Assembly: GCF_003334335.1 (NCBI RefSeq)
Contig: NZ_QOWQ01000002.1
DNA: 64,000 bases
Origin: Escherichia coli
Lineage (GTDB): Bacteria > Pseudomonadota > Gammaproteobacteria > Enterobacterales > Enterobacteriaceae
Direction: 5' to 3' (one strand)
In this document: piece after piece, positions 1 to 64,000 of the stretch
How the letters are laid out: every line of letters begins with the position of its first letter
How positions within the stretch are numbered: the first letter of the stretch is position 1
Program-made: the position numbers and the translations under genes
Notes under the pieces: generated by a model
Databases searched by the model: none
What the model saw: the letters and a program-made list of their open reading frames with translations, nothing else
Told to the model about the DNA's origin: nothing

Positions 1-273
1 CTGGATATGGGCCTTGTGAACACCGTGGTACCGCTGGCGGATCTGGAAAAAGAAACCGTCCGTTGGTGCCGCGAAATGCTGCAAAACAGCCCGATGGCGC
101 TGCGCTGCCTGAAAGCTGCACTGAACGCCGACTGTGACGGGCAGGCGGGGCTGCAGGAGCTGGCGGGCAACGCCACCATGCTGTTCTACATGACGGAAGA
201 AGGTCAGGAAGGTCGCAACGCCTTCAACCAGAAACGTCAGCCTGACTTCAGCAAATTCAAACGGAATCCGTAA
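1..273 (+). CDS. menB: 1,4-dihydroxy-2-naphthoyl-CoA synthase, 3' end only (partial, runs off window start)
   Basis: In-frame ORF from position 1; C-terminus ...[16 protein letters not shown] recognised as MenB; followed by menC and menE. Confidence 0.9.
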
Positions 274-1235
274 TGCGTAGCGCGCAGGTATACCGCTGGC
301 AGATCCCCATGGACGCGGGGGTGGTTCTGCGCGACAGGCGGTTAAAAACCCGCGACGGGCTGTATGTTTGCCTGCGTGAAGGCGAGCGCGAAGGGTGGGG
401 GGAGATCTCCCCACTGCCGGGCTTCAGTCAGGAAACCTGGGAAGAGGCGCAAAGTGTGCTGCTTGCCTGGGTAAATAACTGGCTGGCAGGCGATTGCGAG
501 CTACCGCAGATGCCTTCCGTGGCCTTTGGCGTAAGCTGTGCATTGGCAGAACTGACAGATACGTTGCCGCAAGCAGCCAACTACCGTGCGGCACCGCTGT
601 GTAATGGCGATCCGGACGATCTGATCCTCAAACTTGCAGATATGCCAGGCGAGAAAGTGGCGAAGGTCAAAGTGGGATTGTACGAAGCGGTGCGCGACGG
701 CATGGTGGTGAATCTGTTGCTGGAGGCAATTCCGGATCTGCATTTGCGTCTTGACGCAAATCGCGCCTGGACACCGCTGAAAGGTCAGCAGTTTGCCAAA
801 TACGTTAACCCGGATTATCGCGACCGCATCGCGTTTCTCGAAGAGCCGTGCAAAACCCGCGATGATTCGCGAGCGTTTGCCCGTGAAACCGGCATTGCCA
901 TTGCCTGGGATGAAAGCCTGCGCGAGCCGGATTTTGCCTTTGTGGCTGAAGAGGGCGTGCGCGCGGTAGTTATCAAACCCACGCTCACGGGCAGTCTGGA
1001 AAAAGTACGCGAGCAGGTACAGGCGGCGCACGCGCTGGGGCTGACGGCGGTGATCAGTTCTTCCATTGAATCGAGCTTAGGCTTAACGCAACTGGCGCGG
1101 ATTGCCGCCTGGTTAACGCCGGACACCATTCCAGGGCTGGACACGCTGGATCTGATGCAGGCGCAGCAGGTACGTCGCTGGCCGGGTAGCACGCTGCCTG
1201 TCGTGGAAGTTGATGCACTGGAGCGGTTGTTATGA
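273..1235 (+). CDS. menC: o-succinylbenzoate synthase
   Basis: 320-aa ORF recognised as MenC (enolase superfamily); start ATG overlaps menB stop by 1 nt (TAATG). Confidence 0.93.
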
Positions 1236-2587
1236 TCTTCTCTGACTGGCCGTGGCGTCACTGGCGGCAAGTGCGGGGAGAAACCATCGCCTTACGTCTT
1301 AATGACGAGCAACTCAACTGGCGCGAGCTTTGTGCTCGCGTCGATGAATTAGCCTCCGGATTTGCGGTGCAGGGGGTGGTTGAGGGCAGCGGCGTGATGT
1401 TGCGGGCGTGGAATACGCCGCAAACGCTGCTCGCCTGGCTGGCGTTACTGCAATGCGGGGCGCGGGTGTTGCCCGTGAACCCTCAGCTGCCGCAACCGTT
1501 GCTTGAAGAATTGCTGCCCAATCTGACGCTGCAATTTGCTCTGGTGCCGGATGGGGAAAACACGTTTCCGGCATTAACGTCGCTGCACATTCAGCTGGTT
1601 GAAGGCGCACATGCCGCTACGTGGCAGCCGACGCGTCTGTGCTCAATGACGTTGACCTCGGGTTCTACCGGTTTGCCGAAAGCCGCTGTCCATACTTATC
1701 AGGCCCATCTTGCCGGTGCGCAAGGTGTGTTATCGCTGATTCCGTTTGGCGATCACGATGATTGGTTGCTCTCTTTACCGCTGTTTCACGTCTCCGGTCA
1801 GGGAATTATGTGGCGCTGGTTATACGCTGGTGCGCGGATGACGGTACGTGATAAACAGCCATTGGAGCAAATGCTGGCAGGCTGTACTCACGCTTCACTG
1901 GTGCCAACACAACTCTGGCGTTTGCTGGTTAACCGTAGTTCCGTTTCCCTGAAAGCGGTGTTACTTGGCGGCGCGGCTATCCCGGTCGAGTTGACGGAAC
2001 AGGCGCGCGAGCAGGGGATTCGTTGCTTTTGCGGCTATGGTCTGACCGAGTTTGCCTCCACGGTGTGTGCGAAAGAAGCCGACGGCCTGGCAGACGTTGG
2101 TTCGCCGCTGCCGGGTCGGGAAGTGAAAATCGTTAATAATGAAGTGTGGCTGCGGGCTGCCAGTATGGCAGAAGGTTACTGGCGTAACGGGCAACTGGTT
2201 TCACTGGTTAATGACGAAGGCTGGTACGCTACGCGCGATCGCGGTGAGATGCATAATGGCAAGCTGACCATTGTCGGACGTTTAGACAATCTATTCTTCA
2301 GTGGCGGAGAGGGTATTCAGCCGGAAGAAGTCGAGCGCGTAATTGCTGCACATCCTGCGGTTTTGCAGGTGTTTATCGTCCCCGTTGCCGACAAGGAGTT
2401 TGGTCATCGACCGGTGGCGGTGATGGAGTATGACCACGAGAGCGTTGATCTTAGTGAATGGGTGAAAGATAAGCTGGCCCGTTTTCAACAACCGGTGCGC
2501 TGGCTAACTCTGCCGCCGGAGCTGAAAAACGGCGGTATTAAAATTTCACGTCAGGCGCTAAAAGAGTGGGTGCAACGTCAGCAATAA
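1232..2587 (+). CDS. menE: o-succinylbenzoate-CoA ligase
   Basis: 451-aa ORF, adenylate-forming enzyme motifs (TSGSTGLPK); ATGA overlap with menC. Confidence 0.93.
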
Positions 2588-2696
2588 TTAACCCTCCGTT
2601 TCACTTCTCATTTCTGCCATTCCATTGCCGTTGATAAAGAGTTTATCTGTTAATCTGTAAATTGATGTGAAAACTCTTAGCAAACAGGATAATGCA

Positions 2697-2963
2697 ATGG
2701 AATGGCTGGTCAAAAAATCGTGCTGCAATAAACAAGATAACAGACATGTACTTATGCTCTGCGATGCTGGCGGCGCGATAAAAATGATCGCCGAAGTGAA
2801 GAGTGACTTCGCCGTGAAAGTGGGGGATTTACTCTCGCCTTTGCAGAATGCGCTTTATTGTATTAATCGTGAAAAGCTGCATACGGTGAAAGTCCTCTCG
2901 GCAAGCAGTTATAGCCCCGATGAGTGGGAACGGCAGTGTAAAGTGGCAGGGAAAACTCAGTAA
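2697..2963 (+). CDS. pmrD: PmrD signal-transduction connector protein
   Basis: ORF 2667..2963 contains [26 protein letters not shown]..., recognised as PmrD (88 aa from the internal Met at 2697). Confidence 0.85.
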
Positions 2964-3343
2964 CGTTGTTTTGTCGTGGGCAGGAAAATCAGCATCAACC
3001 CGCTCATAATACAGGCTACTCCCAGTAGTGCTTTCAGCGAAAAAGTCCCTTCCCAGCCGGGAAGTACCATTGAAGCAATCCATACCAGCACATAACTCAT
3101 ACTGAGCAAGGCATAGGCTTTGCTTAGCGCAAGTTTATGAAGCGTTTTATACCAACAAAAAACGGAAAGCAGATAACCCAGCAGCCCGAGTAACAGTATC
3201 CGGGCATCCAGGCCAAAAGCTAACAGAGCCGCGATAAAATCCCATAAGTGCGTCATCGGCGGCAGATGACTCGCCGCAAAACCCAGGCTTAATTGCGCAA
3301 CTGAGGCAATAATGACGCTGAATAATCCCCACATCAGGCCCAT
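2957..3343 (-). CDS. arnF: Undecaprenyl-phosphate-aminoarabinose flippase subunit ArnF
   Basis: C-terminal 128 aa ([15 protein letters not shown]...) of the 222-aa six-frame ORF; the upstream part of that ORF is arnE read in another frame; 4 predicted TM helices. Confidence 0.85.
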
Positions 3344-3678
3344 TACACCGTACTCCCGAGGATCACAATGCCGCCAATAATGAACGCCACCCCACACCAG
3401 TGACGCGGCGATACCGGTTCGTGCCACAGTTTTACTGCAGCCAGCGTCACCCAGACAAAATTCAGACTTAACATCGGGTAAGCAATGCCTACCGGTACGT
3501 TCTGCAAGACCAGCAGCCAGAGCACCATGGCAAGACCAAGACAAGCCAGCGCCAGTCCCAGCCACAGCACGATATGTTTGCGCCGTTTGTTTATCGCCAC
3601 AAAGCAGGTTGCCTGTTTCTGACACAACTGCCCGGCAACGCTAAGCAAGCTGGCAAAGACTAATGTTAGCCAGATCAT
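3343..3678 (-). CDS. arnE: Undecaprenyl-phosphate-aminoarabinose flippase subunit ArnE
   Basis: 111-aa hydrophobic ORF, small-multidrug-resistance-like; stop overlaps arnF start, start overlaps arnT stop. Confidence 0.88.
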
Positions 3679-5327
3679 TTGGGACGATACTGAATCAGCA
3701 CCAGACGCTCCTGACGATCGATGGCATCTGCGGGCGGAATGGCGAGACTGTTGATATCTTCATCGCGGTCAACCGAAAGCACGAGAGTAATAATCCCCTC
3801 CTGACGATGTTGATTAAGCCAGTTTGCGAACTCATCACCGCTGACAAATCTCCCTTTCGCATCCGGATAATTAAGGCCGTATTTCAACTCACCTGTCTGG
3901 CGATACATGATGATGTCATCGCGTTGCAGGCTCCATGCCAGACCTGCGGCAACACCGACGCTATCAGTAAGAATATAGCGGCTTGGCTGAAGTGATTCTT
4001 GTGTCATCTCGACAAAAAATTGCGGATGTTTTCCTTCCATAACTCTGTCAGGAATTGAAAATCCTACCAGCAACGCCAGCCCCAGCGGGCAAAGCGCGGC
4101 AAAAGGCCAGGTCTTTTCGACGTTTGTTAAGGTGTACCAGCCGAAAAATGCCCATAGCGAAAAAATCGACCAGGCACAAAAGACTTTATAGCTCTCGAAG
4201 GTTTGCCACACCGGCGTGTTCATTGGTCCCCACGGGGAGACCACAAATGTGGCAATAATGCCAGTGACGCCAAAAGCGATGTTAATCCAGCCATTAATCC
4301 GCAGCGCCAGAGGATTATTTTTTGCTGCCAGCAAAGCGTAATGCGCCATCAGCATTGCCAGAGATGCAAAGCAGGAAAGAATATAGGTGGGCAATTTACC
4401 TTTAGCGACGGAGAAAAACAGCAGCGGCATTATCGTCCAGCTCAACAAATAGACGGTTGCGGAATGCTTGCGGTTTTTCCAGCCTGTGTACAGTGCACCG
4501 GGGAGTAATCCCAGCCACGGCAGGCTACCGGCAATGATGACCGGCACGTAGTACCAGAACGGAGCTCTATGTTGGGCATCATCCAGTGCAAAGCGTTGAA
4601 TATGCTCAACCCAGAAAAAATAGTGCCAGAAGTTAGGCTCCCGCTGCGCTATCGCCAGTCCCCAAGGGAGAACCGTCAGTACGCAACTGATAACCGCCAG
4701 CCAGCCGTAAATAAAGAGATCTTTCCAGCGTTTTTGCGTCGCTACCCATGGCAGCACGCTTAATACCGGCACGGCAAGGGCGAGAAAACCTTTGGTCATC
4801 ACCCCCATGCCGCAGGTGATTCCCAGCAGTAAAAATCCTGCGCTTTTGCCTTTCCACGTCTGTGCCTGCATTGCCAGCCAGAAGCTGCACATTCCCGCCA
4901 CCAGCCAGAATGCAATAAACGGATCGAGCACGGCATAAGTGCCGATGGCATAGACAATAAACAATGAGAGATAAATTACTGTGGCGAGTAGAGCCAGACG
5001 TTTATCGCGCCATAAGCGCAGAGTAAACCAGGTCACCAGCGCGGCAGTTAACAGGGTCGCAAAGATAACGCCTGCCCGCACACCAAAGTTATTCGCGCCA
5101 AATAGCCATTGCCCAATGCTGTTAATCCAGTATCCGGCAATGGTTTTTTCGAAATAACGTAGCCCTAACAGATGGGGCACAATCCAGTCGCCGGATGCCA
5201 GCATTTCTCGACTGATTTCCGCATAACGCGTTTCATCGGGTTGCCAGAGCAGACGCGTGCTGATCGGTAACAGGTAATAGCAGGCAATAAACGCGAAGAG
5301 GCCGATAAGGTAACGTACCGATTTCAT
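3675..5327 (-). CDS. arnT: Undecaprenyl phosphate-alpha-4-amino-4-deoxy-L-arabinose arabinosyl transferase
   Basis: 550-aa polytopic membrane protein ORF in the arn operon position. Confidence 0.93.
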
Positions 5328-6217
5328 CAGCGACTACCCGCAATTTGTTGGCAACCCAGCCAGCCTTCACGTCCGGCAATATTTCCGCGAACAACTTGTC
5401 CGAGCGGCAACGTCTCTGATAACAGTTCGCTTAAAGGGCAAAATGTCACGCCTTCCTGAGCTGCGCGTTTGAGGAGATCCACAAAATTATGCTGATAAGC
5501 GCAGCCTTCAACTTCTGCATGAATGGTATAAACCGGCGTGCCTTTATCTCGCAGGATGCGGTTGAGTAACCAACCGTTAAAATCTTCTGCTTTCACATCC
5601 CGACCAATCACTTCATCCCAGGTGGGTAAGGTCACCGGAATTTGCGCAGTGCCAGGGTTTCCTGATTCGAGCAATGGACGGAACGGCATGGCCCCACGAC
5701 AATCGCTGTTGTAGCGCAAATGGAACGCTTCTTTTGCTTCGATCACCTTCTGGTCGGCACGCCAGCCCGCAGCGGCAGAACAGGTTACCGGTTGACCGAT
5801 AATCTCTTCCAGAGTGCGAAGACCGCGTGCAATATCGTCGATCATTGTTTGCCGATCCCAGTTACCGCTACGGGCTTGCCAGGCATGGTGATCCCAGGCG
5901 TGCAGGCCGACTTCGTGATGTTTAGCCGCTTCACGAATGATATCGGCATTGGCATGACCAATCTCTTTACCTGGCCAGGCCGTACCTGCCAGTAAAATAT
6001 CCCAGCCATAAAGCGATGCCGCGTTTGAGCGCAGCATCTTCCACAAAAACTGTGGCTTCACCAGTCGCCAGAGATGGCGGCCCATATTGTCCGGGCCGAC
6101 GCTGAAAAAAATGCTGGCCTGAATATTATGCTTACTCAAGATTTCCAGCAGACGCGGCACGCCTTCACGGGTGCCACGAAAGGTATCGACATCAATGCGT
6201 AAGCCTACTTTGGTCAT
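5327..6217 (-). CDS. arnD: 4-deoxy-4-formamido-L-arabinose-phosphoundecaprenol deformylase
   Basis: 296-aa ORF, polysaccharide-deacetylase-like; operon position. Confidence 0.92.
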
Positions 6218-8195
6218 GATGGTTTATCCGTAAGATCAACGGTGCGCAGGAAGAAATCCAGCGTTTCGTCGATGGTTTCCTGCATATCAATTTTCGGCTC
6301 CCAGTCCAGGCAGCGGTGGGCATTGCGGATGCTCGGTTTACGATGCTCTACGTCCTGATATCCTTTGCCGTAGTAGCTGCTACTTTCGACAACGCGAAAG
6401 CCCGCAAACGGTGGGAAATGATGGCGCAGCGGATGTTTTTCGAAGCTCGCCAGCAGCATCTCGCCCAGTTCCTCAATGCTCGCTTCGTTCTCAGGATTGC
6501 CAATGTTGATAATTTCACCGTCGCAGCGATTTCCCGCATTTTCGATAATGCGGTATAACGCCTCGATACCATCGCGAATATCAGTAAAGCAGCGTTTTTG
6601 TTTTCCGCCATCAATCAGCTTAATCGGTGAACCTTCTACCAGATTGAGAATGAGTTGCGTAATAGCGCGGGAGCTGCCAATTCGCGCTGCATTAAGGTTA
6701 TCCAGTCGTGGTCCCATCCAGTTAAACGGGCGGAAGAGGGTGAACTGTAAACCCTCTTTTTCGCCATAGGCCCAGATCACCCGATCAAGTAATTGTTTTG
6801 ATACCGAATAAATCCAGCGTGGTTTATTCACCGGGCCGACGATTAAATTAGAATGGTCCTCATCGAAGTATTTATCGCTACACATCCCATAAACTTCTGA
6901 AGTTGACGGGAAGATGATTCGCTTACGGTACTTCACGCAGTAGCGGATAATGCGCAGATTCTCTTCAAAATCGAGTTCAAATACGCGCAGCGGGTTGCGG
7001 GTATATTCAATCGGCGTGGCTATCGCCACCAGCGGCAAGACGACATCACATTTTTTGACATGATACTCAATCCATTCGGAATGAATACTGATATCGCCTT
7101 CAACAAAGTGAAAATGCGGATGATTCAGAAAACGGCTTATCGCATCGCTGCCAATATCCAGACCGTAAACTTCATAATGATCTTCGCGCAGCAGGCGTTC
7201 TGTCAGATGGTTGCCAATAAAGCCATTCACCCCGAGGATGAGTACCCGGGTACGGCGTCGGGCGGTGCAGGCAGGCTGGCTATTCAAGCGTGAACCTTGC
7301 ACCAGGCCCAGCGTCTGCGCTAATTGCGAGCCCTGCATAGTAATGCCGTCGCCCGCCTGTCCGGTGACGATTTCCAGCGCGCCATCGCCACAGGCAATCA
7401 GCAGTGGCGCAACAGAAATCACGCTCCCCGGCTGTGCTTTGCTGGCATGAGGATGAACACGCGACGACCAGACGGTGAATTTCTGATTGCCAACATAGCT
7501 GAAGGCACCCGGCCACGGATCGGCAACGGCACGTACCATGTTGTGCAGTACGGATGCCGGTTTATGCCATTCAAGGAAACTGTCATCCGGCGTTCTGCGA
7601 CCAAAACAGGTGGCTTCGTTTTCGCGCTGGGCGATTTCCAGAATATTACCGTGTTTAATGGCGGGTAATGTCTGTTCCAGTAGCTGGCGCGCGGCATGGC
7701 ACAATTTATGATGCAGCGTAATAGCGATATCGTCTGGCGCAATGGCAATGCGCAGTTGCGCCACAATGGCCCCGGCATCGGCACGTTTCACCATTCGGTG
7801 CAATGTAACGCCAGTTTCCGTTTCACCGTTGACCAGCACCCAGTTCAGCGGCGCGCGACCACGATATTTTGGTAACAGCGAACCATGCAGATTAAATGCA
7901 CCTGCGGGAGCGAGCTGCAAAATTTCGTCGTAAATAAGATGGCGATAATAAAAAGAGAAAATCACATCTGGCGACAGTTGGGCAATGCGTTCCACCCACA
8001 GCGGATGATTAACGTTATCCGGCGCATAAACCGGAATGCCTCTTTCCGCCGCCAGACGAGCCACCGAACCATAAAAGGCTTTTTCACCGGGATTATCAGT
8101 ATGGGTAAAAATGGCGCTAATTTCGTAACCGGCAGCCAGCAGGGCTTCAATACCGAGGCATCCCATATCGTGGTAGGCAAAAACGACGGTTTTCA

Positions 8196-8196
<1 letters not shown>
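6214..8196 (-). CDS. arnA: Bifunctional UDP-Ara4N formyltransferase / UDP-glucuronate decarboxylase
   Basis: 660-aa ORF; N-terminal formyltransferase fold ([13 protein letters not shown]...) and C-terminal NAD-dependent decarboxylase domain. Confidence 0.95.
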
Positions 8197-9167
<971 letters not shown>

Positions 9168-10325
9168 TTATTGTCCTGCGAGTTGCTGAAGGGCTGTGAT
9201 GACATGGTCGGCATCGGCGGTAGTCATATCCGGGAACAGCGGCAAAGAACAGATGCGTTCGCTATTCCATTCGGTATTCGGTAACGACAGCGTGGGAAAA
9301 CGCTCGCGATAATATTTTTGTGTGTGAGCGGCGCGGAAATGTAACCCGGTACCAATGCCTCTTTCTTTTAACGCTTCCATCAACGCATCGCGACTGATAC
9401 CACAACGTTGTTCATCGACACGAATAATAAACAGATGCCAGGCGTGAACGTGCGGCCAGGCGGGAAGGCTTAATGGCTGAAAGGGGAGAGCTGCCAGTGC
9501 TTGCTGATATTGCTGGGCAATTTCGCGCCGACGGGTGTTGAGGTGCTCTAATTTGACTAACTGTGTCAGGGCAATCGCGGCGTTAATATCGGTCAGATTG
9601 TACTTATAGCCCGGTGTTAAGACTTCAGCCTGCGGTGCACGGCCCCAGGTTTGTCTGTCATAGGCATCGACACCCAGACCGTGAAATTTCAGCATCCGTA
9701 GCTGGCGGGCAAGGTTTTCATTATCAGTTACAATCAGGCCACCTTCAGCACAGGTAATATTTTTAATGGCATGAAATGAAAAAATAGCGGTACCTTTTGC
9801 GCCAATATGTCGCCCTTTGTAATACGTACCGACGGCATGGGCAGCATCTTCGATAACTGCGATGCCGTAACGTTCGCCAATGGCGCGAATGGCGTCAATA
9901 TCTGCTGGCGCACCGGCATAATGCACCGGAATGATGGCTTTAGTGCGTGGCGTAATGGCTGACTCGATAGCTTCAGGCGTGACCATCAGCGTATCGCGGT
10001 CGACATCCACCATTACCGGCGTTGCACCCAACAAGGAAATCATATTGAGGGTTGAAACCCAGGTCAGGGAAGGCGTAATCACTTCATCGCCCTTGCCAAT
10101 TTTCAACGCCATTAGCGTGATATGCATTCCGGCGGTGGCTGAACTGACCGCGATGGCATGCTGATTTCCCGTCAACTGGCAAAAAGCTTGCTCAAGCGCC
10201 TGATTCTTCGGACCGGTTGTGATCCAACCGGATTCGAGAACCTCTTTAACTGCAGCGAGTTCCTCCACGCCCATTGCTGGTCGCGAAAAAGGCAAAAATT
10301 CTGACATTGCTTTTCCTTCCGCCAT
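9168..10325 (-). CDS. arnB: UDP-4-amino-4-deoxy-L-arabinose--oxoglutarate aminotransferase
   Basis: DegT/PLP aminotransferase ORF; start set at [10 protein letters not shown] (385 aa); the six-frame ORF extends 5 codons further to 10340. Confidence 0.9.
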
Positions 10326-10405
10326 TGAATACCTGTCCACTTATATTTGCTATAAAGAGTGTTGTGTATATTTTGCCATTTGGAGCGAAATTTTAAGGAT
10401 AGAAT

Positions 10406-10422
10406 ATTAACTTAACCTTAAG
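10406..10422 (-). promoter_or_regulatory. Candidate PmrA (BasR) box upstream of arnB: CTTAAG-gttaa-GTTAAT on the arnB strand
   Basis: Direct repeat of YTTAAK-like hexamers with 5-bp spacer about 80 bp upstream of the arnB start; matches the known PmrA half-site pattern. Confidence 0.55.
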
Positions 10423-10614
10423 AAACTAATATTAGACGTAAATATTGAAATTTTTATATTTTTTCTTATTTAGGCTTTGCATTTGGCAAAATTTTGAGGC
10501 ATTTTGCCGACATCGTAGGATTTTTAATATTACACCAACTGCGAATTATCGCCAGAAATGTAGCTCAATTTCACGGTAATTGTCTGGTTGCGCTTGTCTA
10601 TAGGTGGAGTTTAC

Positions 10615-11217
10615 GTGTTAGCTTTTTGCCGCTCTTCGTTGAAGTCAAAAAAATATATCATCATTTTACTGGCGCTCGCTGCAATTGCCGGACTGGGTAC
10701 TCATGCCGCCTGGAGTAGCAATGGTTTGCCACGTATCGACAATAAAACACTGGCCAGACTGGCACAGCAGCACCCGGTTGTCGTTTTGTTTCGTCATGCT
10801 GAACGTTGCGACCGTTCAACCAATCAATGCTTGTCAGATAAAACAGGTATTACGGTTAAAGGTACCCAGGATGCCCGTGAACTGGGCAACGCTTTTAGTG
10901 CTGATATCCCTGATTTCGATCTTTATTCCAGTAATACCGTCCGGACCATTCAGTCGGCTACCTGGTTTTCAGCGGGTAAAAAATTGACGGTAGATAAACG
11001 ACTTCTTCAGTGCGGTAATGAGATTTATAGTGCAATTAAGGACTTACAAAGCAAAGCGCCTGATAAAAATATCGTTATTTTCACCCATAATCATTGCCTG
11101 ACATATATTGCTAAAGATAAGCGTGACGCGACATTTAAACCTGATTATCTGGATGGTTTAGTCATGCATGTGGAAAAAGGCAAAGTTTATCTGGATGGGG
11201 AATTCGTTAACCACTAA
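10615..11217 (+). CDS. ais: Lipopolysaccharide core heptose(II)-phosphate phosphatase (aluminium-inducible)
   Basis: ORF contains [23 protein letters not shown]...RHAER (histidine-phosphatase motif); start set at the GTG at 10615 (200 aa); the six-frame ORF begins at a TTG at 10588. Confidence 0.88.
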
Positions 11218-11255
11218 ATTTTCAATCTGACAGCCAGTAATGGCTGTCATCATTG

Positions 11256-11681
11256 TTACAGAAGACCTTTCAAACGTAACGTTTTTCGGGTGGCGACATT
11301 CAAATCATAATGCACCAGATCTTCAGGTTTTACCCACGCGTAGTCCTGAAACTCTTCGTTTATTTTCACTTCTCGGTTGGCAGAAACGCAGTCAAAAATC
11401 AGGTAAATCATATAAATCTCTTCCTTGCGACCATCTGCATACGTCTTGGTGCGAATATCATCGCTGAAGGTCCACGGCGTGATTTCTGTCAAAAGCAGCT
11501 GTTCTCCCAGTTCTTCGCGAATTTCGCGGCGTAGTGCCTCTTCAATTCGTTCGCCAGGCTCCACGCCGCCACCCGAAATCGCCCATTGACCGGGGAAAAC
11601 GCCGCGATCGTCGGCCATTTTACACAGCAAATAAGCACCATCATTTTGAATCAAAGGGCATACAATAGTCCGTTGTCGCAC
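11256..11681 (-). CDS. nudI: Nudix nucleoside triphosphatase
   Basis: 141-aa ORF with Nudix box ([23 protein letters not shown]). Confidence 0.92.
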
Positions 11682-11959
11682 AGGGATATTCCTTATAAAT
11701 AAAAAGAAACCATGAGAATACGGTAACTCACAAATATGTGAAAGTGACAGTAATCTCTTTTGCGATGATAACTGTACTTATTATTATTTTTGTGTGTATC
11801 GATAAAGTGTGTTTATTTTTTCGGCATTTAATTATTTAAGAAGTATTTAGTTACAATAAGTGACTAGATCCTTTTTTTCGCTCATTGAATCCTCTGTGCC
11901 AGGCAGTACAATCCCGCAGCTTTGGGAATTTTGATTAATTGCTTGTGGGAAAGGGGATA

Positions 11960-12502
11960 ATGAAAAAAATTGCGCTAGCAGGTCTGGCCGGAATGCTGTT
12001 GGTTTCTGCATCGGTCAATGCAATGAGCATCAGCGGTCAGGCGGGTAAAGAATACACCAATATTGGTGTCGGTTTTGGGACTGAAACGACGGGCCTGGCG
12101 TTAAGCGGTAACTGGACACATAACGACGACGACGGTGATGTCGCTGGCGTGGGGCTGGGGTTGAATCTGCCTCTCGGGCCGTTAATGGCGACCGTTGGCG
12201 GAAAAGGCGTTTACACCAACCCGAATTACGGCGATGAAGGTTATGCCGCAGCGGTAGGAGGTGGTTTGCAGTGGAAAATTGGCAACAGCTTCCGTTTGTT
12301 TGGCGAGTATTACTACTCTCCGGATTCGCTCTCCAGCGGTATTCAAAGTTATGAAGAAGCGAATGCTGGCGCGCGTTACACCATTATGCGTCCAGTCAGT
12401 ATTGAGGCGGGTTATCGCTACCTGAATCTGTCGGGTAAAGACGGTAACCGCGACAACGCCGTGGCTGACGGCCCGTATGTTGGGGTTAACGCCAGTTTCT
12501 GA
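11960..12502 (+). CDS. yfaZ: Outer-membrane protein YfaZ
   Basis: ORF with signal peptide MKKIALAGLAGMLLVSASVNA and beta-strand-rich Gly/Tyr composition; start set at the internal Met (180 aa). Confidence 0.85.
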   Translation: MKKIALAGLAGMLLVSASVNAMSISGQAGKEYTNIGVGFGTETTGLALSGNWTHNDDDGDVAGVGLGLNLPLGPLMATVGGKGVYTNPNYGDEGYAAAVGGGLQWKIGNSFRLFGEYYYSPDSLSSGIQSYEEANAGARYTIMRPVSIEAGYRYLNLSGKDGNRDNAVADGPYVGVNASF

Positions 12503-12601
12503 TCCCTTCCGGCGCGGCATTCTGTCGCGCCATTCAGTTTCTTACTACGCCTTATCTCCCTTTGCGTTATAGTGATTCGATAACAAAAGCAGGAGATAAC
12601 C

Positions 12602-13804
12602 ATGTTAAAAGTGGAAATGTTATCCACCGGGGATGAAGTGTTACACGGGCAAATCGTTGACACTAACGCTGCCTGGCTGGCCGATTTTTTCTTTCATCAG
12701 GGGTTGCCATTATCTCGCCGCAATACGGTGGGGGATAACCTTGATGACTTAGTCACCATTCTTCGCGAACGTAGTCAGCACGCCGATGTGCTGATCGTTA
12801 ACGGCGGGCTGGGACCGACCAGCGATGATTTAAGCGCACTCGCCGCTGCGACAGCAAAAGGTGAAGGCCTGGTGCTGCATGAAGCCTGGCTCAAAGAGAT
12901 GGAACGCTATTTCCACGAACGTGGACGAGTAATGGCACCGAGCAACCGTAAACAAGCGGAGCTGCCTGCCAGTGCTGAATTTATCAATAACCCGGTAGGC
13001 ACCGCCTGTGGTTTTGCCGTGCAGCTTAATCGTTGCCTGATGTTCTTTACTCCCGGCGTACCGTCAGAATTTAAGGTGATGGTCGAGCACGAAATCCTGC
13101 CGCGCCTGCGCGAGCGTTTTTCTTTACCGCAGCCGCCGGTTTGTCTGCGTTTGACTACTTTTGGTCGTTCGGAAAGCGATCTGGCACAAAGCCTGGACAC
13201 TCTACAACTGCCGCCGGGCGTAACAATGGGCTATCGCTCCTCAATGCCTATCATCGAACTGAAACTCACCGGACCGGCAAGCGAGCAACAGGCGATGGAA
13301 AAACTGTGGCTGGATGTTAAACGTGTTGCCGGACAGAGCGTGATTTTCGAAGGCACTGAAGGACTGCCCGCGCAGATCAGTCGCGAATTGCAAAACCGCC
13401 AGTTCAGCCTGACGTTGAGCGAGCAATTCACCGGTGGTTTATTGGCTTTGCAACTTTCTCGCGCAGGTGCTCCATTGCTGGCGTGTGAAGTGGTTCCTTC
13501 ACAGGAGGAAACCCTGGCGCAAACTGCGCACTGGATTACAGAACGGCGGGCCAACCATTTTGCCGGGCTGGCACTGGCTGTTTCGGGTTTCGAGAACGAG
13601 CATCTCAACTTTGCGCTAGCCACGCCAGACGGCACTTTCGCTCTGCGTGTGCGTTTCAGCACTACGCGCTACAGCCTGGCTATCCGTCAGGAAGTGTGCG
13701 CAATGATGGCACTGAATATGCTGCGCCGTTGGTTAAACGGCCAGGATATCGCCAGTGAGCATGGCTGGATTGAGGTTGTTGAGTCCATGACCTTATCTGT
13801 CTGA
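12602..13804 (+). CDS. yfaY: CinA-like competence/damage-inducible protein (MoCF-binding / NMN-deamidase family)
   Basis: 400-aa ORF recognised as YfaY, CinA family. Confidence 0.88.
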   Translation: MLKVEMLSTGDEVLHGQIVDTNAAWLADFFFHQGLPLSRRNTVGDNLDDLVTILRERSQHADVLIVNGGLGPTSDDLSALAAATAKGEGLVLHEAWLKEMERYFHERGRVMAPSNRKQAELPASAEFINNPVGTACGFAVQLNRCLMFFTPGVPSEFKVMVEHEILPRLRERFSLPQPPVCLRLTTFGRSESDLAQSLDTLQLPPGVTMGYRSSMPIIELKLTGPASEQQAMEKLWLDVKRVAGQSVIFEGTEGLPAQISRELQNRQFSLTLSEQFTGGLLALQLSRAGAPLLACEVVPSQEETLAQTAHWITERRANHFAGLALAVSGFENEHLNFALATPDGTFALRVRFSTTRYSLAIRQEVCAMMALNMLRRWLNGQDIASEHGWIEVVESMTLSV

Positions 13805-14023
13805 TTCCGCCACTCTGTGCCGGTTTACTGCACCGGCACATTCCCCCTCCGGCAAAATTTGTCCAACCTGTTGTACTCAATAAGAAAAAATCCGTGCGCT
13901 GATTCACAAATTTGTGCGTAATTTCTCCAGTCTGCTGGACGAGGAGCGGGATTTGATGCGCTTCACAATTTTACTCCCCCTGAGCAACGAGACTGATTCC
14001 AGTATCTAAGACTGGAGTCCAGT

Positions 14024-14806
14024 ATGTTGGAATCAAGCAAAGTTCCCGCCCTGACACGGGCTATTGATATTCTCAATTTGATTGCCCGCATTGGCCCCTG
14101 TAGTGCTGCGACGATCATTGACACATTGGGAATCCCTAAAAGCACGGCCTATTTGCTGCTTAATGAACTCAGGCGTCAGCGTTTTCTTAGCCTTGATCAC
14201 CAGGAAAATTTTTGTTTGTGGACCAGGCTGGTGGAGCTTTCCGGTCATGCGTTAAGCAAGATGGATCTCCGGGAACTGGCTCGACCGCGTTTGACGCAAC
14301 TGATGGATACCACCGGGCTGTTATGTCACCTGGGGATTATTGATAACGGCAGCGCTTATTACATTTTGAAAGTGGAGTCATCAGCCACTATCAGCGTGCG
14401 TTCCCATGAAGGAAAAAGCCTTTCGCTTTATCGCTCCGGAATAGGTAAATGCCTGCTTGCCTGGCAACCTGCAGCGGTACAGCAAAGTATTATCGAAGGG
14501 CTGGTCTGGGAGCAGGCGACACCCACAACGATTACTCATCCACAGCAACTTCACGAAGAACTGGCGCGTATTCGCCGTCAGGGCTGGAGCTATGACAACG
14601 GCGAAGATTACGCCGATGTCCGTTGTGTCGCTGCGCCGGTGTTTAACGCCAATAACGAGCTTACCGCTGCGATCTCGGTGGTCGGTACCCGCTTACAAAT
14701 CAATGAAGAATACCGTGATTATCTGGCGGGCAAGGCCATTGCCTGCGCCAGGGATATTTCACGTCTGTTGGGATGGAAAAGTCCCTTTGACTTACAAGCC
14801 TCATAA
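14024..14806 (+). CDS. rhmR: IclR-family transcriptional regulator of L-rhamnonate utilisation
   Basis: 260-aa ORF with N-terminal HTH and IclR effector domain; heads the rhm operon. Confidence 0.9.
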
Positions 14807-14820
14807 CAATGGAGAACATC

Positions 14821-16026
14821 ATGACCCTACCAAAAATTAAACAGGTTCGCGCCTGGTTTACTGGCGGTGCGACAGCAGAAAAAGGCGCTGGCGGCGGTGA
14901 TTATCACGACCAGGGGGCGAATCACTGGATAGACGATCATATTGCCACCCCGATGAGTAAATACCGCGATTACGAGCAGTCACGCCAGTCATTTGGCATT
15001 AACGTTCTTGGCACGTTGGTTGTTGAAGTCGAAGCAGAAAACGGCCAGACCGGATTCGCCGTTTCGACAGCCGGTGAAATGGGCTGTTTTATTGTCGAAA
15101 AACATCTTAACCGTTTCATTGAGGGTAAATGTGTCAGTGATATCAAACTGATCCACGATCAAATGCTCAGTGCCACCCTGTATTACTCCGGCTCTGGTGG
15201 CCTGGTGATGAATACGATTTCTTGTGTCGATCTGGCTCTGTGGGATCTGTTCGGCAAAGTGGTCGGGCTTCCGGTTTATAAACTTTTAGGCGGCGCTGTT
15301 CGTGATGAGATTCAGTTCTACGCCACAGGTGCGCGTCCGGATCTGGCAAAAGAGATGGGCTTTATCGGTGGCAAAATGCCGACGCACTGGGGGCCACATG
15401 ATGGCGATGCGGGGATCCGCAAAGATGCCGCTATGGTCGCGGATATGCGTGAAAAATGCGGTGAGGATTTCTGGTTAATGCTCGACTGCTGGATGAGTCA
15501 GGACGTGAACTATGCGACCAAACTGGCCCACGCTTGCGCGCCCTATAACCTGAAATGGATCGAAGAGTGCCTGCCGCCACAGCAGTATGAAAGTTATCGC
15601 GAACTGAAACGCAACGCGCCAGTCGGAATGATGGTCACCAGCGGTGAGCACCACGGCACACTGCAATCTTTTCGTACGCTTTCAGAAACCGGTATCGACA
15701 TTATGCAGCCGGATGTTGGCTGGTGCGGTGGTTTAACCACGCTGGTGGAAATTGCCGCAATCGCCAAATCCAGGGGGCAACTGGTGGTGCCGCACGGTTC
15801 GTCTGTTTACTCTCACCATGCGGTGATCACCTTCACCAATACGCCATTCAGCGAATTCCTGATGACCAGCCCGGATTGTTCAACGATGCGTCCGCAGTTT
15901 GACCCGATTCTGCTCAATGAGCCGGTTCCGGTGAATGGTCGTATTCATAAATCAGTGCTTGATAAACCCGGTTTTGGCGTCGAACTCAATCGTGACTGCA
16001 ATTTGAAACGCCCCTACAGCCACTAA
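14821..16026 (+). CDS. rhmD: L-rhamnonate dehydratase
   Basis: Enolase-superfamily ORF; start set at the second ATG (MTLPKIKQV...), which is preceded by GGAG; the six-frame ORF starts at 14809. Confidence 0.9.
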
Positions 16027-16082
16027 TCACTCCGGGCGTTGCTGTGACAACGGTAACGCCCACATATTCTAAGGAGCTTTTT

Positions 16083-17372
16083 ATGAGCACCGCTTTGCTT
16101 GACGCCGTGGTGAAGAAAAACCGTGTGCGTTTAATTCCGTTTATGTTGGCGCTGTATGTGCTGGCGTTTCTCGACCGTTCGAATATCGGTTTTGCCAAAC
16201 AGACCTACCAGATTGATACCGGGTTGAGTAATGAAGCTTATGCGCTGGGAGCAGGCATTTTCTTTGTGGTATATGCGTTTCTGGGTGTTCCGGCGAATCT
16301 TTTGATGCGCAAACTGGGGGCCAGAACCTGGATTGGTACGACAACACTGCTGTGGGGATTTCTTTCGGCAGCCATGGCATGGGCCGATACTGAAGCGAAA
16401 TTTCTGATAGTTCGCACTCTGCTTGGTGCTGCGGAGGCCGGATTTTTCCCTGGTATGATTTATCTCACCTCGCAATGGTTTCCGCAGCGTAATCGCGCCA
16501 GCATTATGGGGCTGTTCTATATGGGCGCACCGCTGGCGTTAACACTGGGATCACCGCTTTCCGGCGCGCTGTTGGAGATGCATGGATTTATGGGGCATCC
16601 CGGCTGGTTCTGGATGTTTGTGATTGAAGGATTGTTGGCAGTCGGTGCTGGGGTATTCACATTCTTTTGGCTTGATGACACACCGGAGCAGGCACGTTTT
16701 CTGAGTAAACAAGAAAAAACGTTGCTTATCAATCAACTGGCAAGTGAAGAACAACAGAAAGTGACTTCTCGGCTGAGCGATGCGCTGCGTAATGGCCGAG
16801 TCTGGCAACTAGCGATTATCTACCTGACCATTCAGGTGGCGGTTTACGGATTAATTTTCTTCCTGCCGACCCAGGTTGCGGCATTGCTGGGAACAAAAGT
16901 GGGCTTTACAGCGTCGGTGGTCACCGCCATTCCGTGGGTTGCGGCCTTGTTTGGGACCTGGCTTATTCCGCGCTATTCCGATAAAACCGGCGAACGGCGT
17001 AATGTCGCAGCGCTGACATTACTGGCGGCGGGCATTGGTATTGGTCTGTCCGGGCTGCTTTCTCCAGTAATGGCGATCGTAGCGCTGTGTGTTGCAGCTA
17101 TCGGGTTTATTGCCGTGCAGCCAGTGTTCTGGACGATGCCGACACAACTGCTTTCCGGTACGGCGCTGGCTGCGGGAATTGGTTTTGTAAACCTGTTTGG
17201 TGCAGTGGGCGGGTTTATTGCCCCGATCCTGCGCGTGAAAGCAGAAACGTTATTTGCCAGCGATGCGGCGGGATTACTGACGCTGGCAGCGGTGGCGGTC
17301 ATCGGTTCGCTGATTATTTTCACTCTGCGTGTAAATCGCACTGTTGCGCAGACCGACGTGGCACATCATTAA
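16083..17372 (+). CDS. rhmT: MFS transporter (L-rhamnonate)
   Basis: 12-TM MFS ORF; start set at [10 protein letters not shown] (ATG 16083, preceded by AAGGAG at 16071); the six-frame ORF starts at 16044. Confidence 0.88.
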
Positions 17373-17389
17373 ATAGGTTAAGGAACACG

Positions 17390-18193
17390 ATGAACGCATT
17401 ATTAAGCAATCCCTTTAAAGAACGTTTACGCAAGGGCGAAGTGCAAATTGGTCTGTGGTTAAGCTCAACGACTGCCTATATGGCAGAAATTGCCGCCACT
17501 TCTGGTTATGACTGGTTGCTGATTGACGGGGAGCACGCGCCAAACACCATTCAGGATCTTTATCATCAGCTACAGGCGGTAGCGCCCTATGCCAGCCAAC
17601 CCGTGATCCGTCCGGTGGAAGGCAGTAAACCGCTGATTAAACAAGTCCTGGATATTGGCGCGCAAACTCTACTGATCCCGATGGTCGATACTGCCGAACA
17701 GGCACGTCAGGTGGTGTCTGCCACGCGCTATCCTCCCTACGGTGAGCGTGGTGTCGGGGCCAGTGTGGCACGGGCTGCGCGCTGGGGACGCATTGAGAAT
17801 TACATGGCGCAAGTTAACGATTCGCTTTGTCTGTTGGTGCAGGTGGAAAGTAAAACGGCACTGGATAACCTGGACGAAATCCTCGACGTCGAAGGGATTG
17901 ATGGCGTGTTTATTGGACCTGCGGATCTTTCTGCGTCGTTGGGCTACCCGGATAACGCCGGGCACCCGGAAGTGCAGCGAATTATTGAAACCAGTATTCG
18001 GCGGATCCGTGCTGCGGGTAAAGCGGCTGGTTTTCTGGCTGTGGCTCCTGATATGGCGCAGCAATGCCTGGCGTGGGGAGCGAACTTTGTCGCTGTTGGC
18101 GTTGACACGATGCTCTACAGCGATGCCCTGGATCAACGACTGGCGATGTTTAAATCAGGCAAAAATGGGCCACGCATAAAAGGTAGTTATTGA
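17390..18193 (+). CDS. rhmA: 2-keto-3-deoxy-L-rhamnonate aldolase
   Basis: HpcH/HpaI aldolase-family protein starting [21 protein letters not shown] (267 aa); the 368-aa six-frame ORF is an upstream extension overlapping rhmT. Confidence 0.9.
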
Positions 18194-18233
18194 TATCAAA
18201 GGCCCATGGGGATCGGCTGTGGGCCTGTGTTAA

Positions 18234-18419
18234 TTAGTGGTTATTCGCTGCCAGATCGGCTTCGCTTAGCTGGGTGGCCGCGAGCACCTGGTCACGATCA
18301 AAGCCCTGTTCCAGCATGCGCAAAGCAATTTTAATGGCTTGTTCATGCAAACCTTCTAATTTACCTTCCTGCCAGCCAATTTGATGTCCTTCCTGCCGCA
18401 GCCGTTCAGCAATAGTCAT
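18234..18419 (-). CDS. ypaA: Small protein YpaA, a diverged duplicate of the RpnE C-terminal domain
   Basis: 61-aa [64 protein letters not shown], near-identical to the last 56 aa of the upstream 299-aa ORF; same ribosome-binding site (AAAAGGAGAGATTAATG). Confidence 0.8.
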   Translation of the reverse strand: MTIAERLRQEGHQIGWQEGKLEGLHEQAIKIALRMLEQGFDRDQVLAATQLSEADLAANNH

Positions 18420-18431
18420 TAATCTCTCCTT

Positions 18432-18602
18432 TTAATGACAGTTCGGAATATCAGCATCAGTGAGTTGGGTTGTCGCCAGCACAATCTCACGTTCAAAGCC
18501 CTGCTCCAGCATGCGCAAAGCAATTTTAATGGCTTGTTCATGCATACCTTCCTGCCAGCCAATTTGATGCCCTTCCTGCCGTAGCCGTTCAGCAATAGTC
18601 AT
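18432..18602 (-). CDS. Predicted internal in-frame small ORF within rpnE (RpnS-like C-terminal domain, 56 aa)
   Basis: Internal ATG at 18600-18602 preceded by GGAGAG (AAAAGGAGAGATTAATG), the same sequence as the ypaA start region. Confidence 0.45.
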
Positions 18603-19331
18603 TAATCTCTCCTTTTGTAGTGGTGAACGTTCGGCAATCTCCTCAATAAAACGGGTGAAACGGGAGGTATCGCCGCATTGCAGCAGATAATTAAACAGTG
18701 TTTGTAGCTGGCTGTCATTAGTGAAGCCTCTAACCAAAAGCGTGGTGATCCTGTCGACCATGCCGATTAAATCGCGGTCGCGAATATGCTTTTGAATCAG
18801 TTCCAGCAGAGCTATACGCCGATGTTGCATGATCTCATCGTCAGGTACGATGGTGATATCCACCAACGGAAAAGCTTCGGTGTACAACTGCCGGGCAAGT
18901 TGCGGATCGTCAAACTCATCCAGCCAGTTGAGTGAGTACGGGTAAGGCGAGGTTTCGCCATGATAAAACAGCAACGGCACCACCAGCGGGACTCTGTCAT
19001 AGCCTTTGTCCAGGTGACGCTGCATGGCGGCAGTGGCATAGCGCATTAGCCGAAAAGCCATATTCTTTTCTGCAGAGCTTTGATGTTCAATCACGCAGTA
19101 GATATAGCCGTCACCGTCGCTGGTTTCCACGGACCACAAAACATCCGAGTAGTAAGCGCGTAAACTTTTTTCAATAAAACTAGTGGGTTCCAGGCGTAAG
19201 GTTTGCAGGTTGCAAAGCTTGCGCAGTGGTTCTGGTAAATGTATTTCGAGAAAATCCCGTGCGGTTTCGGGTGTGAACATAAAGGTTTTAAATACCGCAT
19301 CATGCGGGGAGGAGGTTGTTGATTCGGTCAT
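18432..19331 (-). CDS. rpnE: Rpn-family recombination-promoting PD-(D/E)XK nuclease (YhgA-like, transposase_31 family)
   Basis: 299-aa ORF recognised as YfaD/RpnE. Confidence 0.88.
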
Positions 19332-19479
19332 GGTTGTCCGTCACCTGATATTTATGATGACGCGACATTACGGTTATCCCAGGCCTTTGACATCTGCCAG
19401 TTTCAGCCTTTGCGAGACGTTTTCAGAGGAATTTTCACTGCGTTGCAACGCATACATTGGGCACGGAATCGTGTACGCA

Positions 19480-19511
19480 AAAATGCCCGGTAACCACATG
19501 CTTACCGGGCA
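19480..19511 (-). terminator. Rho-independent terminator downstream of glpC
   Basis: Minus-strand hairpin GCCCGGTAA-(loop)-TTACCGGGC followed by a T-run, directly after the glpC stop. Confidence 0.7.
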
Positions 19512-19523
19512 TCAGAAAGGAGT

Positions 19524-23588
<4,065 letters not shown>

Positions 23589-23733
23589 TGTTATCCCTCT
23601 GAAGTTCGTTTTTTACCATTTAGCCATAGTAAAAACATGAATTGTTTGATTTCGCGCATATTCGCTCATAATTCGAAAGTGAAGCGTGATTTCATGCGTC
23701 ATTTTGAACATTTTGTAAATCTTATTTAATAAT

Positions 23734-23749
23734 GTGTGCGGCAATTCAC
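23734..23749. promoter_or_regulatory. CRP-binding site (TGTGcggcaatTCACA) in the glpT/glpA divergent control region
   Basis: Near-perfect match to the TGTGA-N6-TCACA consensus between the divergent glpA and glpT starts. Confidence 0.7.
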
Positions 23750-23860
23750 ATTTAATTTATGAATGTTTTCTTAACATCGCGGCAACTCAAGAAACGGCAG
23801 GTTCTCTCACTGAATCAGGCTGTTAATCATAAATAAGACCACGGGCCACGGAGGCTATCA

Positions 23861-25219
23861 ATGTTGAGTATTTTTAAACCAGCGCCACACAAAGCGCGCT
23901 TACCTGCCGCGGAGATCGATCCGACTTATCGTCGATTGCGCTGGCAAATTTTCCTGGGGATATTCTTTGGCTATGCGGCTTACTATTTGGTTCGTAAGAA
24001 CTTTGCGCTTGCTATGCCTTATCTGGTTGAGCAGGGATTCTCACGCGGTGATTTAGGTTTTGCCCTTTCGGGGATCTCGATTGCTTATGGATTTTCGAAA
24101 TTCATCATGGGTTCGGTATCGGATCGCTCGAATCCGCGCGTTTTCCTGCCCGCAGGTTTGATTCTGGCGGCGGCAGTGATGTTGTTTATGGGCTTTGTGC
24201 CATGGGCGACGTCGAGCATTGCGGTGATGTTTGTACTGTTGTTCCTCTGCGGTTGGTTCCAGGGGATGGGGTGGCCGCCGTGTGGTCGTACTATGGTGCA
24301 CTGGTGGTCGCAGAAAGAACGTGGCGGCATTGTGTCAGTGTGGAACTGTGCGCACAACGTCGGTGGTGGTATTCCGCCGCTGCTGTTCCTGCTGGGGATG
24401 GCCTGGTTCAATGACTGGCATGCGGCGCTCTATATGCCTGCTTTCTGCGCCATTCTGGTGGCATTATTCGCCTTTGCGATGATGCGCGATACCCCGCAAT
24501 CCTGTGGCTTGCCGCCGATCGAAGAGTACAAAAATGATTATCCGGACGACTATAACGAAAAAGCGGAACAGGAGCTGACGGCGAAGCAAATCTTCATGCA
24601 GTACGTACTGCCGAACAAACTGCTGTGGTATATCGCCATCGCCAACGTGTTCGTTTATCTGCTGCGTTACGGCATCCTCGACTGGTCACCGACTTATCTG
24701 AAAGAGGTTAAGCATTTCGCGCTAGATAAATCCTCCTGGGCCTACTTCCTTTATGAATATGCAGGTATTCCGGGCACTCTGCTGTGCGGCTGGATGTCGG
24801 ATAAAGTCTTCCGTGGCAACCGTGGGGCAACCGGCGTTTTCTTTATGACACTGGTGACCATCGCGACTATCGTTTACTGGATGAACCCGGCAGGTAACCC
24901 AACCGTCGATATGATTTGTATGATTGTTATCGGCTTCCTGATCTACGGTCCTGTGATGCTGATCGGTCTGCATGCGCTGGAACTGGCACCGAAAAAAGCG
25001 GCAGGTACGGCAGCGGGCTTTACCGGGCTGTTTGGTTACCTGGGCGGTTCGGTGGCGGCGAGCGCGATTGTTGGCTACACCGTGGACTTCTTCGGCTGGG
25101 ATGGCGGCTTTATGGTAATGATTGGCGGCAGCATTCTGGCGGTTATCTTGTTGATTGTTGTGATGATTGGCGAAAAACGTCGCCATGAACAATTACTGCA
25201 AGAACGCAACGGAGGCTAA
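23861..25219 (+). CDS. glpT: Glycerol-3-phosphate:phosphate antiporter (MFS)
   Basis: 452-aa 12-TM ORF recognised as GlpT. Confidence 0.96.
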
Positions 25220-25223
25220 TGGC

Positions 25224-26300
25224 ATGAAATTGACGCTGAAAAACCTTAGCATGGCGATCATGATGAGCACTATAGTCATGGGAAGCAGTGCAATGGCGGC
25301 GGACAGCAACGAAAAAATAGTCATCGCCCATCGCGGTGCCAGTGGATATTTGCCGGAGCATACGCTGCCAGCAAAAGCGATGGCGTATGCGCAGGGAGCG
25401 GATTATCTGGAACAGGATTTGGTGATGACCAAAGACGACAATCTGGTTGTTCTGCATGACCATTACCTCGATCGTGTTACTGATGTTGCCGATCGTTTCC
25501 CGGATCGGGCGCGCAAAGACGGTCGTTACTACGCGATAGATTTCACGCTGGATGAAATTAAGTCGTTGAAATTTACCGAAGGTTTCGATATTGAAAACGG
25601 TAAAAAAGTGCAGACTTATCCGGGGCGTTTCCCAATGGGTAAGTCCGACTTCCGGGTGCACACCTTTGAAGAAGAGATTGAATTTGTTCAGGGGTTAAAT
25701 CACTCTACCGGGAAAAATATCGGTATTTATCCAGAAATCAAAGCGCCGTGGTTCCATCATCAGGAAGGGAAGGATATTGCGGCAAAAACGCTGGAAGTGC
25801 TGAAGAAATATGGTTACACCGGTAAAGACGATAAAGTTTATTTGCAATGTTTTGATGCTGATGAGCTGAAGCGTATTAAGAATGAGCTGGAACCCAAAAT
25901 GGGCATGGAGCTCAATCTGGTACAGCTGATTGCCTATACCGACTGGAATGAAACGCAGCAGAAACAGCCGGATGGAAGCTGGGTTAATTACAACTACGAC
26001 TGGATGTTTAAGCCGGGTGCCATGAAACAGGTGGCGGAATATGCAGATGGTATTGGTCCGGATTACCATATGTTGATTGAGGAGACATCGCAGCCGGGTA
26101 ATATCAAACTCACTGGCATGGTGCAAGATGCTCAGCAGAATAAACTGGTAGTGCATCCTTATACCGTGCGGTCAGATAAACTGCCTGAATACACTCCTGA
26201 TGTGAATCAGTTATATGATGCTCTGTATAACAAAGCGGGTGTAAATGGGCTGTTTACTGATTTCCCTGATAAGGCAGTAAAATTTCTTAATAAAGAGTAA
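25224..26300 (+). CDS. glpQ: Periplasmic glycerophosphodiester phosphodiesterase
   Basis: Start set at MKLTLKNLSMAIMMSTIVMGSSAMA (signal peptide), followed by HRGASGYLPEHT; 4 nt after the glpT stop. Confidence 0.94.
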   Translation: MKLTLKNLSMAIMMSTIVMGSSAMAADSNEKIVIAHRGASGYLPEHTLPAKAMAYAQGADYLEQDLVMTKDDNLVVLHDHYLDRVTDVADRFPDRARKDGRYYAIDFTLDEIKSLKFTEGFDIENGKKVQTYPGRFPMGKSDFRVHTFEEEIEFVQGLNHSTGKNIGIYPEIKAPWFHHQEGKDIAAKTLEVLKKYGYTGKDDKVYLQCFDADELKRIKNELEPKMGMELNLVQLIAYTDWNETQQKQPDGSWVNYNYDWMFKPGAMKQVAEYADGIGPDYHMLIEETSQPGNIKLTGMVQDAQQNKLVVHPYTVRSDKLPEYTPDVNQLYDALYNKAGVNGLFTDFPDKAVKFLNKE

Positions 26301-26308
26301 TGTTACTG

Positions 26309-26334
26309 CAGGATGGCGTTCATGCGCCATCCTG
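26309..26334 (+). terminator. Perfect 10-bp stem hairpin (CAGGATGGCG-ttcatg-CGCCATCCTG) downstream of glpQ
   Basis: Inverted repeat read directly; sits between glpQ and the convergent yfaH remnant; no strong T-run, so terminator function is uncertain. Confidence 0.45.
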
Positions 26335-26341
26335 TCTCATA

Positions 26342-26548
26342 TCAAATTTTTCCAATCGCCACTAATTGTTCCATGCACATTTGTAGTAAAAACAGTGGAC
26401 TGCCTTCTACCGGCTTTTCTTTAGCCAGCAACGAAATCTGTCGATAGAAAGTTGGTTCGAGAGGAACGGAACACAATTCACCTGCAATGCTTTTCAGCGT
26501 TAACTCTGGTTGTAAGGCGATGCCTAATCCCTGTCGAATAAAATTCAT
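26342..26548 (-). pseudogene. yfaH: LysR-family regulator remnant (C-terminal fragment only)
   Basis: 68-aa ORF resembling the C-terminal co-inducer domain of LysR-type regulators; no HTH-containing N-terminal portion upstream. Confidence 0.7.
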
Positions 26549-26762
26549 CGCTGTATCCGCCTGATTAAATTCACATTTTATCTGCTGGGCGCACTATTAG
26601 TGGTAGTGGCTGGTGGAATCTATGCGCTGCAAATGAAGGGTAAAAGCGGTGTCAAGCTAGTAGTGGCAAAAGAAATTCATTAATACGACACGTTTCATTA
26701 AGATTTTCCTCAGGTAACCACCTATAGTCATTGTCGTTAATAAAAATGACAGGCGATAGGGT

Positions 26763-36814: not shown

Positions 36815-39442
36815 ATGAGCGACCTTGCGAGAGAAATTACACCGGTCAACATTGAGGAAGAGCTGAAGAGCTCCTATCTGGATTATGCGATGTCGGTCAT
36901 TGTTGGCCGTGCGCTGCCAGATGTCCGAGATGGCCTGAAGCCGGTACACCGTCGCGTACTTTACGCCATGAACGTACTAGGCAATGACTGGAACAAAGCC
37001 TATAAAAAATCTGCCCGTGTCGTTGGTGACGTAATCGGTAAATACCATCCCCATGGTGACTCGGCGGTCTATGACACGATCGTCCGCATGGCGCAGCCAT
37101 TCTCGCTGCGTTATATGCTGGTAGACGGTCAGGGTAACTTCGGTTCTATCGACGGCGACTCTGCGGCGGCAATGCGTTATACGGAAATCCGTCTGGCGAA
37201 AATTGCCCATGAACTGATGGCCGATCTCGAAAAAGAGACGGTCGATTTCGTTGATAACTATGACGGCACGGAAAAAATTCCGGACGTCATGCCAACCAAA
37301 ATTCCTAACCTGCTGGTGAACGGTTCTTCCGGTATCGCCGTAGGTATGGCAACCAACATCCCGCCGCACAACCTGACGGAAGTCATCAACGGTTGTCTGG
37401 CGTATATTGATGATGAAGACATCAGCATTGAAGGGCTGATGGAACACATCCCGGGGCCGGACTTCCCGACGGCGGCAATCATTAACGGTCGTCGCGGTAT
37501 TGAAGAAGCTTACCGTACCGGTCGCGGCAAGGTGTATATCCGCGCTCGCGCAGAAGTGGAAGTTGACGCCAAAACCGGTCGTGAAACCATTATCGTCCAC
37601 GAAATTCCGTATCAGGTAAACAAAGCGCGCCTGATCGAGAAGATTGCGGAACTGGTAAAAGAAAAACGCGTGGAAGGCATCAGCGCGCTGCGTGACGAGT
37701 CTGACAAAGACGGTATGCGCATCGTGATTGAAGTGAAACGCGATGCGGTCGGTGAAGTTGTGCTCAACAACCTCTACTCCCAGACCCAGTTGCAGGTTTC
37801 TTTCGGTATCAACATGGTGGCATTGCACCATGGTCAGCCGAAGATCATGAACCTGAAAGACATCATCGCGGCGTTTGTTCGTCACCGCCGTGAAGTGGTG
37901 ACCCGTCGTACTATTTTCGAACTGCGTAAAGCTCGCGATCGTGCTCATATCCTTGAAGCATTAGCCGTGGCGCTGGCGAACATCGACCCGATCATCGAAC
38001 TGATCCGTCATGCGCCGACGCCTGCAGAAGCGAAAACTGCGCTGGTTGCTAATCCGTGGCAGCTGGGCAACGTTGCCGCGATGCTCGAACGTGCTGGCGA
38101 CGATGCTGCGCGTCCGGAATGGCTGGAGCCAGAGTTCGGCGTGCGTGATGGTCTGTACTACCTGACCGAACAGCAAGCTCAGGCGATTCTGGATCTGCGT
38201 TTGCAGAAACTGACCGGTCTTGAGCACGAAAAACTGCTCGACGAATACAAAGAGCTGCTGGATCAGATCGCGGAACTGTTGCGTATTCTTGGTAGCGCCG
38301 ATCGTCTGATGGAAGTGATCCGTGAAGAGCTGGAGCTGGTTCGTGAACAGTTCGGTGACAAACGTCGTACTGAAATCACCGCCAACAGCGCAGACATCAA
38401 CCTGGAAGATCTGATCACCCAGGAAGATGTGGTCGTGACGCTCTCTCACCAGGGCTACGTTAAGTATCAGCCGCTTTCTGAATACGAAGCGCAGCGTCGT
38501 GGCGGGAAAGGTAAATCTGCCGCACGTATTAAAGAAGAAGACTTTATCGACCGACTGCTGGTGGCGAACACTCACGACCATATTCTGTGCTTCTCCAGCC
38601 GTGGTCGCGTCTATTCGATGAAAGTTTATCAGTTGCCGGAAGCCACTCGTGGCGCGCGCGGTCGTCCGATCGTCAACCTGCTGCCGCTGGAGCAGGACGA
38701 ACGTATCACTGCGATCCTGCCAGTGACCGAGTTTGAAGAAGGCGTGAAAGTCTTCATGGCGACCGCTAACGGTACCGTGAAGAAAACTGTCCTCACCGAG
38801 TTCAACCGTCTGCGTACCGCCGGTAAAGTGGCGATCAAACTGGTTGACGGCGATGAGCTGATCGGCGTTGACCTGACCAGCGGCGAAGACGAAGTAATGC
38901 TGTTCTCCGCTGAAGGTAAAGTGGTGCGCTTTAAAGAGTCTTCTGTCCGTGCGATGGGCTGCAACACCACCGGTGTTCGCGGTATTCGCTTAGGTGAAGG
39001 CGATAAAGTCGTCTCTCTGATCGTGCCTCGTGGCGATGGCGCAATCCTCACCGCAACGCAAAACGGTTACGGTAAACGTACCGCAGTGGCGGAATACCCA
39101 ACCAAGTCGCGTGCGACGAAAGGGGTTATCTCCATCAAGGTTACCGAACGTAACGGTTTAGTTGTTGGCGCGGTACAGGTAGATGACTGCGACCAGATCA
39201 TGATGATCACCGATGCCGGTACGCTGGTACGTACTCGCGTTTCGGAAATCAGCATCGTGGGCCGTAACACCCAGGGCGTGATCCTCATCCGTACTGCGGA
39301 AGATGAAAACGTAGTGGGTCTGCAACGTGTTGCTGAACCGGTTGACGAGGAAGATCTGGATACCATCGACGGCAGTGCCGCGGAAGGGGACGATGAAATC
39401 GCTCCGGAAGTGGACGTTGACGACGAGCCAGAAGAAGAATAA
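36815..39442 (+). CDS. gyrA: DNA gyrase subunit A
   Basis: 875-aa ORF; active-site and quinolone-resistance-determining region ...[17 protein letters not shown]; acidic C-terminal tail. Confidence 0.98.
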
Positions 39443-39461
39443 TTTTACTTCTTCATGCCAA

Positions 39462-39484
39462 AAGGGAGCTATCTCCCTTGTTTG
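39462..39484 (+). terminator. Putative terminator hairpin downstream of gyrA
   Basis: AAGGGAG-ctat-CTCCCTT stem followed by GTTTG; weak T-run. Confidence 0.4.
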
Positions 39485-39590
39485 AATTGAAAAGTCCAGG
39501 CTGCAAAGTCTGGGCTTTTGTCGTATTAGGGCACGGTAAAGTTTGGCTGTGCCCGTAAAAAATGGCTGGCTATACACAAGGAATGTGGCA

Positions 39591-46437
<6,847 letters not shown>

Positions 46438-48087
46438 GTGAACTGGCGCAGAATCGTCTGGCTATTGGCGTTGGTTACTCTGCCAACACTTGCGGAGGAG
46501 ACGCCGTTACAACTGGTGCTGCGCGGTGCGCAGCACGATCAACTGTATCAGCTGTCGTCATCAGGCGTGACCAAAGTCTCAGCATTACCTGACTCGCTCA
46601 CCACGCCGTTAGGGAGTTTGTGGAAACTGTATGTTTACGCCTGGCTGGAGGATACCCATCAACCGGAGCAGCCCTACCAGTGTCGCGGAAACTCCCCGGA
46701 AGAGGTTTATTGTTGTCAGGCTGGGGAGAGCATAACGCGCGATACCGCGCTGGTACGTTCCTGTGGGCTCTATTTTGCGCCGCAGCGGTTGCATATTGGC
46801 GCAGATGTGTGGGGGCAATACTGGCAACAGCGTCAGGCACCTGCGTGGTTAGCGTCTCTGACTACGCTGAAGCCAGAAACCTCGGTAACGGTTAAATCGC
46901 TGCTTGATTCATTAGCGACGTTACCCGCGCAAAACAAAGCTCAGGAAGTCTTACTGGATGTGGTGCTGGACGAGGCGAAAATCGGTGTCGCATCCATGCT
47001 CGGTAGTCGGGTACGGGTGAAAACCTGGAGCTGGTTTGCCGATGATAAACAGGAAATCCGTCAGGGTGGTTTTGCTGGCTGGTTAACCGATGGTACACCG
47101 CTGTGGGTTACTGGCAGTGGCACCAGCAAAACGGTACTAACCCGTTATGCGACGGTGCTTAATCGGGTTTTGCCAGTGCCGACGCAGGTTGCCAGTGGGC
47201 AATGTGTAGAGGTGGAGCTGTTTGCCCGCTATCCGCTGAAGAAAATCACAGCGGAAAAGAGTACGACGGCAGTAAATCCCGGCGTACTTAATGGGCGCTA
47301 TCGTGTGACGTTTACTAATGGTAACCACATTACGTTTGTCAGCCACGGTGAGACGACCTTACTGAGCGAAAAGGGCAAACTGAAATTGCAGTCGCATCTC
47401 GATCGTGAAGAGTACGTTGCCAGAGTTCTGGATCGCGAGGCGAAAAGTACGCCCCCTGAGGCAGCGAAAGCCATGACCGTGGCGATTCGCACTTTTTTAC
47501 AGCAAAACGCCAATCGGGAAGGCGATTGCCTGACCATCCCCGACAGCAGCGCCACGCAGCGTGTTTCTGCTTCGCCAGCGACCACGGGGGCGCGAACGAT
47601 GACCGCCTGGACGCAGGATCTCATCTATGCAGGCGATCCGGTTCATTATCATGGCAGTCGCGCTACCGAAGGGACACTTTTCTGGCGGCAAGCCACGGCC
47701 CAGGCGGGGCAGGGAGAGCGTTACGATCAGATACTCGCGTTTGCTTATCCCGACAACAGTCTTAGCCGCTGGGGAGCGCCACGCTCAACCTGCCAGTTAT
47801 TACCCAAAGCGAAAGCCTGGCTGGCGAAAAAAATGCCGCAGTGGCGGCGTATATTACAAGCTGAGACGGGGTACAACGAACCAGACGTGTTTGCGGTTTG
47901 CCGTTTAGTCTCAGGTTTCCCCTATACCGATCGGCAGCAGAAACGGCTGTTTATTCGTAACTTCTTTACGCTTCAGGATCGGCTGGATTTAACCCATGAG
48001 TATCTGCACCTGGCCTTTGATGGTTATCCCACCGGGCTTGATGAGAACTATATCGAAACGCTGACCCGACAATTATTAATGGACTAA
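46438..48087 (+). CDS. yfaQ: DUF2300-family secreted protein (A2M-cluster component)
   Basis: 549-aa ORF; GTG start immediately after the yfaS stop; signal peptide MNWRRIVWLLALVTLPTLA. Confidence 0.85.
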   Translation: MNWRRIVWLLALVTLPTLAEETPLQLVLRGAQHDQLYQLSSSGVTKVSALPDSLTTPLGSLWKLYVYAWLEDTHQPEQPYQCRGNSPEEVYCCQAGESITRDTALVRSCGLYFAPQRLHIGADVWGQYWQQRQAPAWLASLTTLKPETSVTVKSLLDSLATLPAQNKAQEVLLDVVLDEAKIGVASMLGSRVRVKTWSWFADDKQEIRQGGFAGWLTDGTPLWVTGSGTSKTVLTRYATVLNRVLPVPTQVASGQCVEVELFARYPLKKITAEKSTTAVNPGVLNGRYRVTFTNGNHITFVSHGETTLLSEKGKLKLQSHLDREEYVARVLDREAKSTPPEAAKAMTVAIRTFLQQNANREGDCLTIPDSSATQRVSASPATTGARTMTAWTQDLIYAGDPVHYHGSRATEGTLFWRQATAQAGQGERYDQILAFAYPDNSLSRWGAPRSTCQLLPKAKAWLAKKMPQWRRILQAETGYNEPDVFAVCRLVSGFPYTDRQQKRLFIRNFFTLQDRLDLTHEYLHLAFDGYPTGLDENYIETLTRQLLMD

Positions 48088-48091
48088 TGCT

Positions 48092-48868
48092 ATGCGAAAG
48101 ATTTTTCTTCCGTTGTTACTGGTGGCGCTTTCGCCTGTCGCTCACAGTGAAGGTGTGCAGGAAGTCGAGATTGATGCACCGCTCTCAGGCTGGCATCCGG
48201 CAGAGGGCGAAGATGCCAGTTTTTCACAATCGATCAATTACCCGGCGTCGTCCGTCAACATGGCAGATGATCAAAATATCTCAGCGCAGATCCGCGGCAA
48301 AATAAAGAATTATGCTGCGGCGGGTAAAGTTCAGCAGGGCCGGCTGGTGGTCAACGGTGCCAGTATGCCGCAGAGAATTGAATCCGATGGTTCATTTGCA
48401 CGCCCTTATATTTTCACTGAAGGCAGCAACAGCGTGCAGGTCATCAGCCCGGATGGGCAAAGCCGACAAAAAATGCAGTTTTACTCAACGCCGGGTACAG
48501 GAACGATTCGTGCACGTTTACGGCTGGTTCTCTCGTGGGATACGGACAATACCGACCTCGACCTTCACGTTGTTACGCCCGATGGCGAACACGCCTGGTA
48601 CGGTAACACCGTGCTGAAAAACAGTGGTGCACTGGATATGGATGTCACGACGGGGTACGGACCCGAGATTTTCGCCATGCCCGCGCCAATTCACGGGCGC
48701 TATCAGGTGTATATCAACTACTATGGTGGGCGCAGCGAAACGGAATTAACCACCGCCCAACTGACGCTGATCACCGATGAAGGATCGGTCAATGAGAAAC
48801 AGGAAACATTTATTGTACCGATGCGTAATGCTGGCGAGCTGACGCTGGTGAAAAGTTTTGACTGGTGA
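48092..48868 (+). CDS. yfaP: DUF2135-family secreted protein (A2M-cluster component)
   Basis: 258-aa ORF 4 nt after yfaQ; signal peptide MRKIFLPLLLVALSPVAHS. Confidence 0.85.
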   Translation: MRKIFLPLLLVALSPVAHSEGVQEVEIDAPLSGWHPAEGEDASFSQSINYPASSVNMADDQNISAQIRGKIKNYAAAGKVQQGRLVVNGASMPQRIESDGSFARPYIFTEGSNSVQVISPDGQSRQKMQFYSTPGTGTIRARLRLVLSWDTDNTDLDLHVVTPDGEHAWYGNTVLKNSGALDMDVTTGYGPEIFAMPAPIHGRYQVYINYYGGRSETELTTAQLTLITDEGSVNEKQETFIVPMRNAGELTLVKSFDW

Positions 48869-48905
48869 TTAATGGGGTTACCTTCGCCGTCGATGTTCAA
48901 GAAAA

Positions 48906-48938
48906 CACCCGATAACTTTCGCTATCGGGTGTTTTTAT
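48906..48938. terminator. Bidirectional rho-independent terminator between convergent yfaP and atoB
   Basis: CACCCGATA-(loop)-TATCGGGTG stem flanked by AAAA upstream and TTTTT downstream. Confidence 0.75.
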
Positions 48939-48941
48939 TGA

Positions 48942-50126
48942 TTAATTCAACCGTTCAATCACCATCGCAATTCCCTGACCGCCGCCAATGCACAGTGTTG
49001 CCAGCCCCAGCGTTTTATCGCGTGCCTGCATGGCATGTAATAGTGTGACCAGAATACGAGCACCACTGGCACCGATAGGATGCCCGAGCGCGATGGCCCC
49101 GCCGTTGACATTCACTTTCTCAGAATCAAAGCCCAGGTTTTTCCCAACGGCAAGGAACTGTGCAGCAAATGCTTCATTAGCCTCAATGAGATCAATATCC
49201 GCCAGTTGCAGCCCCGCCAGTTGTAACGCTTTTTGCGTGGCAGGTACTGGCCCCATACCCATCAATGCGGGGGGCACGCCACCGCTGGCATAACTTTTAA
49301 TGCGAGCCAGGGGGGTAAGGCCTGCTGCCAGCGCCGCAGATTCTTCCATAATCACCAGAGCGGCAGCACCGTCGTTAATACCAGACGCGTTCCCAGCGGT
49401 GACTGTTCCTGCTTTATCGAAGGCCGGGCGCAATGCACCTAACGCTTCAGCCGTTGAATTCGCTTTCGGGAATTCGTCTTGACTGAAGACGAAGGTTTTC
49501 TTTCGAGTGACAACATTTACCGGGACGATTTCGGCTGTAAAAGCACCGGACTCAATTGCGGCTGCCGCTTTACGCTGTGAATGTAGCGCCAGTTCATCCT
49601 GCATTTCACGGGTAATTCCGTACTCTTTAGCCACGTTTTCGGCGGTAATCCCCATATGATAACCATGGGTGGCGCACATCAGGCCATCGCGCAGGATTAC
49701 GTCATAAACCTGTCCGTCTCCAAGACGATAACCAGAGCGTGCTTTTGCATCGAGTAAGTAGGGGGCTAAACTCATATTTTCCATACCCCCCGCCACAATG
49801 CTCTGCGCCTGACCTGCCTGAATGGCCTGGGCGGCAAGCGCCACACTTTTAAGACCCGAACCACATACTTTATTGACCGTGAATCCGCACACCGTTTCTG
49901 CCAGCCCGCTTTTTAACAGTGCCTGACGCGCCGGATTTTGCCCCAGCCCGGCTTGTAACACGTTACCCATAATCACTTCATCAACGTGTTGTGAATCGAT
50001 TTTTGCACGTTCAATGGCGGCTTTAATTACTGTCGCCCCCAGGTCGATGGCGCTGGTGGAAGCGAGTGAACCGTTAAAACTACCGATAGCAGTACGTACC
50101 GCACTGACGATGACACAATTTTTCAT
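48942..50126 (-). CDS. atoB: Acetyl-CoA acetyltransferase (thiolase II)
   Basis: 394-aa thiolase ORF ([17 protein letters not shown]...). Confidence 0.96.
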
Positions 50127-50156
50127 TTTATATTCCTTCTGTTTGTAGGGGTGCCG

Positions 50157-51479
50157 TCAGAACAGCGTTAAACCAATGACGAAAATGACACCGGAGAAGA
50201 GCAGGGCAGTGATGCAGTAGCCCATGATGTCGCGGACACCGAGTCCGGCGATTGCCAGTGCTGGCAGCGCCCAGAATGGTTGTGCCATGTTCATCCATTG
50301 CTCGCCGTAGGCGATCGCCATTACCGATTTACCGAGATCAGCGCCCAGCGCCTGGGCTGCGGGTATCACGAAAGGTCCCTGAATAACCCAGTGACCGCCG
50401 CCAGACGGAACGGCGAAGTTAATCAGTGCAGAACTAAAAAAGGTCATTACCGGGAAGGTGTCTTTGTTCGCAACATTGATGAAGAATTCGGTAATGAGTC
50501 CGCCCAGACCGGAATGCTCCATCATCAGTTGGATCCCAGCGTAGAAGGGGAATTGCACCAGAATACCGGCAGTACTGCGTGCTGCCGCGCTGATAGCACG
50601 CATATAAGCCATTGGCGTTTTATGTAGCAGCAGACCCGCAATCATAAACATCAGGTTGACGGTATTGATGGTGATGTTGAAGCCATGTTCGCTGAAGTAC
50701 ATCGCAAGGTAAGCGATACCGAGTGCGCCGATGATCAACGTCAGAATGCGGCTTTCTTCCAGTCGCTCGGATGGTGGGGCATCTTTCGGTAGCTGCTTTT
50801 GAAAATCAGCCTCTTCCATGAGTAGTTTTGGATCGATACTCACCACGTCAGACGGTTTTGGCATCATCATGCGGGTGATAAATGGCATCACCACAATCAA
50901 CGCCACAGTGATGAAAATGTTAAAACCACTGAACAGAGTATCGCCCACCGGGATCAGCCCGGCGATATGCTCAACCGGGTTGCCCGGTGTTGCAGCCAAC
51001 AGAGGCATTGATCCAGAGAAGCCGCCACCCCAGGTGAGAAAACCAATGTAGGCGCAGGCAATGAGCAACGGATAATCAGAACCGGGGACTCGCCGGGCGA
51101 CTTCACGGGCAAACATTGCGCCGACAACCAAACCAAATCCCCAGTTGATGACACAAGCGACTGAACCGAAGAAAGTGACCAGCATGACGCCCTGTACGGG
51201 CGTCTTTGCGGCGGAGGCGGCAGTACGCAGCAAACTTTTCACCGGAGCAGAGCTGGCAAGGGCATGACCGGTAACGATGATAAGCGCCATCTGCATACCA
51301 AACGCCAGCAAGTTCCAGAAACCGTCACCCCACATTTTCACCATGCTGATCGGCGTTTGTGGTGTTAACCAAAGCGCGATCACGAATGTTAGCAATGTCA
51401 GCAACATGGCAAAGATCAGTGGATCGGGAAGCCACCGGCTGACAAAACGCGTCATAAAACGCGATATGCGACCAATCAT
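50157..51479 (-). CDS. atoE: Short-chain fatty acid transporter
   Basis: 440-aa polytopic membrane ORF in the ato operon position. Confidence 0.93.
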   Translation of the reverse strand: MIGRISRFMTRFVSRWLPDPLIFAMLLTLLTFVIALWLTPQTPISMVKMWGDGFWNLLAFGMQMALIIVTGHALASSAPVKSLLRTAASAAKTPVQGVMLVTFFGSVACVINWGFGLVVGAMFAREVARRVPGSDYPLLIACAYIGFLTWGGGFSGSMPLLAATPGNPVEHIAGLIPVGDTLFSGFNIFITVALIVVMPFITRMMMPKPSDVVSIDPKLLMEEADFQKQLPKDAPPSERLEESRILTLIIGALGIAYLAMYFSEHGFNITINTVNLMFMIAGLLLHKTPMAYMRAISAAARSTAGILVQFPFYAGIQLMMEHSGLGGLITEFFINVANKDTFPVMTFFSSALINFAVPSGGGHWVIQGPFVIPAAQALGADLGKSVMAIAYGEQWMNMAQPFWALPALAIAGLGVRDIMGYCITALLFSGVIFVIGLTLF

Positions 51480-52126
51480 AAATCACCCCGTTGCGTATTC
51501 AGATCGGCGGCGACTTCAAACCGAGCTTCTGTTTTGGCACGCACGGTGGCTAAATCACACCCGTCGGCAATTTCGGTGAGCCACATTTTGCCGTCAATAA
51601 AACGAAAGACAGCCAGTTCAGTAACCAGCATATGCACCGCATGTTGCGCAGTGAGTGGCATGGTGCAGCGGCGCAAAATTTTTGCTGAACCATCTTTGGC
51701 GCAATGTTCCATGGCGATGATCACTTTGCGCGACCCGGTCACCAGATCCATCGCGCCACCCATACCGGGCACCATTTTCCCAGGCACTACCCAGTTCGCG
51801 AGGTTTGCTTCTTCGTCTACTTGCAAACCGCCGAGCACGCAGGCATCAATATGACCGCCACGGATTAGCGCAAATGACATGGCGCTATCAAACATGGCTG
51901 CACCGGGTAAAACACCGCACGGTTGCCCGCCAGCGTTCACCAGATCTGGATGCGCTGTCGTGACCGGGCCTAAACCGAGGAAGCCGTTTTCCGATTGCAG
52001 AGTGATATGAATACCCTCCGGTAAATAATTGGCGACCATTGTGGGTAAACCGATCCCTAAGTTAACGATGTCACCATCACGAAGCTCTTGCGCCACACGG
52101 CGCGCAATACGTTGTTTCGCATCCAT
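51476..52126 (-). CDS. atoA: Acetate CoA-transferase beta subunit
   Basis: 216-aa ORF, CoA-transferase family I beta subunit. Confidence 0.95.
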   Translation of the reverse strand: MDAKQRIARRVAQELRDGDIVNLGIGLPTMVANYLPEGIHITLQSENGFLGLGPVTTAHPDLVNAGGQPCGVLPGAAMFDSAMSFALIRGGHIDACVLGGLQVDEEANLANWVVPGKMVPGMGGAMDLVTGSRKVIIAMEHCAKDGSAKILRRCTMPLTAQHAVHMLVTELAVFRFIDGKMWLTEIADGCDLATVRAKTEARFEVAADLNTQRGDL

Positions 52127-52788
52127 TATTTGCTCTCCTGTGAAACGATGATGTAGTCGATAACGGCACCAGGGGTGACAATATGGTCAGGTTGCAGCTC
52201 GCCGGTTTCGACCAGTTCATCTGGCTCTACCAGCGTGATATCAGCCGCAAGGGCTATCAGGGGGTTAAAGTTGCGGGCGCTAAGTTGATAGGTCAGGTTG
52301 CCAAGTGTGTCGCAACGATGAGCGCGAATTAGCGCCAGGTCGGCGCGCAGTGGGCGTTCGAGCAGCCAGGTTTTACCGTCGAGTGTCAGTGTCTGTTTGC
52401 CTTCCTCTACGACGGTGCCGACACCCGTTGGGGTGAGAAAACCACCAAGTCCAGCTCCACCACAGCGAATTTGCTCGATTAGCGTACCTTGCGGCACCAG
52501 AACGACGTCCATCTCACCAGATATCATGCGCCGACCTGTTTCCGGGTTGGTGCCGATATGTGAAGCAATCACTTTGCGGACTCGACCATTGACGATGAGC
52601 GGACCGATGCCGGTATCAACAAACGCGGTATCATTGGCTATCAATGTCAGGTCGCGAACACCAGATTCCAGTAATGCTTCAACCAGGCGGGATGGAGTGC
52701 CAATCCCCATAAATCCGCCCACCATGATGGTCATGCCGTCACGAAAGAAGCCGGTGGCGTCTTGTAATGTCATCAATTTTGTTTTCAT
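52126..52788 (-). CDS. atoD: Acetate CoA-transferase alpha subunit
   Basis: 220-aa ORF, CoA-transferase family I alpha subunit. Confidence 0.95.
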
Positions 52789-52833
52789 TTTTTATCCCTC
52801 TTGCATACACCGTTGTGGGTACAGTCAGGCAAT

Positions 52834-52849
52834 AGCAAGGGGAGTGCCA
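52834..52849 (-). promoter_or_regulatory. Sigma-54 promoter of atoDAEB (TGGCAC-tcccc-TTGCT)
   Basis: Exact -24 GG / -12 GC elements with canonical spacing on the atoD strand, about 45 bp upstream of the atoD ATG. Confidence 0.8.
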
Positions 52850-52931
52850 GAATGAGATTATTGGATTTAGTTATTTAACTAATTGAATATGAAGGGATAA
52901 ATTGGATGGGGATTTATAAGGAGAATGAGCG

Positions 52932-52972
52932 GCTATGCAGAAAATTGCGCACTGTGCAAATTTCTGCATAGC
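52932..52972. promoter_or_regulatory. AtoC enhancer site: 40-bp near-perfect inverted repeat
   Basis: GCTATGCAGAAAATTGCGCAC / TGTGCAAATTTCTGCATAGC, about 100 bp upstream of the sigma-54 promoter. Confidence 0.75.
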
Positions 52973-52983
52973 AAGTTTTGGTG

Positions 52984-54369
52984 TTATACATCCGCCGGAT
53001 CGATACCGTATTCCTGGAGTTTATACATCAATGCACGGCGACTGATGCCCAGCATTAAAGCAGTGCGGGTTCGGTTTCCTTCTTGTTGTTCCAGCACTTC
53101 CATAATGATGCGTTTTTCGACGCGTTTAATTTCCTCTTTTAAATTACGCTCACCGACAGGGGCTGTTTTTACCTCGCCAGCATTACAGACTGGCTGACGA
53201 ATCTGTGGCGGAAGATCCTCAGAAAAAATGATCGGGCCTGAATTCATCACGACGGCGCGTTCAATAACGTTGGAAAGCTCTCGAATATTTCCCGGCCATG
53301 ACCAGGCGGTAAGCAGTGACATTGCCATCGGATCGATGTCGATAATATCGCGCTGATTCTCACTACTGAATTTTTGCAAAAAGTGATTAGCTAACAGGGA
53401 AATATCTTCCCGGCGATCGCGCAGAGGCGGCAGTATTAAATGAATAACGTTAAGGCGATAAAAGAGATCTTCACGGAAGGTGCCTTCTTTTACCATTGCC
53501 TGCAAGTCGCGGTTGGTGGCAGCAATGATGCGGATATCAACTTTTATGGTCTGATGGCCGCCAATCCGTTCAAATTCCCGTTCCTGTAGAATGCGTAGTA
53601 ATTTGGCTTGTAGTACCAGCGGCATTTCGCCAATTTCGTCGAGGAGCAGAGTACCTTCGTTGGCTCGTTCAAATAATCCCTGACGCAAGGTTTGTGCACC
53701 AGTAAATGCACCTTTTTCATGACCAAACAGTTCACTTTCGAGCAACGATTCCGGCAGCGCCGCGCAGTTGACTTTAATGAACGGCCCCTTTGCCCGCCGC
53801 GAATTGTAGTGAATCGCTCTGGCAATCAACTCTTTCCCGGTGCCGCTTTCACCGCTAATCAAGACGCTGGCCTGAGAAAGGGCAATTTTGGCGGTGTCTT
53901 TGCAGATGTCCATCATCGCCGGGCTGTTGGTGAGAATGTGCCCCCATTGCCAGCTGGTGCTCAGTGCCTGGTGCAGATGACGGATCTCTTTTTTCATTGA
54001 CTGGAGTTGTAAAGCGCGCTGAACGATTAAATTCAACTCATCGAGATCAAACGGTTTAATAACATAGTCGAAGGCTCCGCAGCGTAGCGCTTCGACGGCG
54101 GTTTCCACTTCCGCATAGGCCGTCATCAGAATAACGGGTGTCCGGGTCTCATGGCTGCGCATCTCCTTTAGTGCCTTGATGCCGTCCATCTCTGGCATGC
54201 GGATATCCATCAACACCACATCAGGGTGAATATCGGCAAACAGGTGTAATGCTGTGCGTCCGTTGTTCGCACAATGTGTTTCGAATCCTTGTAGTGCAAA
54301 AGCGGTGCTCAGCATACGGCGAACATTATCTTCATCATCCACAATAAGGATGCGATTAATAGCAGTCAT
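52984..54369 (-). CDS. atoC: Sigma-54-dependent response regulator AtoC
   Basis: 461-aa ORF: receiver domain, AAA+ domain with GAFTGA, C-terminal HTH. Confidence 0.96.
   Translation of the reverse strand: MTAINRILIVDDEDNVRRMLSTAFALQGFETHCANNGRTALHLFADIHPDVVLMDIRMPEMDGIKALKEMRSHETRTPVILMTAYAEVETAVEALRCGAFDYVIKPFDLDELNLIVQRALQLQSMKKEIRHLHQALSTSWQWGHILTNSPAMMDICKDTAKIALSQASVLISGESGTGKELIARAIHYNSRRAKGPFIKVNCAALPESLLESELFGHEKGAFTGAQTLRQGLFERANEGTLLLDEIGEMPLVLQAKLLRILQEREFERIGGHQTIKVDIRIIAATNRDLQAMVKEGTFREDLFYRLNVIHLILPPLRDRREDISLLANHFLQKFSSENQRDIIDIDPMAMSLLTAWSWPGNIRELSNVIERAVVMNSGPIIFSEDLPPQIRQPVCNAGEVKTAPVGERNLKEEIKRVEKRIIMEVLEQQEGNRTRTALMLGISRRALMYKLQEYGIDPADV

Positions 54370-64000: not shown

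Follow-up and report, generated by a model that had tools for sequence, protein, structure and literature searches.

The convergent pmrD and arnF genes of Escherichia coli overlap by seven nucleotides and most likely form an ordinary compact junction with mutual read-through

In the stretch of E. coli DNA analyzed here (64 kb, hereafter the window, to which all coordinates refer unless another record is named), the convergent genes pmrD and arnF lie so close together that each runs 7 nt into its partner, by C-terminal codons that are lineage-specific and not conserved. The reading that we favor, with a probability of roughly 0.78, is that of an ordinary compact tail-to-tail junction with mutual read-through and a modest regulatory role or none. 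RNA polymerase coming from either side must continue into the opposite gene, so that the two mRNAs have complementary 3' ends. The overlap as such is already known, being present in the standard annotation (RefSeq MG1655), and overlapping transcription of the two genes is also known from a published genome-wide map (PMC12288877).

The pmrD CDS (88 aa) occupies positions 2697-2963 of the plus strand, from the ATG at 2697 to the TAA at 2961-2963, and the arnF CDS (128 aa) occupies positions 2957-3343 of the minus strand, where the ATG appears as cat at 3341-3343 and the TGA as tca at 2957-2959. Both CDSs were assigned from the open reading frame, the NCBIfam profile and the RefSeq annotation, and pmrD also from a PDB structure. 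When the plus strand is read directly across the pmrD/arnF junction (2950-2966, ggaaaacTCAGTAAcgt), the shared stretch on both strands is TCAGTAA at 2957-2963. On the arnF side these 7 nt comprise the stop codon, the Tyr128 codon and one nt of the Arg127 codon; on the pmrD side they comprise one nt of the Thr87 codon, the Gln88 codon and the stop codon. The 7-nt 3' overlap claimed in an earlier sequence-only reading of this DNA (stop codons at 2961-2963 on the plus strand and 2957-2959 on the minus strand) is thus exact to the base. The RefSeq annotation of MG1655 carries the identical 7-nt overlap (pmrD 3198-3464 and arnF 3458-3844 in the coordinates of the MG1655 record, L001). Since the stop codons are set by the reading frame, the overlap is independent of start codon choice.

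Long convergent overlaps in databases are often artefacts of 3' extension (PMC2478687), and one may ask whether one of the two CDSs is unreal or ends elsewhere, so that no true overlap exists. We regard this as extremely improbable. The overlap is just 7 nt long and is also found in K-12 and in all E. coli records among the matches listed, and both stop positions are set by frame. PmrD scored 175 bits against NCBIfam NF011994 (cut-off 96; match over residues 1-85 of 88) and ArnF scored 140 bits against NF002816 (cut-off 99; match over residues 4-122 of 128), both well above the curated family cut-offs, and the 88-aa PmrD of the window aligns along its full length (residues 1-88 of 88) with the E. 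coli PmrD chain whose structure has been solved (2JSO/4HN7). An annotation artefact was rejected on the basis of these family scores and the PDB chain match; what is found is a short convergent CDS overlap, in which two real genes on opposite strands have stop-proximal bases in common. The overlapped codons of pmrD and arnF lie outside both conserved family profiles, as judged from the ends of the NCBIfam matches, and the overlap stems from variable C-terminal extensions made of non-conserved residues.

Among the eight convergent CDS pairs of the 64-kb window, pmrD/arnF is the only overlapping pair and forms the tightest convergent junction; the other seven pairs are separated by gaps of 38, 40, 41, 53, 73, 127, and 199 nt. 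Short overlaps of this kind are nonetheless a well-recognized and ordinary class: convergent overlaps made up 7% (3,035) of 42,055 well-characterized overlaps in 338 prokaryotic genomes (PMC2478687). The pmrD/arnF junction is structurally like the short convergent CDS overlaps of prokaryotes generally, in which a few bases are common to two stop regions and which originate when a stop codon is lost or shifted and a non-conserved C-terminus is extended. What sets pmrD/arnF apart is only that a single regulatory circuit includes both partners.

A K-12-type menBCE/pmrD/arnFETDACB region makes up the first 10 kb of the window. A 1-kb query around the junction shows 100% identity to MG1655 and is present in 5420 of the 5426 complete E. 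coli genomes. arnF is the last gene of the arnBCADTEF operon, the upstream genes arnE, arnT, arnD, arnA, arnC, and arnB being annotated by RefSeq on the minus strand at 3343-10307. Neighboring genes of the arn operon share 1 or 4 nt at 3343, 3675-3678, 5327, 6214-6217, and 8196; such TAATG- or ATGA-type junctions, found here along the arn operon down to arnF, are typical of translational coupling. The start of the arn transcript is presumably located upstream of arnB. In the divergent arnB-ais intergenic region, about 7.4 kb from the junction, there is a PmrA-box-like direct repeat (CTTAAGGTTAAGTTAAT, 10406-10422, minus strand) with one mismatch to YTTAAK-N5-YTTAAK, the consensus of the PmrA site, and this predicted box upstream of arnB likely drives the transcription that would run into pmrD. 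The sequence-only reading had called the pmrD and arnF transcripts PmrA-circuit transcripts, and both genes do belong to the PhoP/PmrD/PmrA circuit, in agreement with this PmrA-box-like site and with a review describing PmrD as the connector from PhoPQ to PmrAB. That PmrA represses pmrD is stated in the title of a paper by Kato et al. (2003), which a review cites.

On the other side, the pmrD promoter lies in the 109-nt menE-pmrD intergenic region (2588-2696, plus strand), where a pattern scan found a weak PhoP-box-like site at 2629-2645 with three mismatches. The standard terminator scan found no terminator-like site on either strand of this spacer (2588-2696); men operon transcription may enter pmrD across it, and antisense RNA from arn read-through may extend as far as menE. 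E. coli O80:H26 strain EC-107 (NZ_CP043217.1, L024 517-1214) carries an IS1A insertion in the menE-pmrD spacer, about 60 nt before the pmrD start; the insertion probably disrupts the pmrD promoter region.

We compared the junction across relatives. A genome scan for PmrD loci gave 10 loci, all from Escherichia, Citrobacter, and Salmonella; for L007, L008, and L014 the spacing was taken from the alignment, the tblastn values being split-match artefacts or real rearrangements. Of the 5426 complete E. coli genomes, 5239 contained a 71-nt junction query, and all matches listed had annotation for both genes. The 7-nt overlap reads TCAGTAA or TCAGTAG in E. coli, E. albertii, and the cryptic Escherichia lineages. 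In Salmonella enterica the overlap is 6 nt long (TCATGA), with two stop codons back to back, and genomes of the Citrobacter amalonaticus group have no overlap, the genes being 3-9 nt apart. Escherichia, Salmonella, and Citrobacter all conserve the gene order menE-pmrD-arnF and lack intergenic space at the junction, while the overlap, its phase, and the tail residues vary. Because the exact overlap differs between genera, there is no indication that the 7 nt themselves are under selection, and conservation of the overlap as a sign of selection was rejected on the differences in phase and length. The arrangement as such may be under selection, given the tight abutment in three genera.

More distant PmrD-family genes (P0072, P0079, P0081, and P0084; about 80-93 aa; L018-L023) are not located beside arn genes. 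Their neighbors are an MFS transporter and a ferredoxin gene, a Wzz gene, or an EAL/GerE regulator gene. It follows from this location that PmrD function needs no such arrangement and that only the Escherichia/Salmonella/Citrobacter group has pmrD linked to arn. P0079 was considered as the Klebsiella PmrD and was ruled out by PDB comparison. PmrD is otherwise a small, single-domain protein; the PmrD profile matches P0103 (579 aa) in nine and P0109 (312 aa) in five separate stretches, and these two proteins appear to be built of tandem PmrD-like repeats.

Within E. coli, variants at the junction were also observed. Some strains carry a frameshift near the 3' end of pmrD that results in a 103-aa PmrD (P0016 and P0017), whose frame extends into arnF by about 50 nt more. 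Truncated PmrD forms of 49-69 aa are also numerous in the database and suggest frequent decay of pmrD. In strain SCPM-O-B-8794 (NZ_JAATUR010000019.1, L008 1501-3255) the whole arnBCADTEF operon is missing and pmrD is kept; about 70 nt of the arnF 3' end are left after pmrD, followed directly by ais and nudI, and the PmrD of this strain (90 aa) has an altered C-terminus (…KSANNVVLQ). This strain is a natural deletion in which pmrD stands without a convergent partner.

Next, both strands were searched for transcription terminators. A standard terminator scan found no hairpin with a U-tract at or just past the pmrD or arnF stop codon on either strand. A more liberal scan (hairpin of dG <= -7 with at least five U in the following 9 nt) found no such site on the plus strand between 2951 and 3400, and on the minus strand it found a single weak candidate inside pmrD, from 2814 to 2789 (dG -9.3, tail AUCAUUUUU). 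No Rfam match was obtained in 1500-4500 at E <= 1. The folds of the two transcript tails are not more stable than those of shuffled sequences (z-score -0.5 for 221 nt of the pmrD tail and -0.02 for 361 nt of the arn tail). The lack of room for a terminator asserted in the sequence-only reading therefore stands: there is no intergenic space and no U-tract hairpin at or after either stop codon. As neither strand has an intrinsic terminator at the junction or shortly beyond it, each transcript must enter the other gene.

Bidirectional intrinsic terminators, that is, G+C-rich hairpins flanked by an A-tract and a U-tract, occur in the same setting as pmrD/arnF, at the 3' ends of two convergent transcription units. 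According to the scans and folds this element is absent from the junction, and pmrD/arnF differs from such terminators in having neither intergenic DNA nor an A/U-flanked hairpin, whereas the gaps of 38-199 nt in the other seven convergent pairs of the window could house them. The Salmonella and Citrobacter loci have no shared terminator at the junction.

The transcripts may instead end at intrinsic terminators embedded in the opposite CDS, which would give a fixed antisense overlap of about 150-170 nt; the candidates are the minus-strand hairpin at 2814 to 2789 for the arn operon and a plus-strand hairpin at 3104-3128 for pmrD. The stability of the two hairpins (dG -9.3 with tail AUCAUUUUU on the minus strand, and dG -11.9 for the stem at 3104-3125 on the plus strand) speaks for such an arrangement, as does the finding that TransTermHP predicts overlapping terminators for 146 of the 165 E. 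coli convergent excludons in general (PMC12288877). However, the plus-strand hairpin lacks a U-tract (tail UUAGCGCAAG) and fails both scans, the U-run of the minus-strand hairpin is displaced by 4 nt and the hairpin was missed by the standard scan, and neither site was found in the Salmonella scan. Conservation of the hairpin sites is uninformative on function in any case, because both sites lie in protein-constrained sequence. An embedded intrinsic terminator on the minus strand is possible, though weakly supported, and termination of both transcripts at a fixed pair of embedded hairpins appears unlikely to us.

The untranslated tails that result from mutual read-through would extend over 2964-3120 on the plus strand for pmrD, antisense to the 3' half of arnF (C/G ratio of 1.5-1.8 in 78-nt windows), and over 2789-2956 on the minus strand for the arn transcript, antisense to pmrD (C/G ratio of 1.5-1.6 in the first 90 nt). 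Both tails are C-rich and G-poor (C/G of 1.5-1.8 over the first ~100-150 nt), an excess of C over G that is also usual for the antisense strand of coding DNA. This composition would be compatible with Rho loading and Rho-dependent termination but is no proof of either.

Published transcriptome data bear on the overlap of the two mRNAs. The ExcludonFinder study (NAR 2025, PMC12288877) lists arnF-pmrD among 165 convergent excludons of MG1655 and names it as an example of an excludon within one pathway. In that work the transcript bounds were derived from RNA-seq coverage in 58 MG1655 transcriptomes, and the listed pairs were detected in at least 50% of the samples. Because the arnF and pmrD CDSs already overlap, the listing is near-automatic once both genes are expressed; it therefore shows co-expression and not the extent of read-through. 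By the CDS overlap and by this RNA-seq listing (PMC12288877), the two adjacent genes do have overlapping transcripts. The claim in the sequence-only reading that the 3' ends are antisense to each other is borne out, in that an mRNA of either gene that extends through its stop codon is complementary to the opposite message for 7 nt or more. Likewise, full-length mRNAs that end short of the opposite gene are impossible, because each stop codon lies inside the other CDS. A further convergent overlapping pair from the PmrA/PmrB (BasRS) circuit, pmrR-basS, is on the same excludon list (PMC12288877, Table 1).

Apart from one internal site, no mapped 3' end of a pmrD or arnF transcript was found in the readable 3'-end data sets. 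The Term-seq supplements of Adams (2021) have no pmrD or arnF among the entries listed, and a paper on transcriptional interference (PMC10349824) has no pmrD/arnF entry. The TRS study (PMC10687069, Supplementary Data 3) has, among the entries listed, only an 'internal' sense-strand 3' end that corresponds to position 2712 of the window. This plus-strand end is located 16 nt into pmrD, right before an AAAAAA run, and could be due to premature termination, processing, the end of read-through from the men operon, or an artefact of the A-run.

The arnF-pmrD pair is itself a listed member of the convergent excludons, with overlapping transcription units. Its listing reflects coverage overlap, whereas the behavior that defines an excludon is mutually exclusive expression by interference or RNase III; the general mechanism given is transcriptional interference together with RNase III cleavage of the duplex (PMC12288877). 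The best-characterized E. coli precedent for regulation by complementary 3' ends is mscL-arfA (PMC10070815). As in pmrD-arnF, the two genes are convergent neighbors with complementary mRNA 3' ends, and genetic and biochemical experiments proved that the arfA transcript serves as antisense RNA to mscL, with involvement of RNase III (PMC10070815). The overlap of mscL-arfA lies in the 3' UTRs, in contrast to that of pmrD-arnF, which lies in the CDSs themselves.

The sequence-only reading had raised transcriptional interference between the two genes as no more than a potential. The main alternative is a functional excludon in which the arn operon exerts a transcription-coupled negative feedback on pmrD. 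Phosphorylated PmrA would turn on the 7.4-kb arn operon, polymerases would run past the arnF stop codon across the 267-nt pmrD gene and its promoter, and pmrD expression would be reduced by collision, promoter occlusion, and RNase III cleavage of the mRNA duplex, thus reinforcing the known repression of pmrD by PmrA. Several observations are in favor of such feedback: neither the standard nor the liberal scan found a terminator shielding pmrD; the abutment is kept in Escherichia, Salmonella, and Citrobacter; arnF-pmrD is on the excludon list (PMC12288877); and the mscL-arfA pair provides an E. coli precedent for 3'-overlap regulation via RNase III (PMC10070815). Moreover, pmrD is only 267 nt long, so that read-through from arnF would soon cover the whole gene and the promoter region at 2588-2696. 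These points have to be weighed against the varying phase and length of the overlap, which Citrobacter lacks altogether, the location of more distant pmrD genes elsewhere, so that the circuit needs no such arrangement, and the retention of pmrD in E. coli SCPM-O-B-8794, which has lost the whole arn operon. In addition, untranslated read-through would probably be halted early by Rho, and no experiment on interference between pmrD and arnF was found in the literature, including PMC12288877, which was the only paper found to link pmrD with 'transcriptional interference'. On balance we consider functional feedback of this kind rather unlikely. It is similarly doubtful that the tight abutment represents a selected second feedback loop, in which arn read-through would silence the connector that activated PmrA; such a loop, predicted from gene arrangement, may act through polymerase collision and antisense RNA/RNase III as a promoter-independent, transcription-coupled brake on PhoP-PmrD-PmrA signaling.

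In the compact-junction reading that we prefer, the ribosome would leave each mRNA at the stop codon, and each tail would then be an untranslated, C-rich antisense RNA. Transcription would most likely end at scattered sites, through Rho action in the first few hundred bases and/or through head-on collision of polymerases when the pmrD and arn units are both active. Any regulatory effect would be a by-product, and probably a modest one under most conditions. Its direction, if there is an effect, would likely be that strong PmrA-driven transcription of arn lowers the output of pmrD, an effect that would have the same sign as the known repression of pmrD by PmrA.

The PhoP-PmrD-PmrA circuit, a textbook example of signaling through a connector, controls polymyxin/colistin resistance. 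If arn read-through measurably damps pmrD, it would add an extra layer to the feedback and kinetics of this circuit, and such damping, if true, might help to explain the differences between E. coli and Salmonella. The pmrD-arnF pair is chiefly of value as a well-placed case in which to test whether bacterial 'excludons' matter.

Follow-up and report, generated by a model that had tools for sequence, protein, structure and literature searches.

Which bases in front of rhmR, the first gene of the rhmR-rhmD-rhmT(yfaV)-rhmA(yfaU) operon, does the product of this gene recognise? RhmR (YfaX) is among the E. coli K-12 transcription factors without an experimentally defined site, and no RhmR binding, footprint, ChIP or expression experiment was found in the literature searched. 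Nor did that search turn up an operator for RhmR or XynR: the article on SL1344_3500/XynR gives no motif, and the protein called 'RhmR' in a paper about the rhamnose regulon belongs to the LacI family and is unrelated. The DNA analysed here is a stretch of 64,000 nucleotides from Escherichia coli (the window), which between positions 13600 and 14400 is 100% identical to E. coli K-12 MG1655; in the RefSeq annotation, rhmRDTA encodes an IclR-family regulator (Pfam domains HTH_IclR and IclR_C), an L-rhamnonate dehydratase, an MFS transporter and a 2-keto-3-deoxy-L-rhamnonate aldolase. A sequence-only reading had drawn attention to a perfect palindrome and a direct repeat in the 3' part of the 219 bp that separate yfaY (12602–13804) from yfaX/rhmR (14024–14806), and had proposed either an autoregulatory operator of the IclR-type regulator or a structured translation-initiation region. 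The features concerned are:

14024..14806, plus strand: rhmR (yfaX, b2248), IclR-family regulator in the RefSeq annotation, with its ATG at 14024–14026
14014..14017, plus strand: Shine-Dalgarno (SD) sequence GGAG, 6 nt 5' of the ATG and invariant in 36 aligned loci (34 distinct sequences)
14011..14023, unstranded: the palindrome ACTGGA-G-TCCAGT of the sequence-only reading, with 6-nt arms and a 1-nt centre

The bases of the palindrome are as described, and the direct repeat TCCAGTAT is real (13998–14005 and 14018–14025), extending to GATTCCAGTAT (13995–14005) and GAGTCCAGTAT (14015–14025) with an offset of 20 bp. The placement of the element 1 nt before the ATG was mistaken: the palindrome abuts the ATG, and the second copy of TCCAGTAT overlaps its AT. 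Neither the palindrome nor the direct repeat, each taken alone, is above chance. The window holds 16 perfect 6+1+6 inverted repeats, compared with 17±5 in first-order Markov random sequence, and 67 direct repeats of 8-mers located at most 30 nt apart. A repeat finder also returned TGATTCCA (13994–14001) as complementary to TGGAATCA (14028–14035, rhmR codons 2–4).

Conservation gave a different picture. Altogether 43 rhmRDTA loci were examined (RhmR identity 56–100%); 38 orthologous loci represented about 20 enterobacterial genera (70–98%), and four distant operons were added, from Tolumonas auensis (75%), Vibrio mangrovi (65%) and two metagenomic contigs (59%). In 36 aligned loci (34 distinct sequences), a block from about −34 to +12 was almost invariant, whereas the rest of the spacer and the flanks diverged. 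The invariant or near-invariant columns among the 34 distinct sequences were 13990–14005, 14010–14011, 14014–14021 and 14024–14036. Unlike the palindrome or the repeat, this conserved block around them exceeds chance. It contains a box centred on the start codon, to which a weak copy and two distant boxes can be added:

14016..14033, unstranded: box O3, aGTCCAGTATGTTGGAat (AGTCCAGTATGTTGGAAT), TCCA-N6-TGGA, centre 14024.5 on the start codon
13996..14013, unstranded: box O2, ATTCCAGTATCTAAGACT, a weak copy with a strong left half-site and a degenerate right half
13924..13941, unstranded: box O1, TCTCCAGTCTGCTGGACG, TCCA-N6-TGGA, exactly 92 bp 5' of O3 and between two CRP-like sites
13860..13877, unstranded: box O0, TGTCCAACCTGTTGTACT, T[C/A]CA-N6-TG[T/G]A, 156 bp 5' of O3

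A symmetrised matrix was built only from O0 and O1, and hence independently of the flagged region, and 63,983 positions of the window were scored with it. O0 (21.2 bits), O3 (20.7 bits) and O1 (19.5 bits) ranked first, second and third, and the best unrelated position reached 10.3 bits; O2 scored 2.0 bits (rank 58 of 63,983). The 18-mer centred on the palindrome scored −23.9 bits, versus +20.7 bits for O3.

These data bear on the literal form of the earlier proposal, in which a protein would bind the 13-bp palindrome ACTGGA-G-TCCAGT as such. E. coli, Citrobacter and several further genera have the palindrome in perfect form, and its TGGA and TCCA look like IclR-type half-sites. However, its frequency is that of chance, and its outer columns vary among the 34 distinct orthologous sequences in the left arm (14012, C23/T11; 14013, T29/C3/A2) as well as in the right arm (14022, G28/A5/T1; 14023, T29/C5). 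No compensating two-sided change in the palindrome pairs was found among these sequences, so the palindrome itself is not the conserved unit. In published IclR-family sites, the half-sites are arranged as TYCR-N5-6-YGRA (group 1) or with 7–8 nt between TGRA and TYCA (group 2) (PMC8222616); the palindrome half-sites TGGA-N1-TCCA, with centres 5 bp apart, fit neither arrangement. Read from its 5' end, the palindrome consists of the final O2 base, then two bases that vary, then the SD GGAG and the O3 left arm: it shares only this arm (TCCAGT) with the O3 inverted repeat, and its own left arm is the SD GGAG after the variable bases. It exists only because the SD GGA abuts, and complements, the TCC of the O3 left arm, and its inner part is invariant because it falls in the SD GGAG and the O3 arm GTCCA. 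On the combined grounds of frequency, arm co-variation, half-site spacing and matrix score, the palindrome was rejected as a functional unit, and we regard it as extremely unlikely to be what a protein binds. In the cross-species comparison that the sequence-only reading had suggested, the surrounding block was nearly invariant in the aligned loci, O3 was present in all loci examined, and the outer bases of the palindrome differed between genera. For RhmR binding, the relevant bases would be those of the box at 14016–14033 and not those of the palindrome at 14011–14023.

The inverted repeat of O3 (GTCCA-GTATGT-TGGAA, 14017–14032) was present in 43 of 43 loci. O1 was found at −98 from the ATG in 30 of the 38 orthologous loci and again 92 bp from O3 in Tolumonas and Vibrio, such that this fixed distance is kept in 32 of the 43 loci; a relaxed pattern placed O0 between −162 and −164 relative to the ATG in each of the 38 enterobacterial loci. 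The orthologous loci (255 kb) contain TCCA-N6-TGGA 69 times; 68 of these copies are situated at −98 or −6 relative to the ATG, compared with about 3.9 expected by chance. Directly observed here are the boxes as such, the degree to which they are conserved, the constancy of their spacing and their specificity. The spacer of O1 (6 nt) differs in almost every genome, with 39 distinct 18-mers among 43 loci, and its arms are conserved, which is the signature of a protein site. In three outgroup genera O0 reads AGTACAAC-CT-GTTGTACT, with perfect 8-bp arms; given TGTA in place of TGGA in one arm (TACA/TGTA in three genera), O0 could be recognised differently.

The O3 spacer and the GGAG are also under translation-initiation constraint, so the operator cannot account for all of the conservation; in the distant loci the SD is AGGAG in Tolumonas and L043 and weaker in Vibrio and L042. 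The third positions of rhmR codons 2–4 (14029, 14032 and 14035) are invariant, whereas those of codons 7–12 vary freely, indicating a constraint on the nucleotides and not on the protein. Moreover, O3 is kept with its N6 spacing where the start codon shifts from box positions 7–9 to 10–12 (Cedecea, Pantoea and L042), and also in V. mangrovi, where the ATG is lost and TTG is used.

The boxes accompany the operon into other genomic contexts, namely in Tolumonas (near an integrase), Vibrio, Mixta, Prodigiosinella and Cedecea. In T. auensis (CP001616.1, 1937–3241 and 4001–8197; L040), an aeromonad, rhmRDTA is complete, carries boxes O1, O2 and O3 and adjoins a phage-type integrase gene, which suggests horizontal transfer of the operon together with its operators. 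Three other Escherichia species (L037–L039) carry a truncated rhmR, and invariant positions are changed at two of these loci (GGAG to GGAA in L038, TTCCA to TTTCA in L039); to judge from these sequences, invariant positions of the box and the SD decay in Escherichia lineages without intact rhmR. Of 5,419 complete E. coli genomes, about 1,500 cover less than 80% of 13600–14400. In one of the genomes inspected (L045, NZ_CM125652.1), a deletion runs from the middle of O0 (after TTGTCCAACC, window position ~13868) into rhmA and has removed rhmR, rhmD and rhmT, and in another (L046, NZ_CP136025.1) an IS200/IS605-family element interrupts rhmR. The rhmRDTA operon appears to have been lost repeatedly.

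The direct repeat of the sequence-only reading reflects O2, the weak tandem site whose centre lies 20 bp 5' of the O3 centre and which overlaps the putative transcription start site (TSS, see below). In O2, TGATTCCA (13994–14001) is invariant and the following GTAT near-invariant, and the right half keeps only GA at 14010–14011. An invariant left half within GATTCCAGTAT and a right half reduced to GA explain both the direct repeat and the invariance of 14010–14011. The strong conservation of O2 could partly reflect the −10 element, the TSS and the 5' untranslated region.

Sites of the IclR family have been predicted by phylogenetic footprinting (Suvorova and Gelfand 2021, Front Microbiol 12:675815; PMC8222616), and b2248/yfaX, STM2292, ROD_26611, KPN_02653 and Tola_1174 are among the members of the group designated 'SSO_2309' in that work. 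The entries for b2248 and its orthologues in supplementary file 2 place sites at −163 (TGTCCAaCCtGTTGTACT), −99 (TcTCCAGtCtGcTGgACg) and −7 (aGTCCAGtatGTTGgAaT), spaced by 64 and 92. The b2248 sites are identical to O0, O1 and O3, which were reached here independently; these three boxes were therefore already predicted in 2021, as a computational result. The b2248 entries list no site at O2 (−27), and the prediction comes with no promoter or CRP context and no mention of a start-codon shift inside the box spacer. The present analysis adds to it O2 as a weak tandem site, the arrangement of promoter and CRP sites, the observation that the start codon can shift inside the box, and the decay in Escherichia lineages that have lost rhmR.

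The same survey gives the group 1 consensus as GKTYCRYW3-4RYGRAMC, with a subgroup NGT-12-ACN (NGTYCRAW4TYGRACN), and reports that the centres of IclR-family sites are most frequent between −3 and +1 relative to the translation start and that tandem sites lie 18–22 nt apart, which was attributed to tetramer binding (PMC8222616). The group 1 core is present in O3 (GTCCA-GTATGT-TGGAA), O1 (CTCCA-GTCTGC-TGGAC) and O0 (GTCCA-ACCTGT-TGTAC), and the boxes lie by the regulator gene and are conserved across its orthologues (O3 in 43 of 43 loci, O1 in 32). The O2–O3 centre spacing of 20 bp falls inside the family range, although O2 as a full site reaches only 2.0 bits. The locus shares with the IclR/TtgV paradigm of group 1 the inverted repeat core GTYCR...YGRAC, a site on the translation start and a candidate second site 20 bp away, a spacing consistent with two dimers on one DNA face as at the tandem tetramer sites of IclR and TtgV. 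It differs from the NGT-12-ACN subgroup in the outer bases of O3, which are A/T rather than of the G/C type, and from the IclR/TtgV tandem pair in that O2 has one good half-site and that two distal sites are found at fixed distances of 92 and 156 bp. O3 and the putative O2–O3 pair are ordinary instances of IclR-family trends, and the general view of these regulators is unchanged, since sites over the start codon with a second site some 20 bp distant are already on record as a trend in the family.

Directly after the yfaY stop codon, a hairpin with a 9-bp stem (TGTGCCGGT-N7-ACCGGCACA, 13816–13840) and no T-run was observed, and other genera have differing GC-rich hairpins at this position. This hairpin probably serves as the yfaY terminator, in which case rhmR would have a promoter of its own. 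A generic σ70 scan of 13500–14400 in E. coli returned no promoter, and the SMRT-Cappable-seq supplements contain no TSS entry for the rhmR locus. The following elements were assigned from conservation:

13893..13908, unstranded: CRP-like site 1, CGTGC-GCTGAT-TCACA, centre 13900.5, about −100.5 from the putative TSS
13952..13967, unstranded: CRP-like site 2, TTTGA-TGCGCT-TCACA, centre 13959.5, −41.5 from the putative TSS (class II position)
13989..13994, plus strand: putative −10 hexamer GAGACT (nAnACT), directly 5' of O2

In the −10 hexamer, A13990, A13992, C13993 and T13994 are near-invariant, and from this conserved nAnACT we infer a TSS at about 14001. The hexamer is weak in E. coli (3 of 6 consensus positions); at this position other enterics have AACACT or CACACT, Tolumonas and Vibrio have AATAAT, and L042 has TATACT with a TTGCAA −35 element at 17 bp. 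CRP-like site 1 is TGTGC-N6-TCACA in most genera and a perfect TGTGA-N6-TCACA in Tolumonas. In CRP-like site 2, GA-N6-TCACA is invariant in 22 genera and retained in Tolumonas and Vibrio, and the distance from its centre to the −10 hexamer is 29.5 bp, as in class II promoters. In line with these sites, yfaX is among the listed targets of a CRP genomic SELEX study (PMC3105977). O1 (−68.5 from the putative TSS) lies nearly midway between the two CRP-like sites, which are 59 bp apart, and the other two boxes lie at +4.5 (O2) and +24.5 (O3). A perfect 12-bp palindrome, CACAAATTTGTG (13905–13916), overlaps the right half of CRP-like site 1; it is probably fortuitous, and its right half is not conserved across other genera.

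An RpoN holoenzyme genomic SELEX peak has been assigned to the yfaY/yfaX spacer (PMC8743547). A σ54 promoter in the spacer was considered and rejected, because the sole good match to TGGCAC-N5-TTGC is at 13707–13722, inside yfaY and off the element. This sequence, TGGCACTGAATATGCT (plus strand, one mismatch to the σ54 consensus TGGCAC-N5-TTGCW), is situated at the 3' end of yfaY about 310 bp 5' of the rhmR ATG, in coding sequence (MALNML), and is retained in only about half of the orthologous loci. On a mapping through K-12 coordinates, it would be the likeliest source of the RpoN peak.

On the basis of the conserved boxes and their surroundings, the flagged bases probably belong to a DNA operator at which RhmR has several sites. 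The suggestion of an autoregulatory IclR-type operator was in substance well founded, given the conserved TCCA-N6-TGGA box on the ATG, but it had picked the wrong symmetry element. In addition to the start site, we infer which protein binds, the direction of its regulatory effect and the inducer. The recognised unit would be the 18-bp inverted repeat with the core TCCA-N6-TGGA, of the IclR group 1 NGT-12-ACN type. The rhmR promoter, with its weak −10 element, would be class II CRP-dependent, with CRP centred at −41.5. In the absence of inducer, a RhmR tetramer, bound as two dimers to one face of the DNA, would occupy O2 and O3, from about −6 to +35, and block open-complex formation or promoter escape, such that RhmR would repress its own gene together with the catabolic genes. 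Cooperative binding or looping that involves O1 and O0 may make repression stronger, and L-rhamnonate or a pathway intermediate would release RhmR. With transcription starting further 5', the effect of O2 and O3 would be that of a roadblock or would be exerted at the RNA level.

A different account would have the boxes bound by a regulator other than RhmR, or would ascribe their conservation only to promoter, SD, start-codon and N-terminal coding constraints. The −10 hexamer, the SD and the ATG do lie inside the conserved block, RpoN holoenzyme and CRP bind the spacer in vitro, and no experiment linking RhmR to the boxes was found. Yet the boxes travel with rhmR into unrelated neighbourhoods and match the IclR group 1 consensus, neither coding nor initiation alone can explain the invariance at synonymous sites and the retention of the box when the start codon moves, and neither O1 nor O0 has an SD or coding sequence around it. 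We consider this account quite improbable.

A more elaborate form of the RhmR operator can also be envisaged. At nucleoprotein promoters of the CytR-CRP type, tandem CRP sites flank a specific regulator bound between them. The rhmR promoter is like these in that O1 lies between two CRP-like sites, one of them at the class II position; it is unlike them in that RhmR belongs to the IclR and not the LacI family, that no protein-protein contact is known and that the main box is 3' of the promoter. The likeness is a resemblance only. In such an arrangement, the four RhmR boxes and the two CRP sites, whose spacings are rigidly kept from Escherichia to Tolumonas and Vibrio, would form one higher-order repression complex, and RhmR would act as a CytR-like anti-activator between the CRP dimers and loop to the start-codon operator. 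We hold this to be unlikely, though a little less so than the attribution to another regulator or to constraint; if true, the translation start would be free to shift within the non-contacted spacer of the operator, and the architecture would be new for an IclR-family regulator.

The second proposal of the sequence-only reading, a structured initiation region, would have an mRNA fold sequester the SD and the AUG so that RhmR translation is low or conditional, by means of either a hairpin at 13985–14029 or a GAGUCCA/UGGAAUC stem with the AUG in its loop. The segment 13975–14060 indeed folds with −24.3 kcal/mol (z = −2.3), with GGAG and AUG paired, and an inverted-repeat operator necessarily encodes a small hairpin around the AUG. 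From the putative TSS, however, the fold is weak (−7.3 kcal/mol, z = −0.6), and orthologues behave similarly (z between +0.2 and −0.8 in four species). In the minimum free energy helix two double changes were counted, the same as in shuffles, and most of the variation breaks pairs; the nested helices (13994–14001/14028–14035 and 14011–14015/14019–14023) had no double changes. Concerted G-to-A changes in both CCAGT copies, as seen in Kosakonia and Phytobacter, break the predicted RNA pairs. Compensatory changes or a curated RNA family, either of which would mark a cis-regulatory RNA, were not observed: covariation did not exceed that of shuffles, and Rfam gave no match at E ≤ 1. Furthermore, the same box at −98 and −162 lies 5' of the promoter and would not be transcribed, and the position of O1 and O0 upstream of the promoter points to recognition at the DNA level. 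RNA structure was rejected as the main explanation after the minimum free energy hairpin, the nested helices, the folds from the putative TSS and Rfam had been considered. The proposal found no support in covariation, in the folds or in Rfam, and a regulatory structure of this kind is highly unlikely.

The RhmR operator can finally be compared with the region upstream of yjhI, the regulator gene of yjhIHGF (xylonate) in E. coli, whose product is a paralogue with 32% identity to RhmR and which is likewise the first gene of its operon. In E. coli K-12 (L044), a CRP-like sequence (TGTGT-ACAAGA-TCACA, 15981–15996) is followed by a perfect 14-bp palindrome, TTCAGCATGCTGAA (16016–16029), that shares its TnCAG-N4-CTGnA layout with the RhmR box, and both yjhI and yfaX are CRP SELEX targets. 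The two differ at the specificity positions (TTCA/TGAA versus TCCA/TGGA in the RhmR box) and in location, the yjhI palindrome being about 70 bp 5' of the ATG (16093), in contrast to O3, which is on the ATG. From its layout, TTCAGCATGCTGAA is a candidate YjhI operator. Two TTCCA half-site-like sequences are located between this palindrome and the SD of yjhI.

Follow-up and report, generated by a model that had tools for sequence, protein, structure and literature searches.

The nuclease gene rpnE of Escherichia coli is closely followed by a small gene, ypaA, which repeats the C-terminal end of rpnE itself, and the locus raises the question of what this second copy is: a spare antitoxin, a relic of recombination, or a module with a specificity of its own. 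The window analysed here (the whole stretch of 64,000 nucleotides) comes from a K-12-like E. coli; a stretch of 1.8 kb around the locus has full (100%) identity with several E. coli chromosomes and 99.9% with K-12 derivatives. The 299-aa ORF, on the minus strand from 19331 to 18432, sits between glpC and yfaU. The features of the locus are as follows.

18432-19331, minus strand: rpnE (yfaD), full-length RpnE_L, 299 aa (ORF list, Pfam, NCBIfam)
18705-19310, minus strand: N-terminal PD-(D/E)XK / Transposase_31 nuclease domain, residues 8-209 (Pfam match; catalytic residues checked against the RpnA mutagenesis list of Kingston et al. 2017)
18450-18641, minus strand: copy 1 of the tandem duplication, 192 nt or 64 codons, inside rpnE (local alignment, repeat finder)
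18609-18614, minus strand: Shine-Dalgarno (SD) AAGGAG of the internal start site (iTIS) for RpnE_S (sequence; Ribo-RET and Onc112 peaks from the literature)
18432-18602, minus strand: rpnE_S, in-frame internal ORF from M244 to the stop, 56 aa, antitoxin-type module (SPA-tagged protein detected by Zhong et al. 2023)
18546-18581, minus strand: four-residue repeat tract in RpnE and RpnE_S, 3 units (sequence)
18432-18449, minus strand: junction-derived C-terminus of RpnE, ATT CCG AAC TGT CAT TAA (IPNCH*), a frameshifted remnant of the leader EIAERSPLQ
18255-18452, minus strand: copy 2 of the tandem duplication, with leader remnant, SD and most of ypaA (local alignment)
18426-18431, minus strand: SD AAGGAG of ypaA, directly after the TAA of rpnE (sequence; kept in 27 of 27 two-copy genomes)
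18234-18419, minus strand: ypaA (rpnE_Ss), free-standing RpnS-type protein, 61 aa (ORF list, 7TH0 match, model, literature translation)
18351-18398, minus strand: four-residue repeat tract in YpaA, 4 units, with an extra KLEG at 18351-18362 (sequence, local alignment)
18200-18226, no strand assigned: G+C-rich terminator-like hairpin between the convergent yfaU and ypaA, directly 3' of the ancestral stop and kept in all Escherichia species examined

That ypaA is a second copy of the antitoxin-type end of rpnE is correct and has been known since 2019 and 2023. Meydan et al. (2019, bioRxiv 10.1101/520783) reported that each of the five rpn genes has an internal initiation peak in Ribo-RET and pointed to the resemblance between the internal product of RpnE and the independent gene ypaA; the text of the preprint gives 98% for this pair, and the protein identity between RpnE_S and YpaA found here is 82%. 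Zhong et al. (2023, PNAS, PMC10400941) identified the RpnS proteins as antitoxins of the toxic RpnL nucleases in experiments on RpnA, RpnB, RpnC and the plasmid-borne RpnP2, solved the structure of RpnA_S, and assigned specificity to the four-residue repeats of the long helix. The same authors renamed ypaA rpnE_Ss, derived it from rpnE by phylogeny, in which it clusters with RpnE_S, detected SPA-tagged forms of both RpnE_S and YpaA by chromosomal tagging, and reported that ypaA is lost by deletion or fusion. The original prediction, made from the sequence of this locus, had offered a diverged antitoxin gene as one reading of ypaA, in agreement with the naming by Zhong et al.; its background of toxic PD-(D/E)XK nucleases paired with antitoxins from internal starts also stands, while the antiphage activity it mentioned has been shown only for plasmid RpnP2 and not for RpnE (PMC10400941). 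The main texts of the two papers do not describe the exact junction, the polarity of the tails, the prevalence of the arrangement or the repeat mismatch. These four points (junction anatomy, tail polarity, prevalence and a near-universal mismatch) are what the present analysis adds to those main texts, and the advance is incremental.

RpnE itself is a regular member of its family. It matches Pfam PF04754 (Transposase_31) with E=7e-88 over residues 8-209, covering model positions 1-202 of 203, and scores 699.5 bits against the NCBIfam equivalog NF007418, above the cut-off of 583; against the NCBIfam model of RpnA it scores 422 bits, under that model's cut-off. Residues D11, D63, E82, Q84 and R94 and the PDDE motif at 163-166 are kept at the same positions as in RpnA, where they are essential (Kingston et al. 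2017). The internal start of RpnE_S consists of AAGGAG, 6 nt and then the ATG of M244, in frame with rpnE. No match was found in a scan of 18100-19600 for the sigma-70 consensus on both strands, and neither RpnE nor YpaA matched PADLOC-DB v2.0.0 (2023), a library possibly older than the discovery of these systems.

The original prediction held that the last 56 codons of rpnE recur, together with their SD, 12 nt downstream as the 61-aa ypaA, and both the ORF list and the repeat finder bear this out. Between the two genes lie 12 nt (18420-18431), and ypaA is in frame with rpnE, from which it is separated by the TAA plus four codons. The repeat finder returns two blocks of direct repeats: 18362-18433 with 18545-18616 (72 nt, 97% identity, offset 183) and 18255-18356 with 18450-18551 (102 nt, 84% identity, offset 195). 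The gap between the two offsets is the predicted 12-nt indel, which encodes KLEG and lies at 18351-18362 in ypaA; the segment AAAAGGAGAGATTAATG is common to the rpnE module and the ypaA copy. In its upstream limit the prediction fell short, since the homology extends 5' of the SD and copy 1 runs from 18641 to 18450. According to the local alignment, copies 1 and 2 abut head to tail, sharing the GAT at 18450-18452, and the junction of the duplication sits within the last codons of rpnE. Differences between the copies cluster at the 3' end, with 4 of 105 nt in the 5' part and 14 of 48 nt in the tail, just as the greater divergence proposed for the C-terminus would have it. ypaA arose from a single duplication of about 192 nt, strictly head to tail and in frame, which supports the "footprint of recombination" suggested for the locus.

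The junction also accounts for the unusual end of RpnE. Its end codons align with the leader ATT GCC GAA CGT TCA CCA CTA CAA that precedes the internal SD, with a loss of 1 nt plus a net loss of 5 nt, so that the IPNCH tail and its stop are the duplicated leader read out of frame. The duplicated unit comprised the last few linker codons, the internal SD and start codon, and nearly the whole C-terminal domain; small indels and a stop codon at the junction would later have divided one product into two genes. The simplest history is accordingly an in-frame internal duplication, with the split presumably following afterwards. RpnE_L and RpnE_S now both carry the new tail, and ypaA has kept the ancestral one (...DRDQVLAATQLSEADLAANNH) together with the downstream hairpin, likewise ancestral.

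The original prediction had proposed a comparison of the locus across E. coli genomes and had allowed for the duplication being an assembly artefact. A query spanning the junction was covered over at least 80% of its length in 3132 of 5426 complete E. coli genomes (about 58%). The other 2256 matching genomes align only to the first 37-39 nt of the query, that is the SD and the start of the module, as expected of single-copy loci. The arrangement is found in many unrelated strains, among them K-12, IAI39, E2348/69 and ST131, and the single-copy locus likewise, for example in ATCC 11303, O157:H7, Nissle 1917 and H2. An error of assembly or annotation, by which the duplication would not be real, draws only on the general risk that short tandem repeats pose to assemblies; with the same junction in 3132 independent complete genomes and in other Escherichia species, and with both proteins seen by chromosomal tagging (Zhong et al. 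2023, PMC10400941), it can be set aside entirely. The absence of ypaA from about 42% of complete E. coli genomes indicates that the gene is dispensable. A practical issue of annotation is that, in most RefSeq genomes, PGAP gives this translated gene the label of a pseudogene, "missing N-terminus".

The identical junction is shared by Escherichia sp. E4385 and by a genome labelled E. fergusonii by one source. A 77-nt segment of tail plus junction is 100% identical between K-12 and E4385, whereas glpC, the N-terminal part of rpnE and the ypaA tail are only 88-94% identical between the two. This contrast points to lateral spread of the segment via homologous recombination. An origin of the duplication within E. 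coli was considered and is weakened: four outgroups are single-copy, but E4385 and the "E. fergusonii" genome share the junction. On these genomes lateral spread and an older origin of the duplication appear inseparable.

Reading ypaA as the copy implies that rpnE has the original 3' end, and the polarity turns out to be the reverse. The five single-copy E. coli alleles fetched (ATCC 11303, O157 86-24, 23CRST032, Nissle 1917 and H2) all end in ...DRD(Q/L)VLAATQLSEADLAANNH, which is the ypaA-type tail, with the same G+C-rich hairpin after it. This ypaA-type ending is shared by rpnE of E. albertii, E. whittamii, Escherichia sp. E1V33 and MOD1-EC7003, so that all single-copy alleles and outgroups fetched end in ...EADLAANNH and not in IPNCH. 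Since they carry the ypaA-type tail, the ancestral 3' end is, on this comparison of alleles, that of ypaA, and the IPNCH tail of RpnE is derived.

The tail of copy 1 is strongly diverged. It differs from the ypaA tail at 14 of 48 nt and from every Escherichia single-copy tail at 13-16 of 48, whereas the ypaA tail differs from the orthologous single-copy tails at 4-9 of 48; at synonymous sites of the tail, 6.2 of 11.5 differ between copy 1 and ypaA (pS about 0.54). Gene conversion or a foreign tail, as the mosaic pattern of divergence might indicate, was considered and not retained: the raw Fisher test (4/105 vs 14/48) gives p=2e-5, which becomes a borderline p=0.051 once the faster evolution of the tail between species is allowed for, and the 5' part of the module is slow-evolving across Escherichia too. 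On plasmids and phages no candidate donor of this tail was closer than 54% amino-acid identity, the closely matching Mb-size E. coli "plasmid" records having the look of chromosomes. The divergence of the copy-1 tail may reflect an older duplication with recurrent deletion, an acceleration of change once the tail had been rebuilt, or import.

YpaA has the features of an RpnS-type protein. In phmmer it matches PDB 7TH0 (RpnA_S) over residues 1-59 with E=3.4e-4 and a 12-residue gap exactly at the repeats, which in YpaA begin at residue 8, within the range of 8-20 residues from the initiating Met that characterises RpnS proteins. An AlphaFold2 model from 24 sequences, of moderate confidence (mean pLDDT 74.9), has helices at 3-38, 42-49 and 53-58, and its best Foldseek match in the PDB is again 7TH0 (probability 1.00, target-normalised TM-score 0.69, but E=0.064). 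YpaA is thus predicted to fold like RpnA_S, with a long repeat-bearing helix followed by two short helices. Its homologues bear the precomputed label PF27070 (HTH_Rpn_C); a Pfam-A scan of YpaA with a library that did not include PF27070 gave no significant family. The homologues in the protein collection measure 57, 61, 65, 69, 73, 77, 81 and 89 aa, that is, they change in four-residue steps.

Translation of YpaA is supported by a Ribo-RET peak and an immunoblot of the SPA-tagged protein (Meydan et al. 2019, bioRxiv 10.1101/520783; Zhong et al. 2023, PMC10400941), and the start signals in the sequence are a strong SD and an ATG. The duplicated unit begins only about 40 nt 5' of this ATG and would not include the internal promoter, so that ypaA is most likely co-transcribed with rpnE_S.

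Whether such a protein can neutralise the resident RpnE_L depends on the repeats. Addition of one repeat to RpnC_S abolishes its block of RpnC_L, and the same repeat added to RpnC_L restores it (PMC10400941); the rule that repeat numbers must match has been shown for RpnC only and for a single added repeat, and a commentary on Zhong et al. restates it. By extension from RpnA and RpnC, an RpnS protein would pair through its long helix with a partner of equal helix length. In the window RpnE_L has 3 units and YpaA 4, and not the equal number expected of a cognate antitoxin. Both modules were extracted from 27 two-copy genomes, a small sample that is not phylogenetically independent, and the repeat counts of RpnE and YpaA are listed below.

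RpnE 3, YpaA 4 (the type of this window): 3 genomes
RpnE 3, YpaA 7: 1 genome
RpnE 4, YpaA 7: 3 genomes
RpnE 6, YpaA 4: 1 genome
RpnE 7, YpaA 7: 1 genome (E2348/69)
RpnE 8, YpaA 3: 4 genomes
RpnE 8, YpaA 4: 3 genomes
RpnE 8, YpaA 5: 5 genomes
RpnE 9, YpaA 5: 1 genome
RpnE 11, YpaA 7: 2 genomes
RpnE 11, YpaA 9: 3 genomes

Alleles thus hold 3-9 units in ypaA and 3-11 in rpnE, and the two counts are unequal in 26 of the 27 genomes, E2348/69 being the only match among 11 configurations. Under independence a match is expected with a frequency of 0.083 per configuration, or 0.9 among the 11, and the single match observed is the prediction of independent variation. Freed from its overlap with rpnE, ypaA would be able to drift in repeat number independently of RpnE. 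E2348/69 was also considered as a strain in which ypaA has naturally replaced the internal antitoxin, and was rejected as such because its internal SD is intact.

These counts bear directly on the possibility that YpaA is a redundant spare, neutralising RpnE_L as RpnE_S does and providing extra dosage or a separately regulated supply. The two proteins are 82% identical and of the same fold family, YpaA is translated, the commentary suggests that the antitoxin is uncoupled from the toxin by a second copy, to the benefit of regulatory flexibility, and the non-toxicity of K-12 RpnE in a background with ypaA would fit an excess of antitoxin. Such a role is nevertheless unlikely. The counts differ in the window and in nearly all two-copy genomes, a mismatch of one repeat was sufficient to abolish neutralisation for RpnC, the tails of RpnE_S and YpaA disagree in about half of their 21 final residues, and the one match observed against 0.9 expected by chance gives no sign of selection for matched counts. 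The mismatch, taken with the RpnC rule, means that YpaA is probably not a simple spare antitoxin of the resident RpnE, and "spare" is the least supported part of the original prediction. By analogy with the RpnC paralogue, YpaA probably inhibits the resident RpnE_L weakly or as a non-cognate partner. The main text of Zhong et al. 2023 contains no antitoxin assay for YpaA, and a literature search returned no later paper on YpaA function.

The toxin side of the pair is itself uncertain in K-12. In the three overexpression assays of Kingston et al. (2017), K-12 RpnE was not toxic and neither induced SOS nor promoted recombination, although its catalytic residues are intact; the constructs used still expressed RpnE_S, and the host carried ypaA. 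Since RpnE is inactive when overexpressed, K-12 may lack any toxin activity that would need regulation. A test of whether ypaA rescues RpnE toxicity, as the original prediction proposed, presupposes a toxicity that is not seen on overexpression of K-12 RpnE.

A neutral relic is another explanation to be weighed. Here ypaA would be functionless, translated merely through its inherited SD and ATG and the rpnE_S transcript, and in the course of being lost by homologous deletion. Its origin by duplication, its absence from about 42% of E. coli and from four outgroup representatives, the existence of deletion and fusion products and the pseudogene annotation by PGAP are all consistent with decay, as is a test on segregating sites of ypaA that is not significant (6 synonymous, 8 non-synonymous, p=0.065). 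Decay is not what the two-copy genomes look like, for SD, ATG and open frame are intact in both modules in 27 of 27. The mean pairwise pN/pS, an estimate that rests on few substitutions, is 0.28 for the non-repeat part of ypaA, near the 0.30 of the in-gene copy, and 0.07 for the nuclease domain, which suggests that ypaA is under constraint at the protein level. The arrangement moreover persists in many E. coli lineages, among them K-12, IAI39, E2348/69 and ST131, and occurs with an identical junction in another Escherichia species. A functionless ypaA is consequently regarded as doubtful.

Some alleles appear to record exchange between the two units. In the single-copy 23CRST032 an array of RpnE-type repeats (...KLEGWQEGKLEGLQKGKVEG, identical to that of KKo009), which ends in ...LQKGKVEG, is joined to a ypaA-type tail, and hybrid tails are found as well in SCPM-O-B-8794 and in protein P0055. 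All three look like the products expected of a crossover between the two units, and we equate such hybrid alleles with the "fusion" mentioned by Zhong et al. 2023.

Taken together, the preferred reading, to which we assign a probability of roughly 0.6, is that ypaA is a duplicated RpnS-type module, decoupled from its parent, with a different specificity and serving as a substrate for recombination, and not a plain spare. Two roles may be envisaged for it. YpaA could act as an antitoxin or dimerisation module of other specificity, or ypaA could provide a homologous cassette for exchange of the C-terminal module or for collapse of the duplication; the cassette role would be an evolutionary consequence visible in the alleles and is not a demonstrated selected function. 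If RpnE obeys the repeat rule, ypaA cannot serve simply as a back-up, and the fact that over half of E. coli genomes have kept it then needs another cause, for instance regulatory titration or a switch of specificity through recombination.

A bolder proposal, which is improbable on present evidence, is that ypaA is retained precisely because it is non-cognate. It might be a stored alternative antitoxin cassette, with which RpnE could recombine to change its repeat register and tail, a decoy that forms heterodimers with RpnE_S and thereby adjusts the ease with which RpnE_L is released, or an immunity factor that guards against incoming rpnE alleles of another register. If this were true, the duplication would generate diversity, on a small scale, in a defence toxin-antitoxin pair and would not be a redundant gene.

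The locus is a case of textbook size, already in the literature, of a gene-within-gene toxin-antitoxin pair that has been physically decoupled, and may be compared with several known systems. The gene-within-gene systems RpnA, RpnB, RpnC and RpnP2 share with rpnE the N-terminal PD-(D/E)XK domain, the three-helix C-terminal module from an in-frame internal start, and the four-residue repeats of the long helix that set partner specificity. Their antitoxins overlap the toxin gene and hence co-evolve with it, whereas ypaA is separate and varies independently; they also differ from K-12 RpnE, which is without toxicity in published assays. A free-standing RpnS gene derived from rpnC, directly 3' of its parent, has the same architecture but a separate origin and is absent from the window (Zhong et al. 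2023, PMC10400941). Small stand-alone genes of the DUF4351 (PF14261) and HTH_Rpn_C (PF27070) families are, like ypaA, of RpnS type and lie apart from an rpn gene (PMC10400941), although the Pfam-A scan of YpaA returned neither DUF4351 nor any other significant family. The TAEL repeats of HsdS in EcoR124I and EcoR124II, an analogy drawn by Zhong et al., offer another example in which the copy number of a four-residue helix repeat alters specificity; the protein is unrelated, and repeat number there sets specificity for the DNA spacer and not toxin-antitoxin pairing.

Finally, in several genomes rpnE is disrupted and the S module is intact: E. coli HZ13 has a frameshift, E. albertii a 1-nt deletion at codon 195, and E. 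whittamii a stop at codon 184.

The antitoxin-type S module at the C-terminal end of rpnE (RpnE_S), together with its own internal Shine-Dalgarno sequence and ATG, is intact despite a broken rpnE in E. albertii, E. whittamii and E. coli HZ13, whose lesions are as follows.

L033/L034 1773-2686, E. albertii rpnE: 1-nt deletion at codon 195
L027 about 7288-8230, E. whittamii rpnE: stop at codon 184
L035, E. coli HZ13 rpnE: frameshifted according to PGAP

The E. albertii deletion leaves an ORF of 242 amino acids, whose TAA overlaps the ATG of the S module. In these strains the antitoxin-type module is kept and the toxin has decayed.

A different arrangement is found in the single-copy rpnE of E. 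coli SCPM-O-B-8794 (L025) and in protein P0055, which share a hybrid tail of 22 residues in which substitutions typical of copy 1, the duplicated unit inside rpnE, are followed by an end of the ypaA type. Such a tail may have arisen by a rare crossover, or the allele may be an old one.

In Escherichia sp. E4385 (L031/L032, 2422-2499), a 77-nt segment comprising the copy-1 tail and the junction of the two units is 100% identical to K-12, whereas the genes flanking it are only 88-94% identical. This difference suggests that the duplication moved between Escherichia species by short-patch lateral transfer. In E4385 and a genome labelled E. fergusonii (L029-L032), the rhamnonate genes yfaU and yfaV do not come next after ypaA and the rhamnonate gene cluster is partly absent; an IclR-type fragment, a MoCF_biosynth gene and a YfaZ-family gene are located 3' of ypaA.

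The internal product of RpnE was reported to be 98% identical to YpaA (Meydan et al. 2019, bioRxiv 10.1101/520783), whereas the proteins encoded by window 18432-18602 and 18234-18419 are 82% identical. Among the compared loci (L002-L040), RefSeq/PGAP treats the ypaA equivalent as a pseudogene in most genomes, labelled "hypothetical protein; incomplete; missing N-terminus" and placed directly up against the stop of rpnE. A real CDS is given in only a few of the records; the newest RefSeq name is "Rpn/YhgA-type helix-turn-helix domain-containing protein", and rpnE itself is still named "ISNCY family transposase". The mechanical ORF list departs from RefSeq at yfaU, which RefSeq gives as 804 nt (267 aa):

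17087-18193, + strand: yfaU ORF, 368 aa, GTG start

At 368 aa this ORF is extended too far upstream, where it overlaps the last part of the transporter gene that precedes yfaU.

Elsewhere in the window, naRNA4 (Rfam RF02564) has three matches above the gathering score, and a MicF gene is also present.

28958-29028, + strand: naRNA4
59208-59284, + strand: naRNA4
59322-59398, + strand: naRNA4
63059-63152, - strand: MicF antisense sRNA gene (RF00033, 114 bits)

Follow-up and report, generated by a model that had tools for sequence, protein, structure and literature searches.

The window, meaning the whole 64-kb stretch of Escherichia coli DNA that was analysed, carries on its minus strand the rpnE gene (yfaD; 18432..19331), a 299-codon open reading frame (ORF) that encodes the 299-residue RpnE_L protein and corresponds to MG1655 rpnE (b2244). 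Nested at the 3' end of rpnE and in the same frame is rpnE_S (18432..18602, minus strand; 171 nt, 56 residues plus the stop at 18434..18432). Downstream lies ypaA (rpnE_Ss; 18234..18419, minus strand), an ORF of 61 residues that encodes a further, free-standing copy of the small protein. The MG1655 annotation places rpnE and ypaA (b4543) between glpC and yfaU, and a GC-rich hairpin located between the convergent ypaA and yfaU genes (18200..18226), followed by a weak T-run on the minus strand, is likely the transcript end. The window and MG1655 are 99.96% identical over 7 kb. Only three bases differ (window positions 19012, 18868, and 16425), and the segment from 18867 down to 16426, including the internal start site, the nested ORF, and ypaA, is identical in both.

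In RpnE_L, a PD-(D/E)XK nuclease domain (residues 8-209) precedes a variable C-terminal domain. Pfam analysis reports PF04754, Transposase_31, for the first of these (E-value 7e-88, residues 8-209), and the NCBIfam profiles NF007418 (699.5 bits, cut-off 583) and TIGR01784 (173.5 bits, cut-off 52.1) both return hits well above threshold. All six RpnA functional residues listed by Kingston et al. (D11, D63, E82, Q84, R94, and D165; PDDEI motif) are kept in the RpnE of the window. Regarding the C-terminal part, Pfam returned no significant named domain and no DUF4351, while in the RpnE and RpnA profiles of NCBIfam the 56-residue protein aligns from profile position 244 on (positions 244-287 for the RpnA profile). 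PADLOC 2023, which holds no Rpn model, reported no match at the locus. Public annotation of these genes is inconsistent. RefSeq names rpnE an "ISNCY family transposase", marks ypaA as a pseudogene in MG1655 (L001, 3817-4002), and labels the downstream copy at five other loci (L006, L007, L013, L015, and L016) as "incomplete; missing N-terminus". The copy is nevertheless a complete ORF preceded by a Shine-Dalgarno (SD) sequence of its own, and its product has been detected.

The internal start site of rpnE

The minus strand of the window reads CTACAAAAGGAGAGATTAATGACTATT and displays an SD sequence and an ATG inside rpnE, the internal rpnE sequence being read as CTACAAAAGGAGAGATTAATGACT. The initial annotation had reported a GGAGAG upstream of an in-frame ATG within this gene, and both elements are indeed present, GGAGAG at 18612..18607 and ATG at 18602..18600, the latter in the frame of the 299-codon ORF. 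They are separated by the spacer ATTA (18606..18603, minus strand). The distance of 5-6 nt given by the same annotation holds for the GGAG core, which lies 6 nt from the ATG, but not for GGAGAG, which lies 4 nt from it. The internal SD as a whole, AAGGAGAG (18607..18614, minus strand), is made up of codons K240 and E241, and the internal in-frame start codon (iTIS; 18600..18602, minus strand) encodes Met244 of RpnE_L, that is, Met1 of RpnE_S. The AAGGAGAG-ATTA-ATG arrangement at codon 244 falls at the edge of the variable C-terminal domain, and its aligned position is the same in each of the five paralogs. In particular, M244 of RpnE aligns with M244 of RpnA, and K240, E241, and M244 of RpnA are all present in RpnE. 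The start region had also been described as the same as that of ypaA. This is correct over 34 nt, from -15 to +19, where AAAAGGAGAGATTAATGACTATTGCTGAACGGCT is found at both starts, ypaA having arisen by tandem duplication of the 3' end of rpnE.

To place the strength of this site among comparable ones, the duplex energy with the 3' end of the 16S rRNA was scored for 459 in-frame internal ATGs belonging to the window ORFs of at least 150 residues. The internal SD of rpnE scores -8.7 kcal/mol and ranks fourth out of 459 (median -2.2, 5th percentile -5.7 kcal/mol), a match that exceeds chance expectation. Two of the three stronger sites lie no more than 75 nt from the first ATG of the ORF that contains them and are probably the true gene starts. 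The annotated primary start of rpnE has an SD of only -3.8 kcal/mol. Two further in-frame internal ATGs, located deep in long ORFs at ~49775 (minus strand, -10.7 kcal/mol) and ~47599 (plus strand, -8.6 kcal/mol), have SD energies comparable to that of the rpnE site. The RNA around the internal start of rpnE is no more stably folded than shuffled sequence (z +0.76); it gives no sign of a regulatory RNA structure, and the SD is not sequestered. An Rfam search of the locus RNA returned no family match.

The four paralogs of rpnE were taken from MG1655 and a five-gene codon alignment of rpnA-E was built, in which nGG GAG nnn nnn ATG ACn occurs at the same aligned codon in all five K-12 genes. The internal SDs of the five paralogs range from -7.4 to -10.8 kcal/mol, and the primary start of each gene is weaker (-3.8 to -8.0 kcal/mol). 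Identity among paralogs at third codon positions reaches 0.65-0.66 at the start site, as compared with 0.25-0.40 in neighbouring sequence, and enhanced synonymous-site conservation at yfaD was also reported by Meydan et al. (bioRxiv 10.1101/520783). The comparison extends to 14 E. coli rpnE alleles sampled across the whole identity range: the nGGAG-N6-ATG pattern (core GGAG-N6-ATG) is invariant in rpnA-E and in these alleles, and the context AAAAGGAGAGATT[A/G]ATG is found in 14 out of 14, while the length of the small protein meanwhile varies from 56 to 88 residues.

Published evidence for RpnE_S, and a promoter predicted from the sequence

The independent production of the C-terminal 56 residues, put forward in the initial annotation as a gene-within-a-gene arrangement, is borne out by published profiling and SPA tagging in MG1655, the sequence of which is identical in the window. 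Indeed, both retapamulin and Onc112 yield an initiation peak inside rpnE in this strain (10.1101/520783; PMC10400941 Fig. 2E), and a chromosomal C-terminal SPA tag reveals the small RpnE_S (PMC10400941 Fig. 2H); these are the profiling and tagging assays that the annotation had suggested. Retapamulin profiling (Ribo-RET) by Meydan et al. detected peaks at in-frame internal starts in five out of five rpn genes, and the internal product of rpnE was noted to resemble YpaA (10.1101/520783). Zhong et al. (2023, PNAS, PMC10400941) presented Onc112 and retapamulin tracks for rpnE-ypaA and, using chromosomal SPA tags, detected RpnE_S, RpnE_L, and YpaA (= RpnE_Ss) in MG1655. The MG1655 RpnE_S/YpaA pair described in these studies (Meydan 2019; Zhong 2023) comes from the same locus, its start site, nested ORF, and ypaA being base-for-base identical to those of the window. 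Published experiments on an identical sequence accordingly establish that ribosomes initiate at the internal site and that RpnE_S and YpaA are made as proteins, and RpnE_S is almost certainly translated separately. The internal start and the separate 56-residue protein are already known at this exact locus and are not new. The preprint by Meydan et al. later appeared in Mol Cell (2019).

A candidate promoter is located ~90-115 nt upstream of the internal start. It consists of a putative -35 hexamer, ATGACA (18713..18718, minus strand), and a putative -10 hexamer, TTTAAT (18690..18695, minus strand), with a TG directly before the latter, and its transcription start site (TSS) is predicted at ~18684-18679, for an rpnE_S(-ypaA) transcript. 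ATGACA-N17-TTTAAT agrees with the consensus at 10 of 12 positions, a degree of agreement reached just twice in the 64-kb window when both strands are counted. Both hexamers were located via the paralog codon alignment, within conserved N-D-S and L-F-N-Y codons. They are conserved in rpnA, rpnB, rpnD, and rpnE and invariant in the 14 rpnE alleles; they are not conserved in rpnC, the internal SD of which, GGGAGGGGAG, is accompanied by two adjacent ATGs. A built-in sigma-70 consensus scan of 18150-19550 returned no promoter, and a first relaxed scan found none in rpnE, because both required an A at position 2 of the -10 hexamer, which TTTAAT does not have. An internal TSS of rpnB was mapped in strain EDL933, 650 nt into the gene, and checked by RT-qPCR (PMC10469882); the homologous TTTAAT of rpnB ends 7-8 nt before it. 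Zhong et al. also cite dRNA-seq TSSs inside all rpn genes (PMC10400941). ATGACA and TTTAAT as the exact promoter hexamers of rpnE are a prediction made from the sequence. As this promoter lies outside the duplicated unit, ypaA would share the same transcript.

Fold, repeats, and tandem duplication

The AlphaFold2 model of RpnE_S (pLDDT 80.3) is composed of a long helix (residues 3-33) and a second, shorter helix (residues 38-45). Foldseek reports RpnA_S (PDB 7TH0) as its best PDB match, with a probability of 1.00, TM-scores of 0.64 (query) and 0.77 (target), and an E-value of 0.037, which is weak given the tiny size of the protein; Trp-repressor-like proteins come next. BLASTP aligns RpnE_S and RpnA_S with 40% identity (E-value 1e-8). 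In a phmmer search of the PDB, designed pentatricopeptide and helical-repeat proteins came out above RpnA_S, but only a short helical stretch was matched repeatedly, and these hits were set aside as compositional.

The RpnA_L/RpnA_S pair of E. coli K-12 is among the closest known systems. It shares with rpnE the domain architecture and the catalytic residues, an internal start at M244 behind an AAGGAG encoded by K240-E241, and the first 11 residues of the small protein, which are identical. The two differ in that RpnA_S (49 residues) is devoid of the extra repeat units, of which RpnE_S has three, and that rpnA has no downstream duplicate. Moreover, the antitoxin, complex-formation, and nuclease-inhibition experiments are those of RpnA. 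The repeat tract of RpnE_S (18546..18581, minus strand) belongs to helix 1 and is formed by four-residue xxEG units starting at residue 8, three in the window allele and from 3 to 11 across the 14 E. coli alleles, which gives RpnE_S its range of 56-88 residues. Variable four-residue repeats have been described as a property of the Rpn family (Zhong et al., PMC10400941).

YpaA comprises four repeat units (18351-18398), the extra one being KLEG at 18351..18362, and is 75% identical to RpnE_S with gaps counted. Its SD, GGAGAG (18424..18429, minus strand; -8.7 kcal/mol), has the same sequence as the internal site; it follows the rpnE stop codon by 2 nt, and the start of ypaA itself follows that stop by 12 nt. 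The tandem duplication is composed of units of ~190 nt, unit 1 at 18452..18640 (minus strand) and unit 2 at ~18250..18451, with 161 of 183 aligned bases identical. Tandem Repeats Finder, run on 18150-18750, returned no repeat at all, missing both this duplication and the 12-nt repeats. The junction, where GAT meets ATTCCGAAC, creates the IPNCH-stop tail of RpnE. Comparison of 18432-18455 with 18615-18643 (minus strand) indicates that the end of rpnE, GAT ATT CCG AAC TGT CAT TAA, is a degraded, frame-shifted copy of GAG ATT GCC GAA CGT TCA CCA CTA CAA, which precedes the internal start. The IPNCH residues and the stop codon are therefore derived from a duplicate of the bases that lie upstream of the internal start, and they mark the duplication junction. 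In strains with a single copy (B, Nissle 1917, and O157:H7), RpnE ends in a ypaA-type tail, SEADLAANNH.

Eight loci with two copies were sampled, and in each of them RpnE_S and the YpaA-like copy have unequal numbers of repeats. These are the loci of the window and MG1655, which are identical there, and six others (L006, L007, L010, L013, L015, and L016). The corresponding RpnE_S/YpaA-like lengths are 56/61, 76/61, 76/57, 60/73, 88/81, 88/73, and 76/57 residues. Addition or removal of one four-residue repeat in helix 1 abolishes neutralisation, the case of a one-repeat mismatch being that of RpnC (PMC10400941). If we assume that the same holds for RpnE, YpaA and RpnE_L may not be a cognate antitoxin-toxin pair. 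A similar organization exists in some E. coli strains for rpnC and rpnC_Ss, with a nested small protein, a free-standing downstream copy, and pairing by repeat number (PMC10400941); according to the phylogeny of Zhong et al. (PMC10400941), the rpnC duplication is independent of that of rpnE.

RpnE as a putative toxin-antitoxin locus

In the Rpn family, RpnS is the antitoxin that binds the full-length RpnL, a PD-(D/E)XK nuclease toxin, and blocks its action (PMC10400941). Toxicity, SOS induction, and DNA cleavage by the cognate RpnL are all blocked by RpnS, and neutralisation has been demonstrated for RpnA, RpnB, RpnC, and RpnP2, with paralog specificity for RpnA and RpnB (PMC10400941). RpnS forms a complex with RpnL and is itself a dimeric three-helix bundle; the plasmid-borne RpnP2, the sole Rpn protein with antiphage evidence, protects against T-even phages (PMC10400941). 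Taken as a whole, we consider that rpnE is a gene-within-a-gene toxin-antitoxin locus of this family, with a probability of about 85%. Following this reading, the full frame would encode RpnE_L, a PD-(D/E)XK nuclease domain followed by a helical C-terminal domain, while the strong SD in the K240-E241 codons and ATG244 would direct translation of the C-terminal domain alone as RpnE_S, probably for the most part from a shorter and more abundant transcript issued from an internal promoter ~80 nt upstream of the start codon. RpnE_S would form a small helical bundle, with its long first helix and four-residue repeats serving as a dimerisation surface, and would pair with the identical domain of RpnE_L, thereby holding the nuclease inactive as an antitoxin, the repeat number deciding its binding partner. 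The ypaA gene would represent a tandem duplicate of this module, with the same ribosome-binding site and one extra repeat. The binding of RpnE_S to RpnE_L and a role against phages would follow by analogy with RpnA, RpnB, RpnC, and RpnP2, and on the same grounds an antitoxin action of RpnE_S on RpnE_L seems fairly probable.

The behaviour of RpnE in K-12 has to be weighed here. When overexpressed, the RpnE of K-12 was neither toxic nor active in recombination, and it did not induce SOS (PMC5350276); K-12 may consequently have no toxin to neutralise. The nuclease domain of the window has L107 and P155 (codons 19011-19013 and 18867-18869, minus strand), whereas that of MG1655 has Q107 and L155. 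L107 and P155 are found in the window and in 12 of 12 other sampled alleles, Q107 and L155 in K-12 alone; among the paralogs, the equivalent of position 107 is L in RpnA-C and I in RpnD, and that of position 155 is P in RpnA-D. Exact K-12 61-mers occur in 355-356 of the ~5,300-5,400 genomes matching each of two probes, and about 355 of 5,421 E. coli genomes have the K-12 base at both positions; among the matches listed, all are K-12 laboratory derivatives or strains of unstated background (MG1655, C600, J53, JM109, ER1709, and others). Judging from this conservation, the K-12-specific L107Q and P155L substitutions may explain the inactivity of K-12 RpnE. It may also be explained by RpnE_S being co-expressed from the earlier assay constructs, as Zhong et al. 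argued for RpnS in earlier assays (PMC10400941). In the same strain, the rpnD pseudogene (L005, 8999-9919) is interrupted in frame by a stop at codon 104, which belongs to the conserved A-M-Q-R-H motif. This stop sits three residues before the equivalent of the L107Q change of RpnE, so that two K-12 rpn paralogs are altered in one short segment.

The alternative that survives best accepts the small protein but assumes that it is no antitoxin of RpnE_L in this lineage, RpnE_L being catalytically dead or harmless and RpnE_S and YpaA being leftovers or having another role, for instance in modulating other Rpn paralogs or as a regulator akin to helix-turn-helix proteins. It would account for the inactivity of K-12 RpnE in three out of three assays (PMC5350276), for the relatedness of RpnS to helix-turn-helix motifs noted by Zhong et al. 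from HHpred (PMC10400941), for the Trp-repressor-like matches ranking second to 7TH0, and for the YpaA repeat number, which differs from that of RpnE_S by the kind of one-repeat mismatch that abolished RpnC neutralisation. However, RpnE keeps all its catalytic residues, the K-12 inactivity is explicable by RpnE_S co-expression or by the two K-12-only substitutions at family-conserved positions, and the paralog-specific antitoxin action of RpnA and RpnB speaks against cross-regulation. We regard this alternative as quite unlikely.

A second alternative, that the small C-terminal product results from proteolytic processing of RpnE_L and that the SD and ATG are incidental, appears highly improbable. 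A western blot with a C-terminal tag cannot by itself separate processing from internal initiation, and the published start-codon and ribosome-binding-site mutants cover other genes, namely rpnA and a C. difficile gene, as well as rpnB and rpnP2 on plasmid constructs (PMC10400941). Nevertheless, two different inhibitors place arrested ribosomes at the internal start of rpnE, the small protein was lost in the rpnA mutant, where K240R+E241D+M244L abolished RpnA_S, and in the C. difficile one (PMC10400941), and the same sequence drives the free-standing ypaA. Processing would also leave the SD strength and the conservation of synonymous positions unexplained. Lastly, the notion that the SD-like sequence is conserved solely for the residues K-E-x-L-M-T-I-A and not for ribosome binding can practically be dismissed, for although the motif is located where two domains meet and MTIA is conserved as protein, in the five paralogs the first residue over the SD varies (K, G, or R, E being next) while the bases GGAG are fixed, Lys is always AAG and Glu always GAG there, synonymous-site conservation is enhanced at yfaD (10.1101/520783), and the profiling peaks show directly that ribosomes bind there.

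Returning to the toxin-antitoxin reading, a bolder version of it can be drawn. The "inactive" label of RpnE would be an artefact of the K-12 allele, the window allele would be a working toxin checked by RpnE_S, and YpaA would be not a spare antitoxin but a non-cognate cassette swapped in by recombination, changing the toxin-antitoxin register. This version is speculative, and we hold it as doubtful.

Other genes produce two proteins from one frame via a 3'-proximal internal start, as with Cas11d in cas10d and the C-terminal isoform of ArcB. The short products of these genes cooperate with the long protein or act apart from it, whereas RpnE_S would antagonise RpnE_L. The nested gene adds no discovery in itself, but it shows that a nested gene that truly exists can be found by reading the sequence alone. 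Possibly new, if modest, leads are the two substitutions specific to K-12, the hexamers of the putative promoter, the junction of the duplication, and the repeat mismatch between RpnE_S and YpaA. As for the biology of the Rpn family, it is already established that the antitoxin is written within its own toxin gene and that a repeat "ruler" sets its partner.

Follow-up and report, generated by a model that had tools for sequence, protein, structure and literature searches.

The glpACB and glpTQ operons of Escherichia coli are transcribed away from each other out of one short intergenic region, which raises the question of whether both operons are controlled from the same protein-binding sites or whether each promoter has sites of its own. 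A preliminary description, made from the sequence alone, had favoured the first answer: it recognised a divergent control region with a strong CRP site and nearby TTCG-centred motifs resembling half-sites of the GlpR operator, and predicted that the two operons share these sites. We have examined the region within a window of 64,000 nucleotides, the whole stretch of DNA that was analysed, by means of motif scans, published footprints and a comparison with related bacteria.

Identity of the control region

The interval 23589-23860 is the exact gap between the ATG of glpA (at 23588, minus strand) and the ATG of glpT (at 23861, plus strand), and both the genes and the coordinates of the preliminary description were exact. 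The glpA gene (21960-23588, minus strand) was identified from the list of open reading frames, the translation of its N-terminus and its RefSeq name in an identical stretch. The glpT gene (23861-25219, plus strand), which encodes the glycerol-3-phosphate/phosphate antiporter and is the first gene of glpTQ, was identified from the same list and the RefSeq annotation. The gap between them measures 272 bp and has a G+C content of 37%, against 51% for the whole window. In the identical RefSeq stretch the gene order is glpC-glpB-glpA on one strand and glpT-glpQ on the other. For the same identical strain, RefSeq also annotates two pseudogene fragments between glpQ and inaA (window about 26340-26690), one from a LysR-family regulator (incomplete), the other from a hypothetical protein, and gives rpnE, beside glpC, as an ISNCY family transposase.

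The interval and its flanks, 601 bp in all, are found at 95% identity or more, with glpA/glpT annotated, in 5,420 of 5,426 complete E. coli genomes. The control region itself (23589-23860, no strand assigned) equals positions 2,352,375-2,352,646 of K-12 MG1655 except for one base: 271 of the 272 intergenic bases are the same, and the sole SNP is at window position 23684, with G here and A in MG1655. An A also stands at this position in nearly all of the 36 Enterobacteriaceae compared below, and the SNP lies inside the conserved block GAAACGTGA, adjoining the TTCG repeats. The sequence ACGTTTCACTT of strain CFT073, which overlaps position 23684, is a predicted NsrR half-site (PMC5320621). The glpTQ-glpACB control region studied earlier in K-12 (Larson 1992, J Biol Chem 267:6114; Yang 1997, Mol Microbiol 24:511; PMC5352689) corresponds to this very locus, and the CRP and FNR footprint sequences reported in PMC5352689 occur verbatim in the window. 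The feature is thus the long-studied glpACB/glpTQ control region of E. coli, ordinary and already known. It was dissected in 1987-1997 and footprinted again in 2017, and it carries little weight as a discovery; what is mildly new is the comparative material only.

For the comparison, 120 Enterobacterales loci were retrieved with a degenerate glpT coding pattern, 64 of which had divergent glpA and glpT. An alignment of 40 Enterobacteriaceae, 36 of them non-redundant, is the basis of the conservation values given here. An Rfam scan of the control region gave no family match and only sub-threshold noise, so that no RNA element explains its conservation. The observed sites are strongly supported by their position, their conservation in the 36 Enterobacteriaceae and the published footprints taken together.

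The CRP site and the glpT promoter

At class II CRP-dependent promoters, CRP is centred near −41.5 and overlaps the −35 element. The CRP-cAMP site of the present region, TGTGCGGCAATTCACA (23735-23750, no strand assigned, centre 23742.5), occurs in one copy in the window and matches nine of the ten core positions of TGTGA-N6-TCACA. As a motif alone it is unremarkable window-wide, as three cores with no more than one mismatch were found in the 64 kb against 1.97 expected (about 0.008 expected per 272-bp interval). Among the 36 non-redundant Enterobacteriaceae, its two half-sites have conservation values of 0.93 and 0.91 and its 6-bp spacer one of 0.62; this retention of the half-sites but not of the spacer is the signature of a dyad contacted by protein. 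CRP-cAMP produces a DNase I footprint of 25 bp that holds AATGTGTGCGGCAATTCACATT and extends from −30 to −52 of glpT, overlapping the −35 element TCACAT (Kurabayashi et al. 2017, PMC5352689). Expression of glpT was undetectable in crp and cyaA mutants, and upstream FNR adds to it (PMC5352689). The core with a single mismatch, the conserved half-sites, the footprint and the crp/cyaA phenotype bear out the earlier view that a CRP site lies here, and the site is genuine.

When the numbering of PMC5352689 is mapped onto the window, the core promoter of glpT occupies 23746-23777 (plus strand), with the −35 element TCACAT at 23746-23751, the −10 element TAACAT at 23772-23777 and the start at 23782, or at the A at 23784. 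The −10 region has a conservation of 0.76, and its T and A positions reach at least 90%. The centre of the CRP core lies at −39.5 from a start at 23782, the paper's numbering, and at −41.5 if the start is 23784. In this respect glpT is like other class II CRP-dependent promoters: the core centre is 39.5-41.5 bp upstream, it overlaps the −35 element, and crp and cya are required. We conclude that glpT uses the CRP site, which overlaps its −35 element, in class II fashion. Among the Crp ChIP-exo units of Latif 2018, glpTQ is apparently listed, an entry on which we place no weight.

A generic sigma-70 scan proposed TTGAAC-N18-AATAAT (23704-23733); as the glpT promoter this candidate was rejected, its start falling inside the CRP site and clashing with the numbering of PMC5352689. 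The ribosome-binding region of glpT, GCCACGGAGGCT (23845-23856, plus strand), has a conservation of 0.93 in the 36 non-redundant Enterobacteriaceae, where the remainder of the 5′UTR has 0.45. It is conserved well past the GGAGG core, and CCACGG is doubled in E. coli (CCACGGGCCACGG).

The FNR box and the glpA promoter

A scan for the FNR consensus at no more than two mismatches gave no site in the interval. The E. coli site emerged at three mismatches to TTGAT-N4-ATCAA combined with the comparison with relatives: it is the FNR box TTGATTTCGCGCAT (23646-23659, no strand assigned), identified by the footprint of FNR(D154A) and by homologous boxes in relatives. FNR(D154A) protects 70 bp in vitro, and the FNR-like motif is located at −123 to −136 of glpT (PMC5352689). 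The first TTCG motif falls within this box. The assignment of the TTCG motifs in the preliminary description was right as regards their likeness to GlpR sites, but it missed the FNR site, as the first of them lies inside the FNR(D154A) footprint. That description had also named motif scores as the check on the region, with FNR among the scans; the CRP site passes and the GlpR match stands at the level of the glpFK operators, but the FNR box, with its three mismatches, falls short of a simple consensus threshold.

Among the operons that Myers et al. 2013 list as activated by FNR are glpABC and glpTQ (Table S8, PMC3688515). In the same study, glpA and glpT had neither an FNR ChIP peak in the wild type nor a predicted FNR site, and a marginal FNR peak at the locus was listed for the delta-hns/stpA strain only (PMC3688515). 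Its cells were grown in glucose (PMC3688515), where GlpR would be bound, and this may be linked to the missing FNR peak.

The top non-coding stretch in conservation is the block CATTTAGCCAYA (23617-23628; TGGCTAAATG on the minus strand), which has a mean conservation of 0.95 and is largely invariant in the 40 Enterobacteriaceae. This conserved block and its fixed spacing to the FNR box point to a putative extended −10 element of the glpA promoter, TGGCTAAAT (23618-23626, minus strand). The gap from the FNR box to the −10-like hexamer, CTAAAT in Enterobacteriaceae, is exactly 22 nt in 53 of 53 non-redundant Enterobacterales loci, and a TG usually stands two bases upstream of the hexamer. Despite this fixed gap, the glpA ATG lies at a distance that varies between 51 and 132 nt in the same loci. 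By itself, CTAAAT is a poor −10 element. The homologous FNR boxes have one mismatch in 23 of the 53 loci, two in 16, three in 13 and four in one. From the fixed 22-nt gap, the FNR box would be centred at −41.5 from a glpA start near 23611 (MG1655 2,352,624), and the glpA promoter would accordingly belong to FNR class II, its −10 element being of the extended type. The CRP site lies about 131 bp upstream of this predicted start.

A different start has to be weighed here. It would lie at about 23650 and use the −10 element GAATAT (minus strand, 23658-23663), so that 23641-23660 would be purely an operator over the +1 and FNR would act from CGTGATTTCATGCG near −41. Such a start accords with a presumed separation of 132 bp between the glpA and glpT starts, which would set the glpA start at about 23650 and CRP at about −90. 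The majority sequence ATATTC at 23658-23663 is conserved at 60-90%, but Enterobacter has GTTTAT or GTTTGT in place of GAATAT and thereby loses the key A at position 2. Similarly, the block 23685-23698 is conserved and lies inside the 70 bp protected by FNR, but 23686-23699 (GTGAT-TTCA-TGCGT) agrees with the FNR consensus at just 4 of its 10 specified positions. The spacing between box and TGnCTAAAT, fixed in 53 of 53 loci, and the near-consensus boxes of distant genera fit a start near 23611, and we regard the start at 23650 as quite improbable. Nothing usable on measured starts or binding sites of glpA and glpT was found in Kim 2012, Conway 2014, Federowicz 2014 and Latif 2018.

GlpR operators and TTCG repeats

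The operator consensus of GlpR, reportedly from work by Zhao et al. in 1994, is said to read WATGTTCGWTAWCGAACATW. This consensus was checked indirectly, on other glp operons of MG1655. At glpD it is matched without mismatch by TATGTTCGATAACGAACATT, 33-52 bp before the ATG, and a second site with six mismatches directly adjoins; at the glpFK promoter there are three matches with five to six mismatches, two of them directly adjoining. From these matches, the consensus is real, and genuine operators may differ from it at five to six positions and occur as 20-bp tandems. Secondary sources, as far as they cover the point, mention 4-8 GlpR sites per glp operon, many of them far from the consensus.

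In the present region, the GlpR scans gave a match with five mismatches, ATTGTTTGATTTCGCGCATA (23641-23660, no strand assigned), which is the joint-best in the window, has a conservation of 0.89 and holds the FNR box. With no more than five mismatches, two 20-mers were found in the 64 kb against about 1.3-1.5 expected, and about 0.006 would be expected in the interval. The other match with five mismatches is AATGCTGAATGTCGAACAAT, at 41335-41354. An operator-like 20-mer with six mismatches, GAAGTTCGTTTTTTACCATT (23601-23620, no strand assigned), spans the predicted glpA start, and its GTTCGTTT part is moderately conserved. The two sites are exactly 40 bp apart and hence in a 20-bp register. The other registers, 23621-23640, 23661-23680 and 23681-23700, have 13, 10 and 11 mismatches to the consensus, respectively. 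An arrangement of four clean, directly adjoining 20-bp operators was considered and rejected, just two registers matching the consensus. According to sources citing Larson 1992, the intergenic region has four GlpR operators and a repression loop is formed. The region resembles the operator arrays of glpD and glpFK in sharing the 20-bp palindromic consensus, to which the real sites there have 0-6 mismatches in directly adjoining 20-bp tandems. Unlike glpD, the window lacks a near-perfect operator such as TATGTTCGATAACGAACATT, the intervening registers are poor, and the best operator is also the FNR box.

The TTCG stretch TGTTTGATTTCGCGCATATTCGCTCATAATTCGAAA (23643-23678) occurs in one copy in the window. 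Overlapping it are three direct TTCG-centred units of 10 bp, TTCGCGCATA, TTCGCTCATA and (A)TTCGAAAGTG (23651-23681, plus strand), each of which resembles the GlpR half-site AWCGAACATW. The units start at 23651, 23661 and 23672, at a spacing of 10 and 11 bp, and have conservation values of 0.74-0.81; their majority sequences in relatives are TTCGAGCATA, TTCGAGCATA and ATTCGAAAATG. The repeat finder missed these TTCGnnCATA units, which offer it no exact 6-nt seed. A further conserved block, CGTGATTTCATGCG (23685-23698, no strand assigned; conservation 0.77), falls within the 70 bp that FNR protects and keeps to the 20-bp register of the operators. In relatives it reads TGATTTCGTGCG, repeating TGATTTCGnGC from 40 bp away.

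It could be argued that the TTCG repeats arose by chance in an AT-rich spacer and are not protein sites. When the intergenic region was shuffled 2000 times with its dinucleotides kept, 52 of the shuffles (2.6%) had three TTCG within 36 nt, and elsewhere in the window such clusters begin at six TTCG positions (in five places) and one CGAA position; the clustering alone is therefore only mildly unusual. However, the stretch has a conservation of 0.74-0.89 in the 36 Enterobacteriaceae, against 0.45 for the glpT 5′UTR, and it holds the joint-best GlpR match inside a published footprint. Its conservation effectively refutes chance, which we consider extremely improbable as an explanation. The earlier reading of the TTCG motifs as resembling GlpR half-sites is upheld by the joint-best match at 23641-23660 to a consensus that is perfect at glpD and has five to six mismatches at glpFK.

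The GlpR-like sites of the interval lie over the glpA promoter and are 120-180 bp away from the glpT start, on its upstream side; a register scan gave no consensus-like GlpR operator at the E. coli glpT promoter. Repression of glpT by GlpR must therefore act at a distance, and control of glpT by GlpR at a distance is also announced in the title of Yang et al. 1997. Weak GlpR matches with six to seven mismatches lie inside glpA, at 23195-23214, 22073-22092 and 22019-22038; the match near position 1497 of glpA is found again in 14 of 52 loci and is not separable from coding constraint. These internal matches might be distant operators of the kind to which the title of Larson 1992 alludes.

Related control regions

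The promoter of ansB is co-dependent on FNR and CRP. Distant Enterobacterales have a glpA region that is alike, with an FNR box with one mismatch at −41.5 and a CRP site 59-60 bp upstream of it; E. coli differs, its FNR box having decayed to three mismatches and its CRP site to TTGAACATTTTGTAAA. The homologous box TTGATAAnGAnCAA, with one mismatch to TTGAT-N4-ATCAA, was found in Proteus, Providencia, Moellerella, Dickeya, Serratia, Pectobacterium, Samsonia, Budvicia and Pragia. The glpA-side CRP site of the distant Enterobacterales, 59-60 bp beyond the box, has zero to two mismatches (zero to one in most genera), and what remains of it in E. coli is TTGAACATTTTGTAAA. These bacteria also have a separate glpT CRP site at about 150 bp from the FNR box, a distance of 90 bp in E. 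coli. The presence of a separate glpA CRP site in relatives argues for two distinct CRP sites ancestrally. The comparison of sequences thus suggests that the E. coli layout may be a degenerate derivative of a cleaner FNR and CRP layout that is kept in Proteus, Providencia, Dickeya and Serratia.

Several other features of the related regions were noted. In 12 loci of distant Enterobacterales the intergenic regions are longer (303-443 bp), and good GlpR-like operators, with three to four mismatches, occur in the glpT 5′UTR, where E. coli has none. Enterobacteriaceae other than Escherichia keep TGTCATAWWTCTGTAACAA (conservation 0.85) directly upstream of the CRP site (window 23714-23732), where E. 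coli and E. albertii carry TGTAAATCTTATTTAATAA; two TGTnA units, 11 bp apart, look like ArcA sites. In most relatives outside Escherichia, the glpA −10 element and the FNR box also enclose an inverted repeat, CCACA-N7-TGTGG; at the corresponding window position of about 23624-23643, E. coli has CCATAGTAAAAACATGAA, without the repeat.

Regulatory model

We conclude that the CRP site belongs to glpT and the operator/FNR cluster to glpA, and that there is no symmetric set of sites shared by the two operons; with the sites distributed in this manner, they are not used symmetrically by both. A single CRP site and a single set of GlpR half-sites, shared by the two promoters and controlling both operons alike, would be in keeping with promoters no more than about 170 bp apart. 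By their titles, moreover, Larson 1992 and Yang 1997 have GlpR operators over glpA affecting glpT, and a glpA start at about 23650 would set CRP at about −90, near a class I position. However, the CRP site overlaps the −35 element of glpT and stands some 131 bp away from the glpA start predicted from the conserved spacing, the operator-like sites are asymmetric and lie on the glpA promoter, and relatives have a CRP site of their own for glpA, 59-60 bp past the FNR box. A source citing Larson 1992 likewise indicates that CRP induces just one of the two operons. We consider symmetric sharing unlikely. Of the shared control proposed in the preliminary description, one part may stand, in that the GlpR sites may reach glpT at a distance; the CRP site, overlapping the −35 element of glpT and remote from the predicted glpA start, and the operators, being on the glpA side, do not conform to it.

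The model that we prefer, and consider very probable as a whole, has back-to-back promoters, with glpT as a CRP class II promoter, glpA as an FNR class II promoter and GlpR operators over glpA. The starts of the two promoters would be about 170 bp apart. CRP-cAMP bound at 23735-23750 switches on the rightward glpT promoter in class II manner, a step that is published (PMC5352689), and FNR would switch on the leftward glpA promoter under anaerobic conditions from a degenerate class II site, where binding in vitro is published and the architecture is predicted here. GlpR would recognise 20-bp operators composed of half-sites like TGTTCGAT. Its sites and the TTCG repeats, at about 23601-23700, would cover the glpA start, −10 element, spacer and FNR box. 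Without glycerol-3-phosphate, GlpR would thus occlude both RNA polymerase and FNR at glpA directly, and glpT would be repressed by GlpR solely at a distance. Secondary sources, where they touch on the region, describe GlpR as its negative and CRP as its positive control, and works citing Larson 1992 state that GlpR binds here and that glycerol-3-phosphate relieves the binding.

The outcome is a corrected map of the region, in which the CRP site is that of glpT and the TTCG cluster belongs to the glpA promoter, doubling as its FNR box. We further propose, tentatively and as a possibility that we still hold to be rather doubtful, that the region was rewired in Escherichia and Citrobacter: the FNR box would have gone from one to three mismatches while gaining TTCG, the glpA CRP site would have decayed, and about 60 bp between the CRP positions would have been lost. 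A single 20-bp element would then serve as both FNR site and main GlpR operator, and competition between GlpR and FNR would gate anaerobic expression of glpA. If this is true, such competition would explain why FNR is unseen by ChIP in the glucose-grown wild type. Expression of glpT sets the uptake of fosfomycin, and the CRP, FNR and GlpR sites of this region affect susceptibility to it.

Follow-up and report, generated by a model that had tools for sequence, protein, structure and literature searches.

The annotated gene yfaH of Escherichia coli is, with a probability that we put at about 0.93, a non-functional remnant of a gene for a LysR-type regulator, left by a 1,879-bp deletion that also truncated a neighbouring MFS transporter gene. 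The remnant was studied in a stretch of E. coli DNA of 64,000 nucleotides, called here the window, and in the corresponding segments of other genomes. Its pseudogene status as such is already known: the RefSeq annotation of MG1655 lists yfaH (b2238) as a pseudogene. No literature calling b2238 a pseudogene was found, and the mentions of yfaH in papers are incidental. The finding is therefore an ordinary one, in which a long-standing y-gene of K-12 is confirmed as a pseudogene and the exact causal event is given.

Results

The locus and its flanking genes

In the window glpT (23861-25219, + strand) is followed by glpQ (25224-26300, +), which according to the ORF list and genome annotation is intact and forms the left flank of the locus. 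The yfaH ORF (26342-26548, − strand) consists of 68 codons and TGA, and alignment to intact alleles equates it with codons 225-292 of an ancestral LysR-type regulator of 292 aa. The right flank is the intact inaA (26763-27413, +), with its start 79 bp past the stop codon of the MFS remnant described below, and then come yfaE (27467-27721, −) and nrdB (−). The 551 bases around yfaH are 100% identical to K-12-type genomes, for instance JM109.

glpQ and the LysR remnant converge, and between their 3' ends there is an inverted repeat forming a hairpin with a perfect 12-bp stem (26308-26335; RNA fold of −23.2 kcal/mol, z = −5.8), which is probably a terminator shared by both. A consensus scan for intrinsic terminators called none in 26200-26850, and this hairpin was missed because no T-run follows it. 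In the same interval a consensus scan called no sigma-70 promoter. As to whether the regulatory region of inaA enters the MFS stump, the mar/sox/rob box AYNGCACNNWNNRYYAAAY, allowing at most 2 mismatches, had no match in 26300-26800, and its count across the window was not above that of shuffles. A search against Rfam at a permissive threshold over 26100-26900 gave only sub-threshold matches, RmaA (24 bits, gathering 57) and Ysr197 (15 bits, gathering 167), and both were dismissed.

Farther along the window, the mechanically derived nrdB ORF (27721-29082, −) is over-extended at its 5' end, being 453 aa long versus 376 aa annotated, and the surplus is arginine-rich, REP-like repeated sequence upstream of nrdB. 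In the spacer upstream of nrdB the MG1655 annotation also places yoaM, an ORF of 12 codons (36 bp).

Two truncated genes meet between glpQ and inaA

The sequence-only reading had seen in the 68-aa ORF no more than the C-terminal co-inducer part of a LysR protein, and the Pfam search bears this out: the ORF matches LysR_substrate and has no HTH_1. Taken together with 12 in-frame codons upstream of it, the ORF gives 80 residues that match LysR_substrate (PF03466) at model positions 131-189 of 209 (E = 2.2e-6), while HTH_1 (PF00126) has no match in the remnant. The second claim, that no HTH-encoding segment lies upstream, was examined by the tblastn comparison proposed in that reading, run with the intact syntenic 292-aa LysR protein over the whole 64-kb window. 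Residues 213-292 alone were found, at 26584-26345 with 86% identity and E = 5e-40, there was nothing for residues 1-212, and all remaining matches had E > 0.4. Thus descent from the LysR family is clear, and yfaH is not a functional member of it because both defining domains fail the test, HTH_1 being lacking and the effector-binding domain incomplete. What survives is the last part of the effector-binding domain, without HTH, linker helix and native start.

The full remnant, comprising codons 213-292 and the native stop, occupies 26342-26584 (−) according to tblastn, Pfam and the partial pseudogene that PGAP annotates in an identical genome. LysR homology thus passes the yfaH ATG by 12 in-frame codons (QIKCEFNQADTA-MNFIRQGLGIAL...) up to 26584 and then gives way to stop codons; in the three minus-strand frames upstream of the homology there are stops and no LysR-like sequence, the other two frames being stop-filled. 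The ATG itself (26546-26548, −) is derived and is not the native start: in the alignments all intact alleles and outgroups read ATC (Ile225) at this codon and all sampled deletion alleles ATG, so that Ile225 has mutated to Met.

The DNA directly upstream of the LysR remnant is the 3' end of an opposite-strand gene for an MFS transporter, of which codons 363-396 (YLLGALLVVVAGGIYALQMKGKSGVKLVVAKEIH) and TAA are preserved at 26579-26683 (+). This stump is recognised by tblastn, where residues 363-396 alone of the MFS protein were found in the window (94% identity, E = 3e-13), by comparison with the intact gene of strain EC17GD31 (L001) and by PGAP, which annotates in the identical genome two abutting partial pseudogenes, a LysR gene "missing N-terminus" (26342-26584, −) and a "hypothetical protein, missing N-terminus" (26579-26683, +). 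The 34-codon MFS stump accounts for the remainder of the glpQ-inaA spacer. The sequence-only reading was therefore right that a LysR gene had been cut down by a deletion, and it missed the second truncated gene, the LysR homology upstream of the ATG and the derived nature of this ATG.

The intact LysR-MFS pair is the ancestral state

In EC17GD31 the space between glpQ and inaA contains a full LysR gene (−) and a divergent gene for an MFS transporter of 396 aa (+). The same arrangement, with a LysR protein of 292 aa, was found in O157:H7 and several other E. coli. At yfaH the window agrees with the O157:H7 regulator (WP_000176738, 292 aa) in position, codon-for-codon over residues 213-292 (86% amino-acid identity) and in the stop codon. 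Relative to this gene and its divergent MFS neighbour (WP_000660231, 396 aa), K-12 is devoid of LysR codons 1-212, the promoter region and MFS codons 1-362. Seven amino-acid replacements distinguish the K-12 remnant at positions that are invariant in intact LysR genes.

In a scan of one genome per species the Escherichia cryptic clades and E. whittamii displayed the gene order nrdB-yfaE-inaA-MFS-LysR-glpQ-glpT, and in Kluyvera and Pseudocitrobacter the MFS-LysR pair adjoins yfaE or inaA. Proteins of Salmonella and Citrobacter also fall in the 90%-identity cluster of the MFS protein. Because the pair is syntenic in these relatives, the long form is ancestral and the K-12 deletion is derived.

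The intact LysR protein carries HTH_1 at residues 3-63 (E = 1e-17) and covers positions 2-188 of the LysR_substrate model in Pfam. With both domains it is a typical LysR-type regulator, similar to CysB (4gwo/1al3; E = 7e-22 over residues 3-248) and resembling the structures of BenM (3k1m) and OxyR, while yfaH is no more than a fragment. Compared with NCBIfam models of LysR-family regulators it reached no cut-off, the best scores being GltC with 129 bits (cut-off 350) and CidR with 126 bits (cut-off 415). The MFS protein resembles exporters of DHA1 type and remains below every NCBIfam cut-off.

The LysR gene of EC17GD31 (L001:12071-12970) has lost 1 bp from an A/T run close to its 3' end, which replaces the last residues and extends the protein from 292 to 299 aa (...ESGKFDMRQDGA). 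This indel is peculiar to that strain, and the normal 292-aa protein ends exactly as yfaH. The same strain has a transposase of the ISNCY family between yfaU and glpC (L001:4123-5082), beside a truncated hypothetical gene.

A single deletion at an 8-bp repeat

A deletion between glpQ and inaA as the source of the remnant had already been suggested from the sequence, and the comparison with intact alleles supports it. In BLAST alignments K-12 and the intact allele form two collinear blocks with a clean gap of 1,879 bp, flanked by an 8-bp direct repeat, and the ancestral long form is present in related genera. The junction is the sole surviving copy of TTTATCTG (26577-26584); the match reaches 26589 if one gap is allowed. 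Intact alleles have two copies, one in LysR codons 213-215 (as reverse complement, Q213-I214-K215) and another in MFS codons 362-364 (I362-Y363-L364), and the distance between them was 1,879 bp without exception in the E. coli intact alleles examined (L001, L018, L019, L020). The lost 1,879 nt are composed of LysR codons 1-212 with the HTH, the linker and most of the effector domain (636 nt), the divergent intergenic region containing the promoter (151 nt) and the MFS gene from its start through the right-hand repeat (1,092 nt). One junction and a set of private substitutions are common to all deletion alleles, including a Shigella dysenteriae contig where 5 of the 8 changes are found, and therefore a single deletion event is indicated.

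Replication slippage and microhomology-mediated illegitimate recombination classically leave such a loss between short direct repeats, and we infer that the deletion arose in one of these ways. Between glpQ and inaA the ancestor had the 292-aa LysR-type regulator (−) and, divergent from it, the 396-aa MFS transporter (+). A single event between the two 8-bp TTTATCTG repeats, probably slippage or illegitimate recombination, removed 1,879 bp and left two 3' stumps abutting at 26577-26584. The LysR stump, devoid of its DNA-binding domain, native start and promoter, then drifted, and the conversion of an Ile codon to ATG explains the 68-codon ORF that gene finders call.

The remnant evolves without protein-level constraint

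Selection was estimated in 12 further deletion alleles taken across the identity range, making 13 with K-12, in 7 intact E. coli alleles and in 3 Escherichia outgroups. By the Nei-Gojobori method pN/pS between deletion and intact alleles is 0.87-1.77 for all 80 codons and 1.9-2.2 for the 32 junction-proximal ones. Between intact alleles it is 0.09-0.14 overall, and for the same 32 codons 0.00 versus Escherichia outgroups (L007, L008) and 0.06-0.08 in comparisons with the divergent intact allele L021. The LysR remnant thus evolves without constraint at the protein level.

Secondary lesions are also present. A 1-bp deletion truncates the yfaH ORF in 2 of the 12 sampled deletion alleles (L016, L025), leaving the 68-codon frame open in 10, and this frameshifted haplotype circulates, its protein P0041 occurring on 90 contigs. 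In four others (L014, L015, L026, L027) the LysR frame is interrupted by stop codons before the ATG is reached. Public protein sets contain many truncated or frameshifted versions of yfaH of 44-86 aa, and the product is found only in E. coli and Shigella that carry the deletion.

Purifying selection on a conserved stand-alone 68-aa protein had been named beforehand as the observation that would overturn the pseudogene assignment. The outcome favours a pseudogene: pN/pS is near 1 compared with about 0.1 in the intact genes, there is no synonymous excess, frameshifted versions exist and some haplotypes are truncated. Thus the properties of a deletion pseudogene come together here, with an intact homologue at the same locus in relatives and outgroups and a defined junction at which the start codon and promoter were lost, as well as relaxed constraint and secondary disabling mutations in a small sample of 13 alleles. 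Most probably, yfaH has no product with a function.

Alleles of the locus across E. coli

The region was compared by megablast with 5,426 complete E. coli genomes. The query split at position 328-340, since many genomes match only its left part ("LysR | glpQ") or only its right part ("MFS transporter | inaA"). Coverage of the K-12 query was 80% or more in 3,077 genomes, and by the junction-proximal 111 nt approximately 3,113 carry the K-12-type deletion at no less than 95% identity. For the intact LysR-MFS pair at least 80% of the intact locus was covered in 1,213 genomes, and about 1,242 were assigned by the 111 nt (1,139 at 90-95% and 103 at 60-80% identity). No match was obtained for 1,056 genomes by coverage and for 1,071 by the junction-proximal 111 nt. 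The shares are therefore ~57% for the deletion, ~22% for the intact pair and ~20% for neither.

The no-match allele (~1,060 of 5,426) has a 202-bp glpQ-inaA spacer (for example L004:1549-1750 and L005:3898-4099, from E. coli BH100 and AVS0972) with no remnant of LysR and ~20 diverged bases of the MFS 3' end. Its origin from the O157-type arrangement is not supported, since the ~100-bp filler of this empty allele has no similarity to the O157 insert; the filler does not match the K-12 or the intact arrangement either.

Several other variants were registered along with the three main alleles. In O157:H7 and some others an extra gene for a "hypothetical protein" of 356 aa stands between glpQ and LysR (L030:6525-7595, O157:H7 3-5-1); it is frameshifted in L017:1-1044 and has no NCBIfam match. 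It accompanies the K-12-type deletion as well as the intact pair, and this implies that it was moved by recombination or was gained and lost repeatedly. A divergent intact LysR allele, differing at ~75% of synonymous sites (pS 0.75), occurs in strains F9792 and XJ34 (L021:267-1145, L022:874-1752), and the adjacent MFS 3' end and upstream region of inaA are nearly identical there to the common type; this looks like a sharp boundary of recombination or import inside the locus. In GDSC2227PM an IS1A element stands in place of the LysR gene and the initial half of the MFS gene (L023:1533-3004), and in other strains (H1 and H31) IS1 is found within the K-12-type or the intact allele; these events are independent. 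The LysR-MFS module appears to have been lost repeatedly, and the glpQ-inaA locus is a hotspot for the loss and exchange of genes.

Substitutions clustered beside the junction

When 13 deletion alleles were compared with 7 intact alleles and 3 outgroups and the changes were polarised, eight substitutions turned out to be private to deletion alleles, at 26574, 26561, 26560, 26546, 26544, 26512, 26511 and 26490 (interval 26490-26574). All eight are nonsynonymous in the LysR frame (Y216C, H220Q, P221A/S, I225M, S226N, L237Q with 2 nt changed, and T244S), and four are C-to-G transversions. They all lie on the LysR side, no more than 95 nt from the junction; the distal 145 nt are free of them (Fisher p = 0.0008), as are the 105 nt of the MFS side (p = 0.007). 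This clustered and entirely nonsynonymous pattern, confined to the LysR side, is not predicted by uniform neutral decay. The S. dysenteriae contig has the same junction and only 5 of the 8 changes, and so they accumulated in at least two steps.

A sensitive blastn search for an ectopic template with the 111 junction-proximal bases found one place per genome in the 5,426 genomes and no paralogous donor. Nearer to the site, the derived AAATTCAT at 26541-26548, to which yfaH owes its ATG on the reverse strand, has an identical counterpart, GAAATTCAT, 132 nt away at 26672-26680, where the MFS stump ends. This identity could reflect a templated double substitution or chance.

Discussion

The most economical reading of the cluster is that the stump drifts while recombination with intact alleles homogenises all sites but those tightly linked to the junction; polymorphisms that deletion and intact alleles have in common in the distal part fit such exchange. 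This reading does not account for the asymmetry between the LysR and MFS sides. It may be supposed instead that the eight changes came from one or a few mutational bursts, by error-prone repair synthesis at the break or by templated switching, and the remnant would be a pseudogene in this case too. The significance of the clustering on both counts, the share of C-to-G transversions and the match of AAATTCAT to GAAATTCAT speak for such an origin, which nevertheless seems to us rather unlikely: the S. dysenteriae allele demands at least two steps, homogenisation spares junction-linked sites anyway and agrees with the shared distal polymorphisms, E. coli genomes offer no ectopic template elsewhere, and a match of 8-9 nt within 550 bp is possible by chance.

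Considerably less probable is that the LysR stump was co-opted as a stand-alone microprotein of 68 aa, with selection making its start codon (Ile225 to Met) and the nearby changes. The derived ATG is present in all 13 deletion alleles and in that of S. dysenteriae, the private substitutions are clustered and without exception nonsynonymous, and pN/pS of 1.9-2.2 near the junction also speaks for it, but eight nonsynonymous changes of eight are not so improbable under neutrality (p about 0.1), three of them are upstream of the ATG and hence outside the ORF, and many nonsynonymous variants segregate. Some support for translation could be sought in AGGCGG, a weak Shine-Dalgarno-like motif which, as read from the sequence, stands 8 nt upstream of the ATG in K-12 and was made by two private changes; it is confined to part of the deletion clade and is replaced by AGTCGG or AGTCAG in other deletion alleles. 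The ORF is frameshifted in a circulating haplotype, no sigma-70-like promoter was found upstream, and a fragment of about one third of the effector domain is doubtful as an autonomously folding unit. Accordingly, we give very little credit to positive selection as the cause of the eight changes, be it for a translated 68-aa microprotein or for reshaping of DNA that is now ~190-270 bp upstream of inaA.

As to expression, only RNA-level data were found: RNA of yfaH was detected by qRT-PCR and is reported, as one row of a table, to change 7.7-fold in a cpxR mutant overexpressing NlpE (PMC9600279), which also counts in favour of a microprotein; the methods passage of this paper gives no sign of a strand-specific assay. 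In MG1655 yfaH was swapped for a marker cassette serving as a linked marker, linked to gyrA (PMC2714960), and because of this replacement the gene can be regarded as dispensable.

The NCBIfam model NF007272 (PRK09729, "hypothetical protein", 68 positions) might likewise be taken as a sign of a genuine protein, and the yfaH ORF matches it end to end with 164.8 bits. However, this model evidently stems from early annotations and not from functional data. The corresponding segment of the intact 299-aa LysR protein of EC17GD31 also passes its cut-off (140.8 versus 139 bits), the only NCBIfam cut-off that this LysR protein reaches, and therefore NF007272 is not an independent protein family. With such a score, this curated "equivalog" model could put the label "hypothetical protein" on real regulators.

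The reverse polarity, in which the K-12 form is ancestral, the LysR-MFS pair was inserted elsewhere and yfaH is a small native gene from which the longer genes arose, is ruled out by junction structure and outgroup synteny even though the short form is the commonest allele (~57% of complete genomes), since the in-frame 3' ends of both genes abut in K-12 at a microhomology of which the long form has two copies, an insertion cannot produce matching halves of two ORFs, the long form stands in the same neighbourhood in the Escherichia clades, E. whittamii, Kluyvera and Pseudocitrobacter, and strong purifying selection acts on the intact genes and none on the stump.

With yfaH read as the remnant of a regulator gene, the "YfaH protein" entries of the databases, NF007272 and UniProt YFAH_ECOLI, where it is listed as "Putative protein YfaH", describe a gene fragment. 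The presence/absence polymorphism with three alleles, namely the intact pair, the 1,879-bp deletion and nothing, could serve as a lineage marker in E. coli. Strains with the intact pair could reveal the substrate of an uncharacterised LysR-MFS module that is hidden in K-12.

Follow-up and report, generated by a model that had tools for sequence, protein, structure and literature searches.

GyrA provides the DNA breakage–reunion core of gyrase, in which Tyr122 links covalently to DNA, and quinolones trap the gyrase–DNA cleavage complex. A water–metal-ion bridge ties fluoroquinolones to Ser83 and Asp87 in helix IV of GyrA, and S83L or D87N/G/Y weaken the drug contact at this bridge; the quinolone-resistance-determining region (QRDR) of GyrA is defined as residues 67–106. 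The closest described system is the GyrA of E. coli K-12 MG1655 (annotated protein WP_001281242.1; structures 3NUH, 6RKS, and 1AB4). The resistant alleles S83L, S83L+D87N, and S83L+D87G, found for example in Z0117EC0116, Ecol_316, and CH4790, belong to the same gene and are altered at the same codon positions, while gyrA96, found in cloning strains such as DH5alpha, carries D87N in a K-12-type gyrA background.

Within the 64-kb stretch of E. coli DNA that was analysed as a whole (the window), the gyrA open reading frame has 100% nucleotide identity to the annotated gyrA of MG1655 over all 2628 nt, with no mismatch, and the same holds for many other strains. The protein, with its QRDR, Tyr122, and GyrA box, is identical to that of MG1655 (Table 1). 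Codons 51, 67, 81–87, 106, 119, and 196 were also read individually and all are in the reference state, as the nucleotide identity to MG1655 demands. The sequence-only reading had placed a serine codon at position 83 and an aspartate codon at position 87, and both the positions and the bases are correct when counted from the ATG. It had also stated that S83L and D87N/G/Y are missing; since the entire gene matches MG1655 gyrA at every nucleotide, these and all other GyrA substitutions are indeed absent, and this allele state is observed directly. In contrast, the resistant alleles carry TTG at codon 83 and AAC or GGC at codon 87 where the window carries TCG and GAC, although one or two base substitutions would be enough to turn the window allele into any of them. 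A single C>T transition would turn TCG into TTG (Leu), and GAC is one base from AAC (Asn), GGC (Gly), and TAC (Tyr). The allele likewise differs from gyrA96, which has D87N; with Asp87 (GAC) in the window, the source is therefore not a gyrA96 laboratory or cloning host. Chance is no concern here, as the wild-type call is read deterministically from a conserved gene in its reference state. The best explanation, to which we assign a probability of roughly 97%, is that the window carries the chromosomal wild-type reference gyrA of a phylogroup-A-like, K-12-related E. coli, with the drug-binding site intact. We found no sequence evidence in the window that contradicts a wild-type gyrA.

Table 1. 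Coordinates of gyrA, its diagnostic codons and motifs, and other features in the window
Feature	Position	Strand	Basis and remarks
Extended −10 element TGtTATAAT	36762–36770	+	Read by eye; 45 nt upstream of the gyrA ATG
gyrA CDS, DNA gyrase subunit A	36815–39442	+	875 codons plus stop; nucleotide identity, TIGR01063, Pfam
QRDR, codons 67–106, all reference residues	37013–37132	+	Translation; identical to PDB 3NUH E. coli GyrA
Codon 83, TCG = Ser, wild type	37061–37063	+	Counted from ATG 36815
Codon 87, GAC = Asp, wild type	37073–37075	+	Counted from ATG 36815
Codon 122, TAT = Tyr	37178–37180	+	Residue read from translation
GyrA box QRRGGKG, residues 560–566	38492–38512	+	Motif location; C-terminal beta-propeller domain
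Terminator-like hairpin	39462–39479	+	Pattern scan, consensus match; 20 nt after the gyrA stop codon
Opposite-strand ORF in gyrA	36977–37948	−	
Opposite-strand ORF in gyrA	37961–38581	−	
Opposite-strand ORF in gyrA	38629–39051	−	
Opposite-strand ORF in gyrA	39158–39577	−	
yfaS (alpha-2-macroglobulin family)	41923–46437	+	Intact ORF, 1504 codons
naRNA4 (RF02564) match	28958–29028	+	Rfam
naRNA4 (RF02564) match	59208–59284	+	Rfam
naRNA4 (RF02564) match	59322–59398	+	Rfam
MicF antisense small RNA	63059–63152	−	114 bits versus gathering score 79

We infer both the mode of drug binding and the susceptible phenotype from established knowledge: since neither Ser83 nor Asp87 nor any other residue is changed, the drug-binding site would be intact, and an intact site predicts that the gyrase of this strain is fully quinolone-sensitive. 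Among ciprofloxacin-resistant clinical E. coli, gyrA was mutated in 194 of 195 isolates (99%) and S83L was present in 191 of the 195, the MIC rose 10- to 20-fold more with a single gyrA mutation than with changes in parC, acrR, or marR, and S83L has been argued to be the first step to clinical fluoroquinolone resistance (PMC5400412). The same work implies about 0.016 mg/L as the ciprofloxacin MIC of the wild type. Since gyrA is mutated in nearly all resistant isolates, a wild-type gyrA predicts the absence of clinical-level fluoroquinolone resistance. The strain thus lacks the usual first step, gyrA S83L, and stands one C>T change away from it. Together, this literature and the wild-type residues throughout GyrA support the earlier prediction of a susceptible genotype at this locus. 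The support reaches this one locus only, because parC, parE, gyrB, the efflux regulators (marR, acrR, and soxR), and any plasmid-borne genes lie outside the 64-kb menB–ompC window, and the genotype of a single locus does not amount to a phenotype.

In the alternative that survives best, the source strain would lack quinolone susceptibility although its gyrA is wild type, owing to plasmid-borne determinants or efflux determinants located beyond the window; candidates are qnr, aac(6')-Ib-cr, qepA, and oqxAB, as well as raised efflux through marR, acrR, or soxR. Such cases are documented: reduced susceptibility without QRDR mutation has been described via qnrS1 and efflux, two qnrS1-positive strains without QRDR mutation showing low-level resistance with nalidixic acid MICs of 16–32 µg/mL, and a QRDR-wild-type isolate above breakpoints via QnrS1, OqxAB, and efflux is cited in the same work (PMC3995870). 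However, only 1 of the 195 ciprofloxacin-resistant clinical isolates had an unmutated gyrA (PMC5400412), and no acquired or inserted DNA relevant to quinolone resistance was found in the window, which is collinear with MG1655 and free of indels. We therefore regard resistance by this route as unlikely, at odds of under one in ten. If it were true, a strain-level label of susceptible would be wrong and the genotype would be an uncommon one that is already documented, but it would not conflict with a call limited to this locus.

The wild-type reading of gyrA also depends on the codon numbering, as a misplaced start or an indel would make the call an artefact. We ran the alignment with reference GyrA that the sequence-only reading had proposed as its check. 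Residues 1–524 of the protein read from the ATG at 36815 align with residues 1–524 of the E. coli GyrA chain in PDB 3NUH/4TMA with zero differences, and they coincide with positions 1–524 of the full-length GyrA chain in PDB 6RKS, whose length of 875 aa is also that of the ORF. Furthermore, the ORF is nucleotide-identical to the annotated MG1655 CDS, and there are zero indels relative to MG1655 across the whole window. The numbering is thus a direct observation, and this residue-by-residue agreement with solved GyrA structures and with the annotated MG1655 CDS rules out a miscount, the one error that had been named as fatal to the call; the probability that we still attach to it is well below one in a hundred.

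The identity of the gene is equally direct. The ORF list gives a single long plus-strand ORF spanning codons 83 and 87, of 875 aa and with an ATG start, and this ORF is gyrA. A homologue at ≥95% identity is present in all 5426 of 5426 complete E. coli genomes, and each genome with a match has it annotated as gyrA. Over the whole protein, the NCBIfam equivalog model for gyrA, TIGR01063, scores 1310 bits (cut-off 877) and a further NCBIfam gyrA model, NF004043, scores 1259 bits (cut-off 902), whereas the parC models stay under their cut-offs, with 580 bits for parC_Gneg TIGR01062 where 629 are required. The Pfam architecture is that of GyrA, with the breakage–reunion domain PF00521 at residues 32–507 followed by six PF03989 beta-propeller blades at residues 538–839. 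Codon 122 encodes the DNA-cleaving active-site tyrosine of E. coli GyrA, and the GyrA box, the motif that distinguishes gyrase from topoisomerase IV, lies within the first PF03989 blade (residues 538–584). The equivalog score, the domain architecture, Tyr122 with the GyrA box, and the ubiG/gyrA/yfaA context all place the protein in the GyrA family. The idea that the gene is instead the paralogue parC (topoisomerase IV subunit A), with its hot spots then at Ser80 and Glu84, draws on parC models that are likewise significant by E-value because the two families are homologous, but it is ruled out, with a probability next to nil, by the NCBIfam cut-offs, by the QRRGGKG box, by the gyrA annotation in all matching genomes, and by the ubiG and yfaA flanks, which are as in K-12.

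To place the gyrA allele among E. coli genomes, 30-mer BLAST probes over codons 80–89 were compared with the 5426 complete genomes, which gives an approximate census. Six sampled, aligned matches revealed three synonymous backgrounds, GCG-GTC (for example K-12), GCG-GTT (Nissle 1917), and GCA-GTT (O157:H7). Exact matches to the wild type were found in 639 genomes for the GCG-GTC background, 2014 for GCG-GTT, and 297 for GCA-GTT, which sum to at least 2950 of 5426 (54%), a lower bound for the wild type as rare synonymous backgrounds are left uncounted. About 1816 of the 5426 genomes (33%) were unmatched by the wild-type probe. Double mutants at codons 83 and 87 are tallied only as unmatched because no 11-base seed remains, and about one third of the genomes seem to be such double mutants; the S83L+D87N allele in the GCG-GTC (K-12-type) background was matched exactly in 331 genomes. 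A further ~660 genomes (12%) gave mismatched matches beyond what the three wild-type probes explain and represent single mutants or less common backgrounds. The gyrA state in the window is the majority one, and the commonest, in E. coli. The wild-type call is of practical value only: it is correct but routine, automatic in a resistance-gene pipeline, already known, and adds nothing new on gyrase or resistance. As separate observations from these queries, 1 of 2369 matches of the S83L+D87N 30-mer was on a record classed as plasmid, and one plasmid-borne copy was among the matches of the gyrA ORF query, which hit as many as 2 places in a genome.

The window as a whole is collinear with the menB–ompC region of MG1655, and base-by-base comparison gave 14 SNPs and 0 indels, with neither an acquired gene nor other acquired DNA in it. 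The gene order begins with menB, menC, menE, pmrD, arnFETDACB, ais, nudI, yfaZ, yfaY, the rhm genes, and yfaD, continues with glpCBA, glpTQ, inaA, yfaE, nrdBA, yfaL, ubiG, gyrA, yfaA, yfaT, yfaS, yfaQ, and yfaP, and ends with atoBEAD, atoCS, rcsC, rcsB, rcsD, and ompC. The synteny around the gene can be read directly: the order yfaL-ubiG-gyrA-yfaA-yfaT is the same as in K-12, ubiG and yfaA flank gyrA, and the neighbours and their orientation are those of MG1655. Twelve of the 14 SNPs fall in coding sequence, 2 of them silent and 10 protein-changing (one each in menE, arnT, yfaV, glpA, yfaS, yfaQ, atoD, and rcsC, and two in yfaD). This non-synonymous share is unusually high and possibly reflects fixation of changes in the laboratory lineage of K-12. 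The yfaS gene is intact in the window. Its codon 1338 (45934–45936) is TGG (Trp), compared to TGA in MG1655, where the internal stop makes yfaS a pseudogene in K-12 (annotated as 'internal stop'). The 14 SNPs, including the intact yfaS, therefore identify the source as a close relative of K-12 and not K-12 itself.

Two parts of the window were compared with other complete genomes. Bases 25001–50000 are identical to strain 1332KP. For bases 1–25000, no perfect match was found among complete E. coli genomes, the best score being 46150 bits against 46167 for a perfect match, with eight genomes tied, among them that of the pig isolate CP8-3_Sichuan. There are 7 differences from MG1655 in this part, 4 of which are common to CP8-3_Sichuan and 3 of which are not. 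These three bases, which are unlike both MG1655 and CP8-3_Sichuan, lie at 1715 (menE S162G), 5144 (arnT P62T), and 23684 (glpA-glpT intergenic), and sequencing errors or variants private to the source strain may account for them.

Upstream of gyrA, the element TGtTATAAT is a perfect consensus extended −10, and we consider it a putative promoter that probably serves gyrA; the consensus promoter scan skipped it because it has no −35 match. The terminator-like hairpin downstream is a consensus match only, and such matches are no commoner here than in shuffled sequence. The four opposite-strand ORFs inside gyrA were rejected as genes and treated as mechanical shadow ORFs, as MG1655 has no annotation on that strand in gyrA.

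Two kinds of RNA element were observed elsewhere in the window. MicF lies upstream of ompC and is divergent from it, as in K-12. The naRNA4 family (RF02564), a repeat-derived nucleoid-associated RNA, has three matches in the nrdB-nrdA and rcsC-rcsB intergenic regions. The query with bases 25001–50000 gave a median of 34 matching places per genome, and naRNA4-type repeats might explain this number.

Follow-up and report, generated by a model that had tools for sequence, protein, structure and literature searches.

The DNA between atoC and atoD is almost certainly the native control region of the Escherichia coli atoDAEB operon, which serves short-chain fatty acid use, and its sigma-54 promoter and AtoC palindrome are already published rather than new. 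We analyzed this region within a stretch of 64,000 nucleotides, hereafter the 64-kb window. Both the palindrome and the -24/-12 element lie inside the 195-bp atoC–atoD spacer, and the interval 52834 to 52972 is bounded precisely by the final T of TTGCT and the distal palindrome end. A sequence-only reading had held that the whole sigma-54 regulatory architecture was legible here, and its three components—i.e., the activator, the enhancer, and the promoter—all match published experiments. That reading was correct as an account of the region, although it did not recognize the element as a known one and left the IHF component unmentioned.

The ato locus and its regulator

To place the region, a 401-bp query spanning the site was searched and gave 100% identity to K-12 MG1655 and to many other strains; the matched interval carries the RefSeq annotations atoC and atoD. 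Collinearity with the MG1655-labeled record NZ_CP032667.1 extends over all 64 kb, with 14 single-base differences and 0 indels. None of these falls between atoC and atoD; 12 of the 14 are in coding sequence and 2 are intergenic, and 10 of the 12 coding differences are non-synonymous (9 missense and 1 stop codon, the latter in yfaS).

All six ato genes lie on the minus strand. The sensor gene atoS (54366–56192) scored 997 bits against the NCBIfam AtoS equivalog NF008468 (cut-off 646) and is so annotated by RefSeq in the collinear MG1655 record; in the list of open reading frames, its frame is extended to a GTG at 56204. Next comes atoC (52984–54369), which encodes an NtrC-family sigma-54 enhancer-binding response regulator of 461 amino acids. 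The first gene of the operon, atoD (52126–52788), encodes the alpha subunit of acetate CoA-transferase, as judged from 444 bits against NF007394 (cut-off 315) and from the RefSeq annotation. It is followed by atoA (51476–52126), atoE (50157–51479), and atoB (48942–50126), each taken from the list of open reading frames and the RefSeq annotation of the collinear record.

The identity of the activator was then examined. Scored against the NCBIfam AtoC equivalog NF008469 (cut-off 714), AtoC reached 1004 bits; its score against the NtrC model TIGR01818 was 476 bits, under the cut-off of 558.6. Four Pfam domains were found, namely Response_reg (residues 7–115), Sigma54_activat (145–311), AAA_lid_14 (317–393), and HTH_8 (415–454). 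The receiver aspartate motif DIRMP is at residue 55 and the Walker A sequence GESGTGKE is at residue 173. The claim that AtoC is encoded directly upstream of the regulatory elements and carries a GAFTGA motif was upheld by the frame at 52984–54369 on the minus strand, in which GAFTGA occupies residues 220–225. Only 11 nt separate the atoC stop codon from the palindrome.

The atoC–atoD region was found in about 3,924 of 5,426 complete E. coli genomes. Put the other way, the segment 52700–53100 is absent from about 28% of them, with a few copies on plasmid-labeled records. Since the region is missing from this share of complete genomes, the ato locus is part of the variable gene pool of E. coli.

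Several further features of the window were recorded. In yfaS (41818–46437, plus strand), an alpha-2-macroglobulin gene, position 45936 lies in a TGG (Trp) codon where the MG1655-labeled NZ_CP032667.1 has TGA; the gene is an uninterrupted frame of 1539 codons in the window and is annotated with an "internal stop" in NZ_CP032667.1. The annotation of the collinear record places an ISNCY-family transposase gene (18234–19331, minus strand) between yfaU and glpC, beside a hypothetical gene that is a truncated pseudogene. The antisense small RNA MicF (Rfam RF00033, 114 bits) was located at 63059–63152 on the minus strand, divergent from ompC, which starts at 63486 on the plus strand and runs off the end of the window. 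Three copies of naRNA4 (REP-type) scored 76–80 bits on the plus strand, two of them between the convergent rcsC and rcsB (59208–59284 and 59322–59398) and one in the nrdB–nrdA spacer (28958–29028).

Enhancer, spacer, and promoter elements

An inverted-repeat search returned a repeat at 52932–52972 with a 20+1+20 bp layout, in which the arms are 18/20 (90%) complementary and flank a lone central base at 52952. On the minus strand, the distal arm, GCTATGCAGAAATTTGCACA, occupies 52953–52972 (−184 to −165 from the atoD ATG); the proximal arm occupies 52932–52951 (−163 to −144) and its sequence is TGCGCAATTTTCTGCATAGC as read along the atoD strand and GCTATGCAGAAAATTGCGCA along the plus strand. No other repeat in the 64-kb window had arms of 20 nt with 18 or more matches, and none was obtained in 200 first-order Markov simulations. 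The near-perfect 20+20 bp inverted repeat that had been proposed upstream of atoD is thus real and unique in the window. Its arms needed one correction, in that the first arm as originally written was 21 nt long and included the unpaired central C. Its placement about 100 bp upstream of the promoter holds when measured from the center of the palindrome to the GG of the -24 element (about 105 bp), but the gap from edge to edge is 82 bp, a distance within the range of about 80–150 bp for bEBP enhancers. When the AtoC half-site pattern was run over the window, only the two arms matched even with three mismatches allowed (0.04 matches expected); that is, no further AtoC half-site with at most three mismatches was present in the 64 kb.

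Both arms, GCTATGCAGAAATTTGCACA and GCTATGCAGAAAATTGCGCA, are listed at these same distances from atoD as ChIP-positive in vivo AtoC sites (PMC3118216, Table 5). Counting from the atoD ATG at 52788, the listed sites are exactly positions 52972–52953 and 52951–52932 of the window, in agreement with the earlier proposal that the palindrome is an enhancer-binding-protein site. According to the same paper, which cites Matta et al. 2007, acetoacetate induction leads AtoC to bind the 40-bp palindrome and to activate atoDAEB.

Between the palindrome and the promoter lies an A/T-rich enhancer–promoter spacer of 82 bp (52850–52931, minus strand; GC 0.23–0.28), which presumably serves as the looping segment. 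On the atoD strand, the spacer contains hardly any G, and the plus-strand GC skew rises to as much as 1.0 over 52860–52919. It contains an IHF-like motif, ATTCAATTAGTTA, at 52876–52888 on the minus strand, which has one mismatch to WATCAANNNNTTR and is centered approximately 59 bp upstream of the predicted transcription start. With one mismatch allowed, the IHF-like pattern gave 58 matches in the 64-kb window compared to 56 expected. Such matches occur at chance frequency across the window, and any weight given to the motif comes solely from where it lies and from its conservation. An IHF site between enhancer and promoter is a feature of many bEBP systems, though not of all.

The sigma-54 core promoter, CTGGCAC-TCCCC-TTGCT, was located at 52834–52850 on the minus strand, with the GG doublet at 52848/52847 and the GC doublet at 52836/52835. 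It is made up of TGGCAC (52849–52844), an N5 of TCCCC (52843–52839), and TTGCT (52838–52834); TGGCACTCCCCTTGCT, at 52849–52834, is the exact consensus match that the sequence-only reading had named as the -24/-12 element on the atoD strand, and it lies 46 nt ahead of the atoD ATG, with precisely 10 bp between its GG and GC doublets. Searching both strands of the 64-kb window with TGGCAC-N5-TTGCW gave this one exact match, where 0.13 were expected and a single match also turned up in 13 of 100 shuffles. With one mismatch allowed, there were 6 matches compared to 3.98 expected, i.e., chance level. By itself, the -24/-12 motif is therefore only moderately improbable; what makes it convincing is its location, with the activator gene upstream of it and the atoD ATG 46 nt downstream. 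A scan for sigma-70-like promoters over 52600–53200 found none.

From the geometry of the motif, transcription of atoDAEB is predicted to start at about 52823–52826 on the minus strand (52823 if the C of GC is taken as −12), which would leave a leader of 35–38 nt before atoD. The atoD Shine-Dalgarno sequence read from the DNA, AAGAGGGA, is at 52795–52802 on the minus strand and is unpaired in the predicted sigma-54 transcript. The AtoC footprint reportedly extends from −146 to −107, promoter mutants are said to show sigma-54 dependence, and IHF is reportedly required. A footprint with these limits would put +1 at 52826 or 52825, within three bases of the 52823 predicted from geometry.

Published binding data for the promoter were then compared with the window. 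In a sigma-54 ChIP-seq study, site OS21 has the 17-nt motif CTGGCACTCCCCTTGCT, lies 35 nt from atoD, and is flagged as having experimental confirmation in EcoCyc (Bonocora et al. 2015, PMC4591121, Table 1); this motif is identical, letter for letter, to positions 52850–52834 on the minus strand, and the listed distance of 35 can be set beside the predicted leader of 35–38 nt. The OS21 signal at atoD is modest (FAT 5, PSSM 9.39; PMC4591121). Shimada et al. 2021 (PMC8743547) also reported a genomic SELEX (gSELEX) peak for the RpoN holoenzyme between atoC and atoD, and, according to Pilalis et al. 2011 (PMC3118216, citing Matta et al. 2007, J Bacteriol 189:6324), acetoacetate induces atoDAEB and expression of the operon depends on sigma-54.

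Two other sigma-54-type motifs in the window correspond to published sites. One, ATGGCACTGAATATGCT, at 13706–13722 on the plus strand, is within yfaY at its 3′ end and is directed toward yfaX/rhmR, which starts at 14024; it is the intragenic sigma-54 ChIP-seq site IS27 (PMC4591121), and an RpoN gSELEX peak was reported at yfaX–yfaY (PMC8743547). The other, CTGGCATGGAGCCTGCA, at 3925–3941 on the minus strand, lies inside arnT, points toward arnE, and is the intragenic sigma-54 ChIP-seq site IS28 (PMC4591121). The TGGCAC-N5-TTGCW pattern missed the arnT site since that site has TGGCAT and CTGCA.

Conservation and a proposed mechanism

Conservation within the species was analyzed using six full E. 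coli alleles with identity down to about 95%. Among these divergent alleles, the sigma-54 core and the IHF-like motif at 52876–52888 were invariant, while two spacer segments were each 81% invariant; the palindrome showed one A-to-T change, in one strain. A seventh strain, CUVM53, carries a deletion that starts inside the N5 of the promoter (approximately 52841) and removes the -12 element, the leader, and the 5′ end of atoD. In this strain, atoD is annotated as a pseudogene, and atoS, atoC, and the palindrome are intact.

A half-site scan of 100,044 species genomes, with one genome per species, returned four loci, i.e., those of E. coli, Escherichia sp. E1V33, Citrobacter sedlakii, and one Clostridia MAG. 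The Clostridia match was rejected as chance, being a lone arm inside a coding region with no palindrome. A plasmid collection searched for additional species gave E. coli records only.

The remaining three loci were aligned. As the E1V33 and C. sedlakii loci had been picked by an exact match to one arm, the conservation of that arm is partly built in; the two loci were thus selected on the palindrome and not on the promoter, in a sample of three species. In this alignment, 90% of the palindrome columns are invariant, with one arm per foreign locus fixed by the search. The sigma-54 core has 62% invariant columns, with TGGCA and TTGC fully kept, and the IHF-like motif also has 62%, compared to 59% for the 3′ end of atoC and 20% and 30% for the two spacer segments, which are the least conserved. 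The promoter of C. sedlakii is TGGCATCCTGTTTGCA, in which TGGCA and TTGC are retained as they are in E1V33 and the E. coli alleles. A motif related to the IHF-like one is found at the same aligned position in both foreign loci, as TTTCAATCTATTA in E1V33 and ATTCAGTCAGTTA in C. sedlakii. The gap between palindrome and promoter is 82, 82, and 84 bp in E. coli, E1V33, and C. sedlakii, respectively.

The arms that had not been fixed by the search were considered separately. In E1V33 and C. sedlakii, which contribute one such free arm each, all four substitutions lie between the TGCR motifs, in stretches that make up 12 positions, whereas the remaining 28 positions have none (p about 0.005, hypergeometric, calculated by hand). 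Complementarity between the arms is 18/20 in E. coli and 17/20 in both E1V33 and C. sedlakii, and at position 18 all three species retain an A/G asymmetry between the arms. This pattern fits protein half-sites in which two TGCR contacts are spaced by one turn of the helix, and it does not fit selection for hairpin pairing.

In the mechanism that we propose, sigma-54 RNA polymerase would wait as a closed complex on CTGGCACTCCCCTTGCT (52850–52834, minus strand), its occupancy there being taken from the literature. AtoS, as published, would sense acetoacetate and phosphorylate AtoC, and the C-terminal HTH_8 domain of AtoC, whose binding is likewise known from the literature, would contact the 41-bp palindrome at 52972–52932. 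Each 20-bp arm may offer two TGCR tetranucleotides 10 bp apart, and two AtoC dimers placed side by side on the arms could nucleate the AAA+ ring. The 82-bp A/T-rich spacer would then loop AtoC onto the polymerase, with IHF, which is reportedly required, possibly bending the spacer at the motif around 52888–52876. By analogy with what is established for bEBPs, the GAFTGA loop would touch sigma-54, and ATP hydrolysis would lead to the open complex. Transcription would begin near 52823–52826 and give a 35–38 nt leader ahead of atoD.

Compared with the published E. coli K-12 atoDAEB promoter and AtoC site, this is the same locus, in which the arms and the 17-nt motif are letter-identical and stand at the same distances from atoD, and the regulatory region shows no difference at all. 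The paradigm bEBP enhancer/promoter system is NtrC–glnAp2, which resembles the ato system: in both, a bEBP response regulator combines a receiver, an AAA+ domain with GAFTGA, and a Fis-type HTH, and in both, dyad-symmetric TGCA-containing sites lie about 100–140 bp upstream of the -24/-12 element and act through DNA looping. The two differ in their signals, which are acetoacetate via AtoS for ato and nitrogen status via NtrB for NtrC, and in their enhancers, which comprise one 41-bp palindrome with two 20-bp arms at ato and two separate 17-bp dyads at glnAp2. AtoC is a paralogue and not NtrC itself. PrpR–prpBCDE (cited within PMC2965739), NifA–nifH, and XylR–Pu are IHF-assisted sigma-54 promoters that share with ato the order of activator site, A/T-rich spacer with an IHF-like motif, and -24/-12 element, with a similar spacing. 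Set against such IHF-assisted promoters, the ato motif at 52888–52876 is a candidate site with one mismatch, which is not statistically distinctive alone. The prpB sigma-54 motif, GTGGCACACCCCTTGCT (PMC4591121), is nearly identical to that of atoD.

Alternative explanations and significance

We then weighed other explanations for the same DNA. The motifs could be chance occurrences with no regulatory role, in which case atoD would be expressed by read-through from atoSC or from an unrecognized sigma-70 promoter. We regard this as next to impossible, even though an exact -24/-12 match arose in 13 of 100 window shuffles and one-mismatch matches occur at chance level. The palindrome was absent from all 200 simulations and its half-site is found only at its two arms; the palindrome and the -24/-12 element are kept across species while the spacer diverges; 52600–53200 holds no sigma-70-like site; and this same DNA is where the published AtoC ChIP, sigma-54 ChIP-seq, and gSELEX signals are located (PMC3118216, PMC4591121, PMC8743547). 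Pure chance is excluded by the palindrome and half-site statistics together with the published binding data. A different possibility is that the palindrome works mainly, or also, as RNA, forming a hairpin of approximately 16–20 bp at the 3′ end of the atoSC mRNA that terminates transcription or blocks 3′ exonucleases. A 101-nt RNA over the palindrome does fold strongly (−31.6 kcal/mol; z-score −6.05; 0 of 200 shuffles fold as well), and the palindrome begins just 11 nt past the atoC stop codon. The strong fold, however, is not independent evidence, since any transcribed DNA palindrome gives a hairpin. The hairpin is followed by CGCUCAUUCUCC rather than by a U-tract, a terminator scan of the atoD strand found none, and the four Rfam matches in the window include none near 52,8xx–52,9xx. 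In addition, the arm substitutions in E1V33 and C. sedlakii are without compensation in the opposite arm, the position-18 asymmetry, which would be an A–C mismatch in RNA, is kept in all three species, and binding of AtoC to the palindrome as DNA is published (PMC3118216). We thus consider an RNA role for the palindrome quite improbable, and a Rho-independent terminator was rejected on the grounds that there is no U-tract, no terminator on the atoD strand, and no compensation among the substitutions.

A further alternative concerns the promoter rather than the palindrome. The C/U-rich segment CUCCCCUUGC, which comprises the N5 and the -12 element, could be an anti-Shine-Dalgarno insulator that pairs with the atoD ribosome-binding site GCAAGAGGG, such that RNA reading through from atoSC is silenced, while the sigma-54 transcript, from which the C/U-rich segment is missing, is translated. 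Levy et al. (bioRxiv 10.1101/086108) have proposed insulation of this kind at other sigma-54 promoters, and the likeness lies in a C/T-rich stretch in and beside the core promoter that is left out of the promoter's own transcript and is complementary to the downstream Shine-Dalgarno sequence. In the MFE fold of the read-through RNA, CUCCCCUUGC indeed pairs with GCAAGAGGG in both E. coli and E1V33, and in C. sedlakii the Shine-Dalgarno sequence has as its partner a UUCCC that lies shortly before the predicted start. The predicted probability that the Shine-Dalgarno sequence is unpaired increased from 0.20 in the read-through RNA to 0.82 in the sigma-54 transcript for E. coli, from 0.26 to 0.83 for E1V33, and from 0.31 to 0.54 for C. 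sedlakii, and no terminator lies between atoC and atoD. Yet a shuffled upstream segment hid the Shine-Dalgarno sequence equally well: a value no higher than the observed one was reached by a fraction of 0.33, 0.47, and 0.28 of the shuffles for E. coli, E1V33, and C. sedlakii, respectively, and the z-scores of the read-through folds are just −1.3, −1.4, and −0.9. The shortage of G on the atoD strand of the enhancer–promoter spacer was examined through this same shuffling control, with a negative result. In contrast to the reported insulators, then, the ato pairing is no better than that of shuffled upstream sequence, and atoD is unreported in that study, the preprint (bioRxiv 10.1101/086108) making no mention of it. 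At most, the C/T-rich composition contributes, and no specific arrangement is indicated. Because shuffled sequence does equally well, the idea is unsupported beyond base composition, and we rejected anti-Shine-Dalgarno insulation as a supported claim; that it operates here seems to us unlikely. More generally, the atoC–atoD spacer may have a second role at the RNA level, with either the hairpin or the C/U-rich segment stopping atoSC read-through from making AtoD and the sigma-54 mRNA alone being translated, which we judge to be rather improbable.

The preferred reading therefore remains that of a sigma-54 promoter activated by AtoC from its palindrome. What this provides is a calibration point, as a complete sigma-54 module, with activator gene, enhancer, and promoter, was read from raw sequence and matches published experiments. 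The AtoC footprint or EMSA and the sigma-54-dependence experiments are largely published already, and no open question was made testable. Acetoacetate biosensors employ the ato region as their sensing part (PMC7618054). For such engineering, our analysis makes modest additions that may serve as hypotheses, namely the conserved length of the gap between palindrome and promoter, the IHF-like motif conserved in position, and the limitation of AtoC half-site substitutions to the six bases between the two TGCR motifs.
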